Positions 1 to 64,000 of a DNA stretch of 64,000 nt are shown here, piece after piece. The stretch is from Oikopleura dioica (lineage: Eukaryota > Animalia > Chordata): positions 12,090,001 to 12,154,000 of the forward strand of contig OU015569.1 in assembly GCA_907165135.1 (NCBI GenBank). Direction: 5' to 3'. How positions within the stretch are numbered: the first letter of the stretch is position 1; each line of letters starts with the position of its first letter. A model generated the notes under the pieces. That model was given only the letters and a program-made list of their open reading frames with translations, searched no databases and was not told where the DNA came from. Made by a program: the position numbers and the translations under genes.

Positions 1-504
1 GATGGTCTTGGCCATTACTCTGGGCCTGACAAGTCGCAAAAGGCCGGAGGACCTCGACCTATAATGGGCGAAACTCATCTTCAAGAAGTCTGCAAAATGC
101 TTTTCTGTGGTCATCTTCAAATCAATTTGAAGGTTCAAGAAAATAAATCTATTAGCTTCATATTTTCAGTTCTGGATGTTTGACAAAATTGAAGGAGAAT
201 TCTGCGGATACTCTATTTCTTTTCAAAGAGAAAAAAATGACTCTCTCGGTGTTTTTGAATTCATTTTGAAGATTGGATCACCAGGTTTTAAGTCTTTTTT
301 TATTCTTTTTAATGTCATGTAGGGCAGGATTCATTCACTGCAATAGCAGAAGAAATCGACCCTCCACTTGGGAAAATAAGAAATACGGTCGATTTAACGA
401 GTGTTCTCGAAGACGATAAGCAAACAATGAAATTTGTCGGGAAGAATAACATGGTCTACATACGATATAATCTGACGAGAATCGTTAAAAAAGAAAAGTT
501 TTGA
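1..504 (+). CDS. 3' end of a spliced gene (5' part outside window); possible MATH/TRAF-like beta domain
   Basis: Three exons joined by short GT-AG introns read ...GHLQINLK|FWMFDKIEGEFCGYSISFQREKNDSLGVFEFILKIGSP|GQDSF...FVGKNNMVYIRYNLTRIVKKEKF* (TGA 502-504). Domain call rests only on alternating hydrophobic pattern. Confidence 0.5.
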
Positions 505-957
505 ATTCTTTATTATTAAAAACTGCTGTATTGGTGACTAAATAAAATAAATTCAATTTTTTGCAATAAGAATATTGGCTCTCCAGTAAAAAACTTGCCG
601 TATTGCCATATTGATGCCATTTGAAATCGAGGGAGAGGTGTCTGGAATCGTCAAAAAAAATTTTGCGTGGAAATCTTCAACCAATCAGAAGCCTTGATTC
701 GGCGAATCGGCCAATCAGCAGCCGAGTAGCCGCGCACGCAAAATTTGTCGAAATTTATTTGTCGGTTCCAGACACCTCCCAAAATCGAGCTGGTTAGAAG
801 TGGTCGCTTTGAGCTTAAGGGATCTCTCCCCCCCCGTTTTGGCCATCTTTGACTGGAAATTCAGCCGATTTGCGCTTATAAATTTGGGCGTACAATAGCT
901 CTACGGAAAGCTCAGGTGCTATCCGCTATTCTCTAGTACAGAGAAGTTTTTGGGGCG

Positions 958-1323
958 CACTGGTTATGTCGCCGAATGTCGCCGAATGTCGCCATTTTTT
1001 TTCAAAAAATAGGATTTATGAAAGAAAAATTGTTTTCTGGCTCAAATTTTCAAAACAAACTTGTTCTAGAACCGAAAAAGGCGGAAATAGTAGGAGGCGC
1101 GGCAATAGAAGTGTGTCCAGCCCAACCAGTGAGTTTCCTACCACAAATTGCGCGGAGCGCTTCCTTGTCTCGAAATTATGCCAAAACAGTTCTAGAACAA
1201 GTTAGTTTTGAAAGTCCTAGGTTAAAAACCAGTTTTCCTTCAAAAAATCCTGGTTTAAAAAATAGGCGGCGACATTCGGCGACATTCGGCGACATTCGGC
1301 GACATTCGGCGACATAACCAGTG
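958..1323. mobile_element. MITE with TIR CACTGGTTATGTCGCC and subterminal 10-bp tandem repeats (GTCGCCGAAT)
   Basis: Left cactggttat(gtcgccgaat)x2gtcgcc; right ggc(gacattcggc)x4gacataaccagtg. No TSD found. Confidence 0.75.
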
Positions 1324-2252
1324 TCGACCAAGTTTTTTGCTCACTGCAAACGTACCACTAGGAGGGGCCAAAGTTCGAGAATTTCAATATACGCCATTTT
1401 AGGTCATCTTTGACTCGAAATTTAGCCGATTTGGGCTTAGATAGACACCATCTGCGACTAGATTTAGAAAGACCAAAGCCTCATCCTTAATGTCTAGTAC
1501 AGAGAAATGATTTGGTCAAGTAATTAATAAATTTTCTTAAGAACAACCGATTGGGGCCATTTTTGGCGTTTTTTGGAATTTAAATGCTCTCTAGCGCCAA
1601 CATTTTGTTCAAAAATCTAGTGCGGTTACAGCACTAGAATCAGCACATTCTAAGCTTTCGATAGATCCCTTGTATGTCTTATTTCGATGTTATTGAAAAG
1701 TCGAAAAAATTAATAATTTTTACGCTAAGTATAAATTACATGCATTTATGCAATTATCGAAGGGTAAAATTTCAGGGATAGATTTTCATAAATGTGTCAT
1801 GTAATACATCAAAATGATCCTCAGATCACGAGGAATCTTAATATATCAGATATAACACCCTATGAAAGACTTGAAAAAACAGACGGGATCAGCTAAAATC
1901 AATTAAACGTTGAAATTTTGGACTAAACCAATTTTTGGAAGTGAATTTTCGGATAGCCAATAAGATTGCTGTATTTGGCATACCGGCCAATCAAAACCCT
2001 TTCCATAAAAATCTTTTCCAAAAATTGGTTCTACCCGAAAATTTGATTTTTGAAAATTTTCATTTTTATCCCCATTACAAGCGGCAGACTAACTGTTTGA
2101 ACCGTCTATGAGCTCATTGAACAAGTGTGAAAAAAGTTTGGCTGATTCTATCGCTTGAGCAGGTGGCCGCGGGGCCGCGAAAGCGCTCGACCGTAAAACC
2201 GAAATTTCAAATTTCAAAGTTAACGTTTCGCTAAAAAGAGGAGCTCCCCAAA

Positions 2253-4168
2253 ATGAACAGTTCTTGGCTTGATGGACACCAGTTGCTGCAGAAGAGAAAA
2301 GCCGAGAAAGAGAAGATTTTGGGATTTATGGCGGACTTGAAAATCGCCGCTTCTAGCTTTATCCCAGGTTTGAGAAATGAAATTCCTTTTTTTTCAAAAA
2401 AAAAAATTCAAAAAAATCATCAATAATTTTTTAAAATTTTTTTTTTTGAAAATATTATTCAAAAACTTTAAAAAATATTTCAAAAATCTTCGAAATAAAT
2501 TATAAAAATCTTCTCTCCCAAAAAATAAAGCGGTTTTTAGAAGAAGAGAAAATCTTCTTCCAAAAATGGAATCGTCTGAAAGTGTCTGTCTCCGGCCTTT
2601 TCAACTCCTTCGACGAGCTGGAGTGCATTTGGGACGAACTGAAAGAAGAATCGAAAACCAAGGAAACGCGAGTCCAAAACGTGGCAGTTCAAAACAAGCC
2701 GCCAGAAGTGGAAAAAGAAGAAGTCGGAGTTCAAACCGACCCAATTAAAAAGAACGAAGAACCTGTTCTAGGTAATTCATAATTTTAATGGGCAAAATCG
2801 AAAAGTAACCAATCAATTCAGATTGGAAATCCCTCGTCGAGGAAACCTACAACTACAACAACGAAGAAACAACGCGAAAAATCTCGATTCAAAGCTGGTC
2901 GCCTTCGCGCAGCCGCAGCCCGACTCCAGACTCGCTCAATTCGAAGCTCCGCGAAATCAACGAAAACAAGAAACCAATTCAAACAGAAAAGATCTCAGTC
3001 GTTCCGGAAGAAGAGGAGAGTCAAGAAGAGAACTCACAGGAGCCACCAAGCCTTGACGACATTATACCCGACCTGGAAGAAGCGCCGAATTCTTCGTGAG
3101 TTTTTAACGAGAATCTTACATAGGGTTTCTTTTATAATAGCTTTGATTGAAAGTCGCGTAGCGGCTTTTCTACTCGTCGAAACCGCGGAGCGGCTTTTCA
3201 AAAATCCATCCGGCAACATGATTTTAGGACTAAACCAAAAAAGATGGAATTGCATTTTTAAACTACCAATAAGATTGCTGTATTTGACCTACTGGCCAAT
3301 AAAAACCCTGATTCAGAAAATCCCTTCCATTTTTGGTTTTGCCCTGATTTTGGCTAAGCTGCTTTGCGGCTTCCTTTCCATAACATATCTATTCGTAGGA
3401 TTGAGGAAATACCAATAAATGAAGAATTATTCGAAAACAGCATCGTCCCAAAAATCGAGAAAGAAACAACTCCTGAAAAGAAAGAAGCAAGAAAATCGAT
3501 CGGACTTTCGAAAACTCTTCCAGTCTCCTCCGCCCCGGTAAAAAGAGGACCAGGAAGACCACGGAAGTCGGAAACAACTGTGAAAAGAGGACCAGGAAGG
3601 CCGAGAAAAGAGCAAAACGCAAACGAGCTGACGATCAAAGGGAAAACACAACTTCAAAAATACAAGCGAAAATCGGCGCCAGGGAGGACTTTTCCCGAAA
3701 AACTCAAGTCAAAAGGGTTAGTTTAGAAACTTTTTAAATAATTATTTTTGAATAAATATGTGAAAAATTAAAGCAAAAATAAAAAGACATTTTTAAACAA
3801 ATTAATCATTTTATTTAATTTTATCTAATAATTTTTTTATTATAATAAATACAATAAATTTTAAATAAAATTATTTATATTAAATTATTTTAATTTTTAT
3901 GTTTGAAATATAAAAATATAATCATCTTCCATAGTCGCGGAGAATAGAAGACACCATCGCTCAAATTCGGCGAACACGTGACAACTCCTTTCTGACTTCC
4001 GTTTCTGCTCTTTCCAAACGAACTGGCGAGCCAGCCGCGTCGACCAGGAACGGGCGGCCGACACCACCTCCGACGCCGCCAGCGAACCAGGCCGAGAACT
4101 GCTTCACTTCCTACGAAATGGAGATCTTCAATCAAGTCCTGCACGACCAGAAGGCCTTTGCTTCTTAA
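2253..4168 (+). CDS. Low-complexity nuclear protein with two AT-hook motifs
   Basis: ATG 2253; GT-AG exons give MNSSWLDG...|EEKIFFQKW...|DWKSLVEET...|IEEIPINEE...KRGPGRPRKSETTVKRGPGRPRK. It ends either at TAG 3726 or via a further exon (about 3935-4168, ...IEDTIAQIRR...QKAFAS*). Confidence 0.7.
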
Positions 4169-4506
4169 ATTTTTATTTTGCTATTTTCACGAAAAATTGC
4201 TCGACCCTTCAACTCCTAAATCAACATGTTTCAACTCAAATAAACGTCTCAATTTCATTAAAATTAATAATTAACAATAAATGGCAAAAAGCAAAAAATG
4301 ACAAAAAATGCGCTGATGCGTCAGAATGCAACTGCTTTTGAGAAAAACAGCGCAAGCCGATATTTTGGCGGGGCGGGAATCTCGGGCTGAGAGACAAGCT
4401 GAGTCAAATCATGCTCCTCGTCGATGATAATTGGGATTTAAAAGCGCAGGGAGCAGGGATCTCCACCAGTTCGATTTTGAAATCGTCGAAGTGAAAGTCT
4501 GGAAAA

Positions 4507-4835
4507 TGAATTTTTACGAACAACGACGAGTTAAGTCCTTCGAGATTCTTGGCCGCATCATTCTTTAGTAAGAAAAAACGCAAATAAAAGAGGTCACCTT
4601 TTTAACGGGCAAATACTTCATTAAGGTCTCTATTTTAACGAATTTACGAGAAAAGCCCGTTAAAATGCTGACCCTTTTATTTTCCCTTTTTCAGTTCAAA
4701 CTCAAATAATAAATGAATAAACGAAATTCTAGTCTTCCAGAACCAGTTTCGCAGTTGGCAGAGAAAGGCTACTTCTACAACGAAAAAACGAGAAAAGTGG
4801 AGATGGACCCCGAATTCCTCAATTCTCAAAAGTGA
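4507..4835 (+). CDS. Short two-exon ORF resembling the N-terminal half of a BIR domain
   Basis: Splicing TA|gtaag...ctag|T gives MNFYEQRRVKSFEILGRIILYLPEPVSQLAEKGYFYNEKTRKVEMDPEFLNSQK*. RxxSF and LAxxGYFY motifs present; zinc ligands absent. Confidence 0.3.
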
Positions 4836-6240
4836 ATCTTCTCTTTTTTCTTCCTCCCTTGACCCTCCCTAGAATCTTCCAATTTTCAATTTTTCAATCA
4901 AAAAATCTCTTAAAAATCGCATACCTAAAAAATAGACCTTTCGAACTGAACTGATGAAAAGACCCTTTTTGAATCTGAAGCTCAATAAATCAAACAAACA
5001 AATTTCCTATTTTTTGTCCAATAAACAAGCCATTTCAAAATAAGTTTTTGGAAAACGTATGCAATGGAAAAGTTAACAGTGCTTTACTAGGTATTGACTA
5101 GGCATTTATAATTCAGCAGATGTCGAGCTGGATCAAATTAGGCTTGCTCTTACTTCGCTTTTTGTTGTTTCTTTCGCCAGATTTACAAAATGCACCAGAG
5201 AGAAGAACAAGTCTACCAGGTCAGACAAAACAGCTCTTTTCTCTTACGCCATTGAGGTTATTTTCAAAATAACCACCACTTTTAAAAGAGCAACAAAACC
5301 AATAGCCTATTAATAGGGTTAGGGTTTGCTTGGTTCGGTAACCTGTGTAAAAGCCTGAATCAGGGTCAGAAAGATCTTTAATGAAGCCGCGGGTTTTTAT
5401 CAAAGATCTTTCAGACCCTGACTCAGGCTTTCTACACAGGTTCCCTTTGAAAGCCTCTGTAAAAACCTGAGTGAGGATCCTGAGAGAGCTTATCAGAGCT
5501 TTATTTTGATACTTTTTGATTGCAATTATTGTGACTAAGAAGGCAAAATCTACTTTTTTATTTGGTGCCCAGCTAATCGGCGAGAGCGTCAAACATCTCG
5601 TAGTAATATATACTTCATTCCGATTAGTTGCCGCAAATTTGAGCTTCTTCCGCATCTGCTCAGATATTTTTATGATCTTTTCAAAATTTAAAAATAGATT
5701 TGACAGGTAAAATACTCGAAGACGCCTTGCGGCTTCGTTTTTCAACAATAAAATGTTCTCAGGAACTGTACTGGAATTTAATCGTTGCACTCAGCGGCTG
5801 GACCATCGTCTTTGCTCCAGCACTAATGCTCATGCTCAGGAGGTACTTTTTTCTTCTAGCTCGAGTGTTCAGGAAAATCGTCTCTTTTTAGCGACAGAGA
5901 AAGGTCTTTGGACGAAAAATTCATCGGAATAACAGTTGAAAGAACAAGTAAGATTACAAGCATTTTCAAGAAAAACTCGGAATTAAGATCGCTCCCGAGA
6001 AAGAAACAACAGTCGCCGACTTGGGATCGCCTGGCAGCGTCCTTCTTACACCAAAGACCTGAATTTACTGCTCAGCAACAAGAAAAACGCGAATCGGAAA
6101 AGGACTCCTTCAGTCTACTCTTTCACTGACTCCAAGTCTCGCTTCTGCTAAAAATATTCGACGAATTTTTTCGTGTATTTTTTTTCGATATTCGTAGTCA
6201 TAAATTATGACTCATAATTGACGTGTAGCGGGGTTATCGG

Positions 6241-6455
6241 GGTAGTAAGGGGTTATCATTCGAGCTGCCCCTAACCCTAACCCTAACCCAGGTGGCTACG
6301 CCCCTGCACCCCCACCTAAGGCCCAAACCAGGGGGCTTGCCCCCCCCCCCGGCCCCATGTTAAGAGTTCCTAGTCCCTAACCCTAACCACTAGCCCAGAT
6401 TCTAGAGATATATGATGGCTCGAATCATAGGCTCGAATGATAACCCCTGTCTGCG
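6241..6455 (+). mobile_element. MITE carrying telomeric (CCCTAA)n, 8-bp TSD
   Basis: TIR core GGGGTTATCATTCGAGC (6249-6265 / 6431-6447); flanking direct repeat GTTATCGG; internal CCCTAA arrays. Confidence 0.8.
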
Positions 6456-6499
6456 GTTATCGGTCGAGCGTCCTAAAATGACTGTCCTCAATTAGCCCT

Positions 6500-6600
6500 T
6501 ATCTCGGTTAGGGTTAGGGTTAGGGGACTTGGGATACCTACTAGGGGGTCCTGGGGGCGAAACCCCTGAGTTAGGGCCTTGGGGGAGGGTTAGGGACTGC
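6500..6600 (+). repeat. Interstitial TTAGGG array / G-rich remnant related to the telomere-repeat MITE
   Basis: ggttagggttagggttaggggacttggg and gagggttaggg, oriented opposite to the CCCTAA arrays at 6270-6390. Confidence 0.65.
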
Positions 6601-6744
6601 TTGCTTTTGACCCCTATTACCATAATTGATCGGCTGAGGTAAAATTTTAATCCGAAAAATTGATTTCGTCTGTTTTTCGTTAAAATTGCAGCAGTCAGTG
6701 ATGAAGGCAGGGTCTTATTTTATTGGCATTTTTCAGAACGGGCT

Positions 6745-7785
6745 TCATTCATTCAGAAGCTTCGAATCGGAATTCGTCGAGGAAGTGTCTTCCTTTTTAC
6801 TGAATTTATCGTTGACAAACCAAAACGTCCTTTGCACCGTCCAGAGTATACAGAAAAGCGTTGTTTGGACGACAAACGTCAGGATGAACTGCAACTAAAA
6901 CGCGGCATTATTTGTTTTTTCCGCCGGGTCAGGGACGAAAAAGTTAATTTCCAACTTGTCTCTTGCTTCGCTTCTTACCTTTAGTACTTCGTACATGGAT
7001 TCACTGCCGAATTCGCCGAAAGTGGCGAATTTGTAAACTGCGTCTCGCGTTTCTGGCCAGAGCATGGCGATGGCGAACATGTAGAAACAGTCGCAGAAGC
7101 AGTAGATAAAAGGAGCCAGGATCCATTTGAATTTGTAAGGCCCTAAAAATCATAAAACACTTTCAAAATTCAATTGTCCTTACGCTGGGAAATAAAGTCA
7201 ATAGAAGTGAGAAGACCAAGTCCTCCATGTTGCCAAAGACTGTGCAGCCCGTAATTGACTTTGTCCATCATTCCCCAGTAAACCAGCGCGATCAAGTAGC
7301 TAGAACACATCGTCTGCGTGGTCAACCACTTGTCCCAAAATCGCAGCCTGGGCGACTCAATTCGTCGCGAAAAAACGGTGAAAACGGCCCAAACAGCGCA
7401 GAAGAACTCGTTGGCGTTGGAGACGTAGTCGAAGTATCTGTGCTGCCCGTACTGGCCATCGGGGTCTTGGATGAAGTTCCAGATTCCATAGAGACACAAA
7501 GCTGATGTAAAACCTGCTCGGAAAACCTGAAGAAATGAGTCAGCAATAGCCTGTGCTTAGGAACCAGTATAGAAAACCTGAGTCAGGGTTTGACCCGCCT
7601 ATCGGTTTCTCAGAACCTGACTCAGGTTTTTTACACAGGTTTTCGAGCGCAGGTTTTCACTCATTTCTCGGGAAAAAATCGAATTGTGTCGTTTTCGCGT
7701 TAAATATTTTCCTTCTCTTACTCACATCAATCAGTTCGCAGACAATTCTTTTTGCTTCTTGCATTTTCGCGAGTCTAGTTCCCAT
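6745..7785 (-). CDS. Rolling-stone / FAR-17a-AIG1-like multi-pass membrane protein
   Basis: Four GT-AG exons: MGTRLAKMQEAKRIVCELID|VFRAGF...RYFDYVSNANEFF...LIALVYWGMM...WQHGGLGLLTSIDFISQRK|GPYKFKWILAPFIY...AVYKFATF...EVLK|LQFILTFVVQTTLFCILW...LLNE*. Several hydrophobic helices, VYW and HG motifs. Confidence 0.7.
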
Positions 7786-10700
7786 TCTTTTACGATTCGG
7801 TCTGAGCCGGGTTTTCTGTCACGAGGAGTGACCTCGACATCGTCCTTCTGCTCCGAAGCCTTCACATCTCAATCAGTGGCCTTGGCAGCGAAGGCCACTT
7901 AGTGCGACCTTCTGAAGAGGATTTTCTCGGCGCCTGATTTTTGAACAATTATTGACGCTGTTGTTATATCATCTTGTTTGTTTTCAAAACTCAAAGAAGG
8001 AAATTAAGAAAGGATGGAAAAAATAGATGAAATCAAGGAAGATAACCAACGTTTTCAAATTCAGTTTCAAAAACCCTAACCCTACCCTCCCGACAACGCA
8101 GGTTTTCTCCACTAGAAAGTAGACTCTCTAGGCGAAGTGCCGAAATTGGAGGAGGAGAAGTTCCAACGTCACTGCCCGTTCTAACGTCGCAAGTAGTTAG
8201 GTCGGATTTCTATGATGTCGAAACAAGTGCATGAAATCGTGGCTTCGAATATCGAAGTCTGTTCCAAAGCACGAGTTGCATCTTCGTCTCTATCTTTGAT
8301 TTCATCGAAAAACACGCATTCAACTCACCCAAATCTCGACTTGACTCATGAAAAACCCCCAAATAGCACAGATAGCCCCGAGTTGCAATAATCTTTGGCA
8401 GCTACTGTAGATGCTGATAGACTTGGCAACCTGTGTTCATACAGCGAGTCAGGGCGTAGGAGATCTTTCAGGCCCTGACTCAGGTTTGGACACAGGTTGC
8501 CAAGCCTATCAGCTACAATTTTGCCAATGATGATTGGTATAGGAAGCTTGCTCTGGTATTCCAGTCGAGATTTGGTGGCCCTGGGTCAATCGCCGCCAGG
8601 AAAAACTTCATTTTGAGATTCGACGTCACGATTTCATGCACTTGTTGCGACGTCATAGAAATTCGACGTCACTACTTACGACGTCAGAACGGCCGGTGGC
8701 GTTTTAGGTGCTCCTCCTCCAATTTTGGCACTTTCTGCGGTTTCCGCGGCGCTCACTCGACGCACTCGAACCGCATGTCTAAGATAAAGTATGAATCATA
8801 ACCTTTTTTCTAAAATTGGAAATTTTTGTTGATTTGATCACTGAAATAACAATTAAACTTTTTTGACTAACGTTTTTAAAAAGCGTGAATTTTCGCGGGC
8901 GCTACTGTTTTCGGCAAATAAAAGTGATTCGGCGGCGGTGTTGAATTCCAGTAGATTGAACTTTTTGTTGTTCGACTTTTACTAGTCAGAGTCGGTGACT
9001 AGTCATCTGATGGAACTTGGAAGAGCTGCGCGCCCACTCACATACAGTCACGCTCAGAAACGACATTGACTCACAAACTGTCAGAAGCGGACCTCGGCAG
9101 TCTGGGAATAAAAACCTGACTCAGGGTTCTAAATAGCTTTGATGAAAAGCCACGTGCCGTTTTTTTTTTCAAAGTTTTGTCAGAACCCTGACTCAGGTTT
9201 TCTTCACAGGTTGCCGAGCCCAAGCCGGAAGTTTTCAGAACTTTAGGTTATCAAATAGGCTTTTTTGAAGCTCCTTTTTCAGGATGCTTTTAAAAATATC
9301 GGGCTCTAACTCTTAAAAATTCAGGCTTCATTTTGGATCCAAAAAGTCTTTTCTCGCGATTTTCTCAACATGGGAACGGGTTCTTTGAAGAGAAGTCTAT
9401 CAGTGATAGTCTATCACTCTATAATAAAATATTTTATTTAAATTTTATTTACAAAAATTTCTATATAATTATTTTTCTAACTTGAAATAATTTTTTTCGA
9501 TGATAAACTTAAAAAAAATCAGATATAATTCAATTTATGATTCATAAATTATGAAAGACAAAAGTAATTTTTTTTTGAATTTATAAATTTATATTTTTGG
9601 GAAAAGGAATTCCATAACTATTCGAGCCCAGCGAGCGTTATGCCTTCTTTTGTTTGCTCAAACGTGCGGGCTCCGTTTTTTACGATTAGTATGATTGAGT
9701 TTGATCCTGAGCTTTTGGCGCAGCCCGCCACTCTTTTCAAAATCGCGCAATTTCAAACTTTCGCCTCTGAATCATGCAATTCGCGGATTCCAAAGCTCCG
9801 ACACTCATTTTTTCCCTTTTTCGTTGTCCACTAAGACAGCTACTTTTCGTCACTGGTTAAACGTTCTCATTCCTTATTGTTTTCTCATCACGGGCTACGT
9901 CAGGACTGCCCCACTACCTCAGAAACGCAACAATCAATGATCATCTATTTTCCTTTTTGACAAGTCATCCTGAACCTGCGTTCGGCAACCTGAGTCAGGC
10001 TCTAAAAGAGCAAAATGAAAAGCCGCGCAGCGGCTTTTATGAAAACGGAGCCGCGAAGCGGCATCGCGAATATTACCATCTCAACCTATCGTAATATTCT
10101 TGCGAAGCCGCGGCTTTTTAAAAGAAAGCCGCAGAGCGGCTTCGCTCAAATTACCAGATTTATCATTTTTTAAATCTTGATCCTCAGAAATCTGAGTCAG
10201 GTTTTTACACAGGGTCAGAATTGAAAAAATGAATGAATTGATAATTTTCGCGAAGCCGCTTTGCGGCTTCATTAAAAGCCGCTACGCTGCTTTCCAAGCT
10301 CTGTAATACCCTGACTCAGGTTTTTACTCAGGTTGCCGAGCCCAGTCCCGAACTACAGGCTCTTGTCTTCTTCGCCTAGGTTCGGCATCCTGTGTAGAAA
10401 AGAACCTGAGTCAGGTTCTGAAGAGCTTTCACCAATAAAGACGTGATCTTATGAGAGCAAATCAATTGAGAAAGGAATCTTCTGTGTTCATTTTTCGGAG
10501 GCGCTGGGCGAAGCTCAACGTCACTTCTTGAATCGCTCTGGGGGCAAACAGAGGGCAGCGCTGCGAGTTGAATCACCGCAGCGCCCCAACTCGCTCAGGA
10601 TTGCTCGAGCTGATTCACCTTTCCCTTCAGAAGAATGGAATATAAGACGCATGCCTTCCTCGAGCAAATCAGTCGCAGCAAAGCGCCAAAACCAAAAAAC

Positions 10701-12192
10701 CAAAAAAAAAAAGAATTTTTCTTTTGAATCGAGCTTTTCTTAAAATCGACAAAAACCAAAATCGCGAAAAATCTTCCGAAAAAACGAAATCCGAAAAACC
10801 GAGAAACCGAAAATCCGAAAATCCGAAAAATCATGATCCGAAACGAAGACGACCCCTTTTACGAAGAGCTCAACAACGCCGTCGTCTACGACGAAGATGA
10901 CAAGCAGGGCTATTGAATCGAAAACTTTAATTCGGGCTGAAATGAAATTTCAAATCTTCATTTTTAGTTTTGCTTTAGTTCCTTAATTCTACTTCTTTTA
11001 ACTGCCTTTTTCCGCTTTTTCGTTTTAGCGCTTTTTACTATTTAAAAACTGTATTCTAATGTCGATATTCCTTGTATTACCGTACTATTACTGTGCTATT
11101 AACTGAAACTCTTGAGATTTCAATAAAGATATTCTTGTTCATTCCAAACCAGCTTTTTCCGTAGGCATAAAAGAAGTTTAATCTTAAAAATTTCTAAAAA
11201 AAACGTAAAAAGTTTAAATTTCGGCGAAAAACCTGGCTCGCAACAAGAGCATACTCGATTGAATTTCTAAGAGCATCAAAACTTAGACAAGTTAGTCAAT
11301 TGAAAGCTACTGAAAAAACCTGTGTACAGAAAACCTGAGTCAGGTTTTGAATATACTAAATGAAAAGCCGCGGAGCGGCTTTTTAAAACGAAGCCGCAAA
11401 GCGGCTTCGCAATATTACCATTCATGTCAATTCTTAAATTCTGGCGAAGCCGCTTTGCGGCTTCGTTTTTAAAAGCCGCTTCGCGGCTTTTCATTTAGTA
11501 TATTCAAAACCTGACTCAGGTTTTTACAAAGGTTGCTTTGCCAAAATAGTATCAAAAAAAGGTTGGAAATCATTTTTGATTTACATTTTTAATAATAATT
11601 AAAATTTTAATATAATTTAATAATTGAGTAAAATTTTAAATTAAATAAAATTCGCGCGAGAATATTCCAAGATTGCCTACGTTTCCTAAGTTTTCCTTTT
11701 TTAAAATTTTCGGTTTTGGTAATTGAGCAGTTTGAATTTGGTGTTGTCGTCAAGGCAAATCAGTGATGTCACTGGGAAATCAATTGTGTGAAAGAAAAAC
11801 GGAGTCATCAAAGAATAAAGAATGCGCAGAATCGAAATACTTCCGGAGCCACGCTTCTCTTTCCGACGGCGATCTTCTCCTGTCTTTATCAAAGTTGTGC
11901 CCGCTGGACCTAATAAAACCTACTTTCTTCCATTCATGGAGAAAAGAATTTCTTTTGTTTAACAAATTCTCGTTCGAAAGGAAAAGGGAAATCCATTAGT
12001 GACAGAATGATTCTGAACGATTAAAATCGTAAAAACAATTCGCTTTTCAGAAGATATTCTCAAGTGGCTAGACAGAAAGATTTTTTAAAGAAAGAGAACT
12101 TTATATATTGAGAATTTTGATTTAAGGTAGTGACACCCTTATTTTCCGAAATTTTTCTATTTACGTAACAAGCCTAAATATTGGAAATCCGG

Positions 12193-12441
12193 GACTAAGC
12201 CAAAATATGGAAAATATAAGTGCATTTTTGAATAACCAATAAGATTGCTGTATTTGGCTTACCGGCCAATCAAAACCCTGATCCATCAAATCACTTCCAT
12301 TTGTTGGTTCTGCCCGAAATCCGTAGGCAAAACCAATTGGTTGAACTGATTTTATGGATCAGGGTTTTGATTGGCCGATAGGCCAAATGCGGCAATCTTA
12401 TTGGTTATCCAAAATGCACTTCCATATTTTGGTTTAGTCCA
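12193..12441. mobile_element. Palindromic MITE (GGACTAAGCCAAAA...CCAATAAGATTGCTGTATTTGGC family)
   Basis: Self-complementary arms; partial copies at about 1918-2050, 3226-3360 and 35255-35400. Confidence 0.7.
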
Positions 12442-12917
12442 AATCCGTTAAAACGGAGACCGTTTTTTAAATTTAAAGGTCTCGAATAAAATATTCCGGA
12501 GCTGGAAAAATCATTTCCAAAAAAGTTGGCTATCGATCAGAAATCGCAGGAATGGTAATTAATCAGTTGGCCCTTATAATCTCCTTTGCTTGTTCAAATA
12601 AACCCCCTTCTTGAAGTGCTTCTTTTGAGATTCTTCCTTACTGAGAATAAACTGATTCCACATTTTCAAAAGAGAAAAGAGTTACAGAGCGAAACAAGGC
12701 AAAATGGCTCAGTGCCTAAGGAAGGGCTTCAATTTGCTTCAAAATCAACGATCAAAATGAGCGGTAAAATGACTGTAGTTAATTGGCGGCTCGAAATTAA
12801 CATGTCCTGGCCTTGTAAGTGAAATCTATCGATCCGGTTACCTCAGTTGAGCTAAATTCCCACTTGCGGCATTTTTATTTTTCCCGCTATTTTTCGAGTT
12901 TTACGAAAAAAGTAAAG

Positions 12918-15254
12918 ATGGCGACAATCTACGAAATAAGCCACAAGAGACTGGTCTGCTTCCTGACCTTGATGGTGATCGTCTTCGTCGACATTTGGGT
13001 CTCGTTTGGGGCCACTTGGGTCATTGGCATTCAGGGCGAGCAGAGAATGCAAAATAACCAAAAGGTAAAAGTACTCTTCCTTGATTTCAGGAGATTGAAA
13101 AAATGATGAAAAAGGGGACTTTTTGTCGCAATTTTCAATTACTCAATTGACTTTTATTTAATTTTACTATTTTTTATTTTAATTTTCTTATTTAATCATT
13201 TTATTCATTATTTTTTAACAAATTCGCGCTAGAAGTTTTCAATTTTTTCCTATTACAGTTGATTCAGCAGGCCTTTCTCGATAAAAAAGCAATAAATCAA
13301 ACTAAATTTACAGTTAGTTCATCCTCTAATCATCGCCTCTCTAGGTCGAATCACTGTGGAGTCACTGTGATTTGCAGCCAAATTACAAGTCCGAACAATG
13401 CGACACGCTCTTCTCCTCCATCGGCGGCCCTTCTGTCGACGGGGGCAAGTACTTGGCTTGGGTAAGTGGCGAAATGTCCGAATTGATTCGAAAAAGATTT
13501 TAGCGCGCGATGACTGTAATTTCCGTGTTGACCTTTGCCGCCTCTGCTGCTTGCACTCTCCTCTCGCTCGACTGCGTCCTCATGACCGACTCAAAGCAAT
13601 GGGCGGCCTTGGCGGCTGGCAGCTTCTCCCTTTTCTCCGGTAATCTTTTTACTTTTTCAAACTTTAAGCTAAACTTGGAGTTTCTAGGATTGCTTCTTGC
13701 CGTGACTGCGATTTGGTACTCGGTCGACATGACAACTAGAAACATTGGATTCAACGGATTCAACGGCGGTGGACGATCTGCCCTTTCTACTAGAGTCGAT
13801 ATTTACAATCAAAGACCAGGTAATCAAATGTATTAACTGGGCTCGGAAACCTGTGTAGAAAACCTGAGTCAGGGTGAGAAAGTACCGCAGCGGCTTTTTA
13901 AAAAACGCAAGAATTTTATATAGATTTTACTGATAGTATTCGCGAAGCCGCTTCGCGGCTTCGTTTTAAAAAGCCGCTGCGCGGCTTTTCATTTCAACAC
14001 TTTCTGACCCTGACTCAGATTTTCAACATAGCCTAGGTTTCCGAGCCTAGGTAGATTTTTGAAATCAAGGAAGAGAACAAAATAAACAGGGCGATTTAAG
14101 GGGGTCGACGAGAATCGGGATTTTGGAACAAAATTCCGAGAAAACCTGATTGGCTGGAAAAATTTGGACTTTTCGGGTGAAATTAAAAGGGTTGAAAAAA
14201 TCTATCGGCGAAAAGAAGAAAAAATTTTGACCAGAAAAAATGGTCGAAAACTTGTCTCAAAGTGGACCCCAAATTGCCATTTTGGCAATTTTCATATTTT
14301 TCGTCACTTTTTTCGGACACTTTTGGTAAAGAAGTGCACGAAATTTCTGCGAAGACTCGCGAAACTCTTTGCCGATAGATTCTTAATACCCTTCTTTTCC
14401 CAACCGAGAAGTCAAAATATACGGGTTTTTCGGGAAATTTGTTCTAAAAATTCTTATTCTCGTCGACCTCCCCTTAAATTGTAACTTTAAGGCCCTGGCT
14501 TGATCTTCGCTTACATCATGTCCCTGGCAGCTGGAGTGATCGGCGCGTGTCTGATCATCTACTCGAACGACGAGGACTGCTACGAGCCCGACGTGGGCAA
14601 TGGTATGAGACGGGTCCTAACTTGTAAACTCACTAAATGCAAAAATTGTTTGATTTTTTCGTTGTCGGGCTTCGTTTGACCCGGGAGTAGCCACGAGCAA
14701 CGTTGATGTCAGCTGTGTCGGGTTTGACAATGGTCCCTGGTATCGCAGCGCCCGGTGCTTATCAGGTGACCTCTGGGGTCAATTCCTAACTCTTGATTAA
14801 AGTAGTAGAAAGCCCAAACGCGCCAACGAGGCTCTTATGAATCCACGAGGGGAATTTCGCAAGGTAAAAGCAGAACCAGCCTCCTAAACGGGCCAAAAAT
14901 ACCTCTAAAACGCGGCTTTTTCTAACCTTTTTGACCCCGGGGTTAGGAACGCCTGACCCTGAATCTGAACTCGATACCAGGCTCCAATTGCATGCTGCAT
15001 GACACCGCTTGACTCAAGTCCCAAAAAATCTGCACGATTAAAAAATTTTCCCGGTAAATTTAAAATTTTCCCTAGTCAACTATTTTTCAGCGCGGCGACC
15101 TTCGATGCCAATGAGCATGATTTCCGGCTTTCCTCGGCAAACGGCGCTGCGGAAACAATCAGAAGCGCAGTTTCTTTCCGAATCAATGCATGGATCGAAA
15201 CATTCTATCGACGGAATCGACAGGACTCCTGGAGGACAGCTAGATTATATTTAA
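12918..15254 (+). CDS. Claudin-like (PMP22/claudin family) tetraspan protein
   Basis: Exons give TM1, W...|VESLWSHC-x10-C first extracellular loop, |RAMTVISVL TM2, TM3, |GPGLIFAYIMSLAAGVIG TM4, and a long tail ending GGQLDYI* (claudin-type PDZ motif). Tail exon joins are less certain. Confidence 0.75.
13837..14050. mobile_element. Full-length copy of the AP-1/AAGCCGC MITE in a claudin intron
   Basis: ctgggctcggaaacctg...ggtttccgagcctag with internal AAGCCGC hairpins. Confidence 0.85.
14100..14473. mobile_element. Kolobok-type MITE (TTAA TSD, GG termini)
   Basis: ttaa|gggggtcgacgagaat...cgtcgacctcccc|ttaa; related copy at 51667-52036. Confidence 0.7.
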
Positions 15255-15296
15255 CTACTGTAAGTCAGTTTTTTATTTTTCGTTTTTGATGATTAA

Positions 15297-15834
15297 GGAC
15301 CCCCGTCAGCTTTTTTCGAAAAATCAAATTTCGGAATTTTAAAATTTTTACCCCGGAAACGGATTCTACGGGTCAAAAAACGATTTTGAGGCTGCATTTT
15401 TCGGGGTCTATCTCGACTCCTTCAACCCCAAAATCGCATTTGAAAATGGTAGTATGGAAAAATGTTTCGGTAAAACTGCCGAAATATGGTGAGCTTATTT
15501 TCTGATTAATATTTCGGTAACCGCCGAAACTTTTTTCACTTATTTCCACTGTTTTCAAAAAAATATTTCGGCAGGCTACCGAAATCTTTTTCACTTTTAA
15601 GGTCGTTTCTAGCAATAAGATTTCGGCAAAAAAGGCGCAGAAGATGACGGAAATCAAGAAATCTTTCTGGACTTTTCGCCGAAAATTGACAAATTTGCCC
15701 TAATTTTGGCAAAACATTGATTTTTCTTGGTCAAAAATTCCTCTTATCAAGTTTAACCTGAGGAAGCATAAAAAACCAAAAATATGGTGTTTTAAAAAAT
15801 TTACATTTTTCGAAGGAAAAGCTGATGGGGGTCC
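15297..15834. mobile_element. Kolobok-type MITE (TIR GGACCCCCGTCA, TTAA TSD)
   Basis: ttaa|ggacccccgtcagc...gctgatgggggtcc|ttaa; about 150 bp shared with the copy at 28082-28416. Confidence 0.8.
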
Positions 15835-16706
15835 TTAATTTGACGATTTTAGTTGTTGCGAAAAAACCTACGAAAAACCATCTTGCCAAGCCTTTTTTCC
15901 AATCTGTACCGAGCTACTGTATCTGCTCTGCTCTGCTTTTTAACCGCTAGATTCATGCATTCCAAAATTTTGAATTATTGACACTCGCGAGTAATAAACG
16001 AATCCAGTGTTCCATGATTTTTTGATGGATTTTGAACCTCGTGGCACCGATTAAAAGGAGCTATAAAAAGCTGCGAGAAAAGAGCGCTGGAGTCTAATCG
16101 GCACTTGAGCGTTCCTTTTCCTATCATTCCGATTCTCAGCTGCGCGGAATCCTGACAAAGTGTCCTTTTAAAACAAAATACGATTCCGAGCGAAATCTTC
16201 GTAACACTTCAACGCCCGTTTTTCTTTTTCGAGTGCGCCAGTCACGTTAATTCTTCTGAATTTCTGACGTTTTTCAATGCTCTTTGTTCATTCCAACTTT
16301 AGATATCGCTTTGGAATATCCAGATCTACAGTAGCAAAAGTCTGATTCATGTTAGAAGCGCGTTTTAGAGATGTGACGGAAGGTGCAAAAAGTGACCCAA
16401 GCTCCTTTCCGGCCACGAGTAAGTATTTTCCAATGTGATCGCGCCTCCGTAAAGCTGCTCTCTTCTCTCAACCTTGTGACTTTCGCTGCTCTAATGAGAT
16501 TTCTTTCTTGCGTCAGAGAAGCAATTTCGCACAGGTTGGGCCGTCAGCTACCTGTGTCGGAATTTCTCGGAAACCTGAGTCAGGGCCTCAAAAGCGGCTT
16601 TTTATAAAATCTCTTTCAGGCTCACCCTGACTCAGGTTTTCCACACAGGTTGCCGAGCCCAACCTGTATTCTTTCTTTAAGTTTAGTATCGATGAAATCT
16701 TCTAGC

Positions 16707-16946
16707 CTGGGCTCGGCAACCTGAGTAAAAACCTGAGTCAGGCTCTGGGAGAGCTTAAATGAAAAGCCGCATAGCGGCTTTTGAAAAACGAAGCCGCGAA
16801 GCGGCTTCGCCAGGAGTTAAAAGAAAATTTATATGGTTTATTTTCGAAGCCGCTTTGCGGCTTCATTTCTAAAAAGCCGCTACGCGGCTTTTCATTTTAG
16901 CTCTTCCAGAGCCTGACTCAGGTTTTCTACTCAGGTTGCCGAGCCA
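16707..16946. mobile_element. Full-length copy of the AP-1/AAGCCGC MITE
   Basis: Near-perfect palindrome with four AAGCCGC-N3-GCGGCTT units. Confidence 0.9.
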
Positions 16947-17625
16947 AACCTTCTTTCTGTTAAGAATGATAAAGATTTTTGCTGTTTATTGGCAAATCTT
17001 TCCCCTAAAACTAAAACTAAGACAGAAAATAAGGAAGAAAATCAACCCCCAACTTTGAAGAGCTCGAGAAGCGGGGCGCGCGGTGCGGGATGGCGCGCGC
17101 GAGCGAATCATGATTTCTCCTCTTCAAAATTTATGAGACAAGGAATGAAGGAATGTCCTGATTGTTGGAATTTTTTTGATAAAATCAAGAAGACTATGCT
17201 CTGATTATTTTGAGAAACAGCTATTGGAAGACTCTAATTCGAGAGAGAAAAGAGAACAGAACTAAACAGTCTGAAACGTCAAAAAGTATGGAAAAAATGA
17301 ATATAATGATCTTGAATTATAAAATATAAGTTTTGTAAAAATAAAATTCCATATCAATTCTTTTAAAAATCCAAATAGGGGCCCGCCCATTTAGAGGTCT
17401 AAAAACGTATGTGAAAAATGTAATAGTGAAAGATTATTGGAGATAAGTAAAGGTGTTGTCGATTTTAGCCAATAAAAAATTCAGCAAGTTACATTTCTTG
17501 CTGAATTCTTTCTCAACTTGTGGCGGACTAACGTGCCTGGTCCACGGTTATTTGATAAAGACGCATTCGTTTTTCCCCTTTTTTCTCTATTAGAAGGAAT
17601 ATAGCCAATATCAATGATAAAGGCC

Positions 17626-18087
17626 CAGAGTTGCAAATTTGGCTTTATTTTCGCTGAGCTGCCCTGAGTGAGAAATTCTCTGAGCTGAGCTGAGCTGGCA
17701 TACTTCGGAGCTCACTGAGCTGAGCTGAGCTGAGCTGGCCATTTTCAGAGGTCATTGAGCTGAGCTGAGCTTAGCAGACCTTTTTAAGGTAGTTAAGCTG
17801 AGCTGAGCAGACCCTAATTAGAGCTGAGCTGAGCTGAGTGAGCTGGGTTGAGCTGTTTTTACTGTTTTTAGTAGTGAAATTATGTTAAAATCACTGAGCT
17901 GAGCTGAGCTGAGCTGAGTAATACTTGTCTGAGCTGAGCTGAGCGGAGCAGATCATGTTCGAGAATAATTGAGCTGAGCTGAGCTGAATGATACTTGTCT
18001 GAGCTGAGCTGAGCAGAGCAGATCATGTTCGAGAATAATTGAGCTCAGCTCACTCGGCTCACTCAGCGCAGCAAATTTGCAACTCTG
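17626..18087. mobile_element. Non-autonomous hAT-type element with internal (GAGCT)n repeats
   Basis: TIR CAGAGTTGCAAATTTG; perfect 8-bp TSD TAAAGGCC (17618-25 / 18088-95). Decayed GAGCT arrays also at about 30255-30490 and 41640-41880. Confidence 0.85.
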
Positions 18088-18879
18088 TAAAGGCCAACTA
18101 AGCTTGGAAGAAAATAAAGCTAAGTTAAGCTTAGCCTAGCTGGCTAACTTCTTGTTAGCTATCATTTTTTCTTGTCTTTTCGTTTTTCGCGACGTTTGAC
18201 TCCTTAAAATACGAGACAGGAAATTTAGGGAGAAAAAAGACTGATTATGGGAGCTGCTTGGGTCGATTTTTTTGGCTAACTGCTGATTAACAGCTTAATT
18301 AATGTAACGGATGTTAAAAAATTGTGCTTGAGCGTGACGCCATCGAAAATAAATAAATTGCGCTAATCGCGGAAACTCAAACTCATCAACTTTTCCTCTA
18401 GAGCTACTGTAGTGCTAATTGGCCTCGGCAACCTGAGTAAAAACCTGAGTCAGGTACTGAAAGGCTAAAATTCAAAGCCGCGTAGCGGCTGTCTTAAAGA
18501 GGAAATCGCTTTGCGGCTTCGTTTTTAAAAGCCGCTACGCGGCTTTTAATTTTAACTTTCCAAAACCTGACTCAGGTTTTCTACACAGGTTGCCTAGCCC
18601 AGACTCCAACTGTTCCTTGTTTTTAATTGCGAGGTGTAGAACAAGCCCGGCGAAAGAAAGGTCAAGCTAAATGACATGAGCATCGTTTATTAAAAAATCG
18701 CGTGGATGATTATTTTTAATCAGCTGGATCAAACTCGATTAGCCGAAAAAGGGGATGATGCTTTTAAACTGTGTTGCAAATTTTTAAGGATAAGCTAGCT
18801 AAGTTTCGTAGCTTAGTTTTATTTTATCAGCTTAGCTTAGATTTTACTCAAACTAACTTAGCTAGCAGCTAGCTCTTGG

Positions 18880-19755
18880 CTCGCCAACCTGTGTAGAAAA
18901 CCTAAGTCCGAGTCTGAAATCTGATTGGTCAAAAATTTGACCAAAATTTTGGTCAAAATTGTGGATTTTTGTCGACTCGTTGCACCTCCTCTTCTTGATA
19001 TGGAGCGTATTGAACTTCTCGATTTGAAGAGTGAAAGCCATAATGCCAAGAATCGAGTTCTAGAATTTGAATTTTATGAAGCCGATATAAAGTGAGAAAA
19101 TAACACAAACACAACAACTTCCTACAACGAATTCACGAATGAAAAAAGTGTGATTAGAATTCTATTTAGAATAATTGTAAAAACTCATACCCATATTACA
19201 CTCGAACCATACCCAACGAACTGTACTCGGCGACCTGTGTAAAAACCTGAGTCAGGGCCCGAAAGAGCCCGCGTAAAACTTATAATAGACTAAAATTGTT
19301 ATATTTCCGCGGCTTTTCTTTTAACTCTTTCAAGCCCTGACTCAGGTTTTTACACAGGTCGCCGAGTACAGTTCGTTGAATATGGTTCGAGTATAATATG
19401 GGTATGAGTTTTACAATTATTCTATTCTAATCATTACTTTTTCATTCGACAATTTATTGTAGGAATTTGTTGCGTTCGAGTTATTTTCTCACTTTATTTC
19501 GGCTTCATAAAATTCAAATTCTAGAACTCGATTCTTGGCATTATGGCTTTCACTCTTCAAATCGAGAAGTTCAATACGCTCGATATCAAGAAGAGGAGGT
19601 GCAACGAATCGACGAAAATCCAAAATGTTGACCAAATTTTTGGTCAAATTTTTGACCAATCAGATATCCGCATTCGCAATTATTACAAATGCGAAATTTC
19701 GCTTTAGCTTTTTCAGACTCGGACTCAGGTTTTTACACAGGTTGACGAACCCAGC
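18880..19755. repeat. About 870-bp composite foldback (inverted repeat) with MITE ends and a central MITE
   Basis: About 18880-19250 is the reverse complement of about 19350-19755; identical spurious ORFs 18858..19049(-) and 19535..19891(+). Confidence 0.85.
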
Positions 19756-20267
19756 TATTTCTCCTTTTTCTTTCAGCAACGTTTCTATTCTCGTTAATTC
19801 GAAAATCGTAATTTCCTTCTTTGCGAAAAAACCAAGTCAGAATCCGGCCGCAAAATCCAACTTCAATGATAAACTGCGGCCATTCCGTTAACACCTCGGT
19901 CGAGAGCGAATTTCAAATTCATTCATCGCTAATTTATTCAAATCTCGACTTTCTTGAAGCCGATCATTTTCAATTAAAAGGGCGCGTTTTGGCACGTTAC
20001 TCACGACAAATCCGCAAAATGAGGCTGATTATTGAACAGTTATGCAAAATATTACGAATTTACGCTTTTGATTTTCCAATTTTCTCGCAAAGAAATTTTT
20101 TTATAATTTTAAAATTATTGTCAATAAAAAATATTTTTATATTTTTCAAAAATTATTCATTTAAAAAAATATTTTTTTTTAATTTAAAAATTATTTTCAA
20201 TAAAAAAAATATTTTTTTAATTCAAAAATTATTTTTTATAAATAAAAAATTCCAAAGAAAATTTCAG

Positions 20268-22787
20268 ATGCAGTTTCTACTCGCTTTCCTCCGAACAATC
20301 GTCTTCTGGCTCGTAACAACTGGAAACGAATTCCTTCCGTAAGTCAAAATTCTAGATAAATTTAAGGATACACGTTGCGCAGGTTGCATATTATTCTGAG
20401 AAGGTGCAAGATCGCGGGAAGGATATATTTCCAGCTGCCAAAGTAAAATAATCAAGTCTCTTCTCTCGCGCCTTCTCTTCCCGAAATTTTGCAAACGCGT
20501 CGGAATTTTTATATTCATTAGCGACTGGGTTGGCAACCTGCGTAAAAACTTGAGTCAGGGGTTCAAAGATCCTTAATGGAAAGCCGCGCAGCTACTTTTT
20601 AAAAACGAAACCACAAAGCGGCTTCGCCAAACTTACCAGATTAATCATTTCTTCAAATTCTGGTCCTCAGAAACCTGAATCAGGTTTTCACACAGGGTCA
20701 GAATTGGTAAAAAATGAATGAATTGGTAATTTTGGCGAAGCCGCTTTGCGGCTTCGTTTAAAAAAGCCGCCGCGCGGCTTTCCATTAAGGATCTTTCAAC
20801 CCTGACTCAGGTTTTTATCACAGGTTGCCGAGCTCAGACAAGCAAATTATTAATTTCTAGAGCCGCTGGAGTGAAATCCTCTCCTCGAAATTGCGAGAAG
20901 CCAGCTGAAAACATTTTCTTCCTGAAGACGCACAAGACGGCGAGTACCACAGTTCAAAATATATTTCTAAGGTGAGTTAAAAATGTCTCTCTCGATTCTG
21001 GCGAAAGAGAAAGTCACGTGTGGATTCGACCGCTGTGAGATTGAGCGGCGATTATGCCCTGGTTGAGCCTTGTTCTTGCGGCAATGTACAAGCGTTAGGA
21101 TTCTTTATTTCAAGCTTGAAATTTGGCGGCGCTTTGATTTCCAGCGAAATTTTAAATTTTAAATGACACTCTAGAATTGACTCAGCCCCCTCCAAAAAGC
21201 TGTCAATTATTAAATTATTTGATTGCCAAAAGCAAAAATGACAAAAAATAACGACAAAAATTCGTTTTTGACGAATCTGATTGGCCTACCTGCCGAATAC
21301 AGCCTTTTGATTGGTCGAAAATCGTCGCATAAAAACCCGGTCTTTTGTCGCAATTTTCGTTGATTCCCACCTCAAAAAATTCACTGTTGATAGAAGCCAG
21401 TAGCTCAATCTCTAACAGTTAACTCTCACTTCAGATACGGCGAAGCAAACAACCTAACCTTCGCGCTTCCGAAGCAGTCTGGCGCGCACGTGTTCAACTA
21501 CAATTTAAAGTTCTCCCCTCGCTGGTCCGCCCTTCGCCGACGGGTAAGTACAACATTCTGTGCAACCACTTGCACTTCAGCGCCGCGGGCGTGAACGAGT
21601 TAATGCCCCGGGGCACCAAGTTCATCGCCATCGTCCGCCACCCAGTCGAGCTCTTCGAGTCCGTGATGAGCTACTACTCGGACGAAGTGCGCGCTTTCCA
21701 GCGCCTCCCAGGTAAAGGAGGGGACCTCCAAGCAAAAATGAAGAGCTTCCTCGACGAGCCAAGGCGCTACTACGGCTTTGACGCGGCGCATTATGAAAAG
21801 TTCGCGAAAAATGCGATGATGTGGGACTTTGGATTCGACAACGAAGAAGAGGACGAAGAAGTCATCGACAAGTGGATTGAATATCTCGATAGAATTTTCG
21901 ACCTTGTGCTGATTACTGATTATTTCGAAGAATCGATGGTCCTTCTCAAAGAAGAACTTTGCTGGACAACCGAGGATGTCTCTTTTCTTAAGTCAAATTC
22001 AAGAAAACGCGATTCGCAAAATCCAATTCAGAAGACAATGCTGGACAGTAAGTACAGAGAGAAACTTTTAGAGTGGAACAAGGCCGACTGGAAACTTTAT
22101 CAACACTTCAACTCCACTTTCGCCAAAAAGGTTGAGGAATTTGGGGCGGAAAGGATGGAACAAGAAGTCAAAAAGCTGAGAGAAACGAACAAAATGATCC
22201 AGGATAGATGCATCAGGTTTGCTTCAAAATTCATTCAAGCGACAAAAAGCCGCGACAAAAGGCGACAAAATGCGACTAATATTTAATTTTTGCGACAATT
22301 TTTCTGTTCGGCGTACGAAAATCTGATTGGTCTAAAATTTGACCAAAATTTTGGTCGAAATTGTCGCAATTTTTACGACAATTTTAAACCAATCAGATTT
22401 CCGCATACGCTCGGCAGGCCAATTATAATTCAGAAAAATGTCGCAAAAAGAGCGCATTTTTGTCGCATTTTCTGTCGCTAATACCAAATTGCTATTTTCA
22501 GTAATGAAACTCGAACATCATTTTTCCACTCGGTTCCGCTGACGCGCTACAAGCTCAAGAACAAAAACGACACTTGGTGCAACGATTTCATTCAGTCAGA
22601 AAGACAGGTAAACCACTCTCTCTCCTTTACCTTCAATTCGAATAGTACCTGAACAAGATCAACATGCAGCAAGAGGCGCTTCTGGAAACATTTCAAAAGC
22701 GAGCTTTTGAATCAACAACAAAGAAGAAAAAAGCAGAATAACTGCAGCAGCTTCAAAATCTTCTTTTGTAAATATGTAAAATTATGA
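20268..22787 (+). CDS. Galactose-3-O-sulfotransferase family (GAL3ST-like) type II membrane protein
   Basis: MQFLLAFLRTIVFWLV anchor; FLKTHKTASTTVQNIFLR|YG (5'-PSB motif); YNILCNH; AIVRHPVELFES; FDLVLITDYFEESMVLLKEELCW; WNKADWKLYQHFN. Needs a 1-nt correction at the C-run 21515-18. Confidence 0.9.
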
Positions 22788-22872
22788 CATAAAGCTGCGA
22801 CTTTTTCGCGACCTCTTTTCAAACTTTCTGTAAAAATAAAAATTACACACACATTTTCTTCGTGAAAGAAAA

Positions 22873-23658
22873 ATGAAGAGAACTCTACTTTTTCTTTTGT
22901 CTTCTGTCGGAGGAGTAGCATTTGGGCTCAGCAATCAAAGCTATTTTGGGTACAGTTGTTGGTTTCAGTGATATTTGCTTTTTTTTATAGTTATATTGAG
23001 ACATCACAAATACCAGGTTGGTGATCTTATTTGTTATTGTCTTATTTTGTCAGTTAATTTCGTATAGATAAAAATTTAGTTCTAGAACTCGATTCTCGAC
23101 ATTATGGTTTTCACTTATCAACTCAAGAAATCCAATTAACTTTTTTAATAGTGGCAATTTTCTAGAGATTCTCTTCCAAAAAAGAGCGCAGCTTTTGAGG
23201 CAGACTATTCAAGACCCTGATTCAGCTTTTTAAACTAGTAGGATCAGATTGCCGAGCCCAGAGTAGCCTTCGATTGCGCTAAAAAAGACTGTATCAGCTG
23301 CACAATCGCGGAACTGAACATGGACCAAGGCGAAGCAATCGAAAACCACTGCGAAAAGGTTCTGAACTGCTGCATGAGCGAGCACGGCGACGAAATGGCG
23401 CGAATAATGCAGAATATAAAATGAAAGAAGCTCTTTTTTTTGATGAAAATAAGGTGGTTAATTTCAGACTACCAGAAAAAGCGGCTGAGCTCAGAAATGC
23501 TCGACGAAATTCAAAGCAAAATGGGACTCCAGACGGGCAATCTCGAGGACAGTTTGAAAGGAGCTCGTAAGAAACCTCAAAATTAAAAAATGCCCATTTT
23601 AGATTCAGACCAGACTCAAAACGAGGAAGAAGCGGAAAGAGGAAAAACTGAGCTTTAG
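22873..23658 (+). CDS. Small predicted secreted Cys-rich protein with a dibasic site
   Basis: MKRTLLFLLSSVGGVAFG signal-like start; exon AFDCAKKDCISCTIAELNMDQGEAIENHCEKVLNCC; later exon YQKKRLSSEM...; last exon ...RGKTEL*. One junction (about 23420-23468) unresolved. Confidence 0.5.
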
Positions 23659-24771
23659 TTTTGAAGAATGCAATTTTACTGAGAATAAATCACTCAATAC
23701 TCAAATTATTGATCTTTTCCCTTTTTGATTGAATCAAGATTTCAACGGGCTAATTCCTCTTATATGGTTCCAAAATAAAAAAAATGATAACAGTAATTAA
23801 ATATAATATGATAATAAAATGAATATTTTTTATATATACTACTATATATTATTAATAAAAATATGAAAGAATATATAATAATAACATTATTAATATTTAA
23901 CATTAATAAAATTTATTTGAATATTAATTTAGTTAATTAATCAATTAATTATAAATAAATATAATAATTAAATTATTAATTATAATAATGAAAACAAAAA
24001 AATAGTTATAATAATTAATAATATTTAAGATATTATATTATATATTTCATAATATTAAATTTTATAATAAAATTTTATAAAAAAAATAGAAATGGGTATA
24101 TTCCGGAGAAGTTTACCCGCTAAAATCAGGATCGTCAATTTTAATGAATATATAATTCAATGAATCAATGATAGTCACCTTCCTTCTTTCATCGAAGAAA
24201 TAACCCAAACCCAGAACTAACTGTTGGAAATAATCACAATAAGTTGCCTCTTTCGTTGACCTTCTTCTTTTTCCAGGAATAAACTTTTGAACGTTTGACC
24301 GAACAAAAAATTGCCAACTTGTAGCTGGGTTGATTTGGCGACAGATGGGCAGCGTGGTGGTAGATTCTCAGCGGATAATCTCTGTCTAATCTCGCTGGTG
24401 TCGATCGAGAGCACATTGAGGCCACCATTCCAACACTGAAGGAATAATATACCCGCCGAAATTAGTGCATTATGCTTTTAATAAAGAGATGACGGCCTTA
24501 CAAATTACCTCCGAGTCCTACTTCGCTGCCCGCGCGCTCTACTTTTCAAACGCCGAAGCTGCTTTTTAATCGCTCCTTTTGCTTTTCATTGCTTCTTTCG
24601 AGAGATTCATTTCAATCAGAAAGAGACACAGAGAGAAAAAGACGACCACTGAAGAATTGAAGAAAAAACGAGTAATTTGTCAGCTCGAATTGATTATTAA
24701 GGGTATAGTCCTTGAAATCACTGTTTTTTTTGGTTTAGTTTTACTATGTTAAAAGTTGGATCACATCTTAA

Positions 24772-25319
24772 CCGCGTGGGACGAATCCCCGCGTATGAGC
24801 GCGGGACGAACCGTACATTCGAATGTCATTTAAGCAAAAACTCGAATAACTCATGAACCGCTCGTCCGATATTCCTCAGATTTTCAGAGATCACTAATTT
24901 TCATGTCCTCTTTCATATCCAGATGTCAGAATTCATATTTTGGTTTCGTCAGAAATACTTTTTTGAGTAAGTATGAAAGTGAGAAATTTTAATTCTCATC
25001 TTCCGTGCTCTTTTCAGTCAGAAGATGTTACAGTTGACGAAATTCCATCAAAAATATAGATTAAAGTTGTCTAAAAAGCTTAAACAAACAAATTGGTTCG
25101 TTTTTACAGTAAAAATCTCAGCGGGCGCTCGAGTAGGCCAGACTTAATCCCGTGTCAGGTGCAACTGAGCCGTGATAAAACTTCCATATTTGCACAAGTT
25201 ACTAGGAAGGCATGAACCAATCCACATTTAAAATTTCAAAGTTATCGGATATATAATTTGGGAATACCGGGCCCCTAAAGTCTTAAATGACATTGGAATG
25301 TACGATTCGTCCCACGCGG
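24772..25319. mobile_element. Non-autonomous piggyBac-like element
   Basis: ttaa|CCGCGTGGGACGAAT...ATTCGTCCCACGCGG|ttaa plus subterminal inverted repeat gtacatt(c/g)gaatgtcatttaag. Confidence 0.85.
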
Positions 25320-25341
25320 TTAACTGACAAATATTTCCTGG

Positions 25342-25578
25342 CTGGGCTCGGCAACCTGAGTAAAAACCCTGAGTCAGGCTCTGAAAAAGCTAAAATGAAA
25401 AGCCGCCTAGCGGCTTTTAAACAAAGCCGCAAAGCGGCTTCGCAAGAAGTTCACTATCGGTTGAAAGAGGTCTTCTTGCGAAGCCGCTTTGCGGCTTCGA
25501 TTTAAAAGCCGCTACGTGGCTTTTCACTTCAGCTTTTTCAGAGCCTGACTCAGGCTTTACTCAGGTCGCCGAGCCCGG
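25342..25578. mobile_element. Full-length copy of the AP-1/AAGCCGC MITE
   Basis: ctgggctcggcaacctgag...ggtcgccgagcccgg. Confidence 0.9.
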
Positions 25579-27060
25579 CTTCTGGGGGTATCCATTTTAA
25601 CGGATTTAATATTTCTCAAATCTTCGCGAAATCGAGCTCTATACCCTTAAAGTCCTGAAACTGGTGATTGTGGATGCGCTAATTGCCCAGACAGGGCATT
25701 AGTGTGCATTCTCTCGCTAATAAGCAGCCGAAGACGATTAGTGGAGAAGAGCGAGAAACAGTGCTGCAAGGAGCAGTCAGAGAAGGCGATGCACAGATCT
25801 CCGATAAAAGTCAGCTTAATGTTCTTTAACTTTCAACTCGCGAATTTCGATTCTTCAGCTCCACAAAACGATGAGCTGCGCCGCCGAGAGAATGTCCAAA
25901 AGGAACGAAAAGAAAAACGAAAAACGCAACGCCGAAGACAAAGAGCTACTCGATTCGGTTTCAGAAATTTCATTTTCCTTTCGGAAATAACTTCAGATCT
26001 CTTTTCCTCTAAGTCTGGGCTCGGCAGCCTGTGTAGAAAACCTGAGTCAGCGTCAGAAAGAGCTGAAATAAAAAGCCGCGCAGCGGCTTTTTAAAAAATG
26101 AAGCCGAGAAGCGGCTTCGCCAGAACTTTTTCTGGATAGTGATTGTAATATTTGCGAAGCCGCTTTGCGGCTTCGTTATGAAAAGCCGCTGCGCGGCTTT
26201 TCATTTCGGCTCTTTCTGACCCTCACTCAGGTTTTCTACAAAGGCGCTATTCTTCTGGTTTAGTGTAGGAAATTGGCAACTCTGCTCATAAGGAAATCAT
26301 TAGCTTATCTGTCGTTTTTTCAAATCCAAAAAAAATTTTGAAACCTTGAAAGCGACTCCAAAACTGAGCAAAGACAAGAGATCTTCGGGGTCAACAAAAT
26401 CAAGACAAGGTCATTCTCATTATTTTGGAATCAAGAATAATTTTTATATTTTCAGGCTCGATCAAACGAATTATTCGGAATACTTTCGACTCACTCCACG
26501 AAACTTGCGGTAAAAAATAAAATTTGTCTTTAATTTTTGATGATATTTTGGAAAAGCTACGAGAGGCGACAAAAAACTGCGACAAAATTTGCGTAGGCGG
26601 CCGTCAGTGTTCGGCGAGCCAATTTTGGGCTTCTGATTGGCTAAAACTTCGACGCAATTTTTTTCGCATCTCATAGTTTTTCCGATTCTTTTTTTAGATA
26701 AGGAACTGACACCCTTATTTTTGATGATCGAAATGAAAAATAAGGGTGTCACTCTTTCAAAAGGCTCTGCAGAAGACAATCATTTTGAGCAGATACGCCC
26801 TAGAATGCTTTAAATTAAAGATATTTTCGAATCACATTGTGGGAGCGTAGTATTTTGGTATTTGATTGATATTATTCGAAATATGTGCGGCCGGAGGGTG
26901 AGTCTACTCAATATTGATGCACTGTACGCGCCATTAGAGCCAAGACTGATCGGGCCTCAGTGGGGTCCCCATCCAAAAGTAAACTTGCTCTCCCTTTTCG
27001 ACACGTTCAGGCTGCTCGGTGCACGCTTCCAGCCAGCACCACCCTGGTGAAGCCACCACC

Positions 27061-30000
27061 ATGGGCAAAGGTTAGAGACCAAACTCGAAACAGAGAGAGT
27101 CGAAAAACAGCGAAAACTGATTGAACATTGTGGAAAATACAGGCAAGGGCCTTTGTTTCAATTTCAAAAAATGAATGGTACAGTGACGTCACGGGCCAAA
27201 GACTGTAACAACAAAAAAGATGAATTGAACAAGAGCAAGAGCAAGAGCAATAATTCTCTTTCTCTCCCAATTTGTCCACCCCTTATTGAGCCTAAAAGCT
27301 TAGCGGCCAAAAATTAAATAAACTGACAATTTTAAATTGACAAAAATTTAATTTTAAAATAAGGAGTTCCCATTAATAATTAATTAGTAAAACATTTTAA
27401 TGGTTTTTCTAGCCCAAGGCTTGTTTTTCAAACCCTAACCCTAACCCTAGAATTTCAGACAATCCGTTTCTTAAAAAAGCCTTCCTAACCCTAACCCTAA
27501 CCAAATCGTTGTTGACACCCTTAAGCTTAACTAATCTTTTGTCCGTTAAAACGAGTACCCCCTATTTTTGATTTAAATTAATTGAATTATTAGCCGCTAA
27601 AAAGGTTAACAAGGGGTACCCCTTAAATTTTTCGATGTTCTTTTCCGAAAATTTGCTTTTTAAAATTTGTAAAAAGAACGCGAAAACATGGGGCCGCCAA
27701 AATGAGAGCAAGCCAGTCAAGTGAACTGAATTACAACAATCGATGAAGAGCGAAATAATCGATCTTAGCCTCGATATCAATTTTTACTACAGAAAACTGT
27801 AAAGTTGTAAGTTTTCGCTACGGCCAAAATAACGCTCGTAAATCACTTTGAAACGTCGAATATTCTCGAGAGAAAAATGATCAAGAAAATCAACGAGGTA
27901 AAATTTTCAAGCGTCGTTGTTGATTTCAGAATTAAGGACCACCCGAATCAAGAATTCTGAAAATTGACCCCGCGGGAGCAAGTATTTTCCTGAATTTTTC
28001 TGAGGTACACCCTTAGATATTAGTTCTTTAGGGGCAACTTTTAGATCGGACTCGCTCCCTTACGGTAACATCTCCACTTAAGGACCCCCGTCAACAATTT
28101 TCGAAAAATCTATTTTCGGAATTTCAAAATTTTGACCCCGGAAATGGATTCTACAGGTCAAAAAACGATTTTGAGGCTTCATTTTTTGGGGGTCTATCTC
28201 GACTCTAACACCCTCAAAATCGCGTTTGAAAATCAGACTTTTGAGGAAAAATGACGAAAAAGTCCCAATTTTGCTATAATTTCAGATTTTTATTGGTCAA
28301 AAAGTGCTCCGAACAAGTTTTTATGATAAATTTAACATCCAGCCACGCTAAGAAGCCAAAATATGGCTTTTTTGAAATTTTCGATTTTGCGAGGAAAATT
28401 GTTGACGGGGGGGTCCTTAAGGGGGTAGAAACAGCTTTTGCCAAAGATGGAATTTTAAAAAATTTTTTTAAGATTTTGATAACCCAATGAATGAAGAATA
28501 TAATTTTTATCAAAAGCTATGTTGGAACGCCTTTAAAATTGCCTTAGAAGTTGAAATTTTGGCGCAAATTTGAGTTTTTCGAAATTTAGCGACAGTTAAA
28601 ATCGTTTAATAAGGGGATAAACGCGAAAAGGATAGATTTGCTTGGATCACATGATCATTTTGAATAATTTTGCTAGGACCATAACTTAAGGGTATCACGA
28701 AGAAATGGTCTTTAAAACTCAAAATTTTGAAAATTTGAGACACAAGTTTCAATCGGCCTCGCAACATTATCATTTTTCATGATTAAACAATTTCAATCAT
28801 AGATGCTCCTAGAAAAAGGATTGAACTTTCTTAAAATGAGATTAGAAATTCTCAGTTCATCACGTGACTCGAGATAATCGTGCTTGAAAATGGGCGAAAT
28901 CGGCATTTTCGACGAGATGGGTTGATGTTTCGCCCTCAACCGCTAAACTGGGTGAACAAAAAATTATTTTAGAATTAGATGTTCTTAAATCTAAGATAAA
29001 TCTAACTAAATTCGAAGAGAGAATTAAATAATCTAAGGTTGGCTGAGCTTGGGCGCCGTTCAAAAATCGGCTTTTTTCAAAAAAGCTGTTTCTACCACCT
29101 TAAGGGTATGCGGAAAGATAGGTCAACGGGAGTAAGTTTTTTTTTGGTTCTTATATTGAAATACACCCTTAAATTTTTTAATGTGTTTAGGGTAAAAATT
29201 TTTGGCCTAAAATTCTAGACAAAATTCACCAAAAAAAAACTCCAAAAAATTGATAAAAATCATAAAAAATTCAAAATTTATCCCAGAAAACAAAATCTAA
29301 AACGTAATCTGAAAATTTTTCAAAACGTTGTACACACCCTTAAAAATATCTTAATTTTTTAATCTAAAAGTAACAACTTAAAAGCAACAAAATGATAGTT
29401 TTTTCGAGAAAAGCAAGAACACGTGGTACGTTGGATTGTGTCTGTAATCGGCAAAGTTGCTGTATGTTAATTGACATCTGACAAGTTTATTGGCAGCAAT
29501 TTTAAATGCAGACAATTTAAAAGAGAGGCAGCAGGACAAAATAGGCAGCGAAAAGAGAGAGAGAGAAAGGCCAATTACAGCATCTTTATTCTTCTTTTTT
29601 TTCCAAAGACAGTTAACTTGAAGGGAGATCCTTCAACTTTCACTTTTCCATTTTCAGTTTTTCGTTTTTGGCTGGTTTTTTGGTTGGTTGAGGGGCTGAG
29701 TTGACAGCCGAGAGAGTTTAATTTCATTTAATGAGACGATAAACTGGCACATATGGCTTCGTTTCCAAACAAGCCCTTTTTCTCTCTCTCTCTTTCTTTC
29801 TTAATCCCTTCGTATTTTTTCCATTGGCAAATGAGAAAAAGAAGCAGCGAAGGAGAGAAAGAGAGAGAGAGAAACTCTGCTGCACCGGCAATTATTGATC
29901 CACAATCTGAGCATATCTGACGGCTCAGCTCAGCCAGCGACCTGTTCAGATTCGAAAAAAAATATAAAAAAACGCCGCTTTTTATCGCAAAAAAAAAAGA

Positions 30001-33000
30001 AAATAAGAGAAAAAAAGAGCTTCTTGAAACTCTCAAAAATCAAACGAAAAAGGTGCTTTTTGAACGACCCTCTTTTTCTTTTTTTTCTGTAATAGTGTTG
30101 TGGAACCTGTTGGGGTTCAATATCAATATTGAATCTGGAAATGTAACTTTCAAAGCAAAACAGAGCCTCATTAATACTTCTGCTCCCTAGTAGAATTGAG
30201 CTCTTGGCAAGAGTCGCTCTCGCTTTTTTCTTCAACTTTTTTGAGTAGAATTTTTTTAAGCTGAGCTCGCTCAAATTAAGCTCCGCTCAAATAAGACTAA
30301 TCTGAGCCTGCTTAGCCTAGCCCATTTTCTTAGCTTCCTTTAAAAAAGATCAACCAAGCCGATTCAGCTCAAAATCAAGAAAATAAGAGCCAGCTCAATT
30401 TGAGCTCTCTACGCTCAGCTCAAAAACTGACTGAGCTCTGAGCCCTGAGCTGAGCAGATTCTCCTTTTTCTTGATTTTTTGAACTGAGATGGGATTTTGA
30501 AAATTATGAAAAAAAGTAATTTTTGTTTTTCAGAAACAAAATTAATCGACAAATTCGAAAGCGACTCGTCGAAGATGACGCAGGCGAGGAAAGAGGGCCA
30601 GGGTCAGGCAAGGGAACGCAACGTTCAAGTAAAGAGCTGAAAGTAGTGACAGTTTAACTCGATCCCGAACCACAGGCAAAGTACTCGCTGGAGCCGAACC
30701 CGCTGCTCGCCAAGCTCAACCCCAATCACGGCACATGGGAGCGCATCGAAGAACTCGTCCACTTAATGAAGGTAAAGCTGGGTCATTTCGGCGGCTTGCG
30801 GAATTGACGTCACTCGCGGACGAATTAACCTTTCTTTACTTTGGTGTTATTTTAGGACCCGTGCACCGGCGTGCCCCTCAGAGCGGTCAAGAGCTTCCTC
30901 TCCAGAATACCAGACGTGTTCACCGGCGAGGACCTTGTTCAGTGGCTGCGCAAGTCATACGGCGTCGACTCAAACGATGAAGCCGTCCATTTAGGTGAGT
31001 CAACTCGAATTCAAGAACTTAAAGTCTCGATCTGGTCCCGGCAACCTGAGTAAAAAACCTGAGTCAGGGTTTGAAAGAGCTAATGAAAATTCCAGAGAGA
31101 GGGTTTTTATCCAAACTCTTTCAAACCCTGACTCAGGTTTTCTACTCAGGTAATCTGATCCGCTGATTATTAAGGGACTCTGATCGCCTGCCACGGCTAC
31201 TTTTACGCCATCGACGAGCACGTGATCACGCTCAAAGACGACAACTCTTTCAACAGATTTCAGGTACCTACAATTAGGAGTACAGACACTGTAAGTTTAA
31301 TTTTGTAGCACGAGAAGTACTGGCCGAGCAAAGGCTGGGAGCCGGATCAAGCATCTTACGCGATCTATTTGATAAAAAGATCATTTTCAACCAAGGTAAA
31401 TCAATAAGAAAGTGAGCCTGGAATAATATGCACGCGCCGGCGGACTATCTTCATTACGGATAAACTATCAATTATTCAAATAAGGAACCAAAACTCGATT
31501 TATCAAAAGTCGAGTTAATCCGTTATCTACTACTAGTAGAGCTACGGTCACCTTATTCTAGAGTCTAATATTCAGAGCCTTAGTTTTACGAAGCTGGGCT
31601 CGGCAACCTGTGTAGAAAACCTGAGTCAGGGTCTGAAAGCTTATTATTCGAGATTTTTCAGACCCTGAGTCAGGTTTTCTACACAGGTTGCCGAGCCCAT
31701 TTAGGAAAAAAAAAATATCCTTTTTCGACTCTGAAAACCCCAAAATTGACTTTAAATAATGGAAAAGTGGAATGAAATCAAAATGCGATAGAGGGCCACA
31801 CTCGTCCCTGGAGAGCGGGATAATGTTTCTGTCGAAATTATCTTTAATGTGTTCGTAATTAGGCGCGGCTCGAACTTGGCGACTACGAAATCGATAACCT
31901 CTCTCGGCTGCAGCGGGTGCTCTCACGCGACTGGGATCGGCTTGTGTCGACGGCCGAGAGTCTCTCCCGCGTCGAAAAGCGAAAGGACAAATCCGACCGA
32001 AAGCTTCATGAATGTCAAGAACGCGCGTTTTGGAACATACACAGGTCTCCTTTCCCTTTCAAAATCGGAAGTTGAGGGCTAGGCAATCTGTGCAGAAAAC
32101 CTGACTCAGGGTCTGAAAGATTCTTAATTCGATTCTTTTAAAAATCGAAGCCGCGAAGCGGCTTTGCCAAAATTCGAAAATAGACTTGAATAATCATCAT
32201 GCTTTTTTCTATTAAACCCTGAGTCAGGTTTTTCCAAAGCATAGAGCCAATTCTAAGGCCCCTCAAAAATGATGGAATTTTCAGACCTATGCCTGGCCAG
32301 GCGAACACTTCCGAGCAAGACATGAAGAAACGCGTTAGAAACAACCGAATGGCTTCGAAGTAGGTGTTTTATTCCAGAGAAGCTTTCTTTTTTTTTAATG
32401 CTTCTCTGGAGGAGATATTTTTGGTATTTTGAGCAGGCAAATACCAGTTAGTAGTAGTGTTTAGATAAAGATGAGAAATGAGACATTTTTATCGTCAATT
32501 TTGGATTAACGGTGATTAAAGGACTTACAGTGACCAGATGGCGACAATGGGACCAAGCGAGCGAATCGAAATGAAGCAGAAAGACATTAGGTACTACTCA
32601 ATGAAAAATTGACTAATCGATAATTTTTCAATTTCAGGCGGCTCGAGCTCGAGAAGGACGCGTTGGAGAAGGCCCTGATCAAACCGTGCCACAGATTTTC
32701 AAAAGCCATCGAGACCCTCATCAGGTGGCCAGTTCTGTTTCTGCAGCGCTGTTTCGTAATCCTTGATTTCAGTTATTGCGACGCGCGAGAACGAATCGAC
32801 CCTCTTCTGCCACACTCCGCGCTGTCTGGTTACAATTCCTGGTCTTCCCGCGACCAGAGTGCCTTAGAAAGGACCGTGCTCTACTTTTGCTCGTCAAAAA
32901 GGGGATTTCGTAGTGACACCCTTTTTTTTTTGGTCGCAAAAGTGGAGCTCTGAAAAAGTGAACCGTTAAAATGGAAAAATGGACTGGCCGATTTGCTGCG

Positions 33001-33756
33001 AAATCAGTTCGGACAAGAAGCATTCGCCAAATTCCTCAAGTCAGAGTATTCGGGCGAGAACTTGACCTTCTGGCTCCACACAAGGCGTTACAAAAGTGCA
33101 CCAGGTAAACTTCAAAATTCAAAACCGGCCGAAAAAACTGCTCTCTTTCAGTTTCCCGGCACCGCGTCATAGCCCGCGCTATTTACGAAAGACACATTTC
33201 TGACGAGTGTCAAGAACCGGTGAATTTGCCACAAGCCGATCGAAGAAAAATCGCCAGATCGCTCGAATCGGAAGAACCTTTGACGAGATTCCTCTTCGAC
33301 GACGCCGCCGAGGAACGAGTGCTTAATTTTTTGTGTCACATCTGCCCTCATTAACCTGAGTCAGGATCTCAAGGGCTTAAATGAAAAGCCGCGTAGCGGC
33401 TTTTTAATTATCGAAGCCGCGAAGCGGCTTCGCCAATTTTCAAAATGGATTAAATTTTGAAAGATAATTTGCGAAGCCGCTTCCCGGCTTCGTTTTTGAA
33501 AAAGCCGCTACGCGGCTTTTCATTTATCCTCTTCAGAAACTGACTCAGGTTTTCCACACAGGTTGCTCAGCCCAGATTCGCATATTTCTCATTGTATCAA
33601 ATTTTTACATATAAGTTAAATTTCCACCTTGGCATCAAATTGATAAGCACGGGCCAGCACATTTTCCGGCTGATGAAAGCGGACTCCTACAAACGCTTCC
33701 TGAACTCGGCAATTTACCAAGAAATGCTGGACAACGTGAAAGTGAAGCTCGCCTGA
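27061..33756 (+). CDS. RGS7: R7-family regulator of G-protein signalling (DEP-DHEX-GGL-RGS; RGS6/7-like)
   Basis: [31 protein letters not shown] (DEP); [11 protein letters not shown]...[10 protein letters not shown]; ARLELGDYE...[14 protein letters not shown]; [16 protein letters not shown]; [20 protein letters not shown]...FDDAAE|[23 protein letters not shown]. Start ATG 27061 (gccaccaccATGG, phase-compatible) is tentative. Confidence 0.9.
28082..28416. mobile_element. Kolobok-type MITE (GGACCCCCGTCA family)
   Basis: ttaa|ggacccccgtcaac...gttgacgggggggtcc|ttaa. Confidence 0.8.
28421..29099. mobile_element. Second TTAA-flanked element abutting the previous one
   Basis: ttaa|gggggtagaaacagcttt...aaagctgtttctaccacc|ttaa. 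Confidence 0.75.
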
Positions 33757-34404
33757 ACAAGACCCTGTTTTTGACCGAAACACGTGACCTCAACAAAACG
33801 TCTTTCAACCACTCACAAATCATCAGCAGCTACAGAACTCGACTCTTCCTTCCTCAAAACAACAAAAAAAGAACACTTCTTTGAAATTTAAATTCAATAA
33901 TTTCTAATTTCCAATTCACTGCACATTTTGAAAAAGAAAAAGAAATAGTTTCATTTTTTGCGCTCTGTAAATTGCAAATCTTAGAATTAAAAAAGAATCT
34001 TTAAAAAATTTCTTTCTTCGTATTTTTTGGCGAAAATTACTTAAAAAAAAGCGTTCATGATAAAAATCCCTTTGACCGAAGCAGCCTGGGCTCGGCAACC
34101 TGAGTAGAGAACCTGAGTCAGGGTCTGAAAGATCAAAAATGAAAAGCCGCAAAATTATCATTCAATTTTATTGCGGCTTTTCATTTTGATCTTTCAGACC
34201 CTGACTCAGGTTTGACAAGAAGGAAGAGGGGCAATAATCAGCGCGCTTATGCTCGTCAGTAAGATCGTAAAAACGAAGCCAAAAAGCGGAATCAGAAGAG
34301 TTTTATGATCTGCGCGTAAAATCGGCGGAGCGAGCATCATTTCAAAAATAAACTTCTTTTCTTGTTGATTATTATTTCTTTCGAGAAATCATTACAAACA
34401 GCTG

Positions 34405-37294
34405 ATGGATCGAGCAATCGAATTGAACAAAAGAATCTGTTCTTTGGTCGAGCTTCTGGGAGGCGAAGGAATTCCGATTGTTCTTGATCGAGTCGGCGGC
34501 GATTCCGGCCAAAAGACGGCAGGTTTCCAAGAGGCTTCTGTTGAAGAGAAAATGGACGAGACAAGTCAAGAATCTGAGGAGTATTACGAATCTGATGAAT
34601 TTTCTGACTCTGACGAGTCTTATGAGTACGAAGAAGTATTGACGCATCCAGAAGAATTGACAAGAGAAGCTGTTGAGAAATGGCTGGAAGAGTTTCAAAA
34701 GAAATTGAAGAGAAAAACGAGCAGAGATGATTTGGACAGGTTGATTTTGTCGATGGACAGAATGCAGTTTGAAAATGATCAGTGTGGTCGATGGGAGGAG
34801 GTCATTTTTGAACATGGAACAGGAAAGCTGTCTGGAACTAACTTTTGGGGAGAGAAAGTTCAGGAAGAATGGAGAGTAACTTCATTTCAAAAAATGATTC
34901 TTTCGAGAAATCCAGATTTCGAAGGACGAATAATTCAACGTTCAGAATTAAAAGAAGAAACCGGAGAATGGATTCTTGATGAATCTTTTCAGCAAATTTC
35001 AGCGGGAGGAGAAGCGATTGTTTTTGAAGAAAAATTCGGAGAATTGGAAGTGGCCGTTCGCGTTCAGGCTTTTGATCCCGCCCTATTTGTGGGGAATGAA
35101 GAATTGGAGTTTGGAATTCATCTTGCAAAAGGTAATTTTTGGCGTTTATCTTAAATAGGAAAAACTAAGGATTGATCGTAACAAAAAGGTTTGGTTAAGG
35201 AGGGATCACAACACTAAGGATTTTCCAAGGATGGAACGTAACAAAGATGATTTACTTGGGCCAAACCAAAATCAGGAAGTATAAAGATGGGAAGTGACAA
35301 AAAAGGAAGTAATATTTTTGGAATGGGTTTTCATTGGCCGGTAGGCCAAATGCAGCGATCTTATTGGTCTTCAGAAAATGCACTTCCTTTTTTGTCGCTT
35401 CCTATCTTTATACTTCCTTTTTTTAGTTTGTGCCATTTACTTACGATGGAAAGAATTATTTGGAAACTTCGATTTTTCAAGTGCAATTTTAAGGGTGTTA
35501 GCGGCCTACCCGCCTAAAGAAACCCCCCTTAAAATGAAGCTCTCGGCCCCTTCTAAAGTGTTGTGATCCCTCTTTAACCAAACCTTTTTGTTACGATCCT
35601 TCCTCAGTTTTTCCAAAATAAGATAAATGCCAATTTTTATTTTTTCATATTTTTTTATTATTCTTTAGAATACGAAATCGCCCATTACTACGAAAAAGAC
35701 GACGCCCGAATGATTCCTTTCCACAAAAACGTGATCAAAAATTTCTGCAACATCGAAGTCTTTTTGAGCAGCGACTTGGAGAAAGAAGACTGTGTTGGAT
35801 GGATCACGATAATGGAGAAATGCGACTCGGATTTGAGAAGCAAATTGAAGAATAATGAGTTGAATTTGGAAGAAAGGAAGAAAATTGCGATTGGCGTACA
35901 AGAGGGATCGGAGTATTTGGAGAATATTGGAATTTATCATTACGATGAGAAGCCAGAAAATGTCCTTTTGAAAAATGGAGAAGCCAAATGGATCGATTTC
36001 AGCATTATTCAGGAAGAGACTGGACTAGAGAGTTATCGGGAGATGGGTTACGCGAGGAGAGGAAGCAGATTTAGAAAAGGCAACTGTTTATGTAAGTTTT
36101 GAGCTTGTTGAAAAATTCTCGAATTTTATCTTTTTTTCGTAGATGCTGGGTCACCTGCCTTTTCTTATAGCCAGCAGATAGGCGGAGAATACGGAGTCGA
36201 TTTCTCTCGTCCTCATATTTTGATTCTTTGCGATTGGAAGACAGCCTGGACTCTTTTATTCAAACCAATCGAAGAAGAAGAAAGAGAAATCATCAAAAAA
36301 GAACTTGAGGTAAGTTTTTACTTTTTATAAAAGAAAATATTCTTTCTAAGACTTGCAATGCTGACTGGCTCTCAAACGAAGAAATACCATCAATCTCAAA
36401 AATCCAAAGCTTGTCAAAAATCATTTCTCTAAAAAGCGCGTCTTCTGATTTTTGCCTGGACGACCCAAATCTAACGAAATCAACTGCAATGGCCAGTCTG
36501 AAACAAAAACTGACAAAACAGATAAATTTCGATTTCAAAAATGTGACGAAGAATGTTTTAAACCAAAAAGAAAGCGATCTTTGTGTACCTATTTCTGTTT
36601 CGGTGCTTTTGAGATGGGCACTCAAAAATGATTTGAAAATTGAAGATTCTAAAATGGAAAGATTTTTTACTCTGGAAAAAATCTTCACAAATTTGACAAT
36701 GGTGATTTATCCGCGGAGTTTGGCTGGCTTCAATCTCAATCCGAAAAAAGAAGAACAAAAATTTCAAAACAACGAAATTGAAATGCTTCTCAGAAGATTG
36801 AAATTCAAGACTTATTTGAATAAAAGTGGATGGCAAGTTATAAAAGGAAGCACAAGCGACGCGATCAATGCCAGTTTCGATTTCGAGCAAGGTAAAGAAT
36901 CCAAAACTAAAAATCAAATGAAATTAAAAATTCAGTCCTCCTCCATGGCAACTTCGTCTTCTCTCGTCCCCTAACCGTCACCGGCGTTTATCCAAATCCG
37001 GACTCTTCAATGATTTTCCACCAAATGGTGCTGGACCGAATCGAAAACTCCGAATTCATTCTCCAAAACACTCTCATCGACCATTCCGGCTCTCAAATCA
37101 GAATTCCAGTTTCAAGAGAATTCTACGCTTCGTACGAAATGATGGAAGACTGTTACAACAGCTACCAAGATTTCGTCTATTATGGAGACAACAACGAGTT
37201 TCTTGAGTTAGTGAACGAAAATTTCAACATGGAAACAGAAAAATGGTATCTTCTGCCTCAAGCTTATTCAATCACTCTGACTAGAACTCGATGA
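34405..37294 (+). CDS. Atypical Ser/Thr-kinase-fold domain fused to a papain-like (clan CA) cysteine protease domain
   Basis: Five GT-AG exons (34405-35131, 35669-36091, 36143-36309, 36351-36891, about 36937-37294). Kinase motifs ISAGGEAIV, VAVR, IMEKCD, HYDEKPENVLL, IDFS. Protease motifs FDFKNVTKNVLNQKESDLC, RPLTVTG, HQMVLDRIENSEFILQNT. Confidence 0.8.
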
Positions 37295-37539
37295 CTGAAA
37301 AAATAAACATTCCTTTATTAAAAACACGTGATCGTGAAAATAAAAATTGTGAAAATTATTTTCATTTTTTTACATTTTGCAGTAGACAATCACTGAAGCG
37401 GCGGAGAGAGAGCTCCTGTCCAGAAACCAACCAGAACAGAAACAGCTATTTTGCTCTTTGTTTTATTATGGATGTACAGTTTGAAGAGATTGCGGCAGGT
37501 GGTAGGACAAGTGAAAGAAGCAGATTTACAAAAGGGGGA

Positions 37540-40500
37540 TTAGACTTGGCAAATGTAGCGGAACTCGCGGTCGCATTTTGAGGGGTACCATTTGTAGCCG
37601 AACTGCAGGCCCGCGGACTGGATGCACCGCTCCGAGCGCTAGAATCGTTGAAAAAAGGGGATGAGTGGTGGAACTTACTGTGGGGCGGATTTCTCCGTAC
37701 CAGTTTTGGAAAGAGCTGTCCGTGACGGTCGTGTTGTCCACCCAGCTGAGACGGTCGCTCTCTTTGTCCAGCGACAATCCAACCCAGTAGGAAGTGTCCT
37801 GAACAGTTATTTCAATCAGTTCTGTTAAAAACCTGAGTCAGAGTTTTAAGCTGCTCAGCAGAAAGCCGCGTTGCGGCTTCGAAAAATAACCATTTGAATT
37901 TTCTAAAACAATCGAAGCCGATTCGTAGAGAGGGGTTATCATTCGAGCCTTTGATTCGAGCCATCCATTATCTCTAGAATCTTTGCTAGTGGTTAGGGTA
38001 AGGGACTGAAAGCCCCCTGGTTTAGGCCTTAGGAGGGGGGTCCCGGGGGCGTAGTCCCCTGGGTTAGGTTTAGGAATAGGGGCAGCTCGAATGATAACCC
38101 CCTACTACCAGCCGATTTGCGGCTTCGTATTTGTTAAAGCCGCAAGGCGGCTCTCTGTTGAGCATTTTCAAACCCTGACTCAGGTTTTTAACGATGGTTG
38201 TCGACTGGAATTTCAGTCAATTCGAAGATAATTGCCATCTAGCTTGACTTACATAAGAGCTGCCTCTGATCAAATTCGTAATAAACAACATCGTGTCCTC
38301 GTCCTTGATCACCGCCAAAGATCCGCCCTGTCTGTTACATCTCTGCTCGGCCGCCTCCCACGAGCGCTTGTCCTTGCTCAAGTTGAAGCAGAAGCTTCCT
38401 TTCTTTTTCCCGTGGCCGGCGCACCGGAATCGCGCGTCTTTAATCAATTTCTTTGAGCATTTTTGAACTCGGAAAGAGCTTCACTTACTTTGTAAGCGAT
38501 GCTTCGTAAAGTGCGCCACTGCTGCGTTGCTGGAAATCGACTCGGCCTGGGCGTTGAGGCGTTTTTCGTGCTCTTGGATTAGAGCTTCGTCGCGGCTTTT
38601 CCATTCCAGCAGTTTCTAAAGCAATCTTTGAAAAATTGTAAAATCAGAGAATTGACCCCCTATCTGGGCTCGGCAACCTGTAAGAAAAGCTTGAGTTAGG
38701 GTCTGAAAAATCAAAAAGAAAAGCCGTGTAGCAAGAATTTGAAAATTGACTAGAATGCTAACATTGCGAAGCCGCTTCGCGGCTTCGTTTAAAAGAAAGC
38801 CGCTACGCGGCTTTTCATTTGTGAACTTTCAGACCCTGACTCAGGTTTTCTACACAGGTTGATGAGCCCAGGTTATCAGCTGTGTTGACAAAAATGTGTT
38901 GACAAACGACTATTTGAAAATTATACGTATTAGCTTTTGATGAGTTGTGGCTGGAGAAAGAATAAAGAAATTATTGGTTCCTTTCGAAAAGTGGTCAGAG
39001 TCTGTCAAGGCGGAATTTCGAACGGCGCCAGGAAGAGTGATTGACGGGCGACGCACGAAAAGGGGATGGAAATTGAATTAGACACTGGAAAACGGATGGA
39101 ATCAACGAGGACTATTCAGATTTTTACTTCGAATTCTGCAAGACACAAAAGTTCTTACTTTTGGGTTGTGTTGAAAACCTGAGTCAGATTTTCTGTCCAC
39201 GGATTTTTTCATGCTCAGGACCCTGACTCAGGTTTGCACACAGGTTGCAGAACTCAGCTGAAGGCTGGGCACGGCAACCTGTGTAAATCCTGAGTCAGGG
39301 TCTGAAAGATCTCTAATAAAGGGATTCAGACCCTGACTCAGGTTTTCTTTACAGATTACCGAGCCCATATCTTACCTTGACTTCGTGCTGGTATTCAGAA
39401 ACGACGCTCAAAATCTGCTGTCTCTCGTCTTTTAGTTTCTGAACTTCGATCGCCAAAAACTCATTTTCTTCCTTTCGCGATTTCAATTCCAACGCCATGG
39501 TCGATTTCTCCGAAAGAACGAGATCCATTCTCAACTGCTGCTGAATAATCGCCTGGCCGATTGCCGGAGGAATGTCGCACTCGCAATTTTTTCCGTTTTC
39601 CGATTTCTCCGTTTTTAAAAGCTGCTCTTCGAAATCCGGCAGTTTTTTCAGCGTCGTCGAGTTCGTTTTTCGCTTTGGAAAGTCGCCGAAATTCTGCTTG
39701 AGCGAAATTTCCTGGATCTGGTCTGAAGGGGACTCATCAGAAGCTACTAATTAGGGCGATTCACGGGCATTTGTCAAGTCGGGCAATTAAATTTAGGATT
39801 AAGAAATTCAAGATCAAGTTTAACCACTCTGAGCCTGGGAAGAAAAGGGGGGACAAAATGAGACTTTTCTGCAAAAAAAAAAGGATTGGCATTTTAAATT
39901 GCCTGCCTCAAAGTATTTTTAATAAATTGATCAAGTCGATGATTAGCTCTGGCGAGAAGATGAGTCCCGGTGTCTAGGATGTAGACTTGGTTCTTTTCTA
40001 ATTTCTCCACTCGATGGGAAACGTCGTTCTTGATGATTGTGTCTCTGATCATTTCCGAGGTTCTGTTACCAGATGTTCTATATGAGCAGCTCTAGAACTG
40101 CTCTGAATGACTAAATTACTGATCGAAAATCTGTTCCTTTGCAAGTCGCGTTCGAAAACCTCGATCGCTTCGGCAATCTGGCGCATGAGCTCGCTCCTCA
40201 GCGTCGTCATGTTTCTGTAGATCGCGCTTTCCAAAGTAAAGTTCATCCCTTCCGCGGAAAGGGCAGGTACAGTCACTTCGCTCTGTTCGCTTTCGCTCAG
40301 TTTGGGGATGATTGGCATCGAGTTTCTGACCGTTCGGGCTTTATGACGCGATCTTAATTGCAAAAATCAAATTTTCATACTGTGGTGAAAACCTGAGTCA
40401 GGGTCTGAATGAGATTACATGACAAGCCGCGTAGCGGCTTTTTAAAGAACGAAGCCCCGAAGCGGCTTCGCAAAATTACTTTTCAAATCAATTTTTAAAT

Positions 40501-43264
40501 TCTGGCGAAGCCGCTTTGCGGCTTCGTTTTTTAAAAAGCCGCCACGCGGCTTTTCATGTAAGCTTTTTCAGACCCTGGCTCAGGTTTTTTAAACAGTTTG
40601 CTGAGCCCAGACTTTAAATTTCTCCTCTAAGAAGCCTTAATCGTAAAGCCTTACTCTGAAACATTCTGCTCAGAATTCTGGTCAACGAGTTTCTCGATTT
40701 TCTGGCGCAGCTGTTCGATCATTTTCTGGTTGAATTCGATGTTGGCGCCGTTGGTGCTGACGCTGCTGCTGTGCTGCCTCAGTTCGCCGTAAAACTCGGC
40801 CAGCCGCTCTTCGTGCTTCGTGATCTTCTGCAGCTGCTCGAGCATGTCGCTTTTCATGACGTCGATTCTGTCGGTGAAGAGGATCGCCATTTGGCGCAGG
40901 AACTCGCGCGGGTTCGTCGTTTGACGCACCTCCAGGTCGCGAACGCGGTGGTTCAGGTCGATCGTGAAGTTTTGAATTTGGTCCAGTCGGTTCAGATAGC
41001 CGCCTGATTAATTTAATTGAAGTAAAATGATAAAATAAGTACAAGCTTTAATTAAATACTGCAATTCTGATTTATGAATGACATAAATTTTGGCCTTCAA
41101 GTTTTTAGCTCTAGAACCTCGCGGCTTCAAGTCAAAATAAAATTCTAGAGCTATTTTTTGTTCGAAGCGTTCGAAGTCGTGCCGAGGTCTAGCCGCGACT
41201 TACACACAGAGCTGTTGTTTTTTTTCGAAAATCGAAACACCATAAGATCGAGGGGAGCGGAAGAATAAGGAATTTAAATATAACGATAATTAGTCGATTA
41301 AATTATTCTATCCTTTGCGTCGTCGAGAATATTAAGAGTATCAAGATTAACGAAAATATAAGTCAAAATCCTCCTTGAAAAGCCTTAGAAAAGCACGTTA
41401 TACCTATAGAATAAGTCGTGTCAAATATTGGCGGAATCGAGTTTTCCGTCAAATATCCTCTTTGCCGTATCAACTCGTCAATCGTATTCATGCTTTCGTT
41501 GATTCCAGCGAATTCCGACTTCATGTTGAATATTTGCGATTCAAGATCTTGGAAGCGCGAGAGAATCGTTTCTTTCTTCGAGTTGTCTGAAATTTTGAAT
41601 TAATCTCTTTGAATTCGGCTATTTTTTTATTCTTATTATGAGCTGAGTTGAGCTCAGAATTTTCAATTCAAGCTCGGCTAAGCTCAAACTAAATTAACTG
41701 AACTGAGCCCGGCTCTGTTCGAGCTCAGCTGGCTAAGTTATGTGCTGAGCTAAATTATGTTTAGCCGGCTCAAATTGAGGCTCAACAGAGCTTGATTTTG
41801 AGACAGCTCAGCTCAGAAGCAAAAGATTTTAGCCAGCCGAGCTCGACTCAAATGGAGCTGAGCTCAACTAGCTCAGATCAAAAGAATTTAAACTCCGATG
41901 GAGCGGATGGGCCGTTTCTTTTTTGTTGGCAAGGTGTTTGGTTGACTGGAAGTTAGAAACAACACTTCCTGGAGCCCATTAAAGTGCTATTCCTTGTCCG
42001 CTAGCAGATGTAGTTATGATGATGAATGATGGCCTAACCAAGAACAATAAAATCTAAGTGATTGTTTATGGGACAGCTCAGCTGCAGCAAAACACGCCAC
42101 AAAAAAAGCTTGTTCGCTTCTTCGTTGCCGCTTCTTTTTTCAAGATTTATGTCGATTTTGACATGTCACTTTCGCGATTTTCAGAAAGCACCTTTTACTT
42201 CCGCTCCGCATTTTTACGTCTACTAATAGGAAGTCAATTCGAAGCCAGGGAAATGACATTTGTAGCGCATTTTCTTCCGCAATTGCTAATCGCTTGTCTA
42301 TTAAGGGAGTACCACTCGTAAAGTGAAATTAATTGATGAATTTGTATTTAATTCTTTATCGGGCTAACCTCTGCTATCTGTATAGAAACCTGAGTCAGGG
42401 TCCTGACTAAGCTTTAACAGATTCGCCAGAATATTCAGGACCCTGACTCAGGTTTTCCGCAGCGTTTGCAGAGCCCAGTTACTCATTATTCTTCTCGGTA
42501 ATTTTGTTTTTATTGTTTATTTTTATCATTTTTTAATCACAATTCTATACTTTTTCAAGTTCAATAAGAAAGACTAATAAGATAAATTTACATCTAGCGA
42601 TGAGGTCATGACACAGCTAAGTCTTGAGAAGATCACCTTGAGAAGGAAGCTTTTTGATCTCGCCATTCTGTGGCGTTTTCACCTTGTAAAACTTTATTAA
42701 CATAATTAACATATTCACCTATACTTTCTTGCAGGGAAACAAAACTCATTTTGCTTTCTCTATTCCAAAATTACGAATAATTTATGTTTCAGTCTCTGAC
42801 CCTGTAAGCATATTACTAAGCCAAGATTTCTCTAGGCTTTTAATTTAGTGACGCCCTTATTTTCAAAATAAGTTCAACCGCCTTTTAGAAAATAAGGGTC
42901 TCACTTTCATATATGAAGTCCCTGAGACTGGGCTCGGGAACCTGTGTTGAAAACCTGAGTCAGGTTCTGAAGAAACTTTTTTCAGAACCTGACTCAGGTT
43001 GTCAAGCTTAGCTTTAAAAAATCTGAAGAAAAAAAAATCAGATTCATCATGTCTACCCTTAATTTATGGCCCTGTCAAGTTATTACCTTTGACCCTGGAG
43101 GTCTGAATCGTGTGGCTGAAAACTTCATCGACTCCGTACTCGACTGGCAGTTGAATTTTAATTGTGTACTCGACGGGTCTCTCGTTTTCTTCGTCTCTTT
43201 CCTGGGCGAAAAGAGGCTGCAAAAAGAGGAGCAGCAGAATTTTCAAACGCTTCGGACTTTTCAT
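37540..43264 (-). CDS. Secreted long coiled-coil protein with C-terminal C-type lectin domain
   Basis: CTLD: SFCFNLSKDKRSWEAAEQRCNRQGGSLAVIKD...|YWVGLSLDKESDRLSWVD...FQNW...|SERCIQSAGLQFGYKWYPSKCDREFRYICQV*. Heptad-rich exons at 38.5-41.6 kb. The signal-peptide exon MKSPKRLKILLLLFLQPLFAQ (43264) is linked tentatively. Confidence 0.75.
37924..38109 (-). mobile_element. Second telomere-repeat MITE, nested inside an AP-1 MITE
   Basis: Same TIR core GGGGTTATCATTCGAGC; 8-bp TSD AGCCGATT (37916-23 / 38110-17) duplicates part of the host MITE hairpin. Confidence 0.85.
38664..38871. mobile_element. Full-length copy of the AP-1/AAGCCGC MITE in a lectin intron
   Basis: ctgggctcggcaacctg...ggttgatgagcccag. 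Confidence 0.85.
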
Positions 43265-44222
43265 TTCTCTTTTTCTCTCTCGTTCGTTTCCGCGCTCTCT
43301 GACTGTCACGTGAGTCTGTGTTCGTTAGAAGTACTGGCTCGATTTATAACTTGAAGCTTGTTTGGTCGTTTTAGGGAGCTGAAGCGAGAGGAGAGCGTGG
43401 ACGAGCGTGAGAAAGGGCGACGTCCTAAACTCTAGCAGCGGCGCCACTCAAAATTAGCCCGAGCTCAGAACTGCCGGAACTCGTCGTCTACTAATCGCCT
43501 CTTTGTCCATCACAGAAATCAGAAGACACAGATGATCGCTGAGACTACTCGAGCAGCCTCTTTTCATTCTGATTTCTCAGAAAAAGAGGAGACAAATGAC
43601 AACTGTCGTATCTACTCCCCAAAGAACTAAAACTCATCCTTCCTTCCTAATTAAAAAAAGCTGGGAAAACAAGAAAGATTCAACCAGAGCTCGGAAGCCT
43701 GTGTCAAAACCTGAGTCAGAGTCCTGAAAAAGCTTTGATAAACGCTGCTGCAAATTTTCAGGACCCTGAGTCAGGTTTCTACGCAGGTTGTCAAGCCTCT
43801 TTATTTTCCGGTTGTCTCGTTTTATCCTTTTCTCTTGCTGAAAATCAAAATATCTGCGAAATCCGCTTTGCTCTTGAAAGTACTGAAATGCTCTGTCGTT
43901 GTTGATTTCTCAATCCGTTTTTATGCTCTTTGGAAAGGAATTTCAATGTGTCAATGTTTCATATTTCTCAGCGCAGCTGGCGGAACTAGACAAACCGCAA
44001 CGACACTACTCCCTCAAGCTCTCATTATTTAAAAAGTACTCTCAAAGTCGAATTCTTCATGCTCAAAATAAACAAAAGTTTCATCCAAAAAGAGATATTT
44101 TTTTTAATTCTTTTTGGAAAATTGAATTTTGCCATTTTTCTTTACAAAGGCCTTTCTGTATTCTTTTCGCAGTCAAATTCACTAAAAGCAGTCTTTGGAT
44201 ACTTTTCAGGATAACAGAGTTT

Positions 44223-47136
44223 TTATCTTCCTCGCTTTCTTTCTGGTCGGGTTGCCGCGATTCTCCGCCGCCTGGGCGTTCATCTTCGCTTTTCTTTTCT
44301 TCTGCAGCGCTCGGAACTCGGAGTCCGCCAAAAGCTCGTCCACGAGTGTTGCCTATTTTCGGGCTAGACTAGCATTAATTTTGGTTTTTTCATGAGTTGG
44401 GATGCTAATTTCGACTTTTCTTCTAAATTTAGTAAAGAGATACCCTTATTTCTTCTCACAGAATAGTCAAAATTTTTTCATAAAAAGTTTCATTCTAGCT
44501 CGTGAGCCTGGGTTCAGTGACCTGAGTACAAAACCTGAGTCAGGGTCTCGAGAGAGCTTTGAATCTAGAATCGATTGAATAGGTCAGAGCTCTTTCGAGA
44601 CCCTGAGTCAGGGTCCCTGACTTAGGTTTTGTACACAGGTCGCCAAAACAGGAAAGCCCAATTACTGATGTGTACCCCCTTAAATCACTTGTTGTGCTTT
44701 TCAGGGAAGCAGTAAATCTGCGTTCCAGAGAACTACGTTTTCACAAGCTGCATCCCTTCGTCGGGTAAAATTAAATTTATGAACTGGCGAATCCGCAAGG
44801 AAGAAAGTGTTAAACAAATCCTTCCTCACACATTTTCCAATGTCATTGCCAGCTTTTAAATGTAAATTAGGAAAAGTACTTCTTAAAAAGGGGCTCCATT
44901 TTTAATCACTAATCGAGCCGTCGCTTAAATTTTATTAGATAATCTGCAAAGCCGTCAAACAATCATAAATCTTGTTTTATGGGCTTTGCGCTAGGCGGAA
45001 ACAGAAACTTAAGGACCACCCTCACGCTTTGAATTTGCGTCTTTTTTTATTGAAAAATTTGATTTTGAGGGTTCAAACTTGGGAATCATCAAAAATAATA
45101 CCGCGGTTGGCATATCTGACTGACTGATTTTCCAGTCAGTGTATGAGCCGTTACAATTCTCCATGCTAAAACATAGCAGATTTGTAACGGCTCCTGATTG
45201 GTCGACTGGTTTGACTGGATTTTCATATAGAGGAGACCAGAGTCAAATTTTGATTGGTTGATAAGCTATTTTCAGAATCAGTCAGTCAGAAATGCCAATC
45301 TTGCAGCTTGTAGTCCTTTTTTGGCCAATCAGAGGCCTGTATTTTCTTTCCCGACCAATCAATACTCAATATATCGTCAAAGTAACAAAATTCACCATGA
45401 TTCCCTGATAGGATAAATACTGGCTTCTGATTGGCAGGAGAAAAAAAGCTCGAAGAAGCTGTTGCTTTTGATGATTCCTAAGTTTGAAACCTCAGGATTC
45501 ATTTTTTCGACAAAAAAAAAACGATTTCCCAAGTCCAAAATTAAAATGATAAAATGTGGCTAACGAAACCAGAGTCAGCATCGCCATTTTTTATAAATCA
45601 AATCTGACAAGGAATAGCTCTCGATGTAGATTTCTCGAGTTATGAGCAGCCTTGCTGATTTATTATCCCGATTTAGTAAAAGTCCCCTCTTCAATTTTTT
45701 CATTTTCAATTAATCATCTTGTCAAAAACTATTTCCCCGAATTACCATTGAAATCTTTCTTTCCGGCATCCTTTCAAGCCCTTTATAATACCCGACTAAA
45801 TTTTTAACCTGTCAAAAGGAAAACTACTGTCTTCGAAAAAGAAAATTCCACGATCGAAAAAGACCGTGTCGTCTGAGCCCGTTTCCTTTCGTTGCTTTTT
45901 GGTGAGTCGGTTGTAGAAGTCGTCTGAGCTGTCCATCACTGTTCCCAGCTGGAAGAATTTGGCGTCTCCGCGTCGATCGCTGTTTTTCATGAATGTTTTG
46001 GAGTCGAGCACGCGGCGGTAGCGCAGCAGTTTCAAATCGTTTTTCACCTAAACCACACATTCAAGCTGTTTGCTCGGAAACACGCCCAGACGCCAGGGCG
46101 AGCAGCAAAAAACACATTAATTTTAAAATGTGTCAAAACAACGTCTAAGCGTACTCCATTCCAATTCAGCTATTCTGAGCTTGAAAACGTCTCCAAGTCA
46201 GGTCTTTTTTTCGAACTGGGCTCGGTAGCCTGTGTAAAAACCTGAGTCAGGGTCGCGAAAGAGCTTGAGTACTAAAACCGCGCAGCTACAAATAAAGGGC
46301 TCTCATGGCCCTGACTCAGCTTTCTGCACAGGTTGAAGAGCCCAGAACTGAGCCTGACCCTGAGTAGAAAATAGTCCTGCTTTTCTACTCAGGGTAAGCC
46401 TCACTATCACTTTCACTGAAGCAAGAATACTCACCTCTTCCGTCAATTCCGGCGCTGCCATATCGAACCACTTCTTCCCAGCTGTTTTGCTCTTCGCCGT
46501 TTCTTTCTCCTTGGCTTTCGCGTATTTCGACTTCGCCGTGTCGATCCTTTTCTTTTTCAGAAAATCGCCGCCGATTTCGATCTTCTTTTCGAACTCTTCC
46601 AAGTTGATTTCGTAGTTTTTCTTCGCCGAATCAAAGTCGATGTAAGACTCGCCTGAAAAGAATTAGCAAAGTTAAGGATCTCGACAAAAAAAGTTAAAGG
46701 AAAAGCCGCGTAGCGGCTTTTTTAAATACGAAGCCGCGCAGCGGCTTCGCAACATCACCATTTCAGTCAATTTTCAACAACTGGCGAAGCCGCTACGCGG
46801 CTTCGTTCTTAAAAAAGCCGCTCCGCGGCTTTTCATTTGAGCTTTTGAGAACCTGACTCACGCTTTTCATAGAATATTTTTCCCTGACTCAGGCTTTCTC
46901 AAGTAAAGCAAGATCTTACCAATTGACTCATTAATAAGTTCAATTCCAAACTCTTCTGGCGGAAGATACTTTTTCGATTTCGGCTTGTTGTCCAAGTCGA
47001 TGACGATATCGCCCGTCGTCTTCTTTTCATTTTGATCTTTCTTCTTTTCCAAAAGGCGCTGCTTTGCCTCCTCGAGCTCCTCCGCCGTCAGTTCGAGCTC
47101 CAAGTCTTCCGAAAAGTCCGATTCTGTGTCGCTCAT
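44223..47136 (-). CDS. DNTTIP2: Fcf2-domain pre-rRNA processing protein (DNTTIP2/Fcf2-like)
   Basis: AGKKWFDMAAPELTEE|VKNDLKLLRYRRVLDSKTF...FFQLGTVMDSSDDFYNRLTKKQRK|ATLVDELLADSEFR matches the Fcf2 motif. Four exons; last intron GA-AG. Confidence 0.9.
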
Positions 47137-47348
47137 TTTTTTTCTGAAATGAAAGACGGTTATTTGGTTTCTTCTTCAATTATCCTCGAATTCTCATCAA
47201 TGGAAAAAAATCGCGAGCGCTGATTGGCCGCGCGCGCCAATTACGTCAGCTTTACAAGCAAAAAAAGGAATTCCCGAGAAAAAATGCGAAAATCAAAATC
47301 TTGAAACAAGAATTATTATTTTTTTCTGCAAAAAAGACGAAAAAGAGG
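47137..47348. promoter_or_regulatory. Putative bidirectional promoter between the Fcf2-like gene and COQ5
   Basis: Divergent ATGs about 210 bp apart; contains CCAAT boxes (tgattggc, gccaat) and TTACGTCA near 47221-47250. Confidence 0.55.
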
Positions 47349-48709
47349 ATGATCCGATCGGCGGCGTCGCGAATTTCGAGAGTGCGAAGTCGACGAATCT
47401 CGAATTCGCGAGTTTTGAGCGAGAAATCGACCCACTTTGGTGAAAAAACAGTCAAAGTCGAGGAAAAGCAGGGACTCGTCAATTCCGTCTTCAACAATGT
47501 GGCAGACTCGTACGACGTGATGAACGATGTCATGAGCTTTGGAGTTCACAGGTACTGTTTTTGATGCAAGAATTTGGGTTCAGAAAACTGTTGTTAGTAT
47601 TTCTCTTTTGTGCTTGATTTTGATGAGTTTAAAAAGAAGTAAAATCTAATCCAGAATAATCGGATTCTGAGCTTTGCTCGACACCCTGTGTGGAAAGCCT
47701 GAGTCAGGCTTTACAAGACTTGAGTCAGAAGATTCACAAAGAAATGAGAATCGTTTTAGTAAATTATTTCAAAACTGTAAAAAATTATTCAGATGCTGGA
47801 AAGAATCATTCGTCCGCGAGTTGGCTCCTCGGCCTGGCACTAGAATGCTGGACATGGCTGGCGGAACTGGCGACATTTCCTTCAAAGCGCTGCAATTCGC
47901 ACAGAAAAAGTACGGAAGAGCAAAGGCCAACTTTGAAATCACGGTTTCGGACATCAACACGGAAATGCTTCGCGTCGGCGAGAAACGGGCCAAAGAACGA
48001 GACGATGTCGACGAAAGCTGTCTCACTTTTCAGGTGAAAGAAAAAGTAGTCTTGCCTAGACTCTGGTCGACTTCGTAGAACTGGCCTGAGTCAGGGTCTT
48101 TTAGTCAAAGGGTCTCTTGACTGAGAGCCTTTCAAGGACCCTGACACAGGTTTTACACAGTTTGACGAGTCTAATCTTCCTGTTTGAGCATTATTTCGCC
48201 CAGTAACTTGTTGCTTCTAGGCGGCGGACGCACACGAGCTGCCCTTCGAAGACAACTCTTTCGACTACTACACGATCGCTTTCGGCATTCGCAACTGCAC
48301 GGACATCGACAAGGTGCTCGACGAAGCGTACAGAGTCCTAAAACCTGGCGGCCGTTTCATGTGTCTCGAGTTTTCGCCAAACGTCTGTCCAGCTATCAAA
48401 CCCTTTTACGACTTTTACTCTTTCCAAGGCTCGGCTCCCAAACTCTTTCAAAACCTGAGTCAGGTTTCCAAACAGGTTGCCAGACTCATGTCTAGTACAA
48501 GTTGCGGAGCCAATTCAAAAGTGATTCCTCCGATGGGTCAAGTAGTCGCCGGCGACTGGGACTCGTACCAATATTTGGTCGAAAGCATTCGCAAATTCCC
48601 GGACCAGGAGCGCTTCAAAATGATGATCGAGGGCGCAGGCTTCGAAGCGGTCAGCTACCAAAACTACACTTTTGGAATCGCTGTTGTTCACGACGGCTTT
48701 AAACTGTAG
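47349..48709 (+). CDS. COQ5: 2-methoxy-6-polyprenyl-1,4-benzoquinol methylase, mitochondrial
   Basis: Arg/Ser-rich presequence; THFG...[22 protein letters not shown]|CWK; [12 protein letters not shown]; DIN..ML; [26 protein letters not shown]; [13 protein letters not shown]; YSFQ|[27 protein letters not shown]. Confidence 0.97.
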
Positions 48710-48805
48710 CCGCTCTTACTGTTACTGTAACTGTTAATAATTAAAATACAATACTCAAAATGATGATTATCATAACAAAGATCGTTTTTAATTGATTTGA
48801 AGTCC

Positions 48806-51086
48806 AAGAAACTGTCGGCTCGGTACGTTGTCCAAGCGTACAACCGTCGCGCGCTAAGACGAAATGTCGAGGAGTCGCGCGCTCTCAAGTTCCCGGACTC
48901 GGAAACAGAAGACCAGGACGCGCCCGTGCTGAAAAAGGCGCGATGCAGGAAGCGCACTCGTCGCCATCGTCCTCCCCCGCTCGAGCTGCCGGACTCAACT
49001 CGCGAAAGCCAAAAAGCGACGCTTCAGTCTTTGGCGCTCTCTTCTGCGAAGAACGACGCCTGCATCGCTGGATCTTTAGACGACTATCCTTTCGTCGCCT
49101 TTTCTTCCATCAGAGGTACCCTTGAGCTTTGATCAGCCAAAATGACAGTTTTTCTTTTCAGAGTTTAAAAGATACGAGTCCGGAGCTCTCTCGCCCAAGA
49201 ATCTTCCTTCCTCGACTTTGAGTGCCTCTCCGCCCTTTTCCCCGAATTCTCGAAAAAAGAATAATTTTTCCCGAAAACTGCCGAAACCCCAAAATGCTGA
49301 AAACGAAGAGCGAAACTCGCCGATTCGAGAATTGCTGGATCCAAAAGTGAATTACTTCGAGGCGATCGAAAGCAGCTCGTTTTACTTTCCAGACACCGAG
49401 TCGATCAGTTCCAGAGGCAGCGGCAATACTGAACAGTTCTTCCGGTACAGCTGCCTTTTCAAATCGATCAATAATGAAAATTTAAGACCCCAATCCGTCT
49501 CTCTCCGCGAAAAGCTGCCTAGTTCCAATGGCCTTTCCCGAACAAGAAAGAGAAAAACGCAAAAGGTACGGATTTCTATTATTCGATTTTTGGGCTTCGC
49601 TCGTGGACAGGGATGTACATTCGCAGTGGGGAAAGCATTAGTCAGGTTCCTGAAGAAGCTCAATAAAAAAGAGGGAGATACATACATGTATATTCCCCTC
49701 TGAATCTATTTTTTAAATTTCGGCCTAAGCTTTTTATCAAAACTCTTTCGGGACTAAAACACAGGTTCCATATAATTAAGCCGCATTTTTAGCCGCGAAG
49801 AACGGTGAAACGAGAGACTCGCGAGACGCTGGACAGCCGACTTCATCGCCAAGTATTCACCTATCAGGTACCTTCTTTTCAGGAGCTCTGACTTCCTTTG
49901 TTTTAGCACCACCATCAGCATTCGCACCACCATACGATGGCGTTGCCGATCTTTCCGCTTGGGATGAACTGGCCCTTTCTGCACTTGAACGTAAGTTGAA
50001 CTTCCCAGATCGCGATCCGAATTGAACAAATGAATTTAGGACCCTCTTCTGATGGCGACGCTGCAGCACCAAAGCCTGAACTTGGCGCTGCACAAGCCGC
50101 TTAAAACTGCTCCCACGGGTAAATGGAATGCCATGCACGGAAAAATCGCACACTTTATTCAATCAGGTATCCAACCGTTTTGCTTTTGCCGCAGCCAAAA
50201 AAGAGACACTTAAAATTTTGGTCCCTTGTAAACTAAAGCAATTTCTCTCAAAATAAAAGCCGTAGAAACAGTAACAGTACTAAATAGTACTGTTTCAATT
50301 GAAAGTTTTTTTGATGCTTAAGCTTGATGTCACTAACAGTAGCTTGGATTGATCGTTCCGTGATTCTGATTTCTAAGCTCGCTTATTTCTATAAAAACTC
50401 GCTTTTGGCTGAATATAGAATTAATATCGCTGATAATTCTGAATGCTTCAATTTCGTATCTCAAAGAATGCCGCATTTTCTATTTTTTCTTTTCAGAAAA
50501 GAAGAAGTCAAAACCGAAAGAGTCCGGCGAGAAGCCAAAAAGTGGAGAAAGAGAGGAGCCAGTAGATAAAGAAGGAAAGCCGGGGACGAGTAAGCCAAGG
50601 ACGCCGTCTGCTTCCACCGCTAAATGGATTCCTTCTTTGCCCAGAAGGTAGCACTCAAACAGACTCTAGCGGGGGCATGGGCTCAGCAGCCTGAGTCGAA
50701 GCCTGAGTCAGGGAAAATGAGCTAAATAAATGAAAACCGCATTTCCTACCTTTTTTTCGAATTCTGACGACTACGTTTTTCAATATCGTGCTATTTAGCT
50801 TTTTATAAAAGCTCTTTTGCCCCCTGACTCAGGTGTGCTTCACAGGTTGCCCAGCTCAGACTCAAACAGGGCAAGTAACGAATATCTGTTCAGAGGAGGA
50901 ACGAACCTGCCATCCGCCTTCAGCGCCAGCACGGGCGCCAGCAACTCAGCAGCTTCGAACTCGAACTTTGAGAAGGCGCTGCTGGAGACGCAAGTTCAAG
51001 ATCTCCGAAATCGCTCGCTGGATCTTCTCCAAACTGTCGCTAGTTTACGCCAAACACTTGCTCCTTCATCGACCCTTCGCAAATAA
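48806..51086 (+). CDS. Hypothetical basic/Ser-rich low-complexity protein with C-terminal coiled coil
   Basis: Several in-frame exons with GT-AG sites (48806-49115, 49162-49565, about 49793-49990, about 50870-51086 EKALLETQVQDLRNRSLDLLQTVASLRQTL). Start codon not identified. Confidence 0.45.
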
Positions 51087-51666
51087 GAATAGAAATCTCA
51101 ACTAACAATTTAATAACGCTTTGGAACAATTATTTCTAATGAAAATAACCTCCAGGTTATTACTCAAGTTTGTTTTGAAAAGAAAGAATTTCGCTTTCAA
51201 ATACCCAATCATTCGGTATTTCCTCTTCTGTTTCTAGCGCTACTGTTATAAGAAAATATTCTTCGCTTTTTCGGACTATTCTTTTTCTGACTGCCTTCCA
51301 GAAAATACAATTCTTATAAAAACATCATATCAAAATTGGCTTGTTATAATTTGTTCAAATTACAATTATAACAAGCCCGGTTTCTTAAATTTTCGAAAAT
51401 AATCAGGATTTAAAAGTGGGGTGAAGCCTGCTTGAAATGACGTATTTTGCAATTTTGATAAAATTTCATGCATAATGAGAGAAAAGATTTATTGGATTCG
51501 ACTCTTCCGGTGAGCCACAAGAGAGCGATATGAGAAGTTGAGACGAGTGAGAGTCGGAGCACGCGCAAAAAGAGGCTTGTAATTCATCGGCAGCATTTGC
51601 AAGTGGGCAGCGGGTTTCGGCTCATTATTGAATTTTAGTAAAATTGCGCATAATAAAACTTATTAA

Positions 51667-52036
51667 GGGGAGGTCGTCAATATCGGGGTTTCTCTTGAGC
51701 AAAAAAGCGGAAAAACCTGATTGGATAGAAAAACTAAAATTGTTAGGGGAAAGAAAAGGGTTGTAAAATTCTATCGGCGCAAACGAGAAAAATTTGGCCA
51801 GAAAAATCGGTTAGAAAAGCCGCCAAAGTAGGGCCATTTCGCGATAATTCACCAAAAATGGTCATTTTTTCACAAATTCACCGATTTTACCCCTAAAACT
51901 TATTTTTATATTATAATTTTAGGCTCAACAGACTCGTCAGAATCTGTAGATTCCAAAAATATAATTTTCATATGCATACTATATGTAGAAGTGGGATTTT
52001 GATAAACCCTGAAAATCCATATTGACGACCCCCCTC
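51667..52036. mobile_element. Kolobok-type MITE
   Basis: ttaa|ggggaggtcgtcaatat...atattgacgacccccctc|ttaa; interior similar to 14100-14473. Confidence 0.75.
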
Positions 52037-52244
52037 TTAATAATTAATCTTACTTGAAGCAAAATTTTTTCCTATGCTTTACTTTCATCGGTATGATTGA
52101 ACAGCTAGTAGTCTAATACTATCTGTTTGATCGTTTCACACCATGGAATTTGTTTTGTAACGCTGTATTTTTTACAATCAGGCGTAAGAAGAAAAGACAA
52201 ATGGAAATTCCAATTCACCCGAAGAGAAATTACGAAATCTCTCA

Positions 52245-54077
52245 ATGAACGATGCTAAAAAAATAAGTGTTGCTAAAATAAGTCGAGAAAGCGGGAAAAA
52301 CTCCTTTATTAATTTCATACACACATCTGATTATGAAAAGAAAATTGATTTTTTAAAGTCCGCCATCCGTCATTTTAAATATGCTTACGAAGTAGTATTC
52401 ATCATTTTTTCATTTGAATTCTTTTTTGAGTTTAGGTCGTTGAGTTTCTTCGGTCACGAGCTGGTGTAGTTGAAAAATTTTAATTTCGAAATCCCTCAGC
52501 AATTGCTACAATCGACTTGGAGAACTATACTATCATCTAGCTAAAGAAGAAAACCTTCCATCAGATGTGGCTGATAATGTAGAAGCTATGTTCAGGAAGC
52601 TCAGCCTTAACGCGGGAGCGGCTTCTTGTTTTCAGGAATCAATGGTCAGTTTTGTTGAATGTGTTCGATTTGGAGCAATAAGTTGTGAACTAGCAGATTC
52701 GATCGGTAAATATCTTGTTAGCAATAAAAAATGATGAAAATTAAGAAACCGATCTGCAGAAGGAAAATGACAAGAAAATCGCTGTTTGCATCAATGCCAT
52801 CGAAAAAATTAAAGATATCTCTAAGATTGATGATAACCATTTCACCTTTAAAGAAATCTGCTTACGATATCTCTCTGCTGGATTGCTTTTGCTACCAGAC
52901 AATCTTCAGGTCAAAGCAGTGAGTTTGATGGAAGTCTGTAAAGAACTCACTTACGAAGCGCTGAATTACAAGGACTATCTTCAAGAAATGAGAGCAACGG
53001 CGTACGAAAATATCGAAAGGGCGCGAACATGGTTCGAGTATAAGACGAGAATGGAAATGGTTTTTCTAAAAGAAATTAAATCCCTCTTACCGCGTAAGCT
53101 ATCTTTTAGAAAATAGATTATAAACAGTTGGATAACTAGATGTCAATACAGAGGTTCTGTTTCACGAGCAATTGAATCACCTTTACGAGCTTCAAGATGA
53201 ACTCGCGGATAGCCTTTCTCGATCTGAGGGGCTTCAAAATTTATATCAAGCTAGGGAGTTGATGAATAGAGCAATAAGTAGTAAAAGACGCCAAGTTGGA
53301 GTAATAGATGCTCTTGATCTTCTGGTTCGTATTTGAAACTGCAACATGCTAACAATTTAATAAGAAACGAGCATTTGATCTGACGATTGGAATCGACCAG
53401 AAAGCAAGATGCATCATAGCTTCTGAGATGGGATATATTTATGCTGAGTTCGATGAACGTCCTCACGCAAAAATTAAAGCCAAGGAATACTATAGGGATT
53501 GCATTCATTCGGCACTAGAAAACGGATACACACGGGATTTCTTTTGGCTCAAGAGATCAAGAGAATATCTTGCTAAAGTCGCGTAAGATCGTTCAACTAA
53601 AGATTTTTATCAATGCCATTACAGAGCGGAGATGTCAACTTTTGGTGTAACCTTTCAGCCTTCACAAAAAGGGATCGAGGTTATTGAGGAGTTTAAAAAG
53701 CAGAATTTTGACAAAAAAGAACCAAAAGAATTTCTCGCTTACCTTGCAAAACATCATCCTCCAAAAAAGGGTACTGTAAGTACTAAGAATAAATAAACTC
53801 CAATTCATTCGTCTATAATAGAGTAATAGTAATAATTACTCAAATTGTGCGCATTCTTTTACCTGCTTCAGATGCCGATAGCCACAATTTACAATGAAAA
53901 TGAATGTCTTACAAAAGCGACGCGATTATATCACCCTGACAGGTATCTACGAGAACGAGGGGAATAAACTACTATTCAAGAAATGCATGTTTTAATGATG
54001 ACTGGAGAGCTCTATGTGAGCAAATCTCAATGGTGGCCAACAATTTTTATAATTGTTCAGTGAGAGGAAACTGCTAA
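52245..54077 (+). pseudogene. Helical-repeat protein with C-terminal J-domain-like HPD motif, paralog A (frameshift plus in-frame stop)
   Basis: Colinear with paralog B. 1-nt deletion at about 52473-77 and TAA at 52742-44. C-terminus YLAKHHPPKK|...KATRLYHPD|RNACFNDDWRALCEQISMVANNFY. Confidence 0.65.
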
Positions 54078-54663
54078 ATGAAAAGTTAAAAATCACTATT
54101 ACTGTAGCAATAAAAATGCAATTATATATTCAAAAATAAATCTTTCTATTAAAATTGTTTCAAAAGTAAATTCTACATGCTCAAAATTGAAACTTTTTGT
54201 CTGTTTTGAGCTGAATTGCCACGGAGGTAACACAAGTTACAAGTACACATTTACCGCATGAGAGCGAAAAGAGAGGTCTTTTTTTTGGCAGAGACTCTTG
54301 TTATCGCTCTTTGGAATGGATATATTTTGTCCCATGCAACATTGAAAATAAACTAAATGAAAATAATTTTTAGTTTATAAGTTTTATTTCCGACACTTCT
54401 ATCTCGTTGCTATCGTATTTCAGGTGTTCAAAATTTCCTTGCCTCAAATTTTTAAAAGAGCTCAAGCGTTCATCGTGAAACAAATGAGTTAAGTCTTTGG
54501 TTGGTATTTACTGCGTGAAAACGTTGTTGAAGCGCTTCTCGACATGAAATTTGTTTTGCTAGCCCATAATTTTTACAGTTTTGTGTTAAGTCACACGGGC
54601 GTGTCCCTTAAGACGAAGAAACTTTCAAAATGGGATAAAAACTTAGAGAAAACCACGCCCAAA

Positions 54664-56496
54664 ATGAATGAGACAAAAACAGTAAACATCGCGAAGATAC
54701 ATCGCGAGAGCGGAAAAAAAGCTTTCGTTCATTTCATGAAAGTGACTGACACCGCCAAAAAAATCGAGTTTCTCAACTCAGCTTTAACGCATTTTATGAA
54801 TGCATACAAGGTAACCTCGTCGAAGTAAAGAAATCCAATTGATCTTAGACTGTTGAATTTCTCCGATTGCGGCCGGGTATTATTGAAAAGATTTCCATTA
54901 CAAAGTCTCTCAGCAATTGCTTCAATCGACTTGGTGAACTGTATTTAAATCTTGCAAAAGATAAGAATAGAAAAGACGTCGAAGTTTTGTTCGAAAAACT
55001 CAGCCTCGAGAAAGGAGCAGTTTCAAGTTTCATTCAATCGATGATAAATTTTGTCGAATGTGTTCGATACGGCGCGATGAGCTGCGAATTAGCAGAAATA
55101 ATTGGTAGGATTCATTCAAGCAATAATATTATAGATAAAATAAAAGAGACAGAATTGCAAAAAGAAAATGACAAGAAAATCGCCGTTTGCATCAATGCGC
55201 TCGAACAAATAAAGGATATATCCAGATTGGACGGCTACGAGTTCAGTTTTAAAAAAATTTGCCTTAAATACCTTTCCGCTGGTTTGCTTATCCTACCAGA
55301 TCATTTCCAAATCAAGGCAGTCAGTCTGATAGAAGTATGCGAACAACTCAACTACGAAGGTCTTAAATATAAAGACTACCTCCGAGAAATTACTTCAACG
55401 CCCTATGAAGACATCGAAAATGTGCGAACTTGTTTTAAAGATAGAACGCGAATGGAAATGCTTTTCTTAAAAGAAATTGAATCTCTTCTGGCTCGTAAGT
55501 AATTGTGATTGTGTTTTTGATGTATAGACTAGTGTTTCATACTATAATCTTCATTTTATTTTTTTCTAGATGTTAATAAGGAGATTCTCTCTGAAGAAAA
55601 AATAGATGAGCTAAACGAGCTCAAAGATGAGCTTGAAGACAATCTCTCTCGAACTGCAGGACTTCAGAAACTTTACCAAGCGAGAGAGTTGATGAGTACA
55701 GCTATAAAAGATGGAAGACGTCAAGGTGGTGTGATTGTTGCACTCGATCTACTGGTAAATTGTTTTAAATTTTGATGTTTTTTTATAAAACAGGAGACTA
55801 TTTATTTAAGTTTAATAACGAATATTACGTTAGAAACAAGGATACGACTTAACGCTTGGTATTGACCAGAAAGCAAGGTGCGTTATTGCTTCCGAGATGG
55901 GCTACATTTTTATTGAATTCGATGAACGGCCTCATGCAAAAATCAAAGCAAAAGAATACTACAAAGACTGCATTCATATTGCATTGGAAAATGGATATAC
56001 CAAAGAGTTCTATTGGTTGAAGAGAGCAAGAGAATATCTCGCTAAAGTCTCGTTGGAAAGAGACTTAGTAATCAGTTATTAATTTCATTTTAGTGCGGAG
56101 ACAACGCATTTCGGAGTAACTTTCAATCCATCAGAGGAAGGGATTAAAATTATTCAAAGATTCACAAATGAGGATTTTAGCAATAAATCAGCAACAAAGT
56201 TTCTCAATTATCTGGCAAAAAATCATCCACCGAAGAAAAGAACAGTAAATAATAATTTAGAAATATTTATAATAACATTATGAGATGCCAAGAGTCACAG
56301 GAACACCAGAAAATATCAAAACTTGTCTTACAAAAGTGACACGTCTCTATCATCCAGATACGTAAGTTTTTTTTTGCTTCGCGGTCAGCATATTTTAAGA
56401 AACGCGAAATTTGATGATGATTGGAAGGCTCTTTGTGAGCAGATCTCTATGGTTGCCAACAATTTGTACTCAAGAATCGTGAAAGGATTATACTAG
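54664..56496 (+). CDS. Helical-repeat (TPR-like) protein with C-terminal J-domain-like HPD motif, paralog B
   Basis: Open through 7 exons; ...IKAKEYYKDCIHIAL (TPR-like), YLAKNHPPKK|...KVTRLYHPD|TNAKFDDDWKALCEQISMVANNLY...*. Confidence 0.75.
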
Positions 56497-56979
56497 CTGC
56501 TCTTTATTCGAAATGTAATTTTCTCCAATAAAAAAATTCCCTTTCTTATGTAACTTGCGAAGAATCTAAATTTGCCATGAAATTATTTGATAAATAAGGC
56601 AAGAAGGAGGCCCTGATTCAGGTTTTTAGACAGGCCAATAATTCTTCAAGTCAACCACCACATTTTTTTATTCATTGAGTGAGGAAACGCCCACAGTGAG
56701 CTTGGTAGTATTTACGCTGAGATACTCGAGCTCCGCAAATAGTAGTAGCAATTTGAGTTGAGAGAGGGAGCTCGTAAAATGTAGAAATTAAATAATCAGA
56801 GTAGAAAATCGCACTTTTCCTGGTTCTCTTTGAAGAACTCTGTCATTCCTTTTATTACCAAGGCGAGAATCGAGCACGCGCAGATTAGCTGGCCAGACAA
56901 AGAACTTCCTAAATTCAAGAAAAAAAAACTAACTCAGAAGAAGAGGGGAAAATCAGCAAATGCTGAAAGAGATTAAATA

Positions 56980-57938
56980 ATGGCAGACGCGCGTTGGTCG
57001 GAAAGTGATAGCGAGACTGAATCTGACAGTTCCTGCTCAGGCAAGAGGTCACGCAAGGTCGCTATTTGATTTTTAAGGGGGTAGATTCGTTAACTTGGTT
57101 TTCACTGATCCGAATTTACTCCTAGAATAACCCCTTATTTTAGCATCGTAAATATCCAATTTCCTACCTTTTCTGATGAATTGAAACAAGGAAATAAATC
57201 GTTTAAAACTAATAGTTTTAATTATATAATAAATTATTTCATTTATTTAAATTATGTGATCTTTGAAAAAAAGACCCCGGAGATGACTGGGACAACGATT
57301 TTGCAGCAGCGGCGGATATTTCTTCGAAAAAGAAAGATCCGAGCAAAGGAACCTTGGGCGGATGGGGTTCAGCAGGGGTGGAAAAGAAGGAGCCGAGCGC
57401 AGGAAGTTTGGGTGGCTGGGGAGGAGCTGGGACGACGATGGAAAGCTTGCTAGCGGCCGCGACGGGGAAGACAGATGCGGGAAAAGCAGCTCCCCTCAAA
57501 ATGGAAAAATCAGCGCCTTCTGGTGGGATGGGCTTCTCAATGGGAGGAAGTCCTGGCGGTGGCGGTGGACTGGATGCCTTTTTCAAGGGTGGAATGGGCG
57601 GCTTCGATGAGGCCTCACTTGGCGCCATGTTGAAACAAGAAGGAAGTGGAATGGGGATGGCGGCGATGAAGAGCAACCCGGAAACGAAGCAGCCGAAATC
57701 AGCTGATCGAAAAGAACCGCCCAAGTTTGGAGTCCCGACGCCGATCGCTGCTGCTGCCGGAAAAGGAGGAATGAAAAGCGCGGAAAAAGCGGATCAGCTC
57801 TTTGATTTTCCGATCGCCGGTTCCAAAGCAGGTGGCTTTACTGGCGCAATGGAGAAGAAAACTCCACCCAGCGAAGGAATGCCGTTGAGATCATCCTTTT
57901 TTATCTTTTTTTCGAGCATTTATTTTGTTGGAACTTAG
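56980..57938 (+). CDS. Gly/Met-rich low-complexity protein with GGWG motifs; N-terminal paralog of the 59409 gene
   Basis: MADARWSESDSETESDSSCS|DPGDDWDNDF (GC-AG intron 57041-57273) parallels MAFSDSESSSSCSDPSDDWENDI. 3' end unresolved. Confidence 0.55.
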
Positions 57939-58369
57939 TTTTGTGTACTTAGAAGAGTCTGATTGCCCCTCTTTGTTCTGGCTGGAACAAACTTGACCTG
58001 TCTCTGTCTGGGTTAATGGCCTCTTTAGTCGGTCACCATATGCTTCTTCCGCCGGGCCGAGGAGCCCCCCGTCGAGGAGTAAATTTGAAAACCAAATTGA
58101 GATTTTTTTCATTCAACCAATTTGCGCAAAAAATATAAAAAAGAAGAGGAGAGAGCTTCAATCTAAGAGAGAGAATCGTCTCTTCTTGAGAAGAGCGATC
58201 TTGAAACAAATTGACTACCTTGAGAAGAACTTTCTTGATTTTATTTGGAAGAGCAATTTCTCTGGTAAGGAGATGAACGGGTGGTTTTTGAATATTGACA
58301 CCTTTATTTTTATGAAACCAAAAAAACGTTCAAGCCACTAGAATTGGCAAATAATATATTAGAAAATAG

Positions 58370-58890
58370 GGGTCACCATTTTAACGGATAAGGACTTCTA
58401 AGAGGTGTCAATTTTAACGGGTTGAATATTCCTCAAGAGTGTCCCGATTTTAACGGATTTTCCAGCCTCAGACGCGCTTTTTTTACGGTTGGATTTTACA
58501 ACTTTTGATAGAGTTAACCAAACCTGGAGTTTTTGGGCTCAAAATGCTCCTCTCTAAAAATAAAAATTTTCCAGTGCATTAGATTTCGAAAATTAGGTAC
58601 CAATTTTCCGGAAGTGATTTTAGGTACCCCTAAATGTGGAAAATTGGTACTTAATTTTCAAAATCTAATGCATTGGAAAATTAAAGTTTTTCGAGAGAAT
58701 CATTTTGATCCCAAAAACTTCAGATTTGGTTAGCTCTATCAAAAGTTATAAGAATCCAACCGTAAAAAAAGCGCGTCTCAGGGTAATGAGGTAACAACTT
58801 TTCATACAATCCGTTAAGATGGGTACCTTCTTGAAGAATATTCATTCAGTTAAAGTGGAGAAATACTTGTTCGTTAAAATGGTGGTCATT
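58370..58890. repeat. About 520-bp foldback/palindromic element
   Basis: Arms such as agacgcgctttttttacggttggattttacaacttttgatagag vs ctctatcaaaagttataagaatccaaccgtaaaaaaagcgcgtct; ends ...ccattttaacg / cgttaaaatgg. Confidence 0.8.
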
Positions 58891-59408
58891 TTATGTATTT
58901 AATACCGATTTTCCATGTTTACTTGGATTTCGTTATAATGAGAATGGAAGTAAAAAAATCACTGTAAGAAGCGTGGGAACGCGTAATATAGGGGCCTAGT
59001 GTGAGTGCGAAATTAGAAAATGAAAAAAACGATGTTCGAATTTAGGAAAAGTGGTTCAGGTTGAGAAGCTCGGTACGTCCGTGTAGGCGCCCGTGTGTGT
59101 TCCCAGTGAAGCATAAAAGAAGCTCACTCTCTTCTTTTTTCGAGTTCTCAGGAAAGAGCAAGAGCTGTTTCACTTTCGGGCTACTACTGAGTGTTTCATT
59201 CAGTCTCGTGAAAATTGCTTTTTGGAATTCTGCGCCCTTGCCTTGGGCGGAGAGCCAGCCTTCTTTGAGCTCAGCCACCGAGTGTGAACATTTTTTTTCT
59301 TGGCGAAGAGGGTTGAAATTAAAAAAAAAATAATAGCGCCGAGGAGAAGACGGAAAGAAATAGGAAGAGAGAGAGCGTCGGAAGAAGGGACTAGAAGTTA
59401 GTGCAAAT

Positions 59409-62400
59409 TATGGCGTTTTCTGACAGCGAGAGCAGCTCGTCCTGCTCAGACCCAAGTGACGACTGGGAAAACGACATTGTAGAGACGCCAAAGCCAAAGA
59501 GCTCTTCCTCGACCACGGCGAAAAAAGACGAGGCAAAGGGAGGAATCAAGCTTGACATAGGACAAGATAAGGTAGACTTCACTCAGTGTTCTCTTTTTCG
59601 TCCTTTTTTGGAATTTCCGACGAAAAAGCGAGAAAGCGCATTTTTTTCGCATTTTGGGAATTTTGGTGTTTTGAAAATGTGCTTTTGCTTGAGCTTGTGT
59701 ATGAATGTTTTTGTTCGGTCGTTATTTTTTGGCTTATTAAAAAAACTGTCTTCATTTTAAATTGACAGATAGGTTTAGTACTTCCATTTAGCAGATTTCA
59801 AGATGAAATCAAAAATGAGAGTCTTTGACTAAAAAGGCTTTTGAAAAATAATTGTTGGTGAAATTTTTCTTTCATTGAGAAAGAGAGTAAAGTCCGCTCA
59901 TGCTCAAAATAAAGATTCTTCATTAGAATATTGATCTCAATAGCCTTTTGGCTGCTCTGGGGCGCCACCCTCGAAGTCCTCCACCACAACCAAAACAACC
60001 AGCAGTTCCTCCGGATTCGGCTCTTCCTCGAAAAGCAGCGGCTTTGGAAACTCGTCCAAGTCCTCCGCGGCGGATCCTTTTGCAAAATTGTTTGAAACAT
60101 CAAGTAAACCCTCGACGACATCGTCGACAAAAGCAAATCCTTTTTCTTCGATTCCCATGGCCGGAACGAAATCCACAACTTCCTCGACAAAGACGACTAC
60201 TTCTTCTCCTCCGAAAACGACGACAAAGTCTCCACCAAAGCCCGCAGCAAGGTAATCAAGCGCGTGAGCTCGGCAACCTGTGTAGAAAACCTGAGTCAGG
60301 GTCAAAAAGGGCTAAAATACAATCGCTTTCTCTTTAGCTCTTTCAAACCCTGACTCAGGTTTTCTTCACAGATTGCCGAGCCGAGTCTGGGCTCAATAAC
60401 CTGTGCAAAAAACCTGAGTCAGGGATGCAGCTTCACTAGAATATGAAATAGATTTCAAGACCCTGACTCAGGTTTTCTACACAGGAAAACCAGAAATCAG
60501 GGAATCTTTATCATTTATTTAAAAAATGCCGAACAATAATGGTTTTATTTCAGAAAGAAAGTAGTCTGCAAACAGCTCACAATTGAAGAAGACTGGGTCC
60601 AGAAAGCGCTCAAAAAGGATCACGACTACAGGTAAGCCGCCAAACGGCGAAAAATGCTTGAGAAGAGCATCTTTTTCAGCTAATCCCTTTTTCTAATTCC
60701 AGGATTATTTTTTATCTTTTTAATCTTTTTTCGCTATTAATAATTCTAAAATTTTCCAGTTGGTTTCAAAGTCTAATATCTCTTTAGCGCGGAGAACAGC
60801 ACAAACTACTTTATCGAACACGCGCTGGACTTGGTGGAGAACGGATGCAAAGAGTTTGCGAAGTTCGTCGCCAGAGTCCAAGTCAACGAGTTCATCGACG
60901 ACTACGGACCAGATTACGACGACATGGCACAAGGGCAGCTCCAAATTTCTTTTTTCTTCTTCCTTGATTTCAGCGATGATTTCATAATTTATTTTCAAAA
61001 ATTATTTTAATAAGTTATTATTTTAATTAATAATGTAATTTTATTATATTATTTTATTATTATATAAATTTATTATAATTATAATAATAAATTGTTATTT
61101 TAATTAATTATTAATTTATTTCTTTAAGAAATTTATTCAAGTTCATTTTTAACGAGCTTCAAAAAAGAGTACTTCGAGTTCCTGACAGAAATGTCTTCCG
61201 AGCAAGGCAATAAAAACATGGACATTTGCAAAGTCCAGGATCCCGACGATCTGCCGATGTATTCCAAAGACGGCTTGTTGGAAGGCTTTTTGAACTTTTT
61301 CGCCCACGATTCCGATCAATCCGCGAATATAGATTGCTTATCGCATATTTTTGCCAATTGCGAGGTACTTTTTTATTTTGAGAAGTCAAATAAAATTTTG
61401 CTTTTTTTGAAAGATGTTCACGGACTTCTACGTGCAGCAGAAGAGTTCGCTGGAGCGGGTGAGCAGCTACTTGAAGAAACTTAGGAAATGGTCATTCCAT
61501 TTCGTCTGGTTATTTTTGGACCTTGGGGAACGATGGAAGCGACCACTGGATGAGCACGATCCGAGCGCCCAAGTTCACGCTTGTGGACAAGGCCTACATC
61601 TTCGCCTCCGCCACTGACATTCTTCAGCAGGTAGTCTCGTCGATCAAGGACTTTTTCAACGGGGAAAAAGGAGCTGCAGCGTTAAAGAAGACGATGGAAG
61701 AGCATGTCGACGAATTAGGCATGGATCGATTTTTTTATGATTTTTGGGGAGAAAGTTGCCCGAAATCCTTGGCTTGGGAACCTAGAATTAGGGTGAGAGA
61801 CTAGTGAAATTTTTGAAATAAGGACTTCGAGTTAATTTCAAGCGAAAAGCCGCTGCGCGGCTTTTTTAAAAACGAAGCCGCAAAGCGGCTTCGCGAAAGT
61901 TACCACATCAATCTTTCATTTATTTTGGCGAAGCCGCTTTGCGGCTTCGTCTTTAAAAAAGCCGCTGCGCGGCTTTTCAATTTAACCCTTTTTAAGAGGA
62001 ATGATTTGCTGAATATAAAAAGTGAATGAATCCATTTTAAAAGAAAAAGAATTCACATTCTGCCGCGACTGCAAAATCCGCGAGTTGGAAGAAGAAACGA
62101 TTTCGGAAGAGATGGAACAAAGTTTCAAGAGTTCCAGCGCGAATAAAAGCAAAAACTCGGGCTGGGGCGCTACTAGTGCCGACAAAAGCAGCTCGAAATC
62201 GAGCTCTGGGTGGGGAAACAGCTCAACTCCGGTGAAGTCGAGCGGTTGGGGTGCTTCTTCCAGTCAGGCGCCGAAGACTTCGACGCCGAACGCGAAAAGC
62301 AGTTCCCAAGCGGCTTCTTCTCAGTCCAAATCCGTCACGTGGGGAGGAGCGTCGAAAAGTAAAGAACCAGCACCACCAGGCTCGTTTTCGATCTGATTCA

Positions 62401-63306
62401 GAATCTGGTCTCGAAAACCTGTGTAGAAAACCTGAGTCAGGTTTCGAGGACCTAAAATGAAAAGCCGCGTAGCGGCTTTTAAAACGAAGCCGCGAAGCGG
62501 CTTCGCCATTATTAGAAATAAAATCAAAGAGATTGTATAGCGAAGCCGCTTCGCGGCTTCGTTTTTTAAAAAGCCGCTACGCGGCTTTTCATTTTAGGTC
62601 CTCGAAACCTGACTCAGGTTTTTTACACAGGTTGCCGAGCCCAGGTTCAGAATGCTGTTAAAATTATTTTCATTCTTCAAAAATTGAAAAATCAAAACCA
62701 GTGGCCGGCTACGGCAGTAAACAAGGAAGTGGCAGTCAACAAGCGACGGCGAAAAAGATCTGATTGGAAAAACACCGACTGGAACTGCCGTCCCCTTCGC
62801 CGGAAAAAACGAAAAAGGATTTTCCTCGAAGATCAAGAAATTCGCCAACGTGGTCGATTTGTCGAACGGGGAGTCGAAGGCGCTGCGGCCGGAAGACGTC
62901 AAAGACGGACTCTACTATTTCCAGTGGCAGTTCTCGCCCGTCACCAGTCGATTTAAAAGAGACGTGATCTTCAGCCAGCGGCACCAGTTCTTCGGAATGC
63001 AGTTTTGGATGAAGTGCGAGCTCGACGGGCAGCTCAAGATCTCGCTCTCGAAGGGAGCCGCCATCAAGTGGCAGTACAAGGTCATTCAGGACGCGCAGCA
63101 GAGCGTCTCTGGAGAACACAAGGGAAACTTTTACAGCTGGAAGAAGGTGCTCTGCCAGAACAACTGCGCACTAGGTAAAAAATGCGAATTTACGATGATT
63201 TTTATCCATCTCTCTTTCAGATTCGCAGAAAGTGTATATCGACCGCGACGCAGAACTGATAGAAGTGCAGCTAGTAGTGACGCATTATCGCCCCGAGCTC
63301 GCTTAG
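59409..63306 (+). CDS. Multi-exon protein: acidic N-terminus, Ser-rich FG/WG low-complexity regions, central helical region, C-terminal MATH/TRAF-like domain
   Basis: SGFG x2, DPF, NPF; SGWG x3; then LYYFQWQFSP...FSQRHQFFGMQFWMK...LKISL...|...YIDRDAELIEVQLVVT*. Some junctions (about 61365, 62380-62730) need non-canonical splicing or an indel. Confidence 0.6.
62405..62644. mobile_element. Full-length copy of the AP-1/AAGCCGC MITE
   Basis: Near-perfect palindrome ending ggttgccgagcccag. Confidence 0.9.
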
Positions 63307-63574
63307 TTACAGTAATACCCTGCTTTTCCTTCTCTCCTGTTTCCCTCTTTGCCACTCCAGCAGTTACTGTCTCAATAAACTTATTCTTCCATTCGAAACC
63401 GATTTCGTTTTTTTAAATGAAGAAAACAGTTTGTTTTTATTTATTTTTTTTTTACAGAATAGGTCATGTTTTATTCTCATGCATTTCGATAAGCAAAGGA
63501 GCTATCTCTTCGCCGCTATAATTTATATAAATCGATCACGTGTTTTGAATAAAAGAATGATTGTTTTTTTTCAG

Positions 63575-64000
63575 TCATCGAGTTCTAGTCAGAGTAATTG
63601 AATAAGCTTGCGGCAGAATATACCATTTTTCAGTTTCCATGTTGAATTCTTCGTTCACTAACTCAACGAACTCGTTGTTGTCTCCATAAAAAACAAAGTC
63701 GTTGTAGCTGTTGTAGCAGTTTTCCATCATTTCGTAAACGGCGTAGAATTCTCTTGAAACTGGAATTCTGATTTGAGAGCCGGAATGGTCGATGAGCGTG
63801 TTTTGGAGAATGAATTCGGAGTTTTCGATTCGGTCCAGCACCATTTGGTGGAAAATCATTGATCGGTCGGGATTTAGATATGCGCCGGTGACGGTTAGGG
63901 GACGGGAGAAGACGAAGTTGCCATGGAGGAGGACTTAATTTAATTTTTATTTGATTTTTAGTTTTGAATTTTTACCTTGCTCGAAATCGAAATTGGCAGT
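63575..64000 (-). CDS. 3' end of a second kinase-papain-like protease gene copy (continues beyond the window)
   Basis: Last exon nearly identical to about 36937-37294 (VLLHGNFVFSRPLTVTG...FHQMVLDRIENSEFILQNT...TLTRTR*), with a homologous last intron and preceding FDFEQ. Confidence 0.85.

What the first reader, a model, noticed from the sequence alone, without database searches (positions are those of the whole stretch)
34405..37294. Atypical kinase fused to a cytosolic papain-like cysteine protease
Seen: after splicing, a kinase fold is followed in-frame by FDFKNVTKNVLNQKESDLC and HQMVLDRIENSEFILQNT. Known: papain (C1A) has Q19-x5-C25 and H159-x15-N175; the spacing here is identical (Q-KESDL-C; H plus 16 = N), and FDF..V..V.NQ and RPLTVTG echo the DWR..GAVTPVKNQ and PVSVA strands. 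The kinase keeps the catalytic D-x-K-x-x-N but has VAVR instead of VAIK, HYD instead of HRD and DFS instead of DFG, so it may be a pseudokinase. No signal peptide or propeptide is visible. Inference: a kinase-switch plus protease-effector protein, possibly in innate immunity or cell death. I do not know of a characterised animal protein with this architecture.
Basis: partly seen in the sequence, partly recalled or inferred. Interest (0 to 1): 0.85.

Follow-up and report, generated by a model that had tools for sequence, protein, structure and literature searches.

The report
Kinase fused to papain-fold protease
This looks like an intact gene of an Oikopleura-type tunicate that joins an unusual protein-kinase domain to a very divergent papain-type cysteine protease in one chain; it belongs to a large, unstudied gene family whose function nobody has tested.

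Summary
Five GT-AG exons (34405-37294, +) give an open 738-aa protein that aligns colinearly with Oikopleura dioica proteins. Exons 1-3 encode a divergent protein-kinase fold. Exons 4-5 encode a ~300-aa domain that no sequence search recognises. An AlphaFold model of a homologue (about 46% identical overall) matches only clan CA cysteine peptidases: all 50 rows shown in both VIA-align searches, Z up to 10. The alignment to papain starts at the Gln19 equivalent. The Gln/Cys/His/Asn set is kept in 91/93, 89/91, 39/40 and 35/40 family members and is intact here.

The kinase has Arg for the beta-3 Lys in every family sequence with a recognisable motif, keeps H-x-D-x-K-x-x-N, and this copy alone has DFS for DFG.

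No RNA reads lay on this gene in four runs, so the transcript is unconfirmed. A paralogue is transcribed. dN/dS against a neighbouring paralogue is 0.23.

Most likely it is a cytosolic cysteine (iso)peptidase coupled to a kinase or pseudokinase module. Substrate and biological role are unknown.

I found no paper on the family. The nearest published architecture is plant EDR1, a papain-like domain fused to a kinase.

The scan has already reported this family at least ten times elsewhere in this genome, so this is one more intact member.

The parts
34405..35131 (+). Exon 1: start codon, acidic low-complexity N-terminus (aa 45-84), family-specific N-terminal region and kinase N-lobe. Degenerate glycine loop SAGGEA at 34999-35016; beta-3 motif VAVR (Arg instead of Lys) at 35050-35061.
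   Evidence: ORF and splice model; motif coordinates; family alignment
35132..35668 (+). Intron 1 (537 nt, GT-AG). Almost wholly made of a nested foldback (inverted-repeat) element with 89-nt arms at 35127-35215 and 35557-35645.
35669..36091 (+). Exon 2: kinase catalytic core. Catalytic loop HYDEKPEN at 35938-35961; DFS (in place of DFG) at 35995-36003.
   Evidence: Pfam PF00069 at 33.7 bits against cut-off 31.7 on this exon alone
36143..36309 (+). Exon 3: kinase C-lobe. P+1-loop-like GSPAF at 36148-36162; subdomain-IX-like CDWKTAW at 36229-36249.
36351..36891 (+). Exon 4: conserved linker motif FCLDDPNLTKS (36450-36482) and the helical lobe of the papain-fold domain. Oxyanion-hole Gln511 at 36564-36566; catalytic Cys517 at 36582-36584, at the start of a helix in the homologue model. 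Family-specific block YPRSLAGFNLNP at 36708-36743.
36936..37294 (+). Exon 5: beta-sheet lobe of the papain-fold domain. Strand RPLTVTG at 36965-36985; His648 at 37019-37021; Asn664 at 37067-37069 (His+16, across a beta-hairpin); stop codon at 37292-37294.
63578..64000 (-). 3' end of a paralogue, cut by the window edge. Its last exon, 63578-63931, is 92% identical in protein to exon 5 of this gene, with His and Asn kept.

Best explanation
This is an apparently intact five-exon gene for a 738-aa intracellular protein. It belongs to a large gene family seen so far only in Oikopleura dioica and in unlabelled metagenome fragments. The protein has a divergent eukaryotic protein-kinase fold followed, after a conserved linker, by a very divergent clan CA (papain-fold) cysteine peptidase domain with Gln511, Cys517, His648 and Asn664 at the papain positions. 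The architecture, the fold, the conservation of these residues and the purifying selection are shown here. The following are inferred. The C-terminal domain is a working cytosolic cysteine endo- or isopeptidase. The attached kinase-like domain regulates or targets it. That domain may act more as a nucleotide- or ligand-binding pseudokinase than as a strong phosphotransferase, because the family has Arg at the beta-3 Lys position and a degenerate glycine loop, and this copy also has DFS for DFG. A full-length model of a homologue has pTM 0.82, which suggests the two domains pack rigidly and fits intramolecular coupling. Substrate and biological role are unknown.
For: Gene model: open frame, four GT-AG introns, and a colinear 46%-identity alignment to P0084 with no gap at three of the four junctions and a two-residue gap beside the exon 1/2 junction.
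Kinase: Pfam PF00069 above its cut-off. A PDB profile search hits many kinases at about 1e-7 over the catalytic loop. Foldseek gives probability 1.00 to GSK3, CaMKII, MAPK and others for the full-length homologue model. H-x-D-x-K-x-x-N is kept across the family.
Protease: the model of the homologous domain has pLDDT 78.8, with the Cys at the start of helix 93-108 and His and Asn on adjacent hairpin strands. All 50 rows shown in the VIA-align wide search are cysteine enzymes of the papain-like (clan CA) fold, nearly all of them peptidases: xylellain Z 10.0 at 3.1 A over 154 residues, Der f 1 Z 9.9, cathepsin B Z 9.6, PCAT1 Z 9.6. Papain 1stf_E scores Z 9.5, with model residues 87..313 aligned to papain 19..212, so the alignment starts at Gln19.
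Conservation across the family: Q 91/93, C 89/91, H 39/40, N 35/40.
Selection: dN/dS is 0.23 against the paralogue in the same window.
Location: no signal peptide or membrane segment.
Family: 68 relatives found with exon 4 alone, 44 longer proteins (367-795 aa, some partial) and 337 profile hits. Every named one is O. dioica.
Transcription: a paralogue is transcribed in run X5.
Against: No RNA read lay on this gene in four runs, so neither expression nor the splice pattern is shown directly.
The structure was predicted for a homologue (P0084, 51% and 44% identical to the exon 4 and 5 pieces), not for this protein.
No sequence method links the domain to any peptidase family. Pfam found nothing at E<=1 except one member at E=0.0036 to PF03051, and the PDB profile search found nothing. 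Foldseek E-values were only 0.03-0.3.
Z about 10 is only modestly above the 7-8 that the tool calls typical for unmatched models.
Beta-3 Arg, a degenerate glycine loop and DFS argue against ordinary kinase activity in this copy.
The Asn is not kept in the most divergent members.
Confidence: 0.65

Rival explanations
1. The C-terminal domain has the papain fold but is not a peptidase in the usual sense. It may be another clan-CA-type enzyme (transglutaminase, deamidase or acyltransferase), as in several branches of the superfamily.
For: The fold matches are tied between very different clan CA families (C1, C39, C47, C71 PeiR, C78 UfSP, C54 ATG4, phytochelatin synthase). No sequence family assignment was possible. 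A review of the superfamily lists many non-protease members (PMC10318531).
Against: The Gln six residues before the Cys (the oxyanion hole of papain) and the Asn 16 residues after the His are the hydrolase arrangement, and they are conserved. The best-scoring matches are true endopeptidases.
Confidence: 0.12
2. Both domains are pseudoenzymes. The protein is then a scaffold or sensor, and its conserved 'catalytic' residues are kept for binding rather than for chemistry.
For: Beta-3 Lys is replaced by Arg, and the glycine loop is degenerate, in every family sequence with a recognisable motif. This copy also has DFS. Two family members carry Ser for the catalytic Cys.
Against: Cys is kept in 89/91 members and His in 39/40, in a family whose members are down to about 25-30% identical. 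The kinase catalytic-loop Asp, Lys and Asn and the DFG Asp are kept. This pattern is what purifying selection on active sites would give.
Confidence: 0.1
3. This particular copy is a silent or decaying paralogue, open by chance, in a family with frequent gene death.
For: No reads in four RNA runs, including one (X5) that holds a paralogue's transcript. It has a unique DFG-to-DFS change. A 537-nt foldback element fills intron 1. Earlier notes of this scan report broken copies elsewhere in the genome (unchecked).
Against: There are 738 codons without a stop and four canonical splice sites. All four protease residues are intact. dN/dS is 0.23 against the nearby paralogue. Only about half of each bulk run and 4% of the single-cell run were read, and the stages and tissues are unknown.
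Confidence: 0.12
4. The fusion is an artefact of the gene model: a kinase gene and a separate protease gene lie next to each other.
For: No transcript evidence exists for this locus.
Against: Exons 3 and 4 are separated by only 41 nt, with GT-AG ends, and the frame runs on. Many O. dioica database proteins carry both parts in one chain and align without a gap at that junction. The full-length model of a homologue has pTM 0.82.
Confidence: 0.03

Closest known systems
Papain family C1 (papain, cathepsins B/L, Der p 1, xylellain)
   Same: Same two-lobe fold in the model (Z 9.2-10.0, rmsd 3.1-3.8 A over about 150 residues). Same order and spacing of Gln-x5-Cys and His-x15-Asn. Cys sits at the N-terminus of the central helix, and His and Asn lie across a beta-hairpin.
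   Different: No detectable sequence similarity (Pfam PF00112 gives no hit; 8-16% identity in the structural alignments). No signal peptide, I29 propeptide or papain disulfide cysteines. It is cytosolic and fused behind a kinase. It has family-specific blocks (YPRSxAGLNLNP, SGW) without a papain counterpart.
C39 double-glycine leader peptidase domains of bacterial ABC exporters (PCAT1, ComA)
   Same: Equally good fold match (Z 9.1-9.6, rmsd 2.8-2.9 A over about 127 residues). The alignment starts six residues before the catalytic Cys (model 87 = PCAT1 15). The third catalytic residue lies 16 after the His. These are peptidase domains built into a larger multidomain protein.
   Different: Bacterial, fused to a transporter, smaller (about 130 aa), with Asp rather than Asn. 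No Pfam PF03412 hit.
Plant EDR1/CTR1-type proteins (EDR1 domain PF14381 + Raf-like kinase)
   Same: This is the published case of a papain-like-fold domain joined to a protein kinase in one eukaryotic chain (PMC10318531, read). PeiR (C71), which that paper calls similar to EDR1, is among my fold matches at Z 9.0.
   Different: The domain order is reversed (papain-like domain N-terminal in EDR1, C-terminal here). No PF14381 hit at E<=1. The kinase is a Raf-like TKL there and unassignable here. The lineage is plants rather than a tunicate.
KSR-type pseudokinases
   Same: Arg in place of the beta-3 Lys while the catalytic loop and the DFG Asp are retained. That mammalian KSR1 has this substitution is from my own knowledge. 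KSR1 is among the PDB sequence hits.
   Different: No specific relationship. The hits are equally good to TTK, BRAF, DAPK1 and CDK9. There is no CA1-CA4 architecture.

Membership tests
Clan CA (papain-like fold) cysteine peptidases | Two-lobe fold with the nucleophile Cys at the N-terminus of a helix and the His on a beta-strand of the other lobe | tested here: met
   The AlphaFold model of homologue P0084:383-697 (pLDDT 78.8) has Cys93 as the first residue of helix 93-108 and His226 in strand 223-234. All 50 rows shown in two VIA-align searches are clan CA cysteine enzymes, Z up to 10.0. This was tested on a homologue, not on the window's own chain.
Clan CA (papain-like fold) cysteine peptidases | Catalytic residues in the order Gln, Cys, His, Asn/Asp, and conserved | tested here: met
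   Window protein: Q511, C517, H648, N664. Family: Q 91/93, C 89/91, H 39/40, N 35/40. Structural alignments start at the Gln19 equivalent of papain and the Gln23 equivalent of cathepsin B (residue numbering of those enzymes is from established knowledge).
Clan CA (papain-like fold) cysteine peptidases | Thiol-dependent peptide or isopeptide bond hydrolysis | not testable with these tools
   Needs recombinant protein, activity-based probes and a Cys517Ala control.
Peptidase family C1 (Pfam PF00112 / PF03051) | Significant match to the family profile | tested here: not met
   No hit at E<=1 for exons 4 and 5. Of 43 family members scanned, one matched PF03051 at E=0.0036, which is below threshold, and none matched PF00112. 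The PDB profile search was empty.
Peptidase family C1 (Pfam PF00112 / PF03051) | Secretory zymogen: signal peptide, I29-type propeptide, conserved disulfides | tested here: not met
   The N-terminus is charged and the highest 19-residue hydropathy is 1.11. There are only four Cys from aa 441 onward, and none three residues before Cys517. No I29 hit.
Peptidase family C39 | Match to PF03412/PF13529 profiles | tested here: not met
   No hit. There is fold similarity only: Z 9.1-9.6, and ESM Atlas structural neighbours carry PF03412/PF13529 at TM 0.36-0.45.
Eukaryotic protein kinase superfamily (PF00069) | Profile match above the gathering score, and a kinase fold | tested here: met
   Exon 2 alone scores 33.7 bits against a 31.7 cut-off. 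Homologue P0084 scores 44.8 bits. The full-length homologue model matches many kinases at Foldseek probability 1.00, E about 1e-6.
Eukaryotic protein kinase superfamily (PF00069) | Canonical catalytic residues: GxGxxG loop, beta-3 Lys, HRD Asp, catalytic-loop Asn, DFG | tested here: inconclusive
   Kept: Asp, Lys and Asn of H-x-D-x-K-x-x-N, and the DFG Asp. Not kept: beta-3 Lys (Arg in every family sequence with a recognisable motif), the glycine loop (S-x-G-G-E-A), and the DFG Gly in this copy only (DFS). The pattern fits either an atypical kinase or a pseudokinase.
EDR1-domain kinases (PF14381 + kinase) | Match to the PF14381 profile, with the papain-like domain N-terminal to the kinase | tested here: not met
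   No PF14381 hit at E<=1. The domain order is the reverse.

The most novel reading that the evidence does not exclude
The family is a new clan CA peptidase family found only in appendicularians. In it, a kinase or pseudokinase domain acts as a built-in switch for a cytosolic cysteine protease. It would be a single-chain counterpart of kinase-plus-protease death or immune modules. Its expansion to dozens of fast-diverging paralogues would then reflect a conflict-driven (defence or self/non-self) role.
Probability: 0.15. Interest if true: 0.8.

Novelty: new variant of a known kind. Interest (0 to 1): 0.55.

Why it matters
If the protease is active, this would be a new sequence family of papain-fold peptidases. 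It would also be a rare case in animals of a kinase-like domain and a cysteine protease hard-wired in one cytosolic chain, expanded to dozens of copies in a chordate with a very compact genome. That offers a natural system for studying how a kinase or pseudokinase can gate a protease. It may also bear on how Oikopleura replaced signalling or defence modules that it lost. For annotation, the database proteins of this family are currently labelled only 'protein kinase domain-containing' or 'uncharacterized', so the protease half is unannotated.

Tried and rejected
1. RNA support. Five reads in X5 that touched 35914-35945 belong to a paralogue. The transcript therefore stays unconfirmed.
2. Sequence routes to the C-terminal domain all failed. 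These were Pfam on exons 4 and 5 and on 43 family members, a family profile against all PDB sequences, and ESM Atlas by features (best score 0.89, below the level the tool calls meaningful).
3. Foldseek against PDB gave no significant match (best E 0.027). Its top list was nonetheless already enriched in clan CA peptidases. The fold assignment rests on VIA-align.
4. I could not fold the window's own C-terminal domain. It is split by an intron, so it has no single reference, and I did not type it in. A homologue served as proxy. Model coordinates are not exposed, so Cys-His distances and the kinase-protease interface could not be inspected.
5. Assigning the domain to one clan CA family was rejected because C1 and C39 are tied within 1 Z unit.
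6. Assigning the kinase to a group was rejected because the hits to TTK, BRAF, DAPK1, KSR1, CDK9 and GSK3 are equally weak.
7. A profile search for relatives outside Oikopleura listed only O. dioica or unlabelled metagenome proteins among its best 120 of 337 hits.
Full report
**Observation**

The region 34405-37294 on the + strand holds a run of open reading frames. Four short GT-AG introns of 537, 51, 41 and 44 nt join them into one 2217-nt coding sequence of 738 codons with no internal stop. FDFKNVTKNVLNQKESDLC lies at 36528-36584 and HQMVLDRIENSEFILQNT at 37019-37072. The kinase motifs are also as described: VAVR at 35050-35061, HYDEKPEN at 35938-35961 and DFS at 35995-36003.

The spliced protein aligns colinearly from aa 76 to aa 734 with database protein P0084 of Oikopleura dioica, at 46% identity. 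There is no gap at three of the four exon junctions and a two-residue gap beside the exon 1/2 junction. That is indirect support for the splice model. The micro-introns, and the fact that every named relative is from O. dioica, point to an Oikopleura-type tunicate as the source. No database protein is closer than 78% identity over part of the chain, or 48% over the full length. The exact strain or species therefore appears not to be in the protein collection.

**Transcript**

No read lay on the gene. Five reads in run X5 overlapped only 35914-35945, and their flanks did not match the window. Translated, those reads give IAIGLKNGFEYLENIGIYHYDKKLENFLLL, which is 87% identical to the catalytic-loop region of paralogue P0072.

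So the family is transcribed in this organism, and run X5 does contain its RNA. Expression and splicing of this copy remain unshown.

**Kinase part**

- Exon 2 alone passes Pfam's Pkinase cut-off, at 33.7 against 31.7 bits. Homologue P0084 scores 44.8 bits.
- A family profile hits many solved kinases at about 1e-7, but only over the catalytic loop to the DFG motif. TTK, BRAF, DAPK1, KSR1 and CDK9 are tied, so no group can be assigned.
- A full-length AlphaFold model of P0084 has pLDDT 81.6 and pTM 0.82. It matches kinases at Foldseek probability 1.00.
- In the family alignment, the glycine loop is S-x-G-G-E-A and the beta-3 Lys is Arg in every family sequence with a recognisable motif.
- H-x-D-x-K-x-x-N and DFG are conserved across the family. 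The window's copy is the only one with DFS.

The pattern fits an atypical kinase or a pseudokinase. I cannot decide between them.

**C-terminal part**

No sequence method recognises this domain:

- Pfam gave nothing at E<=1 for exons 4 and 5.
- Among 43 family members, only one gave a sub-threshold hit, to Peptidase_C1_2 at E 0.0036.
- A family profile against all PDB sequences found nothing.
- ESM Atlas feature scores were below the meaningful range.

The window's own domain is interrupted by an intron and has no single reference. I therefore modelled the homologous domain of P0084 (residues 383-697), which is 51% and 44% identical to the exon 4 and exon 5 pieces, using a 43-sequence family alignment.

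- The model has pLDDT 78.8. From residue 90 onward most 10-residue blocks exceed 85, apart from a loop at about 131-160 (53-73).
- The conserved Cys is the first residue of a long helix (93-108).
- The conserved His lies in strand 223-234.
- The Asn 16 residues later sits just after the return strand of the same hairpin.

This is the arrangement of papain's Cys25, His159 and Asn175, a comparison that rests on established knowledge of papain.

Foldseek found nothing significant, but its top rows were already mostly clan CA peptidases. VIA-align against 48,161 representative chains gave 21 chains at Z>=8, and every one of the 50 rows shown is a clan CA cysteine enzyme:

| Chain | Z | Fit |
|---|---|---|
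| Xylellain | 10.0 | 3.1 A over 154 residues |
| Der f 1 | 9.9 | – |
| Cathepsin B | 9.6 | – |
| PCAT1 (C39) | 9.6 | 2.8 A over 127 residues |

Staphopain, UfSP, ATG4 and streptopain follow lower in the list.

A second look at Foldseek's top 1000 put ervatamins at Z 9.9 and papain itself at Z 9.2-9.5. Model residues 87..313 align to papain 19..212. The same register holds for cathepsin B (model 87 = residue 23) and PCAT1 (model 87 = residue 15).

The tool warns that Z 7-8 is common for unmatched models, so Z 10 alone is modest. What makes the fold assignment convincing is three things together: the uniformity of the list, the coverage of the whole domain, and the agreement of register with conserved residues.

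**Conservation**

I aligned all retrieved family proteins to a family HMM.

| Residue | Kept in | Exceptions |
|---|---|---|
| Gln | 91 of 93 | Glu, Phe |
| Cys | 89 of 91 | Ser (two sequences) |
| His | 39 of 40 | Phe |
| Asn | 35 of 40 | lost only in the most divergent members |

Family members are down to about 25-30% identical to one another. The window's copy has all four residues. A paralogue whose 3' end lies at 63578-64000 on the minus strand is 92% identical in the last exon, and dN/dS between the two is 0.23. The domain has therefore been under purifying selection since that duplication.

**Location and context**

The protein has no hydrophobic N-terminus or membrane segment. It has only four cysteines from aa 441 onward, none at the papain disulfide position next to the nucleophile. 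A cytosolic location is the sensible reading.

A strongly conserved linker motif, FCLDDPNLTKS, lies between the two domains. It is disordered when the protease domain is modelled alone, but gains confidence in the full-length model. Together with pTM 0.82, this suggests that the domains pack together. I could not inspect the interface because coordinates are not exposed.

The neighbouring genes are an RGS-domain exon upstream and a C-type lectin exon downstream on the other strand. They give no functional clue.

**Family and literature**

- Exon 4 alone found 68 relatives among 1.84 billion representative proteins. Two of these were spurious repeat proteins.
- A longer paralogue (P0007) found 44 proteins of 367-795 aa, some of them partial.
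- The domain profile found 337.
- All named hits are 'unnamed protein product' or 'protein kinase domain-containing protein' of O. dioica. The rest are short ENA or JGI metagenome contigs.
- Full-text searches for Oikopleura with kinase and cysteine protease, with papain, or with kinome found no description of the family.
- A 2023 classification of papain-like proteins notes that the plant EDR1 domain (PF14381) is papain-like and often fused to a kinase (PMC10318531). This is the nearest published architecture. Its domain order is reversed, and no PF14381 match exists here.

Earlier notes of this scan report the same family at ten or more other places in this genome, some intact and some broken, and one with a UBA tail. 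They gave me the organism name before my own searches confirmed it. My results agree with them. I did not check their counts or the UBA claim.

**Verdict**

The most likely mechanism is a cytosolic clan CA cysteine (iso)peptidase coupled in one chain to a kinase or pseudokinase regulatory module. The architecture, fold, residue conservation and selection are shown. Catalysis, coupling and any immune or cell-death role are inferred or speculative.

By sequence criteria the domain is not a member of C1 or C39 and would form a new clan CA family. As one more intact member of a family this scan has met repeatedly, and with no transcript evidence, it merits moderate interest.

Noticed in passing
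window 35127-35645 (intron 1, 35132-35668): The only long intron of the gene (537 nt, against 41-51 nt for the others) is almost entirely a nested foldback. It has 89-nt arms at 35127-35215 and 35557-35645 (85% complementary), with a second 54-nt inverted pair inside. The outer arms reach to within a few bases of the donor and about 20 bases of the acceptor. This looks like a MITE-like insertion that is spliced out, or that created the intron. No other copy of the arm is in the window.
   Followed up: partly
window 34110-34212: A perfect 29-nt inverted repeat with a 45-nt spacer lies about 200 nt upstream of the start codon, between the RGS-like gene and this gene. Its function is unknown; it could be a small foldback element or a terminator-like hairpin.
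   Followed up: no
window 33592-33753 (+): An exon encoding the C-terminal end of an RGS domain (Pfam PF00615, E 7.6e-05, just under the cut-off) lies upstream on the same strand.
   Followed up: partly
window 38220-38447 (-): An exon encoding the start of a C-type lectin domain (Pfam PF00059, E 4.2e-04, just under the cut-off) lies downstream on the opposite strand. An earlier scan note mentions lectin/EGF cassette genes just beyond the window.
   Followed up: partly
window 63578-64000 (-): A second family member, convergent with this gene and about 26 kb away, is cut by the window edge. Its last exon is 92% identical in protein to exon 5 of this gene, and the intron position before it is shared.
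   Followed up: partly
window 34537-34656 (aa 45-84): An acidic Glu/Ser/Asp/Tyr-rich low-complexity stretch in the N-terminus has no counterpart in the O. dioica homologues, whose alignment starts at about aa 76-90.
   Followed up: no
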